Positions 1 through 64,000 of a DNA stretch of 64,000 nt are shown piece after piece. The stretch is from Mustelus asterias (lineage: Eukaryota), in NCBI RefSeq assembly GCF_964213995.1, contig NC_135808.1:21638001-21702000 (forward strand), read 5' to 3'. Position numbers and translations under genes: made by a program. Each line of letters begins with the position of its first letter. The first letter of the stretch is position 1. The notes under the pieces are model-generated. The model saw only the letters and a program-made list of their open reading frames with translations. It searched no databases and was not told where the DNA came from.

Positions 1-680
1 TGATCAAGAAGGCAAATGGGATGTTGGCCTATATCGCAAGGGGAATAGAATATAAAAGCAGAGATGTCTTGCTGCATCTGTACAGAGCATTGGTGAGGCC
101 GCAGCTGGAATACTGTGTGCAGTATTGGTCCCCTTATTTGCGGAAGGATATATTGGCCTTGGAGGGAGTGCAGAGAGTGCAGAGAAGGTTCACCAGGTTG
201 ATATCAGAGATGAGGGGTGTTGATTATGAGGAGAGACTGAACAGATTGGGTTTGTACTCGTTGGAATTCAGAAGGCTGAGGGGGGATCTTATAGAGACCT
301 ATAAGATATTGAAGGGGCTGGATAGGGTAGAGGTGGAGAGATTCTTTCCACTTAGAAAGGAAGCTAGAACTAGAGGGCACAGCCTCAAAATAAAGGGGGG
401 TCAGTTGAGGACAGAGTTGAGGAGGAACTTCTTCTCTCAGAAGGTGGTGAATCTCTGGAATTCTCTGCCCACCGAAGTGGTGGAGGCTACCTCGTTGAAT
501 ATGTTTAAATCACGGATAGATGGATTCCTGATCGGTAAGGGAATTAGGGGTTATAGGGTTCAGGCGGGTAAGTGGAACTGATCCACTTCAGATCAGCCAT
601 GATCTTATTGAATGGCGGGGCAGGCTCGAGGGGCTAGATGGCCTACTCCTGCTCCTATTTCTTATGTTCTTATGTTCTTA
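1..680 (+). mobile_element. CR1-clade LINE, 3' end of ORF2 plus 3' UTR
   Basis: ORF 21-581 has CR1 C-terminal motifs (LVRPQLEYCVQYWSP, RRLRGDLIETYKI, FFSQKVVNLWNSLP); ends in a (CTTATGTT)n tail at 661-680. Confidence 0.93.
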
Positions 681-1254
681 CGTCTCCTGCAGGCTCTATT
701 GGCCAATAAAATACATCTGGCAGTGAAGGCATTGAGCAGCAGAATCAGAACAAATGTAACCACAGGGGTAAGAATGCAGAGTAGGAGCATAACTGTGAAC
801 CAGACTCGTGATTCCAGAACATGGCTTTGTACAGAACAAAGCCAGGGGGCATTCCAAAGCCAATACTGATCCATCAACATAAAATACCACGTAGTATCCT
901 TTAAACAGTTCTGTACAGTCACCATTCTCAGAGCCAGAGCTGCAGTTTTCTCAGAACAATATATAACTTTCAGTCTTTGGTAACAGATGGCCACAAATCT
1001 ATCAAGGGTGCAAGTGGTGGTGAACCAGACAGAACAGTCTGTGGCTGCATAAAGCAGAATGTTGTGGAGGTTACAAGTAGGGATGGAGTACACAGAAATG
1101 AAATGTTTACTATAAACAATCGGAACGTGCCTCGGCATCAGGTTGATAAGAACAAGCAGTAGATCTGCCACTGCCATGGCCACCAGATAGCTTGTAACAC
1201 ATCTGGAGAGATTGCACTTTCCCCAAGAAAGGATCACAATTGTCACTACGTTAA
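681..1254 (-). pseudogene. Class A GPCR (GPR139/GPR142-like) gene A, exon 2, interrupted after TM5 by the CR1
   Basis: Acceptor tcacAG ends at 1255; reads VNVVTIVILSWGKCNLS..YLVAMAVADLL..DCSVWFT..LDRFVAIC..TM5; similarity stops at the CR1 tail at 680. Confidence 0.88.
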
Positions 1255-1374
1255 CTGTGAGGAAGAGATATAAACAGGGAAAATATATATCAGAATAGGA
1301 GCAGAATTACCAGTTTCAATAATTACTGGTTGAGATAAAAAATGTGTGTTACTGTGTCCAGTGATCTTTTGATT

Positions 1375-1845
1375 TATTTTATTCTTTCAGTGGATATGGG
1401 TGACACTGGCTTGGCCAGCATTTGTTGCCCATTCTAATTTCCCCTGAACTGAGTGGTTTGCTCGGCCATTGCACAGAGCTGTTAGGAGTCAACCACATTG
1501 TTGTGGGTCTGGAATCACACACAGGCCAGGCCAGGTGAGGATCATTGAATCACTACAGCACAGGAGGAGGTCATTTAGCCCATCCTGTCTGCACAAGCTT
1601 TCCAAAGGAACCAAAAGACGATAGCAGATTTACTTAACTAAAGGACATAAATGAACTCTATGGTTTTCTACAATCAATGACAGTCATCATGCTCACCGTT
1701 ACTGAGACTAACTTTACACTGGAGATGTTTATTAATTGATTTCAAATTGAATGAATTCTGATAGTTGGATTTGAACCTATTCCCTCAGACCATTAGCTTT
1801 ACCTCTGAGCTTCCAGGCCAGTGACATTATCACAGCACTACCATC
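1375..1845 (-). mobile_element. Degraded tRNA-derived SINE with L2-like tail
   Basis: Reverse-complement similarity to the 11064-11428 element (ggccagcatttgttgccc, tcaaccacattg, tggagtcac-like). Confidence 0.6.
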
Positions 1846-1972
1846 ACTGCAAGTGATTTACTATTTGTTTTTTTTTTACTTGGCCCTATGATCTATGCTT
1901 TCCCTGTGATATGGCACGAGTGCACCTCCACACATAATCAGGTGGGACATTGACCAAGCTGGTTAATAGATC

Positions 1973-2286
1973 GGCACGATGGCACAGTGGTTAGCACTGC
2001 TGCCTCACAGCACCGGGGACCCAGGTTCGATTCCTGGCTTAGGTGACTGTCTGTGTGGAGTTTGCACATTCTCCCCATGTCTGCAAGGGTTTCCTCCCAC
2101 ATTCCAGATATGTGCGGGTTAGGTGGATTGGTTGTGCTAAATTGCCCCTTCGTGTCAGGAGGACTACCTAGAGTAAATGAACTGAGTTATGGGATAAGGC
2201 CTGATTGGGATTGTGGCTGGTGCAGGCTCGATGGGCCGAATGGCCTCCTTCTGCACTGGAGGATTCTATGATTCTGGGATTCTATG
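1973..2286 (+). mobile_element. HE1/V-SINE family tRNA-derived SINE (CR1-type tail)
   Basis: Head GGCACAGTGGTTAGCACTGCTGCCTCACAG..GGTTCGATTCC (Pol III A/B boxes), V-domain TGTGTGGAGTTTGCACATTCTCCCC, tail GGGCCGAATGGCCTCCTTCTGCACTG-(ATTCTATG)n. Confidence 0.9.
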
Positions 2287-2479
2287 CTTCCTTAGCATAA
2301 TAGGAGTGAAAGCTGCATGTTCTGATCAGAGAACCTCTGCATATTGATGCTGCTGCACTAGTTAACCAGAGAGAAGACAACATCCAAACACTCATGGATC
2401 ATCTGCCCCATGCTTATGTTGTCATGTTCTCACTCACATTTGCTTCCAATGCTATGTTTTATTATAATTTTACAGGACG

Positions 2480-3200
2480 TGGATGCCATTGGCAACACGT
2501 GCATTTATTTCTCGGTGGAACGTGCTGTTGGGGTGTTATGAACAAGGCGTTGTGCATCACCCTTTGTTCTGACTCAACAACACAGGAAGTCGGCATCAAG
2601 TTCTGCTCTCTTGGATGCATGATGCCAGGTAACTTGATAAGATGCTCAATACACGTATTTATGAGGCAGGCACAAACATTGTCTGACTAACAAAATGGAC
2701 ACGGGAAGATCACTAACTGACCCATTGACCAAGATGGTTATTAACAAGACTTCAATCCTCCACACATTGTCGTTTTGCTGTGACGTCTGGGCAACTGGCA
2801 TCCACCAAGAACCAACTCTCCATTATGTCCAGCTTCAATGTCTACAACACATCCATGGCATTTGTGGAAAAACTAAGTCATCTATCAGCCCTCTCCAGGG
2901 CAACTATGCTGCCGTTAATCAAGTGATGAAGCATTCGCTGGTTTGGGCATGTGCATAGAGTTGAAGATGGTGCATCGTCAAGGATATGATGCTCAAGGAG
3001 GTAGCCCATGCCAAGAGAAGAGATATGTACAGCAGATGATCACATCTGTCCTGGCCAGAGATGACGTTTGCACCCTCACAATTACTGGCAGAGCTAAGGA
3101 TGGGAGCCTGAAGCCAATATTGAGTTGTACCTGTGGCCATCATATCTACTGGAGAGAGTGAGCACCATCCGATGAAAGCAATCATTAAATGGAAATTAAT
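2480..3200 (+). mobile_element. Old RTE-like LINE remnant
   Basis: Degenerate frames resemble the RTE C-terminus (IRWFGHVHRVEDG near 2933-2971); heavily mutated. Confidence 0.45.
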
Positions 3201-3355
3201 ATTTGGTATGTAGCAACGGTTGTGCAGTAACACTTTCTAAAAGATCCGATGAAGTTTTCTGCAGATCTGACGTTCTCCATCATGTCACAGTGAAAAGAAC
3301 TAAGTGATGAAGCAAATACTCAAGATAACAAGAAACATTATCAGTAATATCACTG

Positions 3356-3693
3356 CGGCACAATGGTTAGCACTGCTGCCTGACAACGCTAGGGGTGAAG
3401 GTTCAATTCCAGCTTTTGGTGACTGGCAAGGTAGGGTTCGTACATTCTCCCCGTGTCTGCGTGGGTTTCCTGTGGGTGCTCTGGTTTCCTCCCACACTCC
3501 AAAGATGTGCAGTTTACCTTAACTGGCCATGCTAAATTGGCCCTTAGTGTCGGGGGATTAGCAGGGTAAATATGTGGGATTACAGGAATCGGGCCTGGGT
3601 GGAATAGTTGTTGGTGCAGGCTGGAAAGGCCAAGTGGCCGCCTCCTGCACTGTTAGAATTCTATTCTATTCCATTCTATTCTATTCTGTTCTA
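3356..3693 (+). mobile_element. HE1/V-SINE (CR1-type tail)
   Basis: Same head and V-domain as the 1973 copy; (TTCTA)n tail. Confidence 0.85.
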
Positions 3694-3697
3694 TTGG

Positions 3698-3990
3698 GGC
3701 AGCACAGTAGCACAGTGGTTAGCACTGCTGCCTCACAGCACCAGAGACCCGGGTTCAATTCCAGCCTCGGGTCACTGTTTGTGTGGAGTTTGCAAGTTCT
3801 CTGCATGGGTTTCCTCCGGGTGCTCCAGTTTCCTCCCAAAATCTGAAAGACGTGCGGTTAGGTGCATTGGTCATGCTAAATTCTCCCTCAGTGCACCCAA
3901 ACTGGCGCCTCGTGGCGACTAGGGGAATTTCACAGTAACTTCAATGCAGTGTTAATGTACTAATTACTTGTGATTAATAAATAAACTTTA
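3698..3990 (+). mobile_element. V-SINE variant with alternative tail (tail B)
   Basis: HE1-type head but 3' half GTGGCGACTAGGGGAATTTCACAGTAACTTC..CTTGTGATTAATAAATAAACTTTA. Confidence 0.85.
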
Positions 3991-4330
3991 TTCTATTCTA
4001 CTTTTATAGGAGAAAGGGATCTGATGGAAGGGTATTTGTGGGACTCACATGTTGCAGGAAGCTTAGAATCTACTGCTTCAAAACAATAACTGGAATTCAC
4101 TCTCATAACAATATCAACACTTCAAGTAACATAGAACATTGCTGTGAAGTCAGAGATGGCAAACAGTGAGTAGGGTGACTGGAGCCACAAGAGCAAAATA
4201 TATCTATCAGTGATCACTTGGCCAGATGGGTTTCGAAAAGTCAACATCTATATGTTTTCCAGCAGAATTGGATTTCTGATTTCCAATCTTGTTAGGAGAT
4301 TCAAAGAATTTCCCAATTGCAAGAAGCAAA

Positions 4331-4651
4331 CATCATAGAATCCCTACAGTGCAGAAGGAGACCATTTGGCCTATCGAACCTGCACTGACAACAATCCCAC
4401 CCAGGCCCTATTCCCATAACCCCACATATTTACCCTCCTAATCCCCCTGACACTAAGGGACAATTTATCATGGACAATCAATCTAACCCACACATCTTTG
4501 GACTGTGGGAGGAAATCGGAGCACCCGGGGGAAACCCACGCAGACACGGGGGGGATGTGCAAACTCCACACAGACAGTCACCCGAGGCCGGAATTGAACC
4601 CGGGTCCCTGACGCTGTGAGGCAGCAGTGCTAACCATTGTGCCACCGTGTC
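4331..4651 (-). mobile_element. HE1/V-SINE (CR1-type tail)
   Basis: Full-length reverse complement of the family pattern. Confidence 0.9.
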
Positions 4652-4869
4652 ACGCCATGATCTCGGAGAAATGATTGAAGTGAAGATGTGCCATTCCTTG
4701 AGCTCAGAATGAATGGACTTCTGTGCAATAATTAAATCAAGTAACATTCAAACATTACACTCAAAAGAAAAAAGTTCACTGAATAAATGCAATAACTTTT
4801 TCAAATAAGGAGAATGTCCATACAGTGCGATCTAGTTCATAGAATGAGTGGCTGGATATGAAGACTTAC

Positions 4870-4951
4870 CAGGAACAGCAACAGCAGCAAGTAGAGGGTA
4901 GTACATGTTTTCTAAGTCAATGATGAAACAATACACCATCCACTGGTCCAT
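4870..4951 (-). pseudogene. GPCR gene A, coding exon 1 (N-terminus and first half of TM1)
   Basis: ATG at 4951; MDQWMVYCFIIDLENMYYPLLAAVAVP then G|GTAAG phase-1 donor that joins in frame to exon 2 (VP-V-N); the start could lie further upstream. Confidence 0.8.
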
Positions 4952-5325
4952 TTCAGTGGAAACGCTGATCCCTGTTAGTGTCGGAGGGGCTGCTCCAGCT
5001 GACACTAAGAGACATAGCAAGTTGAAAGCAACGTCTTATTCATAGAGAAGGGAAACTCTCCAAGGACACAGTCAGTTCCACTGAGACTGTCATTAATTAC
5101 AGTGACTGAACAAACAAGTTCAGTTAACCACTTTCAATCCGACACTTATTATCAGAGCATATATTTGTGTGAATGGTCCACAGTACACAATACTTTGAAA
5201 TGTCCAACACGTTCTCAGGTTGAATATAAACCAGGACAATTTACAATCTTTTTAGACAGTCTTCTGCCTTCTGAAGTAAAGGCTTGCTCCTTTGTGCTCA
5301 CAGATCCTAGGTACGCAAATGCCAA

Positions 5326-5880
5326 TTGTCACTATGTATAAGTTTCTACCTGTCCCTGGTGTTGCGAAGAATGGATCTGGCCAAGCTGCTGTGGAACGCT
5401 CCAGGTATTTGGACAGTGCGGTACCACCTGTCCATCATGGAAAGATTTAGGTGGAAAAATACCTTTGACCACAGGTCCATCAGGCAGTGGCCTGCACGTG
5501 ATGCCCTGGAGGACCTACGGGAAAAGGAGGTGGTGGATCCTGTCGGATGGTTCCCTGAGCAGACTGTCATCTGGCAAAATGCCTCATCATCAAAACTTTC
5601 AAACAAGCACCAAGACCTAGCTTGGCTGGTGGTGAGAAAAGCACTCCCCGTCAGATCCTTCCTCCACGCCCGGAGTATCATCCCATCTGCACGTTGCCCT
5701 CAAGGTGACTGTGGTGGGGAAGTGACTGTTGTCTACCTCCTTGTGGAATGGGCATTTGCAACGAAGGTCTGGAGAGAGATGATGGGGTTTTTGTCAAGGT
5801 TTATCCCCAGCAGTTCAGTGACACAGGACTCTGTGCTGTACAGGCTGTTCCCAGGGACACACTCTGAGACAAATATCTGC
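5326..5880 (+). mobile_element. Tx1-type (L1 clade) LINE ORF2 C-terminal fragment, 5' part
   Basis: LSNKHQDLAWLVVRKALPVR..ARCPQGDCGGEVTV zinc-finger-like region; continues at 9108 after the nested CR1. Confidence 0.75.
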
Positions 5881-8800
5881 TCCCGGTGTCTGGTGCAAGT
5901 GAGGCTCGGAACAGGGAGATTCTACAGTTGAACGCGTGGCTAAAGGACTGGTGCAAGAGGGAGGGTTTTAAATTCATAGATAACTGGGAAATCTTCAAGA
6001 CAGAATGGCAACTTTACAGAAAGGATGGGTTACACCTTAACTGGAAGGGAGCAAATATCCTGGCTGGGAGTTTTGCTAGAGTGTTTCGGCAGGATTGAAA
6101 CTAGTGTGGCAAGGGGGTGGGGAACAAAACAGTAGGTCAGTAAATACTGAGGCTGGGGTTGAGCTGGGGGCCAGGGCAAGGCTAGCTAAGAAGAGGAGCA
6201 CTCTGGAGGAGGAGGACCTGACTGGGCCTGGAGGTCTGGAGTGCATCTGCTTCAATGCGAGGAGCGTAACGGGTAAAACAGCCGAACTTAGGGCCTTAAT
6301 GCTTATGTGGAATTTGGATGTGGTTGCGGTGACGGAAACTTGGTTAAAAGAAGGACAGGACTGGCAGCTGAATATTCCGGGGTATAAGTGTTTTAGGCGA
6401 GACAGAGGAGGGGCTAAAAAAGGTGGGGGAGTAGCGATATTCGTTAAGGAGCATATTACCGCGATGCAGAGGGTAGACAACTTGGAGGGGTCATGTACTG
6501 AGTCGCTGTGGGTGGAACTCAGAAACAGGAAGGGTGCAGTCACTATGCTGGGGGTGTACTACAGACCACCCAACAGCCCACGGGAAGTGGAGGAAAGGAT
6601 ATGTCAGGAGATTCTGGATAGGTGCAGAAAAAATAGGGTTGTTGTAGTGGGGGACTTTAATTTCCCTGGCACAGACTGGAAAGTGCTTAGAGCTGGGGGT
6701 CCGGACGGGGAGGAATTTGTAAAATGCGTACTGGAAGGTTCTTTGGAACAGTATGTAGATAGCCCGACTAGAGAGGGGGCTATACTGGACCTAGTTCTGG
6801 GAAATGAGCCCGGTCAGGTCGTCAAAGTTTCGGTAGGGGAACATGTGGCAAATAGTGACCACAACTCTGTTAACTTTAGGATAGTAATGGACAAGGATGA
6901 GTGCTGTCCTACGGGCAGGGTGCTAAATTGGAGGAAGGCTGACTATAGCCGGATTAGGCAGGAATTGGTGGATGTTGATTGGGAGAGGATGTTCGAGGGT
7001 AAGTCCGCGTCTGGCATGTGGGAGTCTTTTAAGGAACTATTGATAAGGCTGCAGGATAGGCATGTGCCTGTCAAAAGGAAAGATAGGAAAGGTAGGATTC
7101 GAGAGCCGTGGATAACCAGGGAAATTGAGGATCTGATTAAAATGAAAAGGGAGGCGTACGTTAAGTCCAGGCAACTGAAAACAGATGGAGCTCTGGAGGA
7201 ATACAGAGAGAGTAGGAAAGAACTCAAACGGGGAGTTAGAAGGGCAAAAAGAGGTCACGAGATGTTCTTGGCAGGCAGGATTAAGGAGAATCCTAAGGCA
7301 GACTATTCATACGTTAGGAACAAAAGAGTTGTCAGGGAGAAAATCGGACCTCTCAGGGACAAAGGAGGGGAATTATGCTTAGAACCCAAGGGAATAGGGG
7401 AGATCCTAAATGAATACTTTGCATCGGTATTCACGAAGGAGAGGGGCGTGTTAACCGGGAGTGTCTCGGAGGGAGGTGTTGACCCGTTAGAGAAAATCTC
7501 CATTACAAGAGAGGAAGTGTTAGGTTTTTTAGGGAACATTAAAACTGACAAAGCCCCAGGGCCTGATGGCATCTATCCTCGACTGCTCAGGGAGGCGAGA
7601 GATGAAATTGCTGGGCCTCTGACGGAAATCTTTGTCGCTTCTTTGGACACGGGTGAGGTCCCTGAGGATTGGAGGATAGCGAATGTGGTCCCGTTGTTTA
7701 AGAAGGGTAGCAGGGAAAACCCAGGAAATTATAGGCCGGTGAGCTTGACGTCCGTGGTAGGGAAGTTGTTGGAGAGGATTCTTAGAGACAGGATGTATGT
7801 GCATTTAGAACGGAACAATCTCATTAATGACAGACAGCATGGTTTTGTAAGAGGGAGGTCGTGCCTTACAAATTTGGTGGAGTTTGTTGAGGAAGTGACA
7901 AAAATGGTTGATGAAGGAAGGGCCGTAGATGTTGTCTATATGGATTTCAGTAAGGCATTTGACAAATTCCCACATGGCAGGTTGGTTAAGAAGGTTAAGG
8001 CTCATGGGATACAAGGAGAAGTGGCTAGATGGGTGGAGAACTGGCTTGACCATAGGAGACAGAGGGTAGTGGTCAAAGGGTCTTTTTCCAGCTGGAGCTC
8101 TGTGACCAGTGGTGTTCCGCAGGGCTCTGTACTGGGGCCTCTGCTATTTGTGATATATATAAATGATTTGGAAGAAGGTGTAACTGGTGTAATCAGCAAG
8201 TTTGCGGATGACACGAAGATGGCTGGACTTGCGGATAGCGAAGAGCATTGTCGGGCAATACAGCAGGATATAGATAGGCTGGAAAATTGGGCGGAGAGGT
8301 GGCAGATGGAGTTTAATCGGATAAATGCGAAGTGATGCATTTTGGAAGAAATAATGTAGGGAGGAGTTATACAATAAATGGCAGAGTCATCAGGAGTATA
8401 GAAACACAGAGGGACCTAGGTGTGCAAGTCCACAAATCCTTGAAGGTGGCAACACAGGTGGAGAAGGTGGTGAAGAAGGCATATGGTATGCTTGCCTTTA
8501 TAGGACGGGGTATAGAGTATAAAAGCTGGAATCTGATGATGCAGCTGTATAGAACGCTGGTTAGGCCACATTTGGAGTACTGCGTCCAGTTCTGGTCGCC
8601 GCACTACCAGAAGGACGTGGAGGCGTTAGAGAGAGTGCAGAGAAGGTTTACCAGGATGTTGCCTGGTATGGAGAGTCTTAGCTATGAGGAGAGATTGGGT
8701 AAACTGGGGTTGTTCTCCTTGGAAAGACGGAGAATGAGGGGAGATCTAATAGAGGTGTACAAGATTATGAAGGGTATAGATAGGGTGAACAGTGGGAAGC

Positions 8801-9108
8801 TTTTTCCCAGGTCGGAGGTGACGATCACGAGGGGTCACGGGCTCAAGGTGAGAGGGGCGAAGTATAACTCAGATATCAGAGGGTCGTTTTTTACACAGAG
8901 GGTGGTGGGGGCCTGGAATGCGCTGCCAAGTAGGGTGGTGGAGGCAGGCACGCTGACATCGTTTAAGACTTACCTGGATAGTCACATGAGCAGCCTGGGA
9001 ATGGAGGGATACAAACGATTGGTCTAGTTGGACCAAGGAGCGGCACAGGCTTGGAGGGCCGAAGGGCCTGTTTCCTGTGCTGTACTGTTCTTTGTTCTTT
9101 GTTCTTTT
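5878..9108 (+). mobile_element. Young 5'-truncated CR1 LINE: end of ORF1 (SGNH esterase-like) and nearly intact ORF2 (APE endonuclease + RT)
   Basis: ORF1 tail DGLHLNWKG (5886-6098); ORF2 6095-8335 and 8332-9027 with VAVTETW, GDFNFP, SDHN, GVPQGSVLGP, FADD; one 1-nt deletion near 8318; (TTTGTTC)n tail. Confidence 0.96.
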
Positions 9109-9560
9109 GCTGTTGCTGGAAGATCATCAACTCGGTGAAAGACACTCTTTGGTCTGCCCGAATCTTGTTTATCTTCCAGTACAAGCCCTTCCAGCCCTTG
9201 ACTGAGTGCAGATGGGCACATTCCAAAGCTCAGGACTATGTGCTGAGGGACGCACTAAAGCTTGGGGCAGCTGCTGCAGAGGCGCAATGGGGAAGGTCGC
9301 TGTCTAAGACCTTTCAACCACCATGAACTGAGGGGAGCAGAACCTGCTCGGGCTGAATCACTCACTGAATGTACACAGTGAATATTTCATGTATCTCAGT
9401 TGTACTGAAGCACCTCAGAGTGCAACTTGTTCCATGTAGACAACCTTTAAAAATAACTTTGCAACATTTATAAGACCACTGTGAAATGTTTGAACCATTT
9501 CCTTTACTGTACTGAAGCATCTCAGAACGTTCCTTGATGTACGCAAAGAGCCTGAATATT
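9108..9560 (+). mobile_element. Tx1-type LINE 3' end, continuation of 5326-5880
   Basis: CCWKIINSVKDTLWSAR..QDYVLRDALKLGAAAAEAQWG continues the TNIC sequence broken at 5880. Confidence 0.7.
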
Positions 9561-9598
9561 ATTGCTTTTTGTGTGATGGTCATTTTGGAATGACCTCA

Positions 9599-9780
9599 TT
9601 CACCGAGTTGATGATCTTCCAGCAACAGCAAAAGAACAAAGAACAAAGAACAGTACAGCACAGGAAACAGGCCCTTCGGCCCTCCAAGCCTGTGCCGCTC
9701 CTTGGTCCAACTAGACCAATCGTTTTTATCCCTCCATTCCCAGGCTGCTCATGTGACTATCCAGGTAAGTCTTAAACGAT
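9599..9780 (-). repeat. 182-bp inverted duplicate of 8958-9139
   Basis: Reverse complement matches the CR1 tail plus adjoining Tx1 flank; one mismatch seen. Confidence 0.92.
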
Positions 9781-10552
9781 AAGGGAGGGGTGGGTGGGGG
9801 TGGGTTGACAGGACAGAGTGCCCAAGAGGTTGTTTAATTTGTAGGAGAATGGGGATGATGCCAGATTTTTGTTAAAAAGCCGATTACGGAACAGGAAAAG
9901 AGAAAACCACTTACAATATCAGCTAACATTGAAAGCAGGAAGGGACTCAGCCTGTGTACATCTGAGCAGCCTGCAGTCTGAGATGCTGGTCTTTGACATC
10001 TTGTGCTTTCTTACACCGGGTTTGATCTTCAGATGTGAGGATTACAGAATTGGGCTAATGGAGGTGGAGGGAAGCCAGCTCCATAATTGCAGGGAAATGG
10101 GGCAGCATCAGAAATTTTGTAACATAGACTGAAATACTTGGGGAATGGAAATGGAGTCCACTCAGGAAGCAGGCTGGGGAGGTATAGCTATGAGAGCCAG
10201 TGGGTTTACAGTAGAGATTGCAGAACTACCTAATCCCTGAAATGGAGGTAGAGAAGTCTCGGAGGGGAAGAGTTAATGGTGGGTCATATGGAGAGGAGGG
10301 CAGTGTGAAATTTATTGGAAAGGGATTCACATTTATTTCCTCCCAGTTCTGCTTGAAATAAGAAAATGGAATGAACACCATTATCAATCAAAACTGGTGG
10401 CATAAACTTGAACTTGTCTTTCCAGATTAACTGAGGAGACTTGATACAAAGCAATGATTTCACCCTGCAAAGCTGTGATCTTTCTATCAGATATAATGGC
10501 AGGAGTGGAGTGTATGTGGATCTCCAGAAGCCTGTTCAATTAGACAACCTCC

Positions 10553-10735
10553 TGGCACAGTGGTTAGCACTGCTGCCTCCCAGCTCCAAGGACCTGGGTT
10601 CGATTCCCGGCTTGGGTCACTGTCTGTTTGGAGTTTGCACATTCTCCCCGTGTCTGCGTGGGTCCCCTCCGGGTGCTCCAGTTTCCTCCCACAGTCCAAA
10701 GATGTGCGGGTTAGGTTGATTGGTGATGCTAAATT
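10553..10735 (+). mobile_element. HE1/V-SINE, 3'-truncated
   Basis: Head and V-domain present, tail absent. Confidence 0.85.
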
Positions 10736-10745
10736 TATTCAATTA

Positions 10746-11045
10746 CCAGGGGGCATAGGTTTAAGGTGCGAGGGGTAAGGTTTAAAGGAGATGTACGAGG
10801 CAAGTTTTTTTTTACACAGAGGGTGGTGAGTGCCTGGAACTCGTTGCCGGAGGAGGCAGTGGAAGCGGATATGGTAGTGACTTTTAAGTGACGTCTTGAC
10901 AAGTACATGAATAGGATGGGAATAGAAGGATATGGTCCCCGGAAGGGTAAGGGGTTTTTGTTAAGTCGGGCAGCATGGTCGGTGCAGGCTTGGAGGGCTG
11001 AAGGGCCTGTTCCTGTGCTGTAATTTTCTTTGTTCTTTGTTCTTT
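10746..11045 (+). mobile_element. CR1 3' fragment
   Basis: TRGHRFKVRG..FFTQRVV-type sequence and (TTTGTTC)n tail; same subfamily as 54290-56614. Confidence 0.85.
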
Positions 11046-11063
11046 ATCCCAATATTCAAGGGG

Positions 11064-11428
11064 AAGGTGATGGCCTAATGGTATCACTAGACTATTAATC
11101 CAGAAACTCAGCTCATGTCCTGGGGAGCCGGGTCCGAATCCCGCCACGGCAGATGGTGGAATTTAAATTCAATAAATAAAAAATATGGGATTAAGAATCT
11201 ACTGATGGCCATGAAACCATTGTCAATTTTCATTAAAACCCATCTGGTTCACTAATGTCCTTTAAGGAAGGAAATCTGCCATCCTTACCTGGTCTGGCCT
11301 ACATGTGACTCCAGGGCCACAGCAATGTGGCTGACTCTCAACTGCCCTCTGAGCAAGGGTAACTAGGCATGGGCAATAAATGGTGGCCAGCCAGTGACGC
11401 CCATGTCCCACGAATGAATTAAAAAAAA
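11064..11428 (+). mobile_element. tRNA-derived SINE with L2-like 3' tail
   Basis: tRNA-like head (TGGCCTAATGG..GGGTCCGAATCCC); last ~75 nt match the tail of the LINE fragment ending at 39240. Confidence 0.8.
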
Positions 11429-12569
11429 TTCACACTGAGGTCAATACATCTGAACTTAGCGACAGGAACGCTGCACGGGAGGCAGGAATGGGATCCCAGT
11501 GAGTCAGGATTTCCAATTCCAGCCCAGAGCCAGTCAGCCCGTTCAACTGTACTCCTTCTGCTATTTCCACCAACCCCAGTGAGGGAGAGACTGCAGCAGG
11601 GAATTATTCTTGAATGAAACCAAACTCACCAATCCCAAATGGGGGCCCGCTGATTGTATCAATGGGCAAGGGTGAACCAGGTTGGTCGGGAAGTAAGATC
11701 CTGTAGTCAGTCATGTGAGAAACCATCTGAGTTTGAGGGAGATGGGGTTGAATAAAATTTATGCCCAAGACTGGAGCAAAGACATTGACAGAAATATAAA
11801 TGGGAATCTGGAATGCATCAGGGAACGCAGCGGGAAGAAATTAATTTGTGCTGGAGGGAAGCAGGAGCAGCATGAAGCAGTGGATGAGAAAACTGCACTT
11901 GAAAACATCAGAAAGATAAGGAGAGAGATATGGAGAGAGATCTATCAGGGGCAGACCCACAGTGCCAAAATTAATTGAATAAATTCTTCAAACATCTTCC
12001 AGGCATTTCATGTTGAAACGGGGGAGTTAATTGAGGAAGTTATGAAAGACCAAAACAGCTACAGATTTACAATCATTGAAAGAAGCAATGCACATTCGCC
12101 AGGTCATAAAATCAAACCAAGCACTGAGGTACATTCCTAAAGGACAAGAATTGAAAATCAGGGAGATTATATTAAACCTACGTAGAGAATTGGATATACA
12201 AGAACCAATGCATTGTGTACAGTCCTGGTCTGCACATTAAATTAACACAAAGGGGTAACATCTGTTACATTTTTAACCATCAGAACTGAGAGATTTTAAC
12301 TATCTGGACAGAAGGAACAGGTTGGAATAATTTCCTTAGAAAAGGATGATAGGGAGATCCAACAGAGGTTGTGATGGGCTTTGGCAGGTTTGACTTGGAG
12401 CATATATTTCCAGTTGGTGGGCCCTTAAAAATACTGATTGTCGATATAAGATCATCAATAATAAATCCAGAATGGCATTCTTTAATCAGAGAATGATTAG
12501 AACGTGCATCTTTAGGGTTGTTAAGATGAATAGTTCGGATTAATTTAAAGGTAAGGTCATGATTTTATT

Positions 12570-12890
12570 GATCTTTATTTTTGAAGTTTATTTACTTATT
12601 TGTGTCACAAGTGGACTTACATTAACACAGCAATGAAGTAACTGTGAGAGTCCCCTAGTTTCCACACTCCGGCACCTGTCCATGTACACTGAGGGAGAAT
12701 TTAGCATGCCCAATGCACCTAACCAGCACATTTTTTAGACTGTGGGAGGAAACCGGAGCACCCGGAGGAAATCCACTCAGACACGGGGAGAATGTGCAAA
12801 CTCCACACAGACAGTGACCCAAGCCAGGAATTGAACCCATGTCCCTGGGGCTGTGAGGCAGCAGTGCTAATGACTGTGCCACTGTGCCGC
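12570..12890 (-). mobile_element. V-SINE variant (tail B)
   Basis: Reverse complement of the 3698-3990 type. Confidence 0.85.
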
Positions 12891-13276
12891 ATGAGGTAGA
12901 AAGCAGTAGAAGTTATGCTGGGCGGGTTTGATGAAGGGAATTGCGAAAAGGCTCCCTTGGAGCATAAAGACCAACAGAAACCAGTTGGGCCAAATGGTCT
13001 GTTTCTGTGCTGTAAATTCAATGTAGTTCTGCGTAACTTGATTATAGATTAATCACAGTTATCATTTTTTAAATAACATTCAGATATTGAATTGATTTAA
13101 TTCCTGAGGCAATACTCCATTTCATTATTGACAACTTAATAATGTTACTGTTTACAGCCCTTAGACGGATTTCTATTTTTATAAAAATTGTTATCCGCGT
13201 TCTTCTGTTTCAGGTATCTTTCCTGGAAGGGACACATCTCGCTGTGTCAGCATTCTTTTTGCATTCCTGCATTCCA

Positions 13277-14082
13277 GAGGAAACCCACGCAGACACGGGG
13301 AGAATGTGCAAACTGCACATGGACAGTGACCCAAGGCGGGAATCAAACCCGGGTTCCTGGCCCTGTGAGGCTGCAGTGCTAACCACTGTGCCACTGTGCG
13401 TTGTATTAACTCCTGGGCACCACTGTGTAGGAAGGTAGATTTGTCCCTTGTGTGGAAGAGGTCAACAGTGGCAGGTGGTGCAGTTGTACCCTTCATTCAA
13501 CAAAATATTCCCAAAGGTTAGAGGGGTAAGCTATAAGAAACTGTTGTGTAAACTAAGTTTGTATACAGACTGGAGAAGATTAGAGATGGTCTACCGGAGG
13601 TGTTTAGTATGATTAAAAGATTTTCAGAGGAAATTATTTCCCTGGTGAGTGTGTCCAGAATCATAGAATCCCTACAGTGCAGAAGGAGGCCATTCAGCCC
13701 ACCGAGCCTGCACCGACACTAATCCCACCCCAGGCCCTATCCCCATCACCTCACATATTTACCCCGCTAATCCCTCTAACCTATGCATCCAGGACACTAA
13801 GGGTCAATTTAGCATGGCCAATCAACCTAACCCGCACGTCTTTGGACTGTGTGAGGAAACCAGAGCAACCGGAGGAAACCCATACAGTCACGGGGAGAAT
13901 GTGCAAACTCCACACAGACCTGAGCTGGGAATCGAACACAGCTCTCTGGTGCTGTGAGGCAGCAGTGCTAACCATTGTATCATCATGCCATCCCATATGG
14001 CCAATGCACCTAACTCGGATATCTTTGGACTTTGGGAGGAAACCGGAGCACCCAGAGGAAACTCACGCAGGCACGGGGAGAA
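13277..14082 (-). mobile_element. Cluster of HE1/V-SINE copies and fragments within an old CR1 remnant
   Basis: SINE head 13277-13397, full copy about 13659-13989, fragment about 13997-14082. Confidence 0.75.
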
Positions 14083-17000
14083 TATTCAGCATAATCTTAT
14101 ATTGGAGCTAGATTATTGGTGGACGTGACTGTGCATGAGACAACAGTGATGGTGGCAGAGAATAGAAATCAGTGGGGAAAGATTGTTCAGAGTTACAGCC
14201 AACCCTCGGAGTGATTTAAGACAAGACAATTGGAACAATGTTAGGAAGCAATTCATCCTCATAACATTTAAGAAGAATTTAGATGGGCACTTGCACACAG
14301 GGCTATGGACGAAGTGTTGGAAAATAAGATTAGGTTGGTTGGATGCTTGATGGCCAGCACGGTCGCAATGGGCTGAAGAGCCTCTTTCTGTGCTATAAAA
14401 CTCTATGACGCCAGTAAATCAGTGACACACCTACAAAAAGCAATTTTGCAGCTCGACTAAACGAATATGTCAAAAAGTAAGGCAGTAGATTTAAGTTTGG
14501 TAGGTTATCAAGGTTCATAGAAGCAAGTTGGGAAGATGACATAAGATAAAGATCAGTCATGATCTTACTGTCTTGAGAAGCAGGATCCATGGTCCACCTT
14601 TTCACTGGTTAGCTGCCTGGCCAGGAGGGAAATGTTATGTTTATTAGACTCTCCGAGGGAGAAATTCCCTTGAACAGCATGACTTTGTTTCAGGGAGGAG
14701 GGAGGTGGGGCGGGGGAGGCGGGGGGGGGGGGGGGGGGGGGGGCTGCGGGGTGGGTGAGGCCTGCTGCTGCCCCCTCCGTCCCCTCCTCCCCCCCCCGGG
14801 TGCAGTTTGGAGGCCATAGGGGTGGGAAGGAGCACTGAGACACACTGTTGAAAAGGTTTGCTTTGTTCTCCAAGCCTTCCTCCCAGTTGTTTGCTTATAT
14901 TTTAGGTCCTCTAGCTCTCACCCCTCAAACCTTCCCAGTCGCCATGTCTCACACATGCCAGCCCATGTTACATCATGCCTCCCAACAGCCCCAATAGCTT
15001 CTCATACCCTCCATTTCAACTCATGGTTCCCACTCACTGCACTGGCCCCTCAGAAACAACTTTTGCTCTCTTTCTGACAAAGGTATTTGCCAGTAACCAT
15101 GAAGAGAGCCCAACTTTGTGATGTACGTGGCTTGTCCTCCTTTTTACACACTATCCTCCAACCTTGGAATTGGGTATGAGACAGATTCAGTCACTGTGTT
15201 GACCTTTTGATAAGCTATGCAGAATCCTTGAGTACCATCAGATTTGGGAACCAAAATGATCGGCGAACTCCACTCGCTTTAATTTGGTTCTATAATGCCT
15301 TCTTGCAGCATTGCTTCAACTTACTTTTGAACCTGCGCTGCTTTGAGAGGATTAAGCCAGTAGGGGTGTTGTTTTATTGGAACAGCATTCCCTATGTCAA
15401 CCTCATGTACTCTGGCATTAGTCCTCCCCACTCTATTTCCACATAGGTCTTCATAACACTGTAACAAGCTTTTCAAGCCAGGGCTCTGATCTTGGGACAG
15501 AGAGCTCACTACTTTAACACAGTCTTGAAGGACTTCTTCGTTATTTAATTTATTTTGAGGTACATCAAAATCCACATCATCAGAATTGGATTCCTCTCTC
15601 TGAGTGGCAGTAACTCATGCTTGTTCCTCTGATTCCCTTTCCCTGTCATAATATGGCTTCAACATGTTCACATGACATTGCCGATAATTTTTTTCCTATC
15701 TGGCATCTTTATCAGATAATTCATCTTGACTTAACTGCTTCTCAATCTGATAGGGACTACTAAGTCTTGCTTTAAGGGACATTCAACCATTGGTAATGGC
15801 ACCAGTACCTTATCCTCGTGGGAAAATGAACAAAATTTAGATTTCTTATCTGCTTCTTGCTTCGGTAGGTGTGCCACCTTCAAATGTTGTTTCACTAATT
15901 CACCTACTCTGTTTAGTCTTTCTCTCACCTCAGATACATAATCCAACTGTGAGATCTCTGACTTCCGACCCACCAACTTTTCCTTAATTAATTTTAAATG
16001 TCCTCTTGCTTCGTGTCCGAATAGCAACTCAAATGGGGTAAAACTGAGTCGATACATTTGGAGCATCTCTAATAGCAAATAATACAAATGGGAAACCTTC
16101 ATCCCAATCAGTTGGGTAATCCTGGCAATACGTCCTCAACATGATATTTAGGATCTAATGCCACCTTTCCAATGATCCCTGGGATTCAGGATGGTGTGCA
16201 CTTGAGGTAAAGTGCTTGATGCCTAAACTATCCATGACTTCCTTAAATAATTTGGCAGTAAAATTGGTATGGCTGAGTTTCCCTGGATAATTCCTAATGG
16301 GTAAAGAAAGAAAGCAACTCCTCCACAACCTTTTTTGCCTTGATATTCAGTATCCAGTGGAAACTTGGGAGACACATCTATTATGGTTAGCAAGTACTGG
16401 TTTCCACTTTTGGTTTTAGGGAGGGGATCTGCACAATCAATTATACCTCGTGTAATAGGTTCTTCAAATGTGGGAATTGGCATCAAAGATGCTGGTTTTG
16501 TCACTGCCTGTGGCTGTCCTACCATCTGACATGTATGACTGGTACGGCAAAATTCCACCACATCTTTCTGTAATCCAGGCCAATAAAAATGCTCCTGTGT
16601 CTTAGCCTGAGTCTTCCTCACTCCTTGATGCCCTGCTACAGGTAATTTGTGTGCTACCCGTAATACATCCTGTCTGCATTCTACCCGCAACACAATCTGG
16701 TGAACTTCTGCCCATTCCTCAGTTGCACTAACCTGCCAAGTTCTCCATTTCCACCTGAAAATGTTATTCTTAAGGTAATAGCATTCTGAAATACACTCTG
16801 ATTCCTTTCCCGAGTAAGCTTTGTGATATAAATCCTTTATCGTCTCATCTTTCTGTTGTAATTCCATTAATCTTTCAGATCTAAACCACCTCTCCTGATC
16901 CTCTACCTGCATAGGTTTTTCCTTTGCAATCTCATCAGAGTATCAGCTAACTGGACCTCAACTCCTTTATCTTTCTCTGTTGTTCTCCCTTCCTGTTTCA

Positions 17001-17920
17001 ACTTATGGCGGTGGGATCTTGTCACCACACAATCCGGAAAAATTCCAGGGCATTTTTCTGTTAACTCCTCAGTTCCTTGGTTTTCCTTTTGATTTTCCAT
17101 AGTAGTCATTCCCACCTGTGATCCAGCTATATCATTTCCAAGAATAAACTGTATTCCTGGAATAGCCAGGATTTCCATCACTCCCACTATCACTTCCTCA
17201 GACTGGATTGGACTTTCTAGCCTTACCTTACACAGGGGAACACTACTCCTTTCTCCATTTATTCCACAGATTACCACTCTCTCGGGCAATATTTTAGAAG
17301 GAATGCAAATATTCTCATCTTTTACTATCAGAGACAGACTATCTCCCGTACCTCTCAATGTTTTAACTTCTTCACCGACTCCTCCTGTTTTACCTGAGTA
17401 AACCTTACCCACACAGGTGAAGTCTTTGAAAAGAGGGGACGTTATCTTATCATCCAGCCGGTGCCTACTCTGTGCACTCTCCTTCAGCTCCACGACTTCC
17501 CTCAGGATTTCTTTCACTGCCTTAACTAATCCCACTGGTTGAGCCTCTTTTACCACATCTTTTTTCCCAGTGCCTTTCTTAAACCAGCAGCACGGAGCCT
17601 TTGTGTGTTCCACCTTATTACAATTAAAACACCTGAGGTCTTTCACCTCTTTTCCACTCTCTTGGGTGTCTTTTTTCACAGGTGGTAAACTATTCCCTGT
17701 GTGATCTACTTTATGTTCTTCATTGAAGGATCTCCCTCTTACCCAATCTCTATCCCTCACGGTACGAATTAGCTGTCAGAAGCCAAAGTTTAATTGATGC
17801 ACTAATGTGTATTCATGCGTCACCTCTTGAAGCCCTTCTCGCTGTCTTAACTCTCTCTTCCTCAATATGAGTTCTCATCATTTCTGGAAGTGAGTTTTTA
17901 AACTCCTCCAGTAGAATAAT

Positions 17921-18047
17921 GGCTGGAATTCTCCCATCCTGCCCGCCACTGGAATTTTAGCAGTCGGGTTGTGGACATGGGAAACCCCATTGACAGTCGG
18001 GTGGGAATTTCTGGCTTTTAGACCAGCGCGGCCGGAGAATTTTGCCC
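17921..18047. mobile_element. 127-bp MITE (PIF/Harbinger-like) inserted in the Gmr1 gag
   Basis: Imperfect TIRs GGCTGGAATTCTCC / GGAGAATTTTGCCC flanked by AAT on both sides; removal restores gag frame LSDIILLEEFK. Confidence 0.75.
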
Positions 18048-18891
18048 AATATCGCTAAGGGCCTCATATGTCTTTTCCATCTTTAATGCTCTCACCCATC
18101 TATCGAAATTGCTCAGCTTAATTCTTCCAAAATCGATATCTGTCTGACCTGGTTTCTTCCTTAAATTTCTGAACCGTTCTCTATATGCTTCTGGTACCAA
18201 TTCATAAGTACTCCAAACAGCCATCTTTACTTCTTCATATTTTCCTGACAGCTGCTCTGACAGCGCTGCAAACACCTCAGTAGCCCTGCCTACCAACTTG
18301 GTCTGAATTAACATTACCCACACATCCTCTGGCCAAATCATCTGTGTAGTCGATTTCTCAAAGAAGATGAAAAAGGCTTCTGCATCCTTTTCATCAAATT
18401 TTAACTATGTTTGAACATATTTGCATATGTCCTTACCAGGCGATTGGCAACAATGCTCCTCATCACTTCTGTCTTGTATTCTTACTCCTGTCAATTGAAG
18501 TCTTGTTGCTTCCAATTCCAGCTTCATCTTTTCCAACTCAAGCAATCTTTCCCTCTTTCTCTTTCCCTTTCTTCTCTCTCTCTCTCTTTTTCCCTTCCTT
18601 CTATCTCCAGTTGTCTCAGTTGCAATTCAATTGTTTCAAACTCCACTGCACTTGACTGTTTCTCTAGAATACCTAAATGCTTGGCTAACTCCATTACAAT
18701 TTCAGCTTTCTTATTATCCGCGGTTGAATCCAGTTTTAGCCTGTTTGCTAATTCTACATGTGTCATCTTTTTCTGTTTTTGTAAAGTTTCTTGGCAAGTT
18801 TGGGAAGCATCTTTGACCCCCAGAACCTGTTTAGCAATGTTAAGAGCGATTTCCTGACTGAAGGTTTATTTACACATTTAGAACTGTTCAA

Positions 18892-18909
18892 ATCCCAGAC
18901 AAGCCCCCA
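18892..18909 (-). promoter_or_regulatory. tRNA-Pro primer-binding site of the Gmr1-type element
   Basis: TGGGGGCTTGTCTGGGAT, two CpG transitions from the tRNA-Pro PBS TGGGGGCTCGTCCGGGAT, 3 nt after the LTR end CATAACA. Confidence 0.85.
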
Positions 18910-19953
18910 AATTGTTATGATGTAGAAGTTGACCCCCTTTTGAGAAGTAACGCTGAATCCCCCAAAGAGGAATACCTCACCTCATAATCTGTTAAAAGTG
19001 TGTGGGAAGGTGTGAGCTGTTCGTCAGTACCATTTAGTGGTTAACTAACAGAAATACCACACACTCACTTTAAAATGAACACATAACAATTTATTTATTT
19101 TACAGACAGGGAACTTTAGCTAAACAAGTAACATACCGAATGAAATCAATTGCGAATGGAATGCTGTTCAAATAAATAAAATACTCATTCATTAATTGTT
19201 AAAAATATCTAATAGAATTCAGTGAGTCTCAAAAATACAATCAGGTTTGTGGCTTTCAGAATCTTTTGGAATTCCTCTGTTGAGTCCTCTGTTTCTTTCT
19301 GATTTGGTACATTTTGCTGGTTAGATGGTGCATTCTCTGAAGAGATATCCGAAGCTGGCAGAGTTGAGAGCTGTGCTCTCCCTCTTGAGCCTTGAAAGGT
19401 GGCAGTTTTTCTGTTGCTCCCCTGTTCCACCCCCCGCACTCTCTTTTACACCTGCGATGACCGACCGATTTTCCTGCTGTATGATTGGTCTGAAGTTGTC
19501 AACACCATCAAATTCAAATGTGATAAGTTCCTGGTAGCTGAGTGTCTGCTTTCACTTGATTGGGCTAAACTTAAAAAAAACAGGTTGCCTTGTCAAGACT
19601 ACTGCTTGACTTTTTTGACACAAATGTTTCAGCTCGGACTCCGTATGTACTTTGCATTTTAAACCTCCAAGAACTGAAACAGAACACCAGCTTTTAAAGG
19701 GACACCACAATGCTATTTTCCCTCTGACATTTTTACAATTTTTTGACATATTTTACCAACATCAAATTCCAACTTCACAAACCAAACTTCGCAACAACAT
19801 TCACATTAAGAAGCTGGTAACCACCGCAGTAATTTTCAGGCTTGCAAATGACAAGAACATCTCCCACTAATAAATCCCAACATGTCTGTTGAGCTTTCTT
19901 TGCGTGGTGCTGTGTTGAATTACAAACAATACCTTTTCCAATTTGGACACTAA

Positions 19954-20940
19954 GGGCGGTATTTTACCATCGCGTTGTGCCTGTTTTCGGATTTGACATG
20001 GTTGTAAAGTACGGCGCAAAGTTACTTGAGTGATTGGCACCTGTTTTCAGGACCGATGCCATTTTGCGAGTGCAGAATTATCGGCACAGTCAACCCCTCG
20101 CTGGAAATGGGTGAGACGCCGATTAATTGATTTAATTATATGGAAATCGCATTTTGCATGTGTTTAGCGAGCCTGGGGCTCAATTGTCTGGGCTCACTTG
20201 CCTTTATGGCCTCAATGGGAGAGGTTCACTCTGGTGAGGAATAGTTATGTTCCTCATGAACAGGGAGCAGTCTTCCTGGCCTGGCAGTGGAACCGGAGGC
20301 GTTTGAGGCCCCCCAGGAAGGCCAAGGGCAAGTGAGGGTGCCCCTTCAGCAGTGCCAGACCGGCAGTGTGAAACTGGCACCTTGGCAATGCCAGCCTGGC
20401 ACCTGGGCAATGCCCACTGGGAACCCGGTCAATGCCCACCAGGCAGTGCCGGGGACAAGGCAATGGGGGAGGGGCCACTGAGGGAGGGGCCAATGGGGAG
20501 GCAGTGGGGGTAGGGCTGATAGGGAGGAAGGTGCCCACAGCCACTCTGCAGCGATCATTGGGGGGAGAGCAGTGGGTTTGCAATTGGTGGGGGAGGGCAG
20601 CGGGTCCACGATCAGTGGGAGAGGCTGGTGGGTAAGCAATAAGTGGGGGAGGGAAGTGCACCATCAGTCTGGGCAGTAGGGGGTAGGCAGGAGCTGCATC
20701 TCGGGCCACGGGCCCCTGCGATTGGAGGGGGGAGCTTCTATAGGCTGCCTGCAGGAGCAGGGGCCTGACAGCTCTCCGTTTGTCAGGCACCTGTTACTGT
20801 TAATGTGCATGTGCAGCATCAGAGGTCTGCACATGCGCACTACCTCCCTCTGCAGACTTTCAGGCATGTTACGCCCCACCCATAGGCTTCTGCCACGAGC
20901 AACAGACTTGCTCAAACTTTTGCAGGCAGATTGTGCATTG
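19954..20940. mobile_element. GC-rich non-autonomous DNA transposon-like repeat
   Basis: Starts TAA-GGGCGGTATTTTACC; GC-rich interior shares motifs with 28451-29555 (TGCCAG/GGCAC, TGCGCATG); right end unclear. Confidence 0.5.
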
Positions 20941-20992
20941 GGGGGGTGGGGTGGGGGGGCGGAGGTGGGGGGAGCGGCTGGACTACAAGCAG

Positions 20993-21241
20993 TGTCATGT
21001 CTCCAATGGTACATAGCGTGGATATTGGCGATGGTAACTGTTGTATATTTAAGTAGTTGCATGATTGCCTTAAGAGCTGATCACATGATCTGATGTTGAT
21101 GTCATTAGGGTATCACAGGCTGCTGTTCAGTTTCAGTTTGTACTCTGTACAGGCAAAAAGCTCCTTCAATAAATCTGTGGTTGTTAGTTTGAATCTATGT
21201 GTGCAAACGACATCTTTTCTTTATGGTTAAAACCTGCAACA
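20993..21241 (+). mobile_element. Possible isolated short LTR
   Basis: TGTCATG...GCAACA termini, internal AATAAA near 21168, followed by TGG; no TSD seen. Confidence 0.3.
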
Positions 21242-22099
21242 TGGTTCGGACATCACAGTACCTCAGCCATTTCTATCATTCACAAATCTCTTGTTGAAAG
21301 GCAGGGAAACATCTAAATAGTTTCCAGACTGCCTGATTCCATGTTTCATACTGGAAATAAGGGAAGATTAAAACTCAATGGGCACTGTCAACTTCCCATT
21401 GTATCCCACTGACTTCCCACATCCGAAATATACTGAATGGTTCTCGAACTTGTTAACATAAAGGTCATGTGATCAAAGCTCATTTCAGGGATTGCACACT
21501 TCTTACGCCAGAACCATGTGGACCCATTGGAACCAGCAGTTATCAGCTAGGCTGAGAAATCAAATCTGAAACTGATTGCAGGTCACTTAGCAGCCCAGGC
21601 ACTTAACCGATTACAGTTTTAAAGTTCATCTGAGAACCTACCTCCCAGGTATTCAACTGCCAAAACCTTGAAACCTGCTGTGAACCCTTCGTCTTACAAG
21701 GCTGCCACTTCAACCTCAAATCATACAATCTCTTCAAGAAACCACAGGCCTGCCACAGTGAAGAGTAGGATACATTACTCACCTGTATCCAAGCTTTGTG
21801 TGTGAAAGTGCATATGAGACCAAGTGTGTGACACTAAGATAATTTGTGTAAATATTCGAGAATATATATCGTTTTTTATTTTAAACCCACAAAAACTTGC
21901 TGCTGAATATGTAAATTGGGATACACGCTCCAATGGAAAGATATGATATACCTGTTCATACAAAAGTATACAGACTGTCGGCAGTAAGATAGCAAATGCA
22001 TTGTGACCGTGTCGTGTGTAAATAGAGCAGAACAGGAAAGTATACATATAGAAAAACCCATTACCTTGCCCATAATAGCCCTCACAATAGCCCACGCAA

Positions 22100-23900
22100 C
22101 CAAGTCACAGTGTAGAAAAGGCCATTCGGCCCATTGAGACTGCACCTACAATAACTACCACAAAAGATGTGCTAATCCCATTTTCCAGCATTTGTCCCAT
22201 ATCCTTGAATGTTATGACATTTCAAGTGCTCATCCAATACTTTTTAAATGTTGTAAGGTTTCCAACATTCACTACCTTACCAGGAAGTGCATTGTAGATT
22301 CTCACCACTCTCTGAGTGATTTCCTTTCCCTCAAACCCGCTCTGAATCTCCTGCCCCTCACCCTAAAACGATGCTCCCATGTGATTGGCAAATCAAATAA
22401 GAGAACAGCTGGTTCTTATTCACAATGCCCAAACCCTTCATAATACTATACACCTCAAATATGTTCCCCCTCTAAAGAAAACAATTCAAGCCTATCCAAT
22501 CTCTCCTTATAGCTCAAATGCAACATCCTGGTGAATCTCTTCTGGACCCCATCTAGAGCAATCACATCCTTCCGATAGTGAGGTGACCAGAACTGCATAC
22601 AGTACTCCAAGTGTAGCCCAACCAACATTCCGTACAGCTCCAACATTACCTCCTCATTTTTATACTCTATACCACAACTGATCAATGGAAGTGTCCCATA
22701 TGCCTTCTTAACTACCCTGTTTACCTGTTCTGCCACCTTCAAGGATCCATGAATAAGTACCCAAGATCCATCTGAGCTTCCTAATTTTCTGCCATTCATT
22801 GAATGCTCCCTTGTCTTGTTACTTCTTTCAAAGTGCATCACCTCACACATATGAAGGTTAAATACTATCCACCACTGCTCTGCCCATCTGACAAACCCAT
22901 CGGTATCTTCCTGTAACCTCTGACCTTCTTCACTATTAACCATCCTACCAATCTTGGTGTCATCTGCAAACTTAGATATCATTCCTCTCACGTTCTCATC
23001 TATATAATTTATGTGTATAACAAACAATAAGGGACCCAACACTGAACCTTGTGGTCCGCCATTGGACACTGGCCTCCAGTCACTCAAACAACCTTCTACC
23101 ATCACCCTTGTGTCCTATTGCTAAGCCACTTTCGAATCCATCTTGCCAATTTCCCTGAATTCCATGTGCTTCAATTTTCTCAATTAATCTCCCATGTGGG
23201 ACCTTGTTAAAGACTTGCTAAAATCCATATAAACTACATCAACTGCACTTCCCTCATCTGCACACTCGATCATTTTTTCAAAAAGTTCTATCAAATTTGT
23301 TCGGCATGGCCTCCCTCTGACAAAACCATTATCGCTACTCAAACCATGCCTTTCTAGGGGCAGATTAATTCTCTCCATCAGAGTTTTCTCCAATAGTTTG
23401 TCTACCCTTGACGTGAGACTTACCGGTCTGTAATTTCCTGGTTCATGTCCACCATCCTTCTTCTAACCACATTCGCCATCCTTCAGTCATCTGACACTAC
23501 CCCCACAGCCAGAAAGGAATTAAAAAGTACATTAGAGTCCTTGCAAATTCCTGACTTGCCTCCCACAGCAACCTGGTATGCAGTTCATCCGGGCCTGGGG
23601 AATTGTCCAATTTTAAGCTAGACAAAGCCTCCAATACCTCTTCACTTCCAATGGCAAACTGTTGTATGTCCTCACAGCCCCTTCTCCTGAATCCTGTACC
23701 TATGTCTTCTTTCTCCTGAGTGAAGACCAATGAGAAGGTATTCATTTAATACCCTTTCAATCTCCTTCATCTTCAGACACAGATTTCTCTCTTGGCCTCC
23801 AATGGGCCCAACTCTTTCCCTGGTTAACCTTTTCCCTTTACTGTATTTAGAGAATGATTTAGGATTTTCCCGAATCAGGCCCCTTTTCATGACCGAATAA
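22100..23900 (-). mobile_element. Degraded CR1 ORF2 (RT to 3' UTR)
   Basis: Broken ORFs with SPGPD, VYMDFSK, PQGSVLGP, FADD, LEYCMQFWSP. Confidence 0.92.
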
Positions 23901-23904
23901 TGCT

Positions 23905-24675
23905 GCACCTCGACTCAAGAAGCTATATGCCATCCAGATAGCATGCCGTTCACCTACCTTACATACTCACTCCCTCCACCTTCAGTGAAGAGTGGTTGCA
24001 TTGTGTAGCATGCACAAAATGCACTGCAGCAACTCATCAAGCCTTCTTCGACAGCACCTTCCAAACCTGTGATATCTGCCACCTTGAGGAACGCCTTTGA
24101 GGTAAGATCAAGTGTAGTTTTGCTGTCCTGCACTCGGTTGAAGTCATGAGGTTACACTGAGGCTTCATCTGAAGCAATCTTTTAAAGCAGCATCTCGACC
24201 TTTTGGCTAAGATGCAAATGAGATCAAGCCTTGGAGAAGGTGCAATGCCTGCTCCAATCAGCTTGGATCATGTCGATCAAGCTTAAGACAGGAAGTGGTG
24301 AGCCTGTCTTGTCAGCTTGGATCGGGAATGTCTCACTGGCTGAGACTTTGAATTGGACTTTGATTGGATTGAATTGGATAAAAAACCTGCCACCTGGAGG
24401 AACAAAGCAGCAGTTGCAGGAAATGACACCATCTACAAGTTCCCATCCAAGTCACACACCATCCTGATTTGGAGCTACATCACAATTCCTTCATGGTCAT
24501 CGTGTAAAAATCATCGCACTCTCCCTCCCAAACAGTACTGCGGGGGAATATCTCAGCCAGATGCACTGCAGGAGGTCAAGAAGTTGACTCAGCACAAACT
24601 TTATCAAGGACGACAAGGGATGGGTAACAAATGGTGGCCCAGCCAGCAACTCTCACATTGCATCAACGAACTACA
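23905..24675 (+). mobile_element. L2-like LINE 3' fragment, split by the U2-like insertion
   Basis: Similar to 38620-39240 (ATGCACTGCAGCAA..CAGCACCTTCCAAAC..GGGATGGG tail). Confidence 0.7.
24093..24386 (+). mobile_element. Retroposed element with two U2 snRNA 5' modules (candidate U2-derived SINE)
   Basis: 24093-24118 matches U2 nt 12-37 (23/26), 24190-24213 matches U2 nt 4-27 (22/24); (ATTGG/ATTGA)n plus A tail; 17-bp TSD at 24076-24092 and 24387-24403. Confidence 0.8.
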
Positions 24676-24739
24676 GGAGGGGATATTTTGGGACACAGTG
24701 TTAGATTAAAGTTTGGAATTAATATGAATGACTGCATGA

Positions 24740-25200
24740 GTTTAAAGGGCTGTATTAACTTGATGACTGTACCGATTTTAGTATCTGTTTGAGAGTCTGC
24801 ATTAGTTTGAAGGACTGTTTTAAGTTGAGGGATTATAAGTTAAGGGACTGTCGCAGTTTGAATAGAGTGCTGATACCTGCAGTTTCTCATTTTTTGTGAG
24901 ACATTCTCTGTTGTTTCTAAGCAATTCCAATCGTCTCGACTACCACTAATCATTGCAGCATGAGACACATTTGAGGGAATGTATTAGTTTGAACGACTGT
25001 CACAGTTGAGGGACTGTACCAGTTTGAGAGAATGTATTGGTTTGAACGGCGGTACCAGTTTGGGGACTGTATTAGTTTGTGGGACTGTACTAGTTTTAGG
25101 GAAGGTCACAGCTGAAGGACTGTATCAATTTGAGAGAACGTATTAGTTTCAGGGAATGTACCAATTTGAGGGACTGTCTTAGTTTGAGTTGAGGGAAAGT
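24740..25200. repeat. Degenerate ~18-19-bp tandem repeat
   Basis: Recurring GGGACTGTA(TT/CC)AGTTTGA units. Confidence 0.7.
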
Positions 25201-25270
25201 ATTCTTTTCAGAATCCATCAAGAAAAGGTCCCCATCTGAATTATTGAACAGACTGGTCAGAGTTAAAGAA

Positions 25271-25812
25271 CAGTAAGAAGTCTCACAACACCAGGTTAAA
25301 GTCCAACAGGTTTATTTGGCAGCACAAGCTTTCGGAGTCTCAGGCTCCTTCTCCAGGTGAGTGAGGTGTTGTGTTCACAAACAGGGCATATAAAGACACA
25401 AACTCAATTTACAAGATAATGGTTGGAATGTGAGTCTTTACAGGTAATCAAGTCTTAATCAATGTGAGTGGAGAGAGGGCCAAGCACAGGTTAAAGAGAT
25501 GTGTATTGTCTCCAACTAGAACAGTGAGTGAGATTTTGCAAGCCCAGGCAAGTTGTGGGGGTTACAGAAAGTGTGACATGAGCCCAAGATCCCGGTTGAG
25601 GCCGTCCTCATGTGTGCAGAACTTTACTATCAGTTTCTGTTCAGCTTGTTTGTGTCTGTATATGCCCTGTTTGTGAACACAACTTCTCAATCACCTGAAG
25701 AAGGAGTCTGAGACTCCGAAAGCTAGGGCCAAATAAACCTGTTGGACTTTAACCTGGTGTTGTGAGACTTCTTATTGTGCTTACCCCAGTCCAATGCCAG
25801 CATTTCTGTATC
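25271..25812 (-). mobile_element. Penelope-like element 3' fragment with inverted pseudo-LTR
   Basis: Minus strand carries the last ORF codons (AEQKLI..THEDGLNRDLG, as at 38200-38275) and the pLTR; 25646-25812 is an inverted pLTR copy. Confidence 0.85.
25692..25728 (+). ncRNA. Minimal hammerhead ribozyme motif in Penelope pLTR
   Basis: CAC-CUGAAGA-A-GGAGU-CUGAG-ACUCC-GAAAGCUA-GGG: intact core, 5-bp stem II, imperfect stem I. Confidence 0.7.
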
Positions 25813-26181
25813 AAAGAAGGCAGCCACATCTCAGAGTGCACTGGAGCAGTTCTGAGCAGACAGCTCATATTTGAAATGTAAATGTTAAATAGACACAGCA
25901 GAGTGAGGTGGTCAGTGTAATAGTGTGAGATCTGGGGAAGGACATGATGGTGTTTAAATTAAGAACACCACAGCTAGAGAATAGTGCCTCCAATTTCCAT
26001 TAGTTGGTTAGTGTGATTAAAAGTGATCAGTCTTTAGGGTTTACCAATGTAATCTCAGTTTTAAATATGTTCTCTCACAACAGAGTTAACTCAGCTGTTG
26101 CAATGTGCTGACTTGTTTTTTATGGAGAAACTGTATTGAAAGGTGTTGTAATCTCAATGTCCCCATGGAGATCCCACAATG

Positions 26182-26188
26182 TATAAAA
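26182..26188 (+). promoter_or_regulatory. TATA box candidate of GPCR gene B
   Basis: TATAAAA starting 90 nt upstream of the ATG at 26272. Confidence 0.5.
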
Positions 26189-26271
26189 GACACAGCAAAT
26201 ATAACACCCAAGTGTTTAATTCAGAGAGATTGTCTGCACCACCAAGGACACATCACACCATCCAGAAAAAT

Positions 26272-26335
26272 ATGGAACAATTTCAAAGGATTCTAAAAAT
26301 TTACTACACAATTCTTGCTGTCATTGGTGTACCTG
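26272..26335 (+). CDS. Class A GPCR (GPR139/GPR142-like) gene B, exon 1
   Basis: MEQFQRILKIYYTILAVIGVP then G|GTAAG phase-1 donor; same intron position as gene A. Confidence 0.85.
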
Positions 26336-27639
26336 GTAAGTGACTGTGAACACTGAAGTTGTGCAAATCTGTGTGTGTTTTGGTTTCTAATTTTACTGTG
26401 TAATTGATAATGTTCCACACTGATCTACTGACACCCGATCAGTGAGATCATTTGGTTAAGCGCATAGCTGAGTCAGACATCAGTACAGGCAACAGAAAGG
26501 AGTGATATTCCTGGACATTTGTCCTTCATGTGGGTCACTACCCAGAGAAAATTGGTTTTATTTTATGTACAGTTTGTGGTGACTGATCTCTCCACCTCGT
26601 GGACCTGTTTCTGTGTTTCTGAATGTCACCAGTGACCAGTGAGAACATTTTTTTTGTTGTTGGCTGAACATGTTTGTGAATAAATGTATACAATGAAATG
26701 AAATTGATATTGTTCAGTCTCCGCTGGAACTGCTCCAAAAGAAAGAAATGTTACAGGCAGTTAAATATCAGGACCAGATGGTTACTGCATTCAAACCCTC
26801 TCGATGACTTACTCTCACACTCAGTATAGTTCCTGTAAACACTTTATTTGTTTCACTGCTGTTTAATCCCCTTCCCTCAACTCAGCCTTGAGAATTTTTG
26901 GTCATGAATGTTTCTTATTTTTTATATATTGGTCTTCACATGAGGTGAATTTTGAACTGTGGTCACTGAATTATCCACTTCTGTAACTGATGGATGTTTG
27001 ACAGACCAGTAATTACCTAGAATCTGAGTCTCTACACACATAACTTACACCGATCTCTGGTTTTTAGCTCAGCAAAGGCCATCCACTCAAGAGGAGATAG
27101 TTATGACTGAAGAATATAGGTGCTGGTTTTCATAAAGCAGAAATTAGTTGGGAGGCAGTAAATATGAACATTAATAAACTGCTAGTAATTAAATAAATAA
27201 AGCAGTTCCTAATTAATAAACCACTTCAATATTTGCGAAGTGATGAAACGGCTGTTGATTGTGATTAATTGTTAATTACATAGGGCCACGTTGAAGAGTA
27301 GCTCATGGACAAACCATTCAACCTGTGACATGTTCCACAGTTCCCTTCACCCATCTCTCTTCATTAAACCCAATGAGCACGGCTTTCTGCTGCTCTGTAC
27401 TGAATGTTTTTCCTGAATTGCCCTGAAGTTACTCCATGCTATTCATATTAACTGCCCCAAGTGGTCATGAACTCCACATTCTATGAGTAGATATTTTTCT
27501 CCTGTACACGTTTTTGGATTTATCAGTGACGGTACTATTTTACTGATACTTAATCTCAGAGCACCCATCAATTGAAGATATCTTCTCAATGGCCACCTTA
27601 TCGAATGCATTCATAATTTAACAGCCTCTGTCGATCTTG

Positions 27640-27772
27640 AGGTGGAGATGCTGGCGTTGGACTAGGCTGGGCACATTAACAAGTCTCACAACACCAGGCT
27701 AAAGTCCAACAGGTTTATTTGGAATCACGAGCTTTCGGAGCGCTGCTCCTTCATCACCTGATGAAGGAGCAC
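27640..27772 (-). mobile_element. Penelope pLTR fragment with fold-back junction
   Basis: GTGGAGATGCTGGCGTTGGACT..AAAGTCCAACAGGTTTATTTGG..GCTTTCGGAGCGCTGCTCCTTCATCA followed by CCTGATGAAGGAGC. Confidence 0.75.
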
Positions 27773-28450
27773 TATAGAAGGAGCTTGTTTTTATTCATTC
27801 ATGGCATGTGTGCATCACTGGTTGGGCCAGCATTTATTGCCCATCCCTCATTGCCATTGAGCTATATGCTCTTTCAAGGGCAGTTAAGAGTCAAGGGTCA
27901 GCATTTTGCTGTGGATCTGGAGTCACATGCTAATTTCCTCACTTAAAGCATATCGACAATCCACAATGCTTTCATGAATACCAGATTTTTGTTGACTGCA
28001 GATTTCACCATTTGCCGTCCACCAGAGCATTGGCCTAGGTCTCTGGATGACAGTGAATGCAGCAATGCATCAACATCTTCCCAGAGGTCCAGTAGAGTTC
28101 TGCTGAACCGATTTCTGGGGTGGCAGCCTTGTCCAATGAAGAGAGCTTGAGGAGACTCTCTTGAATTTAGAAGAATAAGACTAAACAGGCTGGCAGGATG
28201 TCTAATTAAGCTGGGGGAGACTGTGCTGTACCCTCTTGAATTTAGAAGAATAAGAGGTGTACACACTGGGACATCTTTGCATGGGAGTTGCTATGGGAAG
28301 CCAATCAATCCCAGCACTGCTGCTTTTTTGAAGGATATGTAAGGGATATTTCTTCCAGCTCTACTCAGCTCCACACCGTCCATTCTGTTTTCTGGTGTCT
28401 TGAGGGCTGTCTTGATTCCACTTCATTCTTTCACCCAGAACTGAAACAAT

Positions 28451-29555
28451 GATCACGATTCTCCCAAAAGTGCTGAATTGGTGGGAAAACTGTTCTAAAT
28501 CCCGGCAGTTCTGTCAGTTCAGCTTCTCACCTGAATCTCCGCACTCTGTGCACAGCAGAAGTCCCAGTCATGAATCTCATTAAAGTTGCAGGGGGGCGGG
28601 GCCAGTTCACGCCGGAGTTTGACATTTCTGGAGCTCTGCGCATGTGCAGTGGCCCCGATCTGTCAGACTCCCCACTTGCTGGCCAACTCAATCGCTGGCC
28701 AGCCCGGGACCCCCACAGTGCTACCCCTCCAGCACCTTCCATGGCCCAATCACGGCCCCCACAACAATTCCCGGGCCAGCCTTGATCCCCCCGACCTGGA
28801 GCGCCCTGATGTACAGCCCATTCCCCCCCCCCCCCCACCAGCAGTGGTGATCCCCCCACCTCCCTCACCCTGGCAGAACCCCCCCCACTGCTGACCCTCC
28901 CCCCCCCGCATCAGACCCCCCCCCCCCACCCCCCGGAGGCCCCCCCCCAGGCAGATCACCCCCCGCCCCCCACCCAGCCCGCCCCAATCGCTGCCCTCTC
29001 TCCATTCCAGACCGATCCTGTCTGCAGAGTGGCAGCTTCTCCCCAGGACCTGCCCACAATAGGCCCCACCCCATTGACACTACCCATGCCTGATGGGCAA
29101 TGTCAAGGTGCTCCATGGGCATGGGCACTTTGCCCCTTGAGCAGTGCCAGGGGCCACAGGCTGCCACTGTCAAGGGGCACCATCCCCCCGCCGCCCGACC
29201 TCCTGGGGGGGCTCCAATAGCCCCCCCCCCCTTCATTTCAGCGGGGTCTCTCGCTAGTTCCCTGAACATAGGGAGCTGGTGTAAACCCCCCCCCCCCCCC
29301 CCCCGAATGAAGTACTCCTGGCGGGGTGAGAGATTCAATCGGGACCTGAAAATTCCCGATGATTAGATTGAAAATACATTTAAGACGTATTAAAAGCAGA
29401 TTCGAATGACTTACCTGCCTTCCCGCCAGTTTCCAGCGTGGTCTGACCGGCTCTGGGAGATGCGCCTGCGCAAATCCCGGTACAAGGCCGGCGACGCGCA
29501 TCTCCCACCACGGCCCGCCAGAAATGTTGCGGTTCACGACGGGAAAATCGCGGCC
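28451..29555. mobile_element. GC-rich non-autonomous PIF/Harbinger-like DNA transposon
   Basis: Imperfect 15-bp TIRs (11/15) GATCACGATTCTCCC / GGGAAAATCGCGGCC flanked by AAT on both sides; poly-C tracts inside. Confidence 0.65.
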
Positions 29556-29618
29556 AATGATTCGTCACATTGCTGTTAATGTCCCGCAGCTCCTTCATCT
29601 TCACATTGTAAGATTTTG

Positions 29619-29950
29619 GGGCGGCACGGTAGCACAGTGGTTAGCACTGCTGCCTCACAGCTCCAGGGACCTGGGTTCGATTCCCGGCTTGGGTCACTAT
29701 CTGTGTGGAGTTTGCACATTCTCCTCGTGTCTGCGTGCGTTTCCTCCGGGTGCTCCGGTTTCCTCCCACAGTCCAGAGATGTGTGGGTTAGGTTGATTGG
29801 CCATGCTAAAATTGCCCCTTAGTGTCCTGAGATGCGTCGGTCAGAGGGATTAGCGGGTAAATATGGAGGGATATGGGGATAGGGCCTGGGTGGGATTGTG
29901 GTCGGTGTAGACTCGATGAGTCGAATGGCCTCTTTCTGCACTGTAGAATT
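29619..29950 (+). mobile_element. HE1/V-SINE (CR1-type tail)
   Basis: Full-length family pattern. Confidence 0.9.
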
Positions 29951-30302
29951 TCAGGATGTCAGAGGCACATAAAAGAGGCAACAGAGCATTTGTCTGTCAT
30001 CTCAAAGTAGTTTATTAAGTCTGTTAAGAAGTAACAGTTGAGAGAGAATGCATTCGCTAAATATACAGGACAAGCTTATTATCGATGACAGGCGAGGCCG
30101 GCTCATTGATCCCAGAGGTCGAACCGATGATTGGCATGGACTGAGTTGGTCTCAGTGCTTGTGGTAATAGCATTCTGCCCTCTAGAGGAAATGTCAGGCG
30201 ACTTTTCATTTGGAGGTTCTCCTTCTTCCCAGGTTCATTGTCCATCTGACAGCGTTTGCCTGCTGAGGACTTACACGTGAAGGGGGCCGCCCCTTGTTCG
30301 TA

Positions 30303-30596
30303 GGATAGAATCCCCACTGTGCAAAGGAGGCCACTTGGCCCATTGAGTCTGCACCGAACACAACCCCACCCAGGTCATATTCCCGTAACCCCACGTATTT
30401 ACGCTGCTAATCCCCCTGACATTAGGGGCAATTTAGCATGGCCAATCCACCGAACCCCCACATCTTTGGAGTGTGGGAGGAAACCAGAGCACGCGGAGGA
30501 AACCCAGGCAGACACAGGGAGAACATGCAGACTCCGCACAGACAGAGACCCAAGCCGGAAATCGAACCAGTGCTTACCACTGTGCCACTGTGCCGC
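30303..30596 (-). mobile_element. HE1/V-SINE (CR1-type tail)
   Basis: Reverse-complement family pattern with small deletions. Confidence 0.85.
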
Positions 30597-32383
30597 CCTT
30601 GTTGTCCGGGTGCTTATTAATATACTTTACAGGGCTTGTAATTTACCAAGTGTTCGACCACGTGCTGGAGAGAGCAATCTATGTGGCCTTTATCTTTACC
30701 TTGTCTTACTCAATGACTCCTTTGACTTTTTTATGTTTTCTTCACACAGAAAGTTAGCTTCAAGTTCGACACAATTCTGAAATATACCATTTATATATTA
30801 CCCTTACATATCTTTCAACACAGTCCCCCCACAGGACAAAGATGTGCAAATTAGGTGAATTGGTCATGATAAATTTCCCCTCAGTGTACACGAACAGGCA
30901 CCGGACTGTGGCGACTAGGGAATTTTCACAGTAATTTCATTGCAGTGTTAATATAAGATAACTTGTGATTAATAAATAAACTTTAACTTTAATAAAAGAT
31001 CCCTGTTTCACACAACCAGTTCTATCTCTGAAGCTTCCCTTCCTTGACTTCCCTATCTCCTTATCAGAGCATGACTGTGCAACAATGTCTATTATAAATC
31101 CACTGAGCCCCCCTGCTTAATTAGACATCCTCCCAGCCTGCTTCTTAGAGGAAGTCCATTTCCATCCTCCCTTTAGCTCAGTCTCTGTTCCAGCTTTTCC
31201 AGTGATACCACCTCCCACAACACGACTTCCTCAGATGTCACGTTGTTTCAAAGGGACCTTAACAATGCCAATCACTTTTTGCATGTTCCTGGCATCATGC
31301 CTTTCCCTTCCTGCCAGGATACCCTTTACCCTCATTTTGCACATTTTACCAACCTTCCTCTGCCTCTTCCTGTATCAATCCTGGTGCAAACACATGTTCC
31401 TCTCACTCTCCTGCTTCTGTCTCTTGCATAGAAACATAGAAATACAGAGAATAGGAGCAGGAGGAGGCCATTTGCCCATTCATGCCTGCTCCACCTTTCA
31501 TTTTGTTCATGGCTGATCATCCAACTCAATAGCTGTATCCTGCCTTGTCCCCATTTCTTTTCATTCCCTTCGCCACAAGTGTTATATCTAACTGCTTCTT
31601 AAAAACATACAATGTTTTGGCCTCAGCTACTTAATGTGTTAGCGAATTCCACAGGCTGACTACTCCCTGAGTGAAGACCTTTCTCCTCATCTCTGTCCTC
31701 TGACCGTCAGAATGCTGGATAATCATGGAGGAGGCCTTGTTGTCTATCCTTACTGATTGCGGTCTGTGGGTTCAGACGTCCAGGATCCAGTCACGAAGGG
31801 AGGAGCTGAGCCCGAGGCAACGGAGTTTGGAGATGAGTTTTGTTGGGGTAATGCTGTTGAAGGCTGAGCTGTAGTCGATAAAAAAGAGCCTGACCTAAGT
31901 GGCCTTCTTGTCCAGGTGTTCTAGGGTTGAGTGTATGGCCAGGGAAATTGTGTCTGCTGTGGACCTGTTGCGTTGATAGGTGAACTAGGAGGTTGCAAGC
32001 CTGATCATAATATTGAGGATGATTAAATATTCACTGCCCTCCAGTCAACGCTCCCTCCCTTCCCCACCCTCCGCACCCCTCCAGCATTAAATTAGAAAAT
32101 GGTTAGACTTAGGTTGGGTTTATTGACCCTCCCCGTCCCTCCTCCCCCCTCCCCCACTGAACCTGAAAATCATCAAATTTGGGTTTGGATGAATTTGCTC
32201 CACAACCACTCTCCAACCCCCTCCCCCTCCCCCCCACCCCCCTCCTTTCCAGTCCCCATTGAAGGTCGATACGTTCAATTCTAGGTTGGTCTTGGTTGCT
32301 GATTGATTGATTGCCCCTGACTCCAACAATCAGACAAACAGAATCTCTGCATGATAATTTCCATTCTCATTTCTCTCTTACAG

Positions 32384-33297
32384 TTAACTTTGCTGCGATA
32401 TTGATTCTGTCCCGGGGCAGGTGCGGCCTCTCAACTTGCACCACTCGTTACCTGGTGGCCATGGCAACAGCGGATCGACTGTTCATTATCAGTTCAGTCT
32501 TACTCTATCGGATAGGTCCTTATTATTTCCCTGTATCTGTCCTAGAAATCACTCCTGTATGTTGTGTTACCTTTGTACTGCTTTTTGCAACCACAGAATG
32601 TTCTGTCTGGTTCACCGTCACTTTTTCCGTTGATCGATTTGTGGCCATTTGTTGCCAGCAGCTGAAAACAAAATATTGCACCAAGAGAACCGCAACTGCC
32701 ATTCTTTCAACAACCAGCATTCTGCTGTGTTTAAAGAATGTTCCCTCCTACTTTAGATTTGAACCCGAAGAGGTAATCGACAATGTTCCCTGGTTTTGCA
32801 AAGATAAGCAAAGCTATTATACTGATCCAGGATGGGTGGGATTTGACAGGTTTGGAAAGGTTTTAACCCCGTTTCTCCCATATGTTTCAATTCTGTTGCT
32901 CAACAGCCTGACGGTCAGATACATTTTAGTGACTAGTCGAGTCCGTAAGGGACTGAGGGGTCAGAGCAAGGGAGAGAATCACAGTGACACAGAGATGGAA
33001 AGCAGGAGGAAGTCTGTGATTTTACTCTTCACCATATCCGGCAGTTTCATACTCCTGTGGCTTTTATATGTTACAAATTTCTTATATTATACAATTACAG
33101 GAATGAACTCTGAATCTTACAGTGATTCTCTATATGTCTTTGCAGAAGTTTCAGTGATGCTGGTGGATTTAAATTGTTGCACAAACACATTTATTTATGC
33201 AGTCACTCAGTCCAAATTCAGGGAGCAGTTAAAGCATGCGGTGAAATATCCAGTTTCATCAATTATTCAATTCATTAATCAATCAAAGAACAACTGA
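32384..33297 (+). CDS. GPCR gene B, exon 2 (rest of TM1 to stop); spliced product 325 aa
   Basis: Pyrimidine tract and cAG acceptor ending at 32383; open frame with YLVAMATAD, SVWFTV..DRFVAIC, PWFC, TM5-TM7, NCCTNTFIY; 64+914 nt = 326 codons. Confidence 0.93.
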
Positions 33298-33604
33298 GAA
33301 AAACCTAGAAGAGGGCCAGTGTCACTATTCCATGAAGATATCATTTATCCCCAGACTTCCATCAAAAGAATGACAACTGGAATTACCAAAAATCTAATAA
33401 ATACCCAAGTCATGACAGAGTATAGATGAGGTTTGGAGGGGAATGAGAAGTGTCAGAGCACCCCCTCAGCACAAGAGGAGGAAACAACAGCCACAGTCAG
33501 TCCCCAGCCTCCGCACATGCAGTTCTCATCTCCTCAGATCAGCTCAGAAAGAAAAATACATTTGGAAAAGCCAAATACCCCAAATGCTGAAGTTTTCCTG
33601 TGTC

Positions 33605-33610
33605 AATAAA
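33605..33610 (+). terminator. Polyadenylation signal candidate for GPCR gene B
   Basis: First AATAAA seen after the stop, about 310 nt downstream. Confidence 0.55.
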
Positions 33611-34659
33611 CCATAATGTGTATCAACTAATTTAGAAACATTTTATTGATTCTCCTTTCATTCCCACACTGAATTCCCTCCAGCAAACCTTCGCTCTCTT
33701 CCTCCCTTCTGATGTGTGTTTTTAGTTGCACCAGCTCTATTCTAGGGCTTGTGCAGAGAGACGGAACCATGTGTGAGAGAGCTGGGACAGAGGATCCGAA
33801 TACCCCAGCGTCTCAGATCAACGGCTGCTTGGATGGATGGGGCCGAGTCCCTTCCCTGGTTTTCAAGCAATTGTCAACTTGTTCTCTGTCCACTGCTTCT
33901 TTACATCACCACTCGCATAGAAATCAAAGAAAAATATATCCTTGATCTCTCTGCCGAAATCCGCCACGGAAATTGAGGGACATGGATGGAGTGCAGGACT
34001 GTTGCGATGGACGTCCAGCCGTGATCCTTCTGAGTAATGGAACAGATTAAAGGGGCCAAGTGACCTCCTCTCTCTGGATTCAACATCATGTTCGACTCGA
34101 AACGTCAGCTCTATTTCTTGCTCCATGCACTCTGCCAGAGTTTATCCAACACTTCCTGTTCTTTAATTCAGTTATCCAGCCACCGCAATATTTCCCTTTA
34201 ACCGTTATGCTTTTGGATTAACTTTCAGTTATCAAATATCTTTATTTTAATAAAAACGGTCCAGGTTGCATCACAGAAATGGATTATCTAACATAATATC
34301 AAAGTGCACAAGGAGATATTTGGGCAGGTGACCAAGACGGTGGTCAGAGATTTACCTTTTAGGGTAGTGTTAATGTGGGGCTGAGAAAGATAGAGGAATA
34401 GCGCGGAATCTTATCGGCACGCCTGCTGGTGGGATGTTCCCGTCCAGCCGGACACAATTGGCATTTAGAGACATAAAGTCATAGAAATTTAGAGCAGGGA
34501 AACAGGCCCTTTGGCCCAACTTGTCCATGCCGCCCTTTTTTAACCACTAAGCTAGTCCCAATTGCCCGCTTTCGGCCCATATCCCTCTACATCCGTCTTA
34601 CCCATGTAACTGTCTTGATGCTTTTTAAAAGACAAAATTGTACCCGCCTCTACGACTAT

Positions 34660-35595
34660 GTGAGGACAAAATGTAATATTTCCAATTTCACAGACAACAC
34701 AAAGCTAGGTGGGAATGTGTGCTGTGAGGAAGATTTAAAGCAGCTACAGGAGGATTTGGGCAGAATTAGTAAGTGAACAAGAACATGGCAGATGGAATGT
34801 AATGTGGAAAAATGTGAGATAATCCATTTTGGTAGAAGGAATAGATGTGCAGAGCATTTCCTGAATGGTAAGAAATTAGAAAGTGCAGATATACAAAGGG
34901 ACTTGAATGTTCTTGTCCATGGGTCACTGAAGGCTAGCAGTCAGATGCAGCAAGTTATCAGGAAGACTTATGGAATGTTAGCCTTTAACACAAGATGATT
35001 TGAGTACAGGATTAATGAGGTCTTGCTTCAATATTGTAGAAGATTGGTTCGACCATACCTGGAGTACTGTTTGCAATTCTGGTCCCCTTACCTCAGAAAG
35101 AATATTATTGCCACAGCGGGAGTGCAACCAGACTTGTTCAGGGGATAACAGAACTGTCTTGTAAAGAGAGATTGGGCAAACTGGGCCTGTATTCTCGAGA
35201 GTTTCGAAGAATGAGAAGTAATCTCAATGAAGCCTACAAAAATACTGAAAGGAATAGACAGGGTAGATGCAGATAAGATGTTACCCCTTTATTGGGGAGT
35301 CTAGGAAAAGCATCCACAATGACAAAATAAAGGGGATAGTACTTAGAACAGAGATGAGAAATTTCTTGACGCAGATGGTTGTGAGTCTTTGGAATTCTCT
35401 ACCTCAGAGGGCAATGGAAGCTCAATCATTGTGTACGCTTAAGGTAGAGATTGATAGATTTCTCATCAAGAATAAAGTAAATGTTATGGGGATAGTGGGA
35501 GTAAAAAGCACTGGAGTGTCCAATCCCGCCTTGATCATATAAAATGGCTGGCAGGTTCGACAGGCTGAATGGTCGACTCCTGTTCCTATGTTCAT
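34660..35595 (+). mobile_element. Degraded CR1 3' fragment
   Basis: NVEKCEIIHFG, QRDL.VLVH, VVSLWNSLPQ and CR1-type 3' UTR. Confidence 0.88.
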
Positions 35596-35779
35596 CTTTT
35601 CCAATACGGAAGAAGGTCTGCGCTGGAGGAAGTCCAGAGATAGCGGGAAGGGGTGAGTTCCAATGCAAACTGGATACAAATCCCAGTTTTTCTGTGTTGA
35701 GTTACTATGTAAATTAAAGTGAACAGAATAATTAATAAGTCCACTACCTCACATATAATAGCCGCATAGTTTGGCCATC

Positions 35780-36070
35780 CCCATCTCCTCTCTCCTTTCT
35801 TCCTCCCCAGTACATAGCTTCCCAATCCCCCCTCTCACATTTTTCTCCTGGATATTCTGTGTCCCTTTTATTTCCCCATCTCTTCCTTCTCAGAAACGTT
35901 CCTCCATTTTCCTCAGCAATTCCCGATCCTAAATCCCTTCCCATTCCTAGTTAGCCATTTGCTCCCTCCTTCCTCCTCCCATTCTTCCTTCTCATTACCC
36001 CTCCAGATTTCCCCATCCACATCTCACCTCTCCCATTCCCCATTCCCTTTTGCCATTTTCCCTCCCCATT
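35780..36070. repeat. Polypyrimidine/polypurine low-complexity tract
   Basis: Strongly C/T-biased plus strand over about 290 nt. Confidence 0.7.
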
Positions 36071-36074
36071 CTGG

Positions 36075-36602
36075 TCACCCTATTATAGCAAGGATATCAT
36101 TAAACCAGAAAGAGTGCAGAAAAGATTTACTCGGATGCTACCAGGACTTGATGGTTTGAGTTATAAGGAGAGGCTGGATAGACTGGGACTTTTTTCTCTG
36201 GAGCGTAGGAGGCTGAGGGGTGATCTTATAGAGGTCTATAAAATAATGAGGGGCACAGATCAGCAAGATAGTCAATATCTTTTCCCAAAGGTAGGGGAGT
36301 CTAAAACTAAAGGGCATCGGTTTAAGGTGAGAGGGGAGAGATACAAAAGTGTCCAGAAGGGCAATATCTTCACACAGCGGGTGGTGAGTGTCTGGAACAA
36401 GCTGCCAGAGGTAATAGTAGAGGCGGATACAATTTTGTCTTTTAAAAAGCATTTAGATAGTTACATGGGTAAGATGTGTATAGAGGGATATGGGCCAAAT
36501 GCGGGCAATTGGGATTGGCTTAGGGGTTTAAAAAAAAAGGGCGGCATGGACAAGTTGGGCTGAAGGGCCTGTTTCCATGCTGTAAACATCTATGACTCTA
36601 TA
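36075..36602 (+). mobile_element. CR1 3' fragment
   Basis: ORF 36114-36563 RFTRMLPG..RRLRGDLIEVYKI..QRVVSVWNKLP. Confidence 0.92.
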
Positions 36603-36714
36603 TCCCATTCACAAACTGCATCCCCATCCTCAGTCACCTGGTCAAAATCTGCCCCATAGATAATTATGGACCGAGAGGACTCACACGAGCGCCACAGTGG
36701 CACAGTGGAGGGCA

Positions 36715-37025
36715 CCACGTTGGTACAGTGATTACGCTGCTGCCTCACAGGGATCTGGGTTCGATTCCCTGCTTGGGTCACTGTCTGTGTGGGGTTTTCA
36801 CATTTTCCCCGTGTCTGCGTGGGTTTCCTCCGGGTGTTCCGGTTTCCTCCCCCAGTCCAAAGATATGCAGGTTAGGTGGATTGGCCATACTAAATTGCCC
36901 TTTAGTATCAGGGTGACTAGCTAGGGTGAATGCATTGGGTTGTGGGGATAGGGCCTGGGTGAGATTGTAGTCAGTGCAGGCCGGATGGGCCGAATGGCCT
37001 CCTTCTGCACTGTCGGATTCTATGA
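36715..37025 (+). mobile_element. HE1/V-SINE (CR1-type tail)
   Basis: Family pattern. Confidence 0.85.
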
Positions 37026-37028
37026 CCC

Positions 37029-38612
37029 TTGGAAACTGGCAGTTTCGAGATGCAATTATACAACTCATCCGCTTCATCCTGGACCACCATGTCTTCACCT
37101 TCAACAACCAGTTCTTCATCCAGACACACGGAACAGCCACGGGGACCAAATTCACACCTCAATATGCCAACATCTTCATGCACAGGTTCAAACAAGACTT
37201 CTTCACCGCACAGGACCTTTAACCGATGCTATTCACCAGATACATCGATGATATTTTCTTCCTTTGGAGTCATGGTGAGCAATCACTGAAACAAGTATAT
37301 GATTACATCAACAAGTTCCATCCAACCATCAGACTCACCATGGACTACTCTCCGGAATCGGTTGCATTCTTGGACACACGCATCTCCATTAAGGACGGTC
37401 ACCTCAGCACCCCACTGTACCGCAAGCCCACAGATAACCTCACGAAGCTCCACTTCTCCAGCTTCCACCCTAAACACGTTAAAGAAGCCATCCCCTACGG
37501 ACAAGCCCTCCGAATACACAGGATCTGCTCGGATGAGGAGGATCGCAACAGACACCTCCAGACGCTGAAAGATGCCCTCATAAGAACAGGATATGGTGCT
37601 CGACTCATCGATCAACAGTTCCGATGCACCGACCTCCTCAGAAGACAAACACGGGACATGGTGGACAGAGTACCCTTCGTTGTTCGGTACTTCCCCAGAG
37701 CGGAGAAGCTACGGCATCTCCTCCGGAGCCTTCAACATGTCATTGATGAAGACGAACATCTCGCCAAGGCCTTCCCCACACCCTCACTTCTTGCCTTCAA
37801 ACAACCGCGCAACCTCATACAGACCATTGTCCGCAGCAAACTACCCAGCCTTCAGGAGAACAGTGAACGCGACACCACACAACCCTGCCACAGCAACCTC
37901 TGCAAGACGTGCCGGACCATCGACATGGATGCCATCATCTCACATGAGAACACCATCTACCAGGTACACAGTACCTACTCTTGCAACTCGGCCAACATTG
38001 TCTACCTGATACGCTGCAGGAAAGGATGTCCCGAGGCATGGTACATTGGGGAAACCATGCAGACGCTACGACAACGGATGAATGAACACCACTCGACAAT
38101 CACCAGGCAAGACTGTTCTCTTCTTGTGGGGGAGCACTTGGTTCTTCGGGTAAGTGTTCTCCAAGGCGGCCTTCACGACACACGACAGCGCAGAGTTGCT
38201 GAGCAGAAACTGATAGCTAAGTTCCGCACACATGAGGACGGCCAAAACCAGGATGTTGGATTTATGTCACATTATCAGTTACCCCCACAGCTTGCCTCCT
38301 GGACTTGCAGGCTGTCCTGTCTGGAGACAATACACATCTCTTTAACCTGTGCTTAATGCTCCCTCCACCCACATTGTCTGTATCTTTAAGGCCTGGCTGG
38401 CTGTAGGGATTCGCATTCTAATCAGTATTCTGTAACTTGATTTTGTGTCTCTGTGCACTGTTTGAGAGCACATTTCCACTCCATCTGACGAAGGAGCAGC
38501 GCTCCAAAAGCTTATTGTATTTGCTACCAAATAAACCTGTCAGACTTTAACCTGGTGTTGTTAAACCTCTGACTGTGTTCACCCCAGTCCAACGCCGGCA
38601 TCTCCACATCAT
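37029..38612 (+). mobile_element. Penelope-like element, 5'-truncated: RT C-terminus, GIY-YIG endonuclease and pLTR
   Basis: QTHGTATGTKFTPQYANIFM, RYIDDIF, LYRKPT, NIVYLIRC..WYIGET..RMNEH; stop at 37220-37222; pLTR with a mutated hammerhead core at 38485-38512. Confidence 0.93.
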
Positions 38613-38619
38613 CCTCAAC

Positions 38620-39240
38620 ACATAAACACAATGGCTGCAAGACAGATCAGAGGCGAGGAATACTGTGGCAAGTAACTCACCTCCTGACTCCCCAGAGCCT
38701 ATTCACCATCTACAAGGCACAAGTCAGGAGTGTGATGGAATACTCCCCACTTGCCTGGATGGGTACAGCTCCAACAACACTCAAGAAGCTCAACACCATC
38801 CAGGACAAAGCAGCCCGCTTGATTGGCACCACATCTACAAATATTCAATCCGTCTCCCACCGGTGCTCAGTAGCAGCAGTGTGTACTATCTACAAGATGC
38901 ACTGCAGCAATTCACTGAAGATCCTTAGACAGCACCTTCCAAACACACGATCACTTCCATCTTGGAGGACAAGGGCAGCAGATAAATGGGAAGACCACCA
39001 ACTGCAAGTTCTCCTCCAAGCCATTCACCATCCTGACTTGCAAATATATCACCATTCCTTCGAGGTCACTGGGTCAAAATCCTAGGTTTCCCTCCCTAAC
39101 AGCATTGTGGGTCAACCCACAGAACATGAAGTGCAGCGATTAGGAAGGCAGGTCACCACCATCTTCCCAAGGGCAACTAGGGATGGGCAATAAATGCTGG
39201 TCAGCCAGCGACACCCATGTCCCGCGAATGAATAGAAAAA
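38620..39240 (+). mobile_element. L2-like LINE 3' fragment
   Basis: YKAQVRSVMEYSPLAWM..IQDKAARLIG; tail GGGATGGGCAATAAATGCTGG..GAATGAATAGAAAAA. Confidence 0.8.
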
Positions 39241-39619
39241 ATACATTTTCCACTTTCTGTCACTCCGAATAACTCCCTTTAGTCACGCTCTCTGCTTTCT
39301 GTCCCAAAGTCAGCGAGTGATCCATTCTGTCACTCATCCCCTAACTCCACATGCTTTGACCTTGTCAATCAGTCCATCACGAACCCCCTTTTCTATTACA
39401 TTTGAAAAATTATATGATATTATATCTATTACATTACCATTGTCTATTCCCTTTGTTACATCCTCAAAAAATGCACTAATTGGAGTAAAACAAGATTTTC
39501 CATTTCAAAATCCATGCTGAATATTCATTGTTATAGTATTTGATTCTAGATTTCCATGAATTGTCTCCAATAGAAGGAATTCCATTATTTTTCTGAACAT
39601 TGATCTGAATCTGACTGAA

Positions 39620-40920
39620 GTAAACTCCCAGGATGCACTGGGTCCGGTCCTACTGTAATATTTGAGATGATTTATTATTGTCACATGTATCGGTACACAG
39701 TGAAAAGTATTGTTCCTTGGATATATTGGGCTCTGTCTATCCTCTAATATGATGTGGAGATGCCGGCGTTGGACTGGGGAAAAAACAGTAAGAAGTCTCA
39801 CAACACCAGGTTAAAGTCCAACAGGTTTATTTGGTAGCAAAAGCCAGGAGCTTTCGGAGCGCTGCCCCTTCGTCAGGTAAGTGGGAGTTCTATTCATATT
39901 ATTTTGTAAATTGAGTTTGTGTCTTTATATGCCCTGTTTGTGAACAGAACTCCCACTTACCTGACGAAGGAGCAGAGCTCCGAAAGCTACTGGCTTTTGC
40001 TACCAAATGAACTTGTTGGACTTTAACCTGGTGTTGTGAGACTTCTTACTGTATCCTCGAATATACCAGGCACACGGTGCCCTACCTCCTGTAATATCCC
40101 AGGATACACTGTGTCATCGCATACAGTAATATCCCAGGATACACCAGGATCTGTCCATCCTCTGATGTCCCAGGCACACGGTGCCCCACCTCCTGTAATA
40201 TCCCAGGATACACCGGGCCCTGTAAGGCTGCAATATCTCAGGATACACTAGGATTTGTCCTATTATAATATCCCAGGATACACTGCATTCTGTATTACTG
40301 CAGTATCCCAGGATACACTAGGTCCTGTCATGCTGCAATATCCCACATACACTGGGCCCCACCACACTGTAATATCCCAGAACACCCCAGGTCCAGACTT
40401 ACTCTAATGTCCAATGATACACCAGGTGCTGTGCTACTGTAATATCCCAGGATACACAAGCACCATTCATACTTTAATATCCCAGGATACTCTGGGCTCT
40501 ATCGCACTGTAATCCCAGGATACACTGCTACCCGTGCGTCAATAATATCCCAAAATGCACTGGGTCTTGTCGTACAATAATATCCCTGGACACACTGGGC
40601 TCTGTCATACTCTAATATCCCAAGTAAACCAGGCCCTTGTGCACAGTAACATCCGAGGATACACTTGGCCTTGTCCTGACTGTAATATCGCAGGATACAC
40701 TGGGCCCTGACCAATTAAAGGATCTCATGATACACAGCGCCCTGTCCCACTGTAATGTCCAATAACGCAACGGGTCCTGTACTCCCAGTTATTTCCCAGG
40801 ATGCACCGGGCCCGGTCAGGCTGTAATATCCCATGGTACACCGGGCCTTATCCATCCTGTAATATCCCACAAGATACTGGATCCTGTTGCTCTGTAATAC
40901 AGCAGGATACAGTGGGGTAT
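39620..40920. repeat. Degenerate ~35-bp minisatellite array interrupted by a Penelope fold-back element
   Basis: Many diverged copies of CTGTAATATCCCAGGATACACTGGGCCCTGTCC. Confidence 0.85.
39749..40052. mobile_element. Non-coding Penelope-derived fold-back element (two inverted pLTR arms), each with a hammerhead core
   Basis: About 39785-39895 is the reverse complement of about 39941-40052; cores at 39845-39879 (-) and 39958-39992 (+). Confidence 0.85.
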
Positions 40921-41124
40921 GTTTCATGTCAAATCCATGGACACACAATTATTTCCCTCTAATGGTGGTGCCATGATATATAACACATTGAAGGTTAATA
41001 TTTATTTCCCTCTCTCTGTATCCCGGGCCTCAGGCTGTCCTGGGCTGACAGCTCAGCACTGACCCTCACTCCTGTGATCCTGGTCTGAGGCTGGGTCCTC
41101 TCTAACAGTGAGAAACAGTCTCAC

Positions 41125-41388
41125 TGTAAATCACCACCAGTGTCTCCTTCATCCCGCTGTGTTCCACCCGACAGGAATACTCGGCCTGGTCCTCTGGGTC
41201 AAACTCTACCCATTTCCGGATCTGGTAGGTGCTGTCGTGATTGGGTAAGATCCCACTGGACAGAGTCTCATCAATCACCACTCCGTCTCTCCACAGATTC
41301 ACCTCGATGTCTTGTGGGTAAAACCCGGTGACGGCACAGGACAGCCGGTTAGAATCACCCAGACGGGTAAAGGACACGACGGGGGCAA
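41125..41388 (-). pseudogene. MHC class I heavy chain, alpha3 (Ig C1) exon, open frame
   Basis: ctcAG acceptor and A|GTGAG donor; VAPVVSF..LSCAVTGFYPQDIEV..ILPNHDSTYQ..YSCRVEHSG; 264 nt. Confidence 0.93.
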
Positions 41389-41448
41389 CTGAGAGAGAAA
41401 GAAAGAGGAGTCAGTACAGGAACCTCGAGATAGAGAGTCCCGGCATCA

Positions 41449-41568
41449 CCCCCTTCACCGACTCTCACTCCCCCCCTCACTCACCAACTCTCACTCCCCC
41501 CTCACTCACCGACTCTCACTCCCCCCTCACTCACCGACTCTCACTCCCCCCTCACTCACCGACTCTCA
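41449..41568. repeat. 25-bp minisatellite (~4.5 copies) containing the alpha2 splice donor
   Basis: Unit CCCCCCTCACTCACCGACTCTCACT; minus strand GAGAGTCG|GTGAGTGAG. Confidence 0.9.
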
Positions 41569-41831
41569 ATTAACTCTGTCCGTACTCCAGGTATTTCCTC
41601 AGCCACTCGATACACTCCACCTCCAGGTAATGTTTCCATTGCTCGCTATTGGCCATATTCCTGTCCAACTTGTTTTTGGTGATCTCTCCCCAGGGCACGG
41701 GGTCACCCACACCATGTGATCCTTGTCGAAACTGAGAAAATCATGTCAGTCCCACCCGTACTGGTTGAATCCACTCGTGGTCCCATCATTCCTCAGGTCA
41801 CAGCCAGTCATCAGCTGGTAGAGATGGATCC
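41560..41831 (-). pseudogene. MHC class I alpha2 exon, disabled
   Basis: [29 protein letters not shown]..(1-nt deletion near 41700)..TKNKLD..HYLEVECIEWLRKYLEYGQS*LRV; acceptor is TG not AG at 41833-41832; TGA 41748-41746; TAA 41572-41570. Confidence 0.93.
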
Positions 41832-42028
41832 CAGTGGATCAGAAACACAAACAGCCAATCCGAGCCAGTCTCCCTGGAAACAATCCCTCCACACATTCAC
41901 AGCCAATCACATTTCCTGTCACATCTCCAATCGCAGCCAATGAGCCTCTGGCTCTCGGTTGCTGATCCACTCTGGGTTTCACCTCATTCCCACCTGGATC
42001 CCCGGGTGCTGGGAGAGTGAGCACTCAC

Positions 42029-42289
42029 CTCCTGTCTGGTTGCTGCGGGACATGTAGAGCGGAATATCAGCTTTCAAATACATCTCCTGCTCCTCTGTGA
42101 AGATCTTCTTCCGCTCCCAGGCTGCCGGACCCTCGCTCTCCACCATCCACTGCTCCCGGGGGATCAGCTCCCTCCGATCGCTGTCGTACATCACAAACTG
42201 GACACCGTCCACATAACCGACAGCCACAAACTCCGGGAAACCCGGGATCGGAGTCATTCCCGTGAAGAAATACCGGAGAGAGTGAGAGC
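42029..42289 (-). pseudogene. MHC class I alpha1 exon, open frame
   Basis: tttcAG acceptor and G|GTGAG donor; GSHSLRYFFTGMTPIPGFPEFVAVGYVDG..EGPAAWER..SRSNQTG with the N86 sequon; 261 nt. Confidence 0.95.
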
Positions 42290-42420
42290 CTGAAATAGAG
42301 AGAGAGAGAATTCAGGATAGACACCCTAAAAACACCATCACCCTCACACACACACACACACACACAGAGATCAGGGCATGAACCCCAAAACACTGATTCC
42401 AAACCGAGAGCAAGATCTCC

Positions 42421-42840
42421 ACCCAGCCTGGCATTGCCCCTCTCACACCCCATCACTCACTGACCCAGGGTTAATGCCCCAGTCCCCAGCCTGGCATTGC
42501 CCCTCTCACACCCCATCACTCACTGACCCAGGGTTAATGCCCCAGTACCCAGCCTGGCATTGCCCCTCTCACACCCCATCACTCACTGACCCAGGGTTAA
42601 TGCCCCAGTACCCAGCCTGGCATTGCCCCTCTCACACCCCATCACTCACTGACCCAGGGTTAATGCCCCAGTACCCAGTCTGGCATTGCCCCTCTCACAC
42701 CCCATCACTCACTGACCCAGGGTTAATGCCCCAGTACCCAGCCTGGCATTGCCCCTCTCACACCCCATCACTCACTGACCCAGGGTTAATGCCCCAGTAC
42801 CCAGCGTGGCATTGCCCCTCTCACATCCCATCACTCTGAC
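42421..42840. repeat. 63-bp minisatellite, about 6.6 near-identical copies
   Basis: Unit CCAGCCTGGCATTGCCCCTCTCACACCCCATCACTCACTGACCCAGGGTTAATGCCCCAGTAC. Confidence 0.95.
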
Positions 42841-43370
42841 CACCCACCAGCTTAACGAACTCCCTGAAAATAAAGAAAGGGGAAGTTTGGGGGAAAAAGT
42901 CATCTTGGCAGTTGGAAAAACTGGGTCGTATTGAATCGACCGCCCAGTATTCATTGTGCGGCTTTTAATGACCCAGACACGGTGGGCTGACTGCGCTATT
43001 TGTTGTCTGTGGTCGTTTGGGCCGAGTAGCAACCAGGACTTTTAGCTGTTCCTGGCAATGCAGCATCGCCCCTTTTAAATGATCAGGCAAGGTAAATAGG
43101 GGCCAATTTAATTACACTCACACATTCCTGTTTCCATGTTTATTCTTCCAGAAAAGGAGTTGATGGGTTCAATTTGCATTTTTCACTATTTTTCTTGCCA
43201 TTGAAGTCAATGTTAAAAAAAGAGGGGCAAAATCATAAGATGGTTGCACTGAAACGATGGCGCAAAGTTCAAATCTCCAAAAATAAATTAGTTACAGAGG
43301 GATTTTTTTAAATTTCCTGGAATCACGTCTACTTGAAACATATTTACAGAAGAAAGGCATTTACCCTATT

Positions 43371-43664
43371 TGTGGTGAACCATCGTTGGTTCACCACTGG
43401 GGTTGTTATTGTGTTACTGTTGGGCTAGGGTGTTGTTGTTATGGGGGTTGTACTATGTTGTTGGGTTAGGGTGTTTACCTGTCCTAAGTGTTATCATGGC
43501 ACACTCCAGTGGGGTCCCGCCTCCGGTGGCAGGGTATAAGACCCCCTGCTCCGGCAGGACCCCTTCAGTCTGAACGGGTGAATTTGTGTTAGTAGTTTCA
43601 TTGTTAATGTATTAAAGCCTTCAGTTCTAAAGCCTTGTTTCCGGGTGCTCATTGAGGTGCATCA
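43371..43664 (+). repeat. 5' LTR
   Basis: TGTGGTG..GCATCA; TATAAG at 43535, Inr-like TCAGTC at 43565, ATTAAA at 43611. Confidence 0.97.
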
Positions 43665-43686
43665 ATTTAATACATTAACTGAGAAT

Positions 43687-46600
43687 ATGGAACAGATCCT
43701 AAAACCGGATCGTCTGACACTGGACCCACGTGCGGTCGGTGCAGCTAACACGTTCGAACATTGGTGGAAGTGCTTCGAGGACTACCTGGCAGCCTCGGTA
43801 GCTATCACTACAGACAGTGATAGACTCCAGGTCCTCCACGCAAGGGTAAGCGACACGATTTACCTAGCCATTCGTGCAGCTTCCACTTACCAGGGTGCCG
43901 TCGAGCTCCTAAAGAATAGGTACATTACGCCACCCAACGAGATTCACGCTCGTTATCTCCTCGCTACACGACGTCGGCAGTCGGGCGAGACCATAGAAGA
44001 CTACGCCAATGAACTCCTGCAGCTTGCCAGGGGTTGTGACTGTAAGGATGTCTCCGCCGAGCAGTACATGCAAGACCTCGCCCGAGACGCGTTCGTAGCA
44101 GGGGTAGGGTCCTCGTACATCAGACTTAAATTATTAGAAAAGGGGAAACTCAACTTGACCCAGGCAATGGGGATGGCCGTGAGGTTGGAGGCGGCGTCGA
44201 AGAGCTTGGCGCTGTACCCCGAGGACCACGTGCAGTCAACGTGGTTGGAGCAAGCTCTGCTCCCTCCTCGCCCCGCGAACCCGCGCTCCCAGATCGATTC
44301 GACGACGGCGGCAGCTCCAGGTGGCCAGCGATGCTATTTTTGCGGTGGGGCCAAGCATCCACGGCAACAGTGTCCGGCAAGAACGGCAATCTGCAGCCAG
44401 TGCGGTAAAAAAGGCCACTACGGCAAAGTCTGCAGGTCCAAACCTAAAAACGGCAGTGCAGCTTGTAACCCTCCAGAACGGAGACCATCTCTTTCGGCGC
44501 TGCAGTACCCACGAGGTCCGACCACGTGCGATCTCAGGACGGCGCCATCGTGGCAGACAGAGGAGGAGGAAGACCACCAGGAGTCGCTGCGCTTGGAGCC
44601 CTCGGCCACATGCGATTCATGGGGGCGGCCATCATGGTCCACGACGACTAGGAGCGACCAGCAGGGGTCCTCAGCATCCACATCGGCAGCATGCAGCAGC
44701 GACCAGCAGGGGTCCTCAGCATCCACATCGGCAGCATGCAGCAGCGACCAGCAGGGGTCCTCAGCATCCACATCGGCAGCATGCAGCAGCGACCAGCAGG
44801 GGTCCTCAGCATCCACATCGGCAGCATGCAGTGACGCCCAGGGGCCAACGGTGGCGTCGATCTCTCTGGATCAGACCAGGCATTACAGACTGGAACATTC
44901 CATGATGGAGGTAAAGGTTAGTGGCAGAACTGTAAATTGTCTGTTTGACAGTGGGAGCACCGAAAGTTTCATACACCCTGAAACTGCTAAAAGGTGTGGA
45001 CTCCGGGTTCTCCCTGCCAAACAGACAATTTCCATGGCATCACAGTCCCGGTCTGTACCGATCCAAGGACGATGTATGGTAACTCTTGAGGTACAGGGCA
45101 CAGTTTACGAGCAATACAGGCTCCTTGTGCTACCTCACCTTTGCGCGCCACTTCTCCTCGGACTAAACTTTATGGCCCACATGAGGAGTGTGATCCTACA
45201 GTACGGTGGGCCACTCCCTTCACTGGCAGTAGGGAACCAGCCGCAGCCTCCAAATTGCCCAAAGCGCCCCGCGTGCAATCTATCCACCCTGAAGATCACG
45301 ACACCATCCCTTTTTAAAAATCTGGTACCTGGCTGCAAGCCCATCGCTACTAAAAGTAGGCGTTACAGCGCTGAGGACCGGATCTTTATTAGATCTGAGG
45401 TTCAGCGGCTCCTCAAGGAAGGGATCATACAGGCCAGTGCTAGTCCGTGGAGAGCGCAGGTCGTGGTAGTCAAAAGCGGGAACAAACCTCGGATGGTCAT
45501 CGACTATAGTCAGACCATTAATAGATACACGCAGCTGGATGCGTATCCTCTCCCGCGCATTTCTGATATGGTCAATCAGATTGCGCAGTACCGAGTGTTT
45601 TCTACCATAGACCTTAAGTCCGCCTACCATCAACTCCCCATCCGCCCAGAGGACCGACAATATACGGCTTTTGAGGCGGATGGTCGTCTATACCAATTCC
45701 TCAGGGTTCCATTTGGTGTCACCAATGGGGTCTCGGTCTTCCAGCGTGCTATGGACCGAATGGTGGACCAGAACGGGTTGCGGGCTACCTTCCCGTACCT
45801 GGATAACGTCACCATCTGCGGCCATGACCAGCAGGACCACGACACGAATCTCCAACACTTTCTACGCACTGCATCTCGCCTGAATCTGACCTATAACAGG
45901 GAGAAGTGCGTATTCCGTACGCGTAGGTTAGCCATCCTCGGATACGTGGTGGAAAACGGGGTCATTGGCCCTGATCCAGACCGTATGCGCCCACTCACTG
46001 AACTTCCCTTGCCCGCTAGCACGAAAGCACTGAGGAGATGCCTCGGGTTCTTTTCGTATTATGCACAGTGGGTCCCCAACTACGCGGACAAAGCTCGTCC
46101 GCTCATTAAGTCCACGACCTTCCCACTTACGCCGGAGGCCCAATTGGCCTTCAAGGTTTTGAAAAGCGACATCTCGAAAGCCACGATGCACGCGGTGGAT
46201 GAATCCATCCCTTTCCAGGTGGAGAGTGATGCATCGGACTTCGCCCTAGCCGCCACACTAAACCAGGCAGGCAGGCCCGTCGCGTTTTTTTCCCGCACCC
46301 TTCAAGGCCCAGAGATTCGGCACTCAGCGGTGGAAAAGGAGGCTCAGGCCATTGTGGAGGCAGTCAGACACTGGCGCCATTACCTGGCAGGTAAGCGGTT
46401 CACCCTGATCACGGATCAACGATCCGTGGCGTTTATGTTCAGTAACACGCAGAGGGGCAAGATCAAGAACGATAAGATCTTGCGGTGGAGAATTGAGCTC
46501 TCCACCTATAATTACGATATTATGTATCGTCCAGGGAAGCTCAATGAGCCCTCGGATGCCCTCTCGCGCGGAACATGCGCCATCATGCAGGAGGACCGCT

Positions 46601-47814
46601 TGAAGGCTCTCCACAATGATCTGTGTCATCCTGGAGTCACCAGACTCTACCACTTCATAAAAGCCCGCAACCTACCCTACTCGGTGGAGGAGGTCAGGTC
46701 AGTTACTAGAAGTTGTCGGATTTGCGCAGAATGCAAACCACACTTTTATCGACCAGACCGGGCACATTTGGTCAAGGCCACTCGCCCTTTTGAGAGGCTG
46801 AGTGTAGATTTTAAGGGCCCCCTTCCCTCAACGGATCGGAATGTCTATTTTCTTAACATAATAGACGAATTTTCCCGGTTTCCGTTTGTTTTCCCCTGTG
46901 CGGACACGTCGAATTCCACCGTCATCAAGGCATTCAGTGAGCTTTTTACCCTGTTCGGGTACCCCTGCTATATTCATAGCGACAGGGGCTCGTCGTTCAT
47001 GAGCAACGACTTGAGGCAATTCCTGCTCTCATTCGGGATTGCCTCTAGTAGAACCACGAGCTACAACCCTAGGGGTAACGGACAGGTGGAAAGGGAGAAT
47101 GCTACAGTCTGGAAGGCTGTCCTACTGGCACTGAAATCCAAGGGCCTTCCAGTCTCCTGGTGGCAGGAGGTCCTTCCAACTGCGCTCCATTCTATCCGCT
47201 CCCTCCTGTGTACGGCAACCAATGCTACTCCCCACGAGAGGATGTTCTCATTCCCTCGGAAGTCGTCCTCGGGGACCTCATTGCCAGCCTGGTTGACGTA
47301 CCCAGGACCCGTCCTTCTGCGGCGCCATGTGAGGGCTCGCAAGTCCGACCCCTTGGTCGAACCGGTCCAACTCCTCCACGCCAACCCTCAGTATGCCTAT
47401 GTGGCATATCCTGACGGGCGAGAGGACACTGTCTCCATTAGAGACCTGGCGCCCGCAGGGGACGTAGCAACTCCTGTCGCTCCTATTCCCCCAGTCACAG
47501 ATCCACTACTCCTCATTACTTCCCCAGACGTGGCGCGGTCAGCACCGGGACCAGTGCATAACACTTTTACTCCCATGTACAGCTTGCCTGAGACTCGGAG
47601 ATCGGCGCCACCATCATCACCACCACCACCACCACCAAACGTTCCAGGATCCCCTACACCATCGCCTCATCAGGGCCGGCCGGCCCGGGAGTCTTTGAGG
47701 GGACAGCCAGATGTTGCTTTGAGAGAGCCACCGCAAGCACCTGCTCCGGTTTCGCAACCGGTGTTGAGAAGATCGCAGCGTCGGTGTGGTCCTCCAGACC
47801 GTCTGGACTTGTGA
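43687..47814 (+). CDS. Gag-Pol polyprotein (1375 aa from first ATG): gag with two CCHC knuckles, aspartic protease, RT, RNase H, integrase
   Basis: CYFCGGAKHPRQQC, CSQCGKKGHYGKVC, LFDSGST, IDLKSAYHQ..VPFGV..YLDN, ESDASD, HNDLCH..CRIC, VDFKGP..HSDRG..VERE. Confidence 0.96.
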   Translation: MEQILKPDRLTLDPRAVGAANTFEHWWKCFEDYLAASVAITTDSDRLQVLHARVSDTIYLAIRAASTYQGAVELLKNRYITPPNEIHARYLLATRRRQSGETIEDYANELLQLARGCDCKDVSAEQYMQDLARDAFVAGVGSSYIRLKLLEKGKLNLTQAMGMAVRLEAASKSLALYPEDHVQSTWLEQALLPPRPANPRSQIDSTTAAAPGGQRCYFCGGAKHPRQQCPARTAICSQCGKKGHYGKVCRSKPKNGSAACNPPERRPSLSALQYPRGPTTCDLRTAPSWQTEEEEDHQESLRLEPSATCDSWGRPSWSTTTRSDQQGSSASTSAACSSDQQGSSASTSAACSSDQQGSSASTSAACSSDQQGSSASTSAACSDAQGPTVASISLDQTRHYRLEHSMMEVKVSGRTVNCLFDSGSTESFIHPETAKRCGLRVLPAKQTISMASQSRSVPIQGRCMVTLEVQGTVYEQYRLLVLPHLCAPLLLGLNFMAHMRSVILQYGGPLPSLAVGNQPQPPNCPKRPACNLSTLKITTPSLFKNLVPGCKPIATKSRRYSAEDRIFIRSEVQRLLKEGIIQASASPWRAQVVVVKSGNKPRMVIDYSQTINRYTQLDAYPLPRISDMVNQIAQYRVFSTIDLKSAYHQLPIRPEDRQYTAFEADGRLYQFLRVPFGVTNGVSVFQRAMDRMVDQNGLRATFPYLDNVTICGHDQQDHDTNLQHFLRTASRLNLTYNREKCVFRTRRLAILGYVVENGVIGPDPDRMRPLTELPLPASTKALRRCLGFFSYYAQWVPNYADKARPLIKSTTFPLTPEAQLAFKVLKSDISKATMHAVDESIPFQVESDASDFALAATLNQAGRPVAFFSRTLQGPEIRHSAVEKEAQAIVEAVRHWRHYLAGKRFTLITDQRSVAFMFSNTQRGKIKNDKILRWRIELSTYNYDIMYRPGKLNEPSDALSRGTCAIMQEDRLKALHNDLCHPGVTRLYHFIKARNLPYSVEEVRSVTRSCRICAECKPHFYRPDRAHLVKATRPFERLSVDFKGPLPSTDRNVYFLNIIDEFSRFPFVFPCADTSNSTVIKAFSELFTLFGYPCYIHSDRGSSFMSNDLRQFLLSFGIASSRTTSYNPRGNGQVERENATVWKAVLLALKSKGLPVSWWQEVLPTALHSIRSLLCTATNATPHERMFSFPRKSSSGTSLPAWLTYPGPVLLRRHVRARKSDPLVEPVQLLHANPQYAYVAYPDGREDTVSIRDLAPAGDVATPVAPIPPVTDPLLLITSPDVARSAPGPVHNTFTPMYSLPETRRSAPPSSPPPPPPNVPGSPTPSPHQGRPARESLRGQPDVALREPPQAPAPVSQPVLRRSQRRCGPPDRLDL
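44653..44832 (+). repeat. In-frame 45-bp tandem repeat x4 between gag and protease
   Basis: Encodes (SDQQGSSASTSAACS)4. Confidence 0.95.
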
Positions 47815-47886
47815 ATCCTGTTATTTTTTTTGTCATTGTCTGTTTTCATCCACCCCGCCACCTTTGGTTCCTAAAGGAGGGGTGAA

Positions 47887-48180
47887 TGTGGTGAACCATC
47901 GTTGGTTCACCACTGGGGTTGTTATTGTGTTACTGTTGGGCTAGGGTGTTGTTGTTATGGGGGTTGTACTATGTTGTTGGGTTAGGGTGTTTACCTGTCC
48001 TAAGTGTTATCATGGCACACTCCAGTGGGGTCCCGCCTCCGGTGGCAGGGTATAAGACCCCCTGCTCCGGCAGGACCCCTTCAGTCTGAACGGGTGAATT
48101 TGTGTTAGTAGTTTCATTGTTAATGTATTAAAGCCTTCAGTTCTAAAGCCTTGTTTCCGGGTGCTCATTGAGGTGCATCA
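47887..48180 (+). repeat. 3' LTR
   Basis: Same sequence as 43371-43664; preceded by AAAGGAGGGGTGAA. Confidence 0.97.
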
Positions 48181-48510
48181 CTATTTGAAGCAGTAAAATT
48201 GTGCAACTCTTATCTCAACTCATTGCTCTGGATCCTGGGGCTGTAAATCAGTGAAGCTGCCCTCATTCCCCTGTTATTACCCCACCCGGAACTGCGCAGA
48301 ATGATGTGAGCATGCGCAAACTGATGCCTGTGATCCCACCTTTCTCCCATTGGGGGCGCTGTTGAGGCACTTTCACAAACTGCAGACAATTGGCCCAAAC
48401 ATGCTGATTATTATTTCACTGTGAGCTGCTTGGTCGCCCCATTGAACCCCTTCAAAGATTTGCGTCCTGTTGCCTGAGTTTCACACTACTAACTAGCATT
48501 GTGATTACCT

Positions 48511-49440
48511 GTGTAACTGGGGTGATCAGTAAGTTTGCGGACGACACGAAAATGGCTGGACTTGCAGATCGTGAGGAACATTGTCAGAGGCTACAGAAGG
48601 ATATAGATAGGCTGGAAATTTGGGCAAAGAAATGGCAGATGGAACTCAATCCAGATGAATGCGAAGTGATGCATTTTGATAGAACTAACGTCAGGGGGAG
48701 CTGTACGATAAATGGCAGAACCATAAAGGGTGTAGATACGCAGAGGGACTTGGGTGCGCAAGTCCACAGATCCTTGAAGGTGACGTCACAGGTGGAGAAG
48801 GTAGTGAATAAGGCATGTGGCATGCTTGCCTTTGTTGGACGGGGCATGGAGTATAAAAGTTGGGGTCTGATGTTGCAGTTGTATAGAACGTTGGTTCGGC
48901 CGCATTTGGAATACTGCGTCCAGTTCTGGTTGCCACACTACCAGAAGGACGTGGAGGCTTTAGAGAGAGTGCAGAGGAGGTTTACCAGGATGTTGCCTGG
49001 TATGGAAGGGCTTAGTTATGAGGAGAGATTGGGAAAACTGGGGTTGTTCTCACTGGAAAGACGGAGGATGAGGGGTGACCTAATAGAGGTGTATAAAATT
49101 ATGAAAGGCATAGATAGGGTGAACGGTGGGAAGCTTTTTCCCAGTTCGGTGCTGACGTTCACGAGGGGTCATAGGTTCAAGGTGAGGGGGGGGCGATGTT
49201 TAACACGGATATCAGAAGGACGTATTTTATACAGAGGGTGGTGGGGGCCTGGAATGCGCTGCCGGGCAAGGTGGTGGAGGCAGACACACTGGGAACGTTT
49301 AAGACTTATCTAGATAGCCACATGAACGGAGTGGGAATGGAGGGATACAAAAGAATGGTCTAGTTTGGACCAGGGAGCGGCACGGGCTTGGAGGGCCGAA
49401 GGGCCTGTTCCTGTGCTGTATTGTTCTTTGTTCTTTGTTC
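48511..49440 (+). mobile_element. CR1 3' fragment
   Basis: ISKFADDTK..LVRPHLEYCVQFW..; (TTTGTTC)n tail; close to the 5878-9108 subfamily. Confidence 0.93.
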
Positions 49441-49608
49441 AAACTCGCTGGCCCAAAGAAACCGCTCACTAAACATTAACACGGTTACAGTTAGGCAGAA
49501 AATGGGGCACAGAACAGGTGGGACTGGATGGTCTGCCTGTTACATTCTCCAGCAAATACTGAGTCACATTGACTTTAGTGAACCCTCATCAAATGTGATA
49601 TGTCCTGG

Positions 49609-49773
49609 AACAAAAACAGAAAGTGCTGGAAAGTCTGACAGCATCTGTGGGGAGAGAGAATGGAGCCAACGTTTCGAGTCCAGACGACCCTTCGTCAGAG
49701 CTTCTCCCCCCACAGATGCTGTCAGTCCTGCTGAGATTTTGCAGCTTTTTCTGTTTTGTTTCAGATTCCAGCA
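49609..49773. mobile_element. Short fold-back repeat carrying a hammerhead motif (second Penelope-related family)
   Basis: AACAAAAACAGA..CTGACAGCATCTGTGGGG inverted against CCCCACAGATGCTGTCAG..TCTGTTTTGTT. Confidence 0.75.
49664..49702 (-). ncRNA. Minimal type I hammerhead ribozyme motif
   Basis: AGCU-CUGACGA-A-GGGUC-GUCUG-GACUC-GAAACGUU-GGCU: intact core, 5-bp stem II, 4-bp stem I, palindromic AACGUU stem III. Confidence 0.8.
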
Positions 49774-49889
49774 GTATGTTGCTTCTATCTCAGTGATTTG
49801 TCCTGTCGTGTGTTGCTGCCCATGTCCAGCGTGGCCAGTTCCAGCACGGAACAATTTGCAGGATTGGAAATCACGCCACTAATCCTTCC

Positions 49890-50850
49890 TTCGTAAGATA
49901 CAGGAGCAGAATTAGACCATTCGGCCCATCGAGTCCGCTGCAACATTCGATCGTGGCTGATATGCTCCTCATCCCCATTTTCCTGCCTTCTCCCCATGAC
50001 CTTTCAACCCATTACCAATTAAAAATCTGTCTGACTCCTCCATAAATTTACTCACTGTCCCAGTATCCACCGCACTTTGGGGTGGCAAATTCCACAGATT
50101 CACAACCCTTTGGGAGAAGTAGTTTCTCTTCAACTCTGTTTTAACTCTCCGGGTCGGCACGACGGCACAGTGATTTGCACTGCTGCCTTACAGCGCCAGG
50201 GACCCGGGTTCGATTCCCGGCTGGGTAAGTGTCTGTGTGGAGTTAACACGTTCTCCCCGTGTCTGCGTGGGTTTCCTCCCACGTCTGAAAGACGTGCTGG
50301 TTAGGTGCATTGACCTGAACAGGCACCGAAGTGTGGCGACTGGGGGAATTTCACAGTAACTTCATTGCAGTGTTAATGTAAGCCTTACTTGTGACCAATA
50401 AATAAACTTTAAAGAACTTTAAGTTTGCTACTCCTTCTGCTAAACTATGACCTCTCATCCTAGAATGCCCTACCAGCGGAAGCATCCACTCCACGTCTAC
50501 TTTATCCAGACCTTTTATCATCTTGTACATCTCAATTTGATCTCCCCTCATTCTTCTAAATTCCAGAGTGTGTCGGCCTCAACTGTTCAATCTCTCTTCA
50601 TACGACAAATCCCTCATCTCTGGAATCAATCTAGTGAACCTCCCCTGAACTGCCTCCAATACCACTACATCTTTCCTCAAATACAGGGACCAAAACTGCA
50701 CACAATACTCGAGGTACGGCCTCACCAATGCCTTGTATAGTTGCAACAATACTTCCTTATCTTTATATTCTATTCCTTTAGCTATAAATGCCAACACTCT
50801 ATTCGCTTTCTTTATTATCTGCTGTACCTGCATGTTACCTTTCTGTGACT
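49890..50850 (-). mobile_element. CR1 3' fragment interrupted by a + strand tail-B V-SINE (about 50155-50410)
   Basis: LVRPYLEYCVQFWS, RGDQIEMYKMIKG, FSQRVVNLWNL on the minus strand. Confidence 0.85.
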
Positions 50851-51177
50851 CAATTCCTCTCTTTCGCGGTGGACGATGATGATAATGATATCTTTGATGA
50901 CACCAATCTCCAAATTCGTAGCAGCTTTCCAAAAAGCTGGAAATGGAACACGTATCATAACTTAGCTGCAAGTGAGCACACGTAAGGGACATCTCATGTT
51001 CAAGTGTAATGGGGGTAGTGGGGGATAACTTTGATTGAATGTCAATGATTCCCTGCAGGGATTGGCATGATTTTTCTTTGAGCTGAATTCAGCCGGGTTG
51101 TTTGAACTTTGCTCCGACAAGAAGGACTTTATCCAGGGGCCAAATTGGTTCCGTCTTTTTGTTAATTTTTGTTAATT

Positions 51178-51650
51178 TAGAGTGCAGAAGAGATTTACTG
51201 GGATGTTACCAGGATTTGATGGTTTGAGTTATAAGGAGAGGCTGGATAGACTGGGACTTTTTTCTCTGGAACATAGAAGGCTGAGGGGTGATCTTATAAA
51301 ATAATGAGGGGCATAGATCAGCTAGATAGTCAATATCTTTTCCCAAAGATAGGGGAGTCTAAAACGAGAGGGCATTGGTTTAAGGTGAGAGGGGTGAGAT
51401 ACAAAGGGGTCCAGAGGTTCAATTTTTTCACACAGAGGGTGGTGAGTGTCTGGAACAAGCTGCCAGAGGTAGTAGGAGAGACGGGTACAATTTTGTCTTT
51501 TAAAAGCGTTTCGACAGTTACATGTTTAAGATGGGTATATCGAGATATGGGCAAATGCGGGCAATTGGGACTAGCTGAGGGGGTTTTTAAAAAAAAGGCA
51601 GCATAGACAAGTTGGGCTGAAGGGCCTGTTTCCATGCTGTAAACATCTGT
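51178..51650 (+). mobile_element. CR1 3' fragment
   Basis: Same subfamily as 36075-36602. Confidence 0.88.
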
Positions 51651-51828
51651 GACCCTGTTACTCTACTTGGAGGAAATGATTTTCCATTCAGCACTGAAAG
51701 TTGGCAAAGCCGTGGAGTGAGTTAGAGACAGTGAAAGGGGGAGGGGGAGGTCTAGAAAGTTTGCCGGGAGGTAGCGCCGAGGTTGTCAGCTTCAAGGGGG
51801 AACTAATGCCACTAATTGGGGGGCACAA

Positions 51829-52352
51829 TGGCACAGTGGCTGGCACTGCTGCCTCACAGCACCAGGGGCCCAAGTTCAATTCCGGCCTCAGGTTATAGTC
51901 TGTGCGGAGTTTGCACGTTCTCCCTGTGTCAGCGTGGGTTTCCTCCGGATGCTCCGGTTTCCTCCCACAGTCCAGAGATGTGCGGGTTAGGTGGATTGGC
52001 CATGCTAAATTGCCCCTAGTGTCAGTGGGATTAGCAGGGTAAATATGTGGGGTTATGGGAATCGGGCCTGGGTGGAATTGTGGTCGGTGCAGACTTGATG
52101 GGCCGAATGGGCTCCTTCTGCACTGTCAGGATTCTATGATTCTATGAATGCTCTTTTTATGGATGATATAACCAAAGGACAGCGCCTTGGTGACAAATTA
52201 AGTTTATTTAAGTTTATTCATTTATTAGTCACAAGTAGACTTACATTAACACTGCAGGGAGAACGTGCAAACTCTACACAGAGAGTGACCCAAGGTGGGA
52301 ATTGAACCCATGTCCGGTGCTGTCAGGCAGCAGTGCTAACCATTGTGGCACC
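51829..52352. mobile_element. Tail-to-tail pair of V-SINEs (+ copy 51829-52147, deleted - copy about 52196-52352)
   Basis: Family head, V-domain and both tail types. Confidence 0.8.
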
Positions 52353-52804
52353 GGAGGGAGGCCAGGGTTAGATTCTCCGAATGGGAGCGCTGCCATCATT
52401 AACCTGGTTGACGGCTCAATGAAAAGTCTTTCAAATTGGGCTGTAATGCAAAGTGAGCCAGGCTGAAATCAAGCAGTTTGGTTCAGGCAGAAAGTCCTTG
52501 AGTATCCTTCAGACAGAGGGAGATAGTTTGTTGATATGCAAGGGGATGCAAGGTTATCATGGGCAGGCGGGAATGTGAAATTGAGTTTAGAATCGCGTCA
52601 GCCATGATCTCAGTGAATGGTGGAGAGGTCTTGAGGGGCCGAATGGCCTGCTACTGCTCTTAATTCATTAGTAAATGCCACATGGCCACTTATTTCCAGT
52701 CTGACTTAATTAATATTGCAGTGACGCTCGGGATGTTGTAATGCCAATTTGATCGCTGCGGTTGTTAAGCCGCCAGTTAGATAAACTTACCTCAGAAGGG
52801 AGGA

Positions 52805-52970
52805 TTTCAAGCTGATATCAAGGATGCTGCAGATGTCCTTGACTTCAGTTAAACCGAGACCTAATCTGCCCTCCCAGGTGGGTGAGAAAGATCCCATGGC
52901 CTTGCAGTGAAGAGGAGCAGTGAGGATCTCCTTGTTATGTCGTCCTCAAGCAATATCACTAAAAAATATA
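52805..52970 (+). mobile_element. Deu-domain SINE remnant (SacSINE1/AmnSINE1-like)
   Basis: TTAAACCGAG..TCTGCCCTCCCAGGTGGGTGAGAAAGATCCCATGGC..GAAGAGGAGCAG resembles the conserved Deu domain. Confidence 0.6.
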
Positions 52971-53067
52971 GTTTCTGTCTCTTTGGCGATTGGTTGTGGA
53001 AGACACTTTGAGATGGCATGAAGCCATTAAACTAGTAACAAAAATACAAAGCCTATTTATACCATCA

Positions 53068-53380
53068 ATAGAATCCCTACAGTGAGAAAGAGGCCATTCA
53101 GCCCATTGAGCCTGCACCAACAACAATCCCACTCAGGCCCTACCCCGTGAGCCCAAGTATTTACCCTGCCAGTCTTCCTGACTCAAAGGGGCAATTCAGT
53201 GTGGCCAATCCCACCTAACATGCACATCTTTGGAGTGTGGTAGGAAACCGGAGCGCCCGGAGGAAACCCATGCAGACACGGGGGCGAAAGTGCAAACTCA
53301 ACACAGTCAGTCACCCAGGACCGGATTCAAACTTATGTCCCTCACGCTGTGACACAGCAGAGCTAACCACTGTGCCACCA
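53068..53380 (-). mobile_element. HE1/V-SINE (CR1-type tail)
   Basis: Reverse-complement family pattern. Confidence 0.85.
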
Positions 53381-54024
53381 AATGCAGCTTCCCAACAATA
53401 GTGCACATTCAGCCTCTTGCATTCAGGGAATGAAGTCAATGTAAACTGTTTGTACCCCTCTCACAACTTGCCTTTCCAACAAAGGCAGTAATGGACATCG
53501 ATAACAAACAAAACCTTTGCATGAGGTCTGAACTCAATTGTCTCACTTTGATCTAAATCAAGGAAGTAACATTGGCTCTTCGAATTATCAAGCTGAAAAG
53601 GTTTTCCGACCCAAAGTGGTCTGAGGAGGTGATTGGTTCTCTGTTCATTTACATCCATCCAAAATCTGTCACATGCCACTGTTTGCTTCCAACATGCTTT
53701 GATGGATTTCCTTTCATTTGCCATCTGCGATAATCACACATCTTTCTTTTTAATATTATACCCAGGTGAAGGTCTATATGAAACCCATGGATAATCTTTG
53801 TAGTGCGGCCACAAGCCAGGAACATAAAAGAACAGTGACTATTCAAGAAAACTCGGCCTACCCCATATACTTCTTTGTTGTTCCATGAAGCATTGGCATT
53901 ATTCCAATCACTGTGATTGTGTATAGCACTGGTGATGAGATAGTAACTGATGCCATTACAAGGAAGTTGAACGTTCTGGTGAGTGGAAATTATTTAGTGC
54001 ATTATCTTTCCTCTTGCACTTGAA

Positions 54025-54277
54025 AAAAAAATTTCATTTAAGGGATGTGGGCGTCACTGGCTGGGCCAGCATTTATTGCCCATTCCCCTGAGGGCATTTA
54101 AGTGTCAACCACATTGCTGTGGCTCTGGAGTCACATGTAGGCCAGACCAGGTAAGGACGGCAGATTTCCTTCCCGAAAGGACATTAGTGAACCAGATGGG
54201 TTTTTTACGACAATTCACAATGGTTTCATGGTCATCATTCGACTTATAATTCCAGGTTTTTATTGATTCAAATTTCA
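54025..54277 (-). mobile_element. L2-tail SINE, 3' part (head resumes at 56851-56890)
   Basis: Reverse complement of the 11064-11428 family; broken at TTCAAATTTCA|CCATCTGCC. Confidence 0.8.
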
Positions 54278-54289
54278 GTCTGAGGTCAC

Positions 54290-56614
54290 AAACAAAGAAC
54301 AAAGAAAATTACAGCACAGGAACAGGCCCTTCGGCCCTCCAAGCCTGCACCGACCATGCTGCCCGACTTAACTAAAACCCCCTACCCTTCCGGGAACCAT
54401 ATCCCTCTATTCCCATCCTATTCATGTACTTGTCAAGACGCCCCTTAAAAGTCACTGTCGTATCCGCTTCCACTACCTCCCCCCGCAATGAGTTTCAGGC
54501 ACCCACTCCTCTCTGTGTAAAAAATCTGCCTCATACATCTCGTTTAAATCTTGCCCCTCGCACCTTAAACCTATGCCCCCTCGTAATAGACTCTTCCACT
54601 CTGGGAAAAAGCTTCTGACTATCCACTCTGTCCATGCCTCTCATAATCTTGTAGACTTCTATCAGGTCTCCCCTCAACCTCCGTCGCTCCAGTGAGAACA
54701 AACCAAGTTTCTCCAACCTCTCCTCATAGCTAATGCCCTCCATACCAGGCAACATCCTGGGAAATCTTTTCTGTACCCTCGCCAAAGCCTCCACATCCTT
54801 CTGGTAGTGTGGCGACCAGAATTGAACACTTTCTTCCAAGTGCGGCCTAACAAAGGTTCTATAAAGCTGCAACATGACTTGCCAATTTTTAAACTCAATA
54901 CCCCGACCGATGAAGGCAAGCATGCCGTATGCCTTCTTGACTACCTTCTCCACCTGCATTGCCACTTTCAGTGACCTGTGTACCTGTACACCCAGATCCC
55001 TTTGCCAATCAATACTCTTAATGGTTCTGCCATTTACTGTATATTTCCTATCTGTATTCGACCTTCCAAAATGCATTACCTCACATTTGTCTAGATTAAA
55101 CTCCATCTGCCATCTCTCCGCCCAAGTCTCCAACTGATCTACATCCTGCTGTATCCTCTGATGGTCCTCATTGCTATCCGCAAATCCACCAACCTTTGTG
55201 TCGTTCACAAACTTACTAATCAATCCAGTTACATTTTCCTCCAAATCAGTTATATATATTACAAACAGCAAAGGTCCCAGCACTGATCCCTGAGGAACAC
55301 CACTTGTCACAGCCCTCCATTCTGAAACGCACCCTTCCACTGCTACCCTCTGTCTTCTTTGACCGAGCCAGTTTTGTATCCACCTTGCTAGCTCACCTCT
55401 GATCCCATGCGACTTCACCTTCTTCACCTGTCTGCCATGAGGGACCTTGGCAAAGGCCTTACTGAAGTCCATGTAGACAACATCCACTGCCCTACCCTCA
55501 TCAATCATCTTCGTCACTTCCTCGAAAAACTCGATCAAGTTCGTGAGACACGACCCCCCCGTCACAAAACCATGTTGCCTGTCACTAATACGTCCACTTA
55601 GTTCCAAGTGGGGATAAATCCTTTCTCGAAGAATCTTCTCCAATAATTTCGCTACCACTGATGTAAGGCTCACCAGCCTGTAATTACCTGGATTATTCCT
55701 GCTGCCTTTCTTAAACAAAGGAACAACATTGGCTGTTCTCCAATTCTCTGGGACCTCCCCTGTAACCAGTGAGGATACAAAGATTTCTCTCAAGGCCCCA
55801 GCAATTTCCTCCCTTGCCTCTCTCAGTATTCTGCGGTATATCCCATCAGGCCCTGGGGACTTGTCTACCTTAATGTTTCTCAAGAACCCCAATACCTCCT
55901 CCTTTTTGATCTCAACATGACTCAAACTATCTACACATCCTTTCCCAGACTCATCATCCACCAATTCCTTCTCTTTGGTGAATACTGATGCAAAGTACTC
56001 ATTTAATACCGCGCCCATTTCCTCTGGCTCCACGCATAGATTCCCTCCCTTGTCCTTGAGTGGGCCAACCCACGCCCTGGCTACTCTCTTTCTCTTTAGA
56101 TATGTGTAAAAAGCCTTGGGATTTTCCTTAATCCTCCTGGCCAATGCTTTTTCATGCCCCCTTTTAGCCCTTCTTACTCAAGTTTCTTTCTATTTTCCTT
56201 GTATTCCACACTTGCTTCGTGTGTTCCCAGCCTCCTAGCTTTGACAAATGCTTCCTTTTTCTCTTTGGCTAGGCTCACAATACCTCTCGTTATCCAAGGT
56301 TCCCAAAACTTGCCATACTTATCCTTCATCCTTACAGGAATGTGCCGGTTTTGAATCCCTATCAACTTACTCTTGAAAGCCTCCCACATGCCAGATGTTG
56401 ATTTGCCATCAAACATCTGTCCCCAATCTACATTCTTCAGTTCCTGCCCAATAGTGTTGTAATTAGCATTCCCCCAATTTAGCACCTTAACTTGAGGACG
56501 ACACTTATCTTTATCCATCAGTACCTTAAAGCTTATTGAATTGTGGTCACTGTTCCCGAACTGCTCCCCAACTGAAACATCGACCACCTGGCCGGGCTCA
56601 TTCCCCAATACCAG
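54290..56614 (-). mobile_element. 5'-truncated CR1 ORF2
   Basis: ORFs 56174-56608 and 54531-56144 (SDHN, KSPGPDG, GVPQGSVLGP, FVND for FADD); (TTTGTTC)n tail. Confidence 0.95.
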
Positions 56615-56615
56615 T

Positions 56616-56850
56616 TACCAACCGACTCAAGAACAGCTTCTTCCCTGCTGCTGTCAACCTTTTGAATGGACCTACCTCACATTAAGTTGATTTTTGTCTA
56701 CACCCTGGCTATGACGGGAACACTACATTCTGCACTCTCTCCTTTCCTTCTCTATGAACGGTATGCTTTGTCTGTGTAGCGCGCAAGAAGCAATACTTTT
56801 CACTGTATGTTAATACATATGACAATAATAAATCAAATCAACTCAAATCA
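56616..56850 (+). mobile_element. Rex1/Babar-like LINE 3' fragment (first 12 nt at 54278-54289)
   Basis: Matches 63346-63589 including the GACAATAATAAATCAAATC tail. Confidence 0.8.
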
Positions 56851-57107
56851 CCATCTGCCATGGTGGGATTCGAACCTGGATCCCCAGAGAGTTACAGAAT
56901 CACAGAATTGCAGAATCATAGAATACCACAGTGCAGAAGTGGCCCTTTAGCCCATCGAGTCTGCACCGACGCATGAAATGCCTTGCCCTGCCCACCTAAT
57001 CCCACTTGCCAGCACTTGGCCCATAGCCTTGAATGTTATGGCGTGCCAAGTACTCATCTCGGTACTTTTTAAAGGATGTGAGGTATCCCGCCTCCACAAC
57101 CCTCCCA

Positions 57108-57525
57108 TTTGATTTGATTTGATTTATTATTTCACACGTATTAATATACATTGAAAAGTATGTTTTTTGTGTGCTATACAGACAAAGCATACCGTTCATA
57201 GAGAAGGAAAAGAGAGAGTGCAGAATGTAGGGTTACAGTCAAAGCTAGGGTGTAGAGAACGATCAACATAATGCGAGGTTGATCTATTCAAAAGTCTGAT
57301 GGCAGCAGGGAAGAAAGTGTTTTCGAGTCAGTTGGTGCGTGTCCTCAGACTTTTGCATCTTTTTCCCGACGGAAGAAGGTGGAAGAGAGAATGTCCGGGC
57401 TGCGTGGAGTCCTTCATTATGCTGGCTGCTTTTACGAGGCAGCAGGAAGTGTAGACAGTGTCAATGGGTGGGAGGCTGGTTTGAGTGTTGGATCGGCTTC
57501 GTTCACGACCCTTTGTAGTTTCTTC
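57108..57525 (-). mobile_element. Rex1/Babar-like LINE 3' fragment
   Basis: TQTSLPPIDTVYTSCCL..HSLFHLLPSGKR; (ATCAA)n tail. Confidence 0.8.
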
Positions 57526-57534
57526 TGTAGGCAA

Positions 57535-58510
57535 TGGATGTGATGTAGTGAAGTTGAGCAAGTGGGCAAACACGTGGCAGTTGTAGTTTAACGTTGATTG
57601 GTGTGAAGTTGTCCACTGCTGCAGGTAAAACAGAATGGTGAAGGATTATTGAAATGGTGATATATTGGGAAATGTAGATGTGCAAAATGGACCTGTACCT
57701 CCTTGGACATCAGTCATTGAAAGCAAGCGTGCAGGTACAGCAAGCAGTGAGGAAGGCAAATGGTATTGTGGCCTTCACTGCAAAAGGATTTCAGTACAGG
57801 AGCAAAGAAGCCTTACTGCAGCTGTACAGCACCTTGGTGAGGTCACATCTGGAGGATTTTGTGTTGTTTTGGTCTTCTTATCTAAGAAAATGTATACTTT
57901 CCATGGGGAGAGTGCAGTGAAGGTTCACCAGACTGATTCCTGGGATGGCGGAATAGTGGTCTGAGGAGAGATTGGGTCGACTGGGCCTGTATTAACCAAA
58001 GTTTAAAAGAATGAGGGGGACCTCACTGAAATATATAAAATCTTGACAGGGCTCCACATAATGGATGCAGGGATGATGTTTCCTCTGGCTGAGGTTGGGG
58101 GGAAGAGGTCTAGAACAAGGGGTCACCATCTCAACATCGGCGACTGGCCATTTAGGACTGAGATGGGGAGAAACTTGTTCGATTCAGGTTGGGGCTTGAT
58201 CGGGTAGATACTGAAAGATTCTGTTGGTCAGGAATAATATATGAAGGCACAGCCTCAGGATGAGGGGTCAATCATTTAAAATGAGGAGAAATTTCTTCAC
58301 TCAAAGGCTTGTGAATCTTTGGGATTCTGTACCCCAGAGAATTGTGGATGTTTCATCACTGAATATATTGAAGATAGACAGATTTGTGATGTCTCAGGGA
58401 AAGGAGGTTTACAGAGAGTAGGCCTGAAAGTGGAGATGAAGCAGAAAATCAGCTATGATTGTGTTGAATGATAGGCTGAATGGTCTGTTCCTGCTGTTAT
58501 CTCTCATGTA
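57535..58510 (+). mobile_element. Degraded CR1 3' fragments
   Basis: QVQQAVRKANG..LLQLYSTLVRSHLE; CR1 3' UTR-like end. Confidence 0.75.
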
Positions 58511-58567
58511 TTTTACTGACTGAGGGTTAATGTCTAACCCCGGCACTCCCTTCTCACACGCCATCAC

Positions 58568-58622
58568 CTGCTGAAAACACTGCACCCAGAAGGACCAGCG
58601 CTATCAGTACCTCTGTGAGCCT
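58568..58622 (-). pseudogene. Putative MHC class I leader exon lacking an ATG
   Basis: (AGG)LTEVLIALVLLGAVFSA then G|GTGAT phase-1 donor; splices in frame to give SA-GSHSLRYF. Confidence 0.65.
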
Positions 58623-58855
58623 CTCCCTCTCAGTGTGTGAGCTGTGTCCTGTACTGATACTGTCCCTCTCAGCGTGTGAGCTGTGTCCTGTACTGATACT
58701 GTCCCTCTCAGTCTGTGAGCTGTGTCCTGTACTGATCCTGTCCCTCTCAGTGTGTGAGCTGTGTCCTGTACTGATACTGTCCCTCTCAGTGTGTGAGCTG
58801 TGTCCTGTACTGATACTGTCCCTCTCAGTGTCTGAGCTTTGCCCTACACTGATAT
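58615..58855. repeat. 39-bp minisatellite, about 6 copies
   Basis: Unit GTGTGTGAGCTGTGTCCTGTACTGATACTGTCCCTCTCA. Confidence 0.93.
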
Positions 58856-59326
58856 TAAACCTTGTACTATTGAAGCAATCACGATAACAATAGGTCTCAG
58901 CTTGCCGAGCCTTGTTTGAGAAATTTACTGTGTTTGTAAAGCAATGAATCGATTTGAAAAAGTTAATCACTAATGAGGCAGAGTTAAATTGAAAGGTAAA
59001 ATGGTGCACAAAGAAACAGTGTTCAGAGATTTGATGCTTGGATCAGAGTAGGGAAATTGGAATGTTTGGGAGAAAGTCGACAGGAAGAAACAAATAGTGA
59101 GAGATCACGGAGATGTGAGACCAAAGATTAGATTATTGAATCAGGATGAAGAAATGGATCTCGCTGCTTTTCAGAAATGGGCTGTTGATGTCTGGTTGGT
59201 GGAATATCAGAAGCAGGTTAGAAAAAAGAAATTTAAAAAAACTCACAGTAAAGTTTAAAATACTGTGTGAACAACCGGGTTGTTTCTGTTCAGAGATATC
59301 CTGATTTGTAAACAAACAAATTTGGG

Positions 59327-59995
59327 TGGCACGGTAGCACAGTGATTAGCACTGCTGCTTCACAGCTCCAGGGACCAGGGTCCGAATCCCGGCTTGGGTC
59401 ACTGTCAGTGTGGAGTTTGCACATTCTCCCTGTGTCTGCATGGGTTTCCTCCCACAGTCCAAAGATCATAGAAATCATAGAAATCATAGAAACCCTACAG
59501 TGCAGAAGGAGGCCAGTCGGCCCATCGAGTCTGCACCGACCACAATCCCACCCAGGCCCTACCCCCACATATTTACCCACTAATCCCTCTAACCTACACA
59601 TTTTTTTTTTAGGATTCTAAGGGGCAATTTTTAACCTGGCCAATCAACCTAACCCGCACATCTTTGGACTGTGGGAGGAAACCGGAGCACCCGGAGGAAA
59701 CCCACGCAGACACGAGGAGAATGTGCAAACTCCACACAGACAGTGACCCGAGCCGGGAATCGAACCCGGGACCCTGGAGCTGTGAAGCAGCAGTGCTAAC
59801 CACTGTGCTACTGTGCCGCGATGTGTGGGCTAGGTTGATTGGCCATTCTAAATTGCTCTGAGTGTCCCGGGATGCATAGGTTAGATAGATTAGTGGGTAA
59901 CTATGTGGGGATATGGGGATAGGGCCTGGGTGGGATTGTGGTTGGTGCAGACTCGATGGGCCGAATGGGCTCTTTCTGCACTGTCGGATTCTATG
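59327..59995. mobile_element. HE1/V-SINE (+) with an antisense HE1/V-SINE (about 59464-59818) nested inside
   Basis: Outer copy breaks at CAGTCCAAAGAT and resumes GATGTGTGGGCTAGGTTG. Confidence 0.85.
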
Positions 59996-60087
59996 AGATT
60001 AATAAAACTGTTCATTTTACTTTATGAATATTTCTCCGTTCTGTGCACAGATCTCAAGGATGTGAAGCAACCTGTGTCCATGTGGGT

Positions 60088-61005
60088 GACACGGTGGCAC
60101 AGTGGTTAGCACTGCTGCCTCACAGCGCCAGGGACCCGGGTTCAATTCCGGCCTTGGCTGACTGTCTGTGTGGAGTTTGGATAAGATGCTCTTTCGGAGA
60201 GTCAGCACGGAGGTGATGGGCTAAACAGCCTCCTTCTGCACTGTAGGAATTCTATGGATTCTATGAGATGCAACAGGTGAACAAAACTCAGGCTTAGGCT
60301 GATAAGTGGAAGATTACATTCACACCCACAAGTGCCAGGCAATGGCCATCTCTTACAAGAGAGAATCGAACTATCTTCCCTTGACAATTGGAATCACAGA
60401 ATTGTTATGGTGCAGAAAGAGGCCATTTGGCCCATCGTGTCTGTACTGGCTCTCCAAACGAACATTGTTACTTAGTGCCTTTTAAACTTTTAAGTCTCTG
60501 TGATTCAACCAGCACTGAATCCCCTACTATGAACATCCTGGGGATTCCAATTGACCAGAAACTGAACTGGACCAGCCACATAAACACTGTCGCTACAACA
60601 GTGGTTAGTGGCTGGGAATTTTGTGGATAGTTTAAATTTTAAGTTTATGTTTTCGTGTCACAAGTAGGCTTCCATTAACACTGTAATGACGTTACTGTGA
60701 AAGTCCTCCAGTCGCCACACTCCAGCGTCTGTTCGGGGACACTGAGGGAGAATATAGCATGGCCAGTGCATCCAACCAGCACGTCTTTCAGACTGTAGGA
60801 GGGAACCAGAGCTCCCGGAAGAATCTCATGCAGATACGGGGAGAACGTGCAGACTCCGAACAAACAGTGACCCAAGCAAGGAATCGAACCCAGCTCCCTG
60901 GCGTTATGCCGCCAACCCCAGTAACTCTTATGCAAAATGATCTTCTGGAGGATTGGTGCAAGTGGTGCAGACTCGATGGGCCGAATGGCCTCCTTCTGCA
61001 CTGTG
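60088..61005. mobile_element. Cluster of SINE and LINE fragments (V-SINE + 60088-60265, tail-B V-SINE - about 60635-60902)
   Basis: Family heads and tails, with L2-like IDQKLNWTSHINTV fragment between. Confidence 0.7.
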
Positions 61006-62394
61006 GGGTTGAGTTGTGTTGAGAAAACCAATAAAGAGAGACGGGGGGGAGGGGAAGGCGCGGTTGTTGATGTTCTGTGAATTCCATGTAGAAGTTGGAA
61101 GATTCTGGGTGAAGTGAGGCAGTTTGATGCTGTTGTCCGGATTGTAACCGCGGGGAGACAGACCTGGGGTAATGCCATTGAGATGATGGAAAATGAGCTG
61201 CGGGAGTGACTGTTGTCGGAAAGAAAGTTAAAATAAGTTTCAAATCAAAACCATGACTGAAGCGGATCCTCGGCTTCCGGGTGGGAGAAATTAAACCGGA
61301 ATATTCCAGTGAAATAGAAATTAGAGTGAGTGAAAGGAAATTCAGATTGTGTCCCCAGAATTGAGAAAATAAAATAAGTTTTACTTTTCAAGTTGAATAA
61401 GTTTGTACAAGTTTTGGAATTGAAACACACTCTGTTGGAAACTCCGCCCTCTGTTGTTTCAATGTAACAATCTTCAATATTTCCTTTTCTGTTATTTGTG
61501 AAACGCGGTTTTCCCTTAATTTCAACAACAGACATCAGTGAAGAAAGAAGATGTGATGGAATTTATTTTATCCCCTTTTAAAAGACACGTTTTTAATGTT
61601 GAGAAGATCCAGAGTGAAACTTGAAGTGATGTGAGAAAGAATTGTGTGGACAGATGTGTGTGTGTAAATGTCCTGTTAGTGAATGAGGAAAGGCTGTGTG
61701 AATGCTCTGTGTTGCTGTTCCTTCAGACCGGCTCCAACTCTGATGGGTTTTCCTGAAAATGGTGAGGTCTAAAGGCGAAATAACAGTTAAAAGTTTTGAA
61801 ACTGGAAACTTGTTACCGGCTACAATGAAACTCAATTGAAACTGGTGAAACATGTGGGATTTCTAATCCAGATACAAATTCACATCTGTCAGAGTGGAGT
61901 CATTTTTTAAGCTTTGAAGGTCAAATTTCGAATTGAGGAGCGGAATTTAAGGTGATTGTTTGTGGATTATTCTTGTGTTTAAAATCTCCACGAAAAAGTC
62001 ACCCTGGGGAACAATTGGGACTTTATCTTCTGATCTATTTTGCTCCAAGGTTTTTATTCGGAAATATCCAGTTTGAAATGGTGAACCCACAAGACTTGAA
62101 GAAATATCTTTGTTCTGCTGAAACCGCCATTACTCTGAGAACATTGTAACCCAGTCTCTTTCTGAAATCGCAGTGACAGTGAATTCCTTCACCGAACGTG
62201 TTTTAATTTAGAATTAACCCATTCAGCTCCGAGCAGAATAAATCTTTTGCATTGGTTTTATGAAAACACACACCTGCACAGGAGACAATTGTGTCCAGTA
62301 CTGCAAAGTGTAACAATATTCCCAACAGCTATAAGTATTTGGAAACTTATCTGCAGATACCAATTTGATACAAAGGATCCAATAGTTCAAAGAT

Positions 62395-63589
62395 GTTTAT
62401 TATTTCCCGAGACTGGATCCACCACAGTTCGCGTACCGCCGCAACAGGTCCACAGCAGACACCATCTCCCGGGCCCTGCACTCAATCCTGGAACACTTCG
62501 ATAACAAATACACCTATATCAGACTCCTATTTATTGACAATAGCTCAGCCTTCAACACCATTATTCCTACGAAACTCATCTCCAAACTCCATGGTCTGGG
62601 CCTCAGTTCCTACGACTTGATCCTGAACTTCCGAACCCAGAGACCACAATCAGTAAGGATAGGCAACAACACCTCCTCCACAATCAACCTCAAAACCGGT
62701 GTCCCACAAGGCTGTGTCCTTGGCCCCCTTCCCCTCCAACTCGATTTTCAAGTTTGCTGACGATACCACCGTAGTGGGTCAGATCTCAAACAATGATGAG
62801 ACAGAGGTCAGGAATGAGATAGAGAATCTGGTGAACTGGTGCAGCAACAATAATCTCTCCCTCAATGTCAACAACATGAAGGAGATTGTCATCGACTTCA
62901 GGAAGCGTAAAGGAGAACATGCCCTTGTCTACATCAACAGGGACAATGTAGAATGGGTTGAGGGCTTCAGGTTTTTAGGTATCCAGGTCACCAACAACCT
63001 GTCTTAATCCCCCCCATGCCAATAATATCGTGTAGAAAGCCCACCATCATCTCTGCTTTCTCAGAAGTCTAAGGAAATTTGGCATGTCAGCTATAACTCT
63101 CAGCAACTTTTATAGATGCACCATAGAAAGCATTCTTTCTGGCTGTACCACAGCTCGGTATGGTTCCTGCTCTGTCCAAGACAGCAGGAGTGAATGCAGC
63201 CCAATCCATCACGCAAACCAGCCTCCCATGCATTGACTCTGTCTACACTTCCTGCTGCCTTAACAAAGCAGCCAGCATAATTAAGGGCCCCACGCACCCC
63301 GGACATTCTCTCTTCCTTCTTCATCCATCGGGAAAAAGATACAAAAGTCTGAGGTCATGCACCAACCAACAGAAGAACAGCTTCTTTCCTGCTGCCAGCA
63401 GGCTTTTGAATGGACCTATCTTGCACTAAGTTGATCTTTCTCGACACCCTAGTTATGACTGTAACAGTACATTCTACACTCTCTTGTTTCCTTCGCCACG
63501 AACGGTATGCTTTGTCTGTATAGCGCGCAAGAAACAATACTTTGCATTGTATGTAAATACATGTGACAATAATAAATCAAATCAAATCA
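62395..63589 (+). mobile_element. Degraded Rex1/Babar-like LINE (RT to 3' end)
   Basis: [51 protein letters not shown]; tail TGTGACAATAATAAATCAAATCAAATCA. Confidence 0.85.
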
Positions 63590-64000
63590 GAGTGCCTGGG
63601 AATGTGAGACCTGACATAAACACACTAACCAATGACTCGCAGACATTAAGCAAACATAAAGAAAGGGCAGAAGAAATTGGAATTCATGAATTTAATACAT
63701 ATGAATTAAAACTTTAAATGCAAAAGGAGAAACTCCCTGGGAATTAAAATACACTTTTGTTCCTTTCTCGGAATGTGAAGAAATAAACTATACATGGGGC
63801 TATCAGGATTTGAGATGATTTGGAGAATATCAGTGTAATTTAATCGTCTGCTTAAGTAATGAGATGTCACCAAAGATATGGGGGGAAGGGGGAAATCAGG
63901 ATGTTGATGATCAGCCACGATCAAAATGAAAGGCAGAGCAGGCGCAAAGGGCCGAATGGCCTACTCCTGCTTTTAGTTTCGATAAGGAGCAAACATGTTC

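What the first reader, a model, noticed from the sequence alone, without database searches (positions are those of the whole stretch)
43603..43679. Candidate tRNA-independent self-priming: the PBS position is complementary to the element's own LTR
Seen: there is no TGG-type tRNA PBS after the 5' LTR. Instead TTTAATACATTAAC (43666-43679, 1 nt after the LTR end) is the exact 14-nt reverse complement of GTTAATGTATTAAA (43603-43616) inside the LTR, and that segment ends precisely with the ATTAAA poly(A) hexamer. The 3' end of the LTR segment would point into U5 as a primer should. Known: fission-yeast Tf1 self-primes using the first 11 nt of its RNA after a cleavage. Inference: this element folds back and is cut after 43616 to prime minus-strand synthesis; unlike Tf1 the primer seems internal (about 37 nt past the TATA/Inr-predicted start), and the same duplex would mask the 5' LTR poly(A) signal, coupling priming to suppression of premature polyadenylation. 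Related self-priming animal Gypsy groups may already be catalogued.
Basis: partly seen in the sequence, partly recalled or inferred. Interest (0 to 1): 0.85.

Follow-up and report, generated by a model that had tools for sequence, protein, structure and literature searches.

The report
Gypsy retrotransposon that probably primes itself
An intact jumping gene in this vertebrate genome lacks the usual tRNA docking site; the stretch in its place pairs with the element's own terminal repeat, and distant relatives keep that pairing through matching changes, which suggests the element primes its own copying as the yeast element Tf1 does.

Summary
Window 43371-48180 is an intact Ty3/gypsy element: identical 294-nt LTRs, CTATT target duplication, one gag-pol ORF. 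The 14 nt at 43666-43679, one base after the 5' LTR, are the exact reverse complement of 43603-43616 inside the LTR, which ends in ATTAAA.

The pairing is not chance. 33 of 36 related loci from public contigs (43-68% polyprotein identity) carry a perfect 11-19-nt complement in the same place, with different sequences. On 27 non-redundant elements RNAalifold recovers this helix, with compensatory changes at 11 of 13 pairs. 92.1% of cells pair, against 65.3% in shuffles and 32-48% when slid. A host tRNA could not produce that pattern.

Tf1-like self-priming is the best reading (about 0.7), but cleavage and priming are inferred. Poly(A)-signal masking is plausible: 15 of 27 arms end in AATAAA or ATTAAA.

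The clade lacks a chromodomain and fits 'Mag C/SURL'-type LTRs, not Tf1/sushi. I found no open-access paper reporting self-priming for it. First-stage notes of this scan record the same pattern elsewhere in this genome.

The parts
43366..43370 (+). Target-site duplication CTATT (5' copy); the 3' copy is at 48181-48185
   Evidence: Read directly.
43371..43664 (+). 5' LTR, 294 nt, TG...CA ends; near-palindrome at its start (about 43372-43397)
   Evidence: 100% identical to 47887-48180; inverted self-match 92% over 26 nt.
43535..43540 (+). TATAAG, TATA-like motif in the LTR
   Evidence: Sequence only. No RNA data. Not conserved at a fixed distance in relatives.
43565..43570 (+). TCAGTC initiator-like motif; its A at 43567 lies 32 nt after the TATA T and is the motif-predicted start
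   Evidence: Sequence only. The motif consensus is recalled, not tested.
43603..43616 (+). Arm 1, the proposed self-primer: GTTAATGTATTAAA, ending in ATTAAA (43611-43616); proposed cut between A43616 and G43617
   Evidence: Exact reverse complement of 43666-43679. The homologous arm in relatives covaries with their PBS. 25 of 27 arms end in A, followed mostly by GCC or ACC.
43617..43665 (+). 49-nt loop: rest of R, U5 and a 1-nt spacer (A43665). It starts with a stem-loop directly after the proposed cut, and the likely poly(A) site lies inside it
   Evidence: MFE folds. In 23 of 27 relatives the loop-only fold starts a stem within its first 4 nt. The poly(A) site position is inference.
43666..43679 (+). 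Arm 2, the primer-binding site for the element's own RNA: TTTAATACATTAAC
   Evidence: Same position (LTR end CA plus 1-2 nt) in relatives.
43687..47814 (+). Single gag-pol ORF, 1375 aa, uninterrupted: CCHC finger, protease, RT, RNase H, integrase; no chromodomain hit
   Evidence: ORF; Pfam: PF13975 408-497, PF00078 596-754, PF17917 840-941, PF00665 1032-1128. Best solved-structure match is Ty3 Gag-Pol, E 1.1e-61.
47873..47886 (+). Polypurine tract AAAGGAGGGGTGAA, abutting the 3' LTR
   Evidence: the same arrangement is seen in relatives.
47887..48180 (+). 3' LTR; its copy of arm 1 is at 48119-48132, with no complementary partner downstream
   Evidence: The fold of the 3' context is not better than shuffles (z -0.28).

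Best explanation
The 14 nt after the 5' LTR (43666-43679) are a primer-binding site for the element's own RNA, not for a tRNA. In the genomic RNA, the LTR segment 43603-43616 folds back over a 49-nt loop and pairs with this site. The element's RNase H then cuts the RNA at the 3' end of that segment, between the conserved AAA and the following GCC. The new 3'-OH at A43616 primes minus-strand DNA synthesis into U5. This is the mechanism shown for fission-yeast Tf1.

Shown here:
- the exact complementarity and its correct polarity;
- the absence of a tRNA-type site;
- conservation of the pairing by compensatory change across a wide clade;
- a conserved stem-loop that starts at the proposed cut.

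Inferred: the cut, the priming, the transcription start and the poly(A) site.

Probable side effect, also inferred: in the 5' copy the helix hides the ATTAAA signal, whereas the 3' copy has no partner. A further inference is that the PBS is re-copied from the primer in every cycle. That would explain why close copies differ by exactly matched changes.
For: 1. Exact 14-nt complement at the PBS position; only these sites match in 64 kb; 0 of 300 local shuffles reach it.
2. The arms pair in the MFE fold of the 5' leader: -38.1 kcal/mol, z -2.89; -24.5 kcal/mol, z -3.37, 38% of the ensemble.
3. 33 of 36 related loci with a usable 5' region have a perfect 11-19-nt complement in the same geometry: arm 1 ending in AAA then RCC, a loop of 25-79 nt, and arm 2 starting 1-2 nt after the LTR's CA. 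Four more were seen by eye (L015, L016, L027, L074).
4. On 27 non-redundant elements RNAalifold predicts just this 13-bp helix, with both-side changes at 11 of 13 pairs.
5. For 16 pairs, 92.1% of cells pair against 65.3% shuffled (0 of 500), there are 106 double-change cells against 30.7, and slid controls give 32-48%.
6. 24 of 27 elements have 13 of 13 Watson-Crick pairs with their own arm, against a mean of 8.0 for other elements' arms; there are 25 distinct arm sequences; none of the 27 PBS arms starts with TGG.
7. L002 and L009 are 98.2% identical over 4.2 kb yet differ by one compensated pair.
8. The whole space between LTR and gag ATG is only 22 nt here, and in seven loci the arm ends within 2 nt of the ATG or overlaps it. 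That leaves no room for another PBS.
9. Self-priming by a 5' LTR segment complementary to the PBS is established for Tf1 and proposed for Tf2 and Tj1 and for elements 'from fungi to vertebrates' (passages read in PMC4600332 and PMC5341516).
Against: - There is no experimental or RNA evidence. The only runs holding the element are contigs of unknown, DNA-like kind; no molecule starts or ends were reported.
- The TATA/Inr motifs predict a start at 43567, 36 nt before the arm. That departs from Tf1, where the primer is the very 5' end of the mRNA. A 36-nt unpaired 5' tail on the primer would complicate plus-strand transfer (my reasoning).
- After the cut only about 15 nt of R would remain for the first strand transfer, assuming a poly(A) site about 15 nt after ATTAAA.
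- Covariation proves a conserved helix, not its use as a primer. The same helix could serve poly(A) control, translation control or packaging.
- 3 of 36 loci lacked the helix: L035 and L036 (distant) and L054 (decayed). A second copy in L078 also lacked it.
- The relatives are not independent samples of evolution, and shuffle controls overstate significance for related sequences, as the tool itself notes.
Confidence: 0.7

Rival explanations
1. The helix is a regulatory RNA structure only, and priming uses some other, unidentified primer. Possible roles: hiding the 5' copy of the poly(A) signal, controlling gag translation (arm 2 ends 7 nt before the ATG), or genome packaging and dimerisation.
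For: 15 of 27 arms end in AATAAA or ATTAAA. The arm has no partner in the 3' LTR context, where the fold is unremarkable (z -0.28). In L006, L008 and L019 arm 2 overlaps the first base of the start codon. Covariation alone cannot tell a regulatory helix from a priming helix.
Against: No alternative PBS exists: only 22 nt separate the LTR from the ATG here, the helix fills them, and there is no TGG-type site. 12 of 27 arms lack a canonical hexamer, yet the helix, the terminal AAA and the position 1-2 nt after the LTR's CA are still kept. The helix sits exactly where a PBS must be, with the polarity a primer needs. A compensated change between 98.2%-identical copies is easier to explain by copying the PBS from the primer than by two independent mutations.
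Confidence: 0.15
2. This is classic Tf1-type self-priming with a 5'-terminal primer. Transcription really starts at or within a few nt of 43603 (for example at the TCATTG at 43598-43603), so nothing is 'internal' and the TATA/Inr at 43535/43567 is not the promoter in use. This is a sub-case of the best explanation; it differs only on the start site.
For: Complementarity stops sharply at 43603 (T opposite T at 43602/43680). In relatives pairing drops from 93% or more (positions 1-13) to about 67% at positions 14-16. L007 and L041, two separate copies, share an uncompensated mismatch at helix position 14, as expected if only about 13 nt are copied from the primer. Relatives have LTRs of only about 130-250 nt with the arm about 100 nt from the LTR start and no TATA at a fixed distance. 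In Tf1 the primer is the 5' end of the mRNA (PMC4600332, passages).
Against: In the window a well-spaced TATAAG plus TCAGTC pair predicts a start 36 nt upstream. There is no TATA about 30 nt before 43603. No RNA data exist either way.
Confidence: 0.35
3. The complementarity is a chance match or a leftover of LTR/leader sequence history without function.
For: Both arms are A/T-rich, which raises background pairing; arms of different elements still make 8.0 of 13 pairs on average.
Against: 0 of 100 and 0 of 300 shuffles reach the match. The helix is kept through compensatory changes at 11 of 13 pairs in 27 elements with 25 distinct arm sequences.
Confidence: 0.01

Closest known systems
Tf1, Tf2 and Tj1 of fission yeasts (self-primed reverse transcription)
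   Same: No tRNA PBS. The site just after the 5' LTR is complementary to a segment of the 5' LTR transcript. The primer's 3' end faces U5. A stem-loop lies next to the duplex. Tf1 was reported to need a U5-IR-like stem-loop; I saw only that paper's title, in the reference list of PMC4600332. Here a stem starts at the proposed cut in 23 of 27 elements.
   Different: In Tf1 the primer is the first nucleotides of the mRNA (11 nt, recalled). Here motifs predict it lies at +37 to +50, which is untested. The arm here ends in the poly(A) hexamer and a conserved AAA|RCC junction. The loop is only 25-79 nt. The element lacks a chromodomain and sits in a metazoan clade.
Tf1/sushi group of vertebrate chromoviruses (sushi-ichi and relatives)
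   Same: Vertebrate Ty3/gypsy elements for which self-priming has been proposed, as cited in PMC6317226 and PMC4600332. The primary paper (Butler et al. 2001) is not held and was not read.
   Different: No chromodomain here, and none in any of the 120 listed homologues. LTRs are 294 nt here and about 130-250 nt in relatives, against a mean of 572 nt for the Sushi LTR model in PMC3601003 (Table 1). Phylogenetic placement was not tested.
Mag lineage, 'Mag C' clade containing SURL (sea urchin); Jule of Xiphophorus
   Same: A metazoan clade that includes vertebrates. Short LTRs: the Mag C training mean is 174 nt. LTR ends TGTNATRT...AYANAACA (PMC3601003, Tables 1 and 3) resemble TGTTGTGA...CTACAACA of the relatives. 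Size is about 4-5 kb with one or two ORFs.
   Different: Mosquito Mag-lineage elements are reported with tRNA-Leu or tRNA-Ser PBSs (PMC3286476, Table 1 and text). I found no statement on the PBS of Mag C or SURL elements. The assignment rests on LTR features only; no named reference proteins could be fetched for a tree.
Occlusion of the 5' poly(A) signal by RNA structure in retroviruses (HIV-1 poly(A) hairpin; recalled, not looked up)
   Same: The R-region poly(A) hexamer is base-paired in the 5' leader, and a context difference between the 5' and 3' copies decides its use.
   Different: Here the partner strand is the PBS itself, which exists only downstream of the 5' LTR. One helix would therefore serve both priming and masking. 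This is untested.
Predicted self-priming in plant Tcn1 chromoviruses and TAR Ty1/copia elements
   Same: Prediction from sequence of a PBS complementary to the element's own LTR, in lineages outside fission yeast (PMC6317226, passages).
   Different: Different superfamily or clade and different hosts. No link to the poly(A) hexamer is described in the passages read; that paper's Additional files 1 and 5 were not seen.

Membership tests
Ty3/gypsy (Metaviridae) LTR retrotransposon | LTRs with TG...CA ends, a target duplication, a PPT, and pol order PR-RT-RH-IN | tested here: met
   (LTRs, CTATT duplication, PPT). (Pfam order PR 408-497, RT 596-754, RH 815-941, IN 968-1128). (best solved-structure match is Ty3 Gag-Pol, E 1.1e-61).
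Self-priming LTR retrotransposons (Tf1-type mechanism) | No tRNA-complementary PBS (TGG...) next to the 5' LTR | tested here: met
   None of the 27 PBS arms starts with TGG. A direct comparison with host tRNAs was not possible.
Self-priming LTR retrotransposons (Tf1-type mechanism) | The sequence immediately after the 5' LTR is complementary to a segment of the 5' LTR, with the primer's 3' end facing U5 | tested here: met
   14 of 14 nt. Conserved with compensatory changes in relatives.
Self-priming LTR retrotransposons (Tf1-type mechanism) | The complementary segment is the 5' end of the mRNA | not testable with these tools
   No RNA run holds the element and contigs show no starts. Motifs predict a start 36 nt upstream. 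The sharp end of the complementarity and the data from relatives point the other way.
Self-priming LTR retrotransposons (Tf1-type mechanism) | RNase H-dependent cleavage of the RNA at the end of the duplex creates the primer | not testable with these tools
   An RNase H domain is present and the AAA|RCC junction is conserved. Cleavage itself needs an experiment.
Self-priming LTR retrotransposons (Tf1-type mechanism) | An additional stem-loop next to the primer/PBS duplex (U5-IR-like) | tested here: inconclusive
   A stem starts within 4 nt after arm 1 in 23 of 27 loop-only folds. These are single-sequence folds; no covariation test was made, and equivalence to the Tf1 structure was not examined.
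Tf1/sushi group (chromoviruses) | Chromodomain at the integrase C-terminus | tested here: not met
   No PF00385 hit at E up to 0.01. None appears in the precomputed Pfam lists of the 120 listed homologues.
Tf1/sushi group (chromoviruses) | Phylogenetic placement of RT/IN with Tf1 and sushi-ichi | not tested
Mag C / SURL clade of the Mag lineage | Short LTRs (about 174 nt) with ends TGTNATRT...AYANAACA; metazoan hosts including vertebrates | tested here: inconclusive
   Relatives have LTRs of about 130-250 nt ending ...CTACAACA...CATAACA or ...TTACAACA and starting TGTTGTG, TGTCGTA or TGATGTG, compared with PMC3601003 Tables 1 and 3. The window's own LTR (294 nt, TGTGGTGA...GTGCATCA) fits less well. 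No tree was built.

The most novel reading that the evidence does not exclude
A large non-chromoviral Ty3/gypsy clade of animals, from invertebrate-derived contigs to this vertebrate, replicates without any tRNA. An R-region segment that ends in the poly(A) hexamer is cut at a conserved AAA|RCC junction next to a small hairpin, and it primes at the site 1-2 nt after the LTR. In the vertebrate branch the primer would be internal (+37 to +50 of the RNA) rather than 5'-terminal as in Tf1. The same helix would hide the 5' poly(A) signal, so one structure would switch the RNA between mRNA and template use. The PBS would be re-copied from the primer each cycle, which would drive the perfect co-change of the two arms.
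Probability: 0.3. Interest if true: 0.75.

Novelty: new variant of a known kind. Interest (0 to 1): 0.55.

Why it matters
Self-priming is demonstrated experimentally only in fission-yeast elements and is otherwise predicted for their chromoviral kin and some plant elements. If it holds here, then:

- tRNA-independent priming would be the rule in a separate, very widespread animal Gypsy clade that is hugely amplified in this genome;
- such elements would escape tRNA-fragment-based host control (PMC7472051, abstract only);
- annotation pipelines that look for tRNA PBSs would miss or mis-score them;
- the sharp, covarying 13-14-bp helix would give a simple sequence diagnostic for the clade;
- the link of the primer to the poly(A) hexamer would offer a testable model of how a short LTR solves the 5'/3' poly(A) problem.

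Tried and rejected
RNA evidence for the start site. The look-up of sequencing runs (kind rna) listed 4 runs of one study, none on record as RNA. Read laying laid only contigs and reported no molecule starts or ends. Among the 40 best-supported differences none fell in either 14-mer (289 more rows were not shown), and one contig showed an extra A behind 43676. The start site, the poly(A) site and within-genome covariation therefore stayed untested.

Host tRNA comparison. There are no tRNA genes in the window. Only one tRNA-like gene turned up in 638,248 bases of related loci, and its best complement to the site is 6 nt. The test was uninformative and I rely on the covariation logic instead.

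Other copies in the window. There are none; only this element and one weak RT-like match at 15060-15320.

Rfam. No family matches 43300-43800 at E up to 1.

TATA at a fixed distance from arm 1 in relatives. I looked by eye at 110 nt upstream in 27 elements. There was no consistent motif, so the start cannot be inferred this way.

Poly(A)-tailed contigs among the loci, as a proxy for transcripts. None found.

A first automated arm search missed L012 and L050 because my search windows cut the arm. It was redone with freer limits.

Literature. Six searches of the open-access library found no paper linking SURL or Mag C elements to self-priming or linking a PBS to the poly(A) signal. The primary papers are not held (Levin 1995; Lin and Levin 1997; Atwood-Moore 2006; Springer 1991; Volff 2001), and Butler 2001 has no PMC id. 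This absence of reports is therefore weak. Additional files 1 and 5 of PMC6317226 (PBS types) and supplementary file 3 of PMC13524379 (PBS calls for sponge and echinoderm gag-pol elements) may bear on prior knowledge.

Rejected readings:
- A tRNA PBS hidden in the gag start. The ATGG... sequences differ between elements as codons do, and they lie 17-50 nt from the LTR.
- Priming by the poly(A) tail. The arms beyond AAA covary with the LTR.
Full report
WHAT IS THERE

Window 43371-48180 is a complete, apparently young Ty3/gypsy LTR retrotransposon of 4810 bp.
- The two LTRs (43371-43664 and 47887-48180) are 294 nt long and 100% identical.
- They begin TG and end CA and are flanked by a 5-bp target duplication, CTATT.
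- A polypurine tract, AAAGGAGGGGTGAA, abuts the 3' LTR.
- One uninterrupted ORF (ATG 43687, stop 47814, 1375 aa) encodes a CCHC finger, protease, RT, RNase H and integrase in that order.
- The best solved-structure match is Ty3 Gag-Pol, E 1.1e-61. No chromodomain is detected.
- The closest proteins are unnamed predictions from rays and sharks (Hypanus sabinus, Scyliorhinus canicula, Mobula, Narcine; 73-82% identity).
- Behind them come many sequences at 55-65% from invertebrates and from metagenome contigs.

THE OBSERVATION

- After the LTR's terminal CA (43664) comes one A, then TTTAATACATTAAC (43666-43679), then 7 nt, then the gag ATG.
- GTTAATGTATTAAA at 43603-43616 is its perfect reverse complement and ends in ATTAAA.
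- With up to one mismatch the 14-mer occurs only there and in the 3' LTR copy; 0.01 matches are expected and 0 of 100 shuffles give three.
- In a local test no shuffle of 300 reached 14 nt; the mean longest was 5.7.
- There is no TGG-type tRNA site in the 22 nt between LTR and ATG.
- The polarity is that of a primer: A43616 pairs with T43666, next to U5.
- Folding the leader puts the two arms together in the minimum-energy structure: 43560-43700 gives -38.1 kcal/mol, z -2.89; 43603-43690 gives -24.5 kcal/mol, z -3.37, 38% of the ensemble.

RELATIVES: THE DECISIVE TEST

I therefore aligned 21 polyproteins (A1) and scanned public contigs with that alignment. The scan kept 80 loci from metagenome contigs and 8 from 'bacterial' genome bins that evidently contain eukaryotic contigs. 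A scan of viral contigs gave nothing.

LTR pairs could be drawn in many loci, and the picture was immediately the same. The LTRs are short (about 130-250 nt). The 11-19 nt that follow the LTR's CA plus 1-2 nt are the reverse complement of an LTR segment 25-79 nt upstream. That segment ends in AAA and is followed by GCC or ACC.

An automated search anchored on the gag start or the LTR end found a perfect complement of 11 nt or more in this geometry in 33 of 36 loci (35 of 39 anchor rows). The misses were L035 and L036 (distant family), L054 (a decayed copy with a deletion) and a second copy in L078. Four further loci with short flanks show the pattern by eye (L015, L016, L027, L074).

The sequences of the arms differ from element to element. 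Among 27 non-redundant elements there are 25 distinct arm sequences.

COVARIATION

I aligned 27 elements: the window plus 26 loci, leaving out 7 near-copies (A2).
- RNAalifold on A2 predicts one helix, which is exactly this one: 13 pairs, 11 of them with both-side changes that keep the pair.
- Counting a 16-pair version gives 92.1% of 432 cells paired, against 65.3% in column shuffles (0 of 500 as high).
- There are 106 cells with changes on both sides, against 30.7 in shuffles.
- The covariation score is 0.678 against 0.172.
- Sliding the partner by 1-3 columns drops pairing to 32-48%.
- 24 of 27 elements make 13 of 13 Watson-Crick pairs with their own arm, and the own arm is the best or joint-best partner in 26 of 27. 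Arms of other elements make 8.0 of 13 on average, a high background because the first pairs are always A-U.
- Pairing falls to about 67% at positions 14-16, so the conserved helix is about 13 bp.

Caveat: the elements are related, and shuffle counts are not probabilities. The slid controls and the 25 different arm sequences do not depend on that caveat.

WHAT THIS EXCLUDES

The first was that the complementarity is not conserved in relatives. It is conserved.

The second was a match to a host tRNA, which could not be tested directly. The window has no tRNA gene, and 638 kb of related loci yielded a single tRNA-like gene. A tRNA partner is nevertheless incompatible with the data. A tRNA site would be the same in many elements and would not track each element's own LTR.

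No second candidate site exists. The arm ends within 2 nt of the ATG, or overlaps it, in L006, L007, L008, L009, L012, L019 and L050. The ATGG... sequences vary as codons do.

MECHANISM

The best-supported reading is self-priming of the Tf1 kind. A segment of the 5' LTR transcript folds back on the site after the LTR. The element's RNase H cuts at the 3' end of the segment, here after A43616. The freed 3'-OH then primes minus-strand synthesis. The mechanism is described in passages of PMC4600332 and PMC5341516; the primary Tf1 papers are not held.

Three further observations fit this reading.

(a) The junction at the proposed cut is the most conserved part. Pair 48/135 is A-U in 27 of 27, pair 49/134 in 26 of 27 and pair 50/133 in 25 of 27. 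The next three bases are mostly GCC or ACC.

(b) A small stem-loop (RCCU...AGGY) starts right at the cut. In loop-only folds a stem begins within the first 4 nt in 23 of 27 elements, and the arms pair in the MFE of 26 of 27. Tf1 is reported to need a stem-loop beside its primer duplex; I saw only that paper's title, in a reference list.

(c) L002 and L009 are 98.2% identical over 4.2 kb (44 mismatches), yet they differ by one exactly compensated pair: G to T in the arm of both LTRs, and C to A in the site. If the site is re-copied from the primer during plus-strand synthesis, a single change in the arm spreads to the site. That is an inference, but it explains the perfection of the helix in young copies.

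Conversely, L007 and L041 are two separate copies that share an uncompensated mismatch at helix position 14. This suggests that only about 13 nt are copied.

WHAT REMAINS OPEN

It rests on TATAAG (43535-43540) and TCAGTC (43565-43570, A at 43567), which are indeed well spaced.

I could not test it. No RNA run holds the element. The four runs laid are contigs without molecule ends. No poly(A)-tailed contig is among the loci. Relatives show no TATA at a fixed distance from the arm.

Some evidence favours a terminal primer instead:
- the sharp end of complementarity at 43603;
- the roughly 13-nt co-changing tract;
- the very short LTRs of relatives;
- the difficulty that a 36-nt tail on the primer would create for plus-strand transfer (my reasoning).

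I put the terminal-primer sub-case at about 0.35 and the internal one at about 0.3. Both lie within an overall 0.7 for self-priming; the small remainder is self-priming of another form.

Either way, after the cut only the stretch between 43617 and the poly(A) site would serve the first strand transfer. That is perhaps 15 nt if cleavage follows ATTAAA by about 15 nt, which is an inference.

POLY(A) MASKING

The arm ends in AATAAA (7 elements) or ATTAAA (8), that is 15 of 27. It ends in GTTAAA in 5 and in other hexamers in 7. Some of the latter carry a canonical hexamer in the loop instead; L005 is an example.

In the window's 3' LTR context the arm has no partner and the region folds no better than shuffles (z -0.28). 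Masking of the 5' signal by the priming helix is therefore a reasonable secondary role in most members, including this one. It is not the conserved core of the structure.

COMPARISON WITH WHAT IS KNOWN

Self-priming is shown for Tf1. It is proposed for Tf2, Tj1, other fungal elements, the vertebrate Tf1/sushi group, plant Tcn1 chromoviruses and TAR copia elements (passages in PMC4600332, PMC6934838 and PMC6317226).

This element is not a chromovirus by the chromodomain test. Its relatives' LTR length and ends fit the 'Mag C' clade that contains SURL (PMC3601003, Tables 1 and 3). For mosquito Mag-lineage elements tRNA-Leu or tRNA-Ser sites are reported (PMC3286476). The clade assignment is provisional, because I could obtain no named reference proteins for a tree.

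Six full-text searches found no paper that ties SURL or Mag C elements to self-priming or that describes a PBS complementary to the poly(A)-signal region. The library lacks the older subscription papers and supplements were closed, so prior description cannot be ruled out. Rfam has no matching family.

THE SCAN'S OWN NOTES

A word search returned 12 first-stage notes, 8 of them shown. They describe the same pattern in other Gypsy copies of this genome, one 'with covariation in three copies'. These are unchecked notes on other DNA. They agree with the finding, and they agree, in which 8,096 to 12,144 contigs per run lay on the element at 85% likeness or more. The family is highly repeated, and this window is one instance of a genome-wide feature.

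VERDICT

- The helix is real and conserved by covariation across a wide animal Gypsy clade.
- Self-priming is the most likely function (0.7), but it is inferred.
- The internal-primer and poly(A)-coupling refinements are open.
- Novelty: a new variant of a known kind. The mechanism class is known; the clade, the AAA|RCC cut-site architecture, the overlap with the poly(A) hexamer and the very short loop appear undescribed in what I could search.
- Interest: 0.55.

Noticed in passing
window 43100-43372 (flank of the 5' LTR): In runs X2 and X4 a single-copy-depth contig (depth about 38-43) covers the upstream flank with 5-6 differences. It stops aligning at 43372, two bases into the LTR, with 27 further letters that do not fit the LTR (records 9 and 25). 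The flank after the 3' LTR also starts TG, so this would fit an empty-site allele, meaning an insertion polymorphism. The 27 letters were not shown, and the roughly 2% divergence could also mean a paralogous locus.
   Followed up: no
window 44650-44831 (inside gag): A 45-nt unit repeated about four times in frame (SSDQQGSSASTSAAC x4) between the zinc finger and the protease.
   Followed up: no
window 42358-42924: A minisatellite of 63-nt period, about 9 units of 77-100% identity, lying 450 nt upstream of the element.
   Followed up: no
window 43372-43397 (and 47888-47913): The LTR starts with a near-perfect 26-nt palindrome, GTGGTGAACCATCGTTGGTTCACCAC (inverted self-match 92%). Its function is unknown.
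   Followed up: no
window 47770-47811 (C-terminus of the polyprotein): The last residues (RRSQRRCGPPDRLDL) match a motif kept at the C-terminus across the aligned relatives: the alignment's consensus line ends LRRSxRxRRPPDRL, with R1365 nearly invariant. This may be a tethering or localisation motif in place of a chromodomain.
   Followed up: no
L081-L087 (genome contigs): Contigs filed under bacterial metagenome-assembled genomes (Hyphomicrobiales, Rubritalea, Metamycoplasmataceae, Gammaproteobacteria) carry this animal-type retrotransposon with its LTRs. These are most likely eukaryotic contigs mis-binned into bacterial genomes.
   Followed up: partly
one search hits P0001, P0108, P0017, P0100: Polyproteins 55-65% identical occur in whipworms (Trichuris suis, T. 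muris) and in a sea anemone (Actinostola). The clade spans very distant animal phyla; horizontal transfer against old vertical descent was not examined.
   Followed up: no
window 43474-43484 and relatives (L006, L009, L012, L064): A short motif TTTACCT/TTACCT recurs in the LTRs 20-50 nt upstream of arm 1 in several invertebrate relatives, and about 125 nt upstream in the window. There a GC-rich block with the TATA box lies in between. It may be an ancestral promoter element with a vertebrate-specific insertion.
   Followed up: no
window 15060-15320 (minus strand): A weak RT-like match (30% over 88 aa, E 1e-6) to this element's polyprotein, probably a remnant of another retroelement.
   Followed up: no
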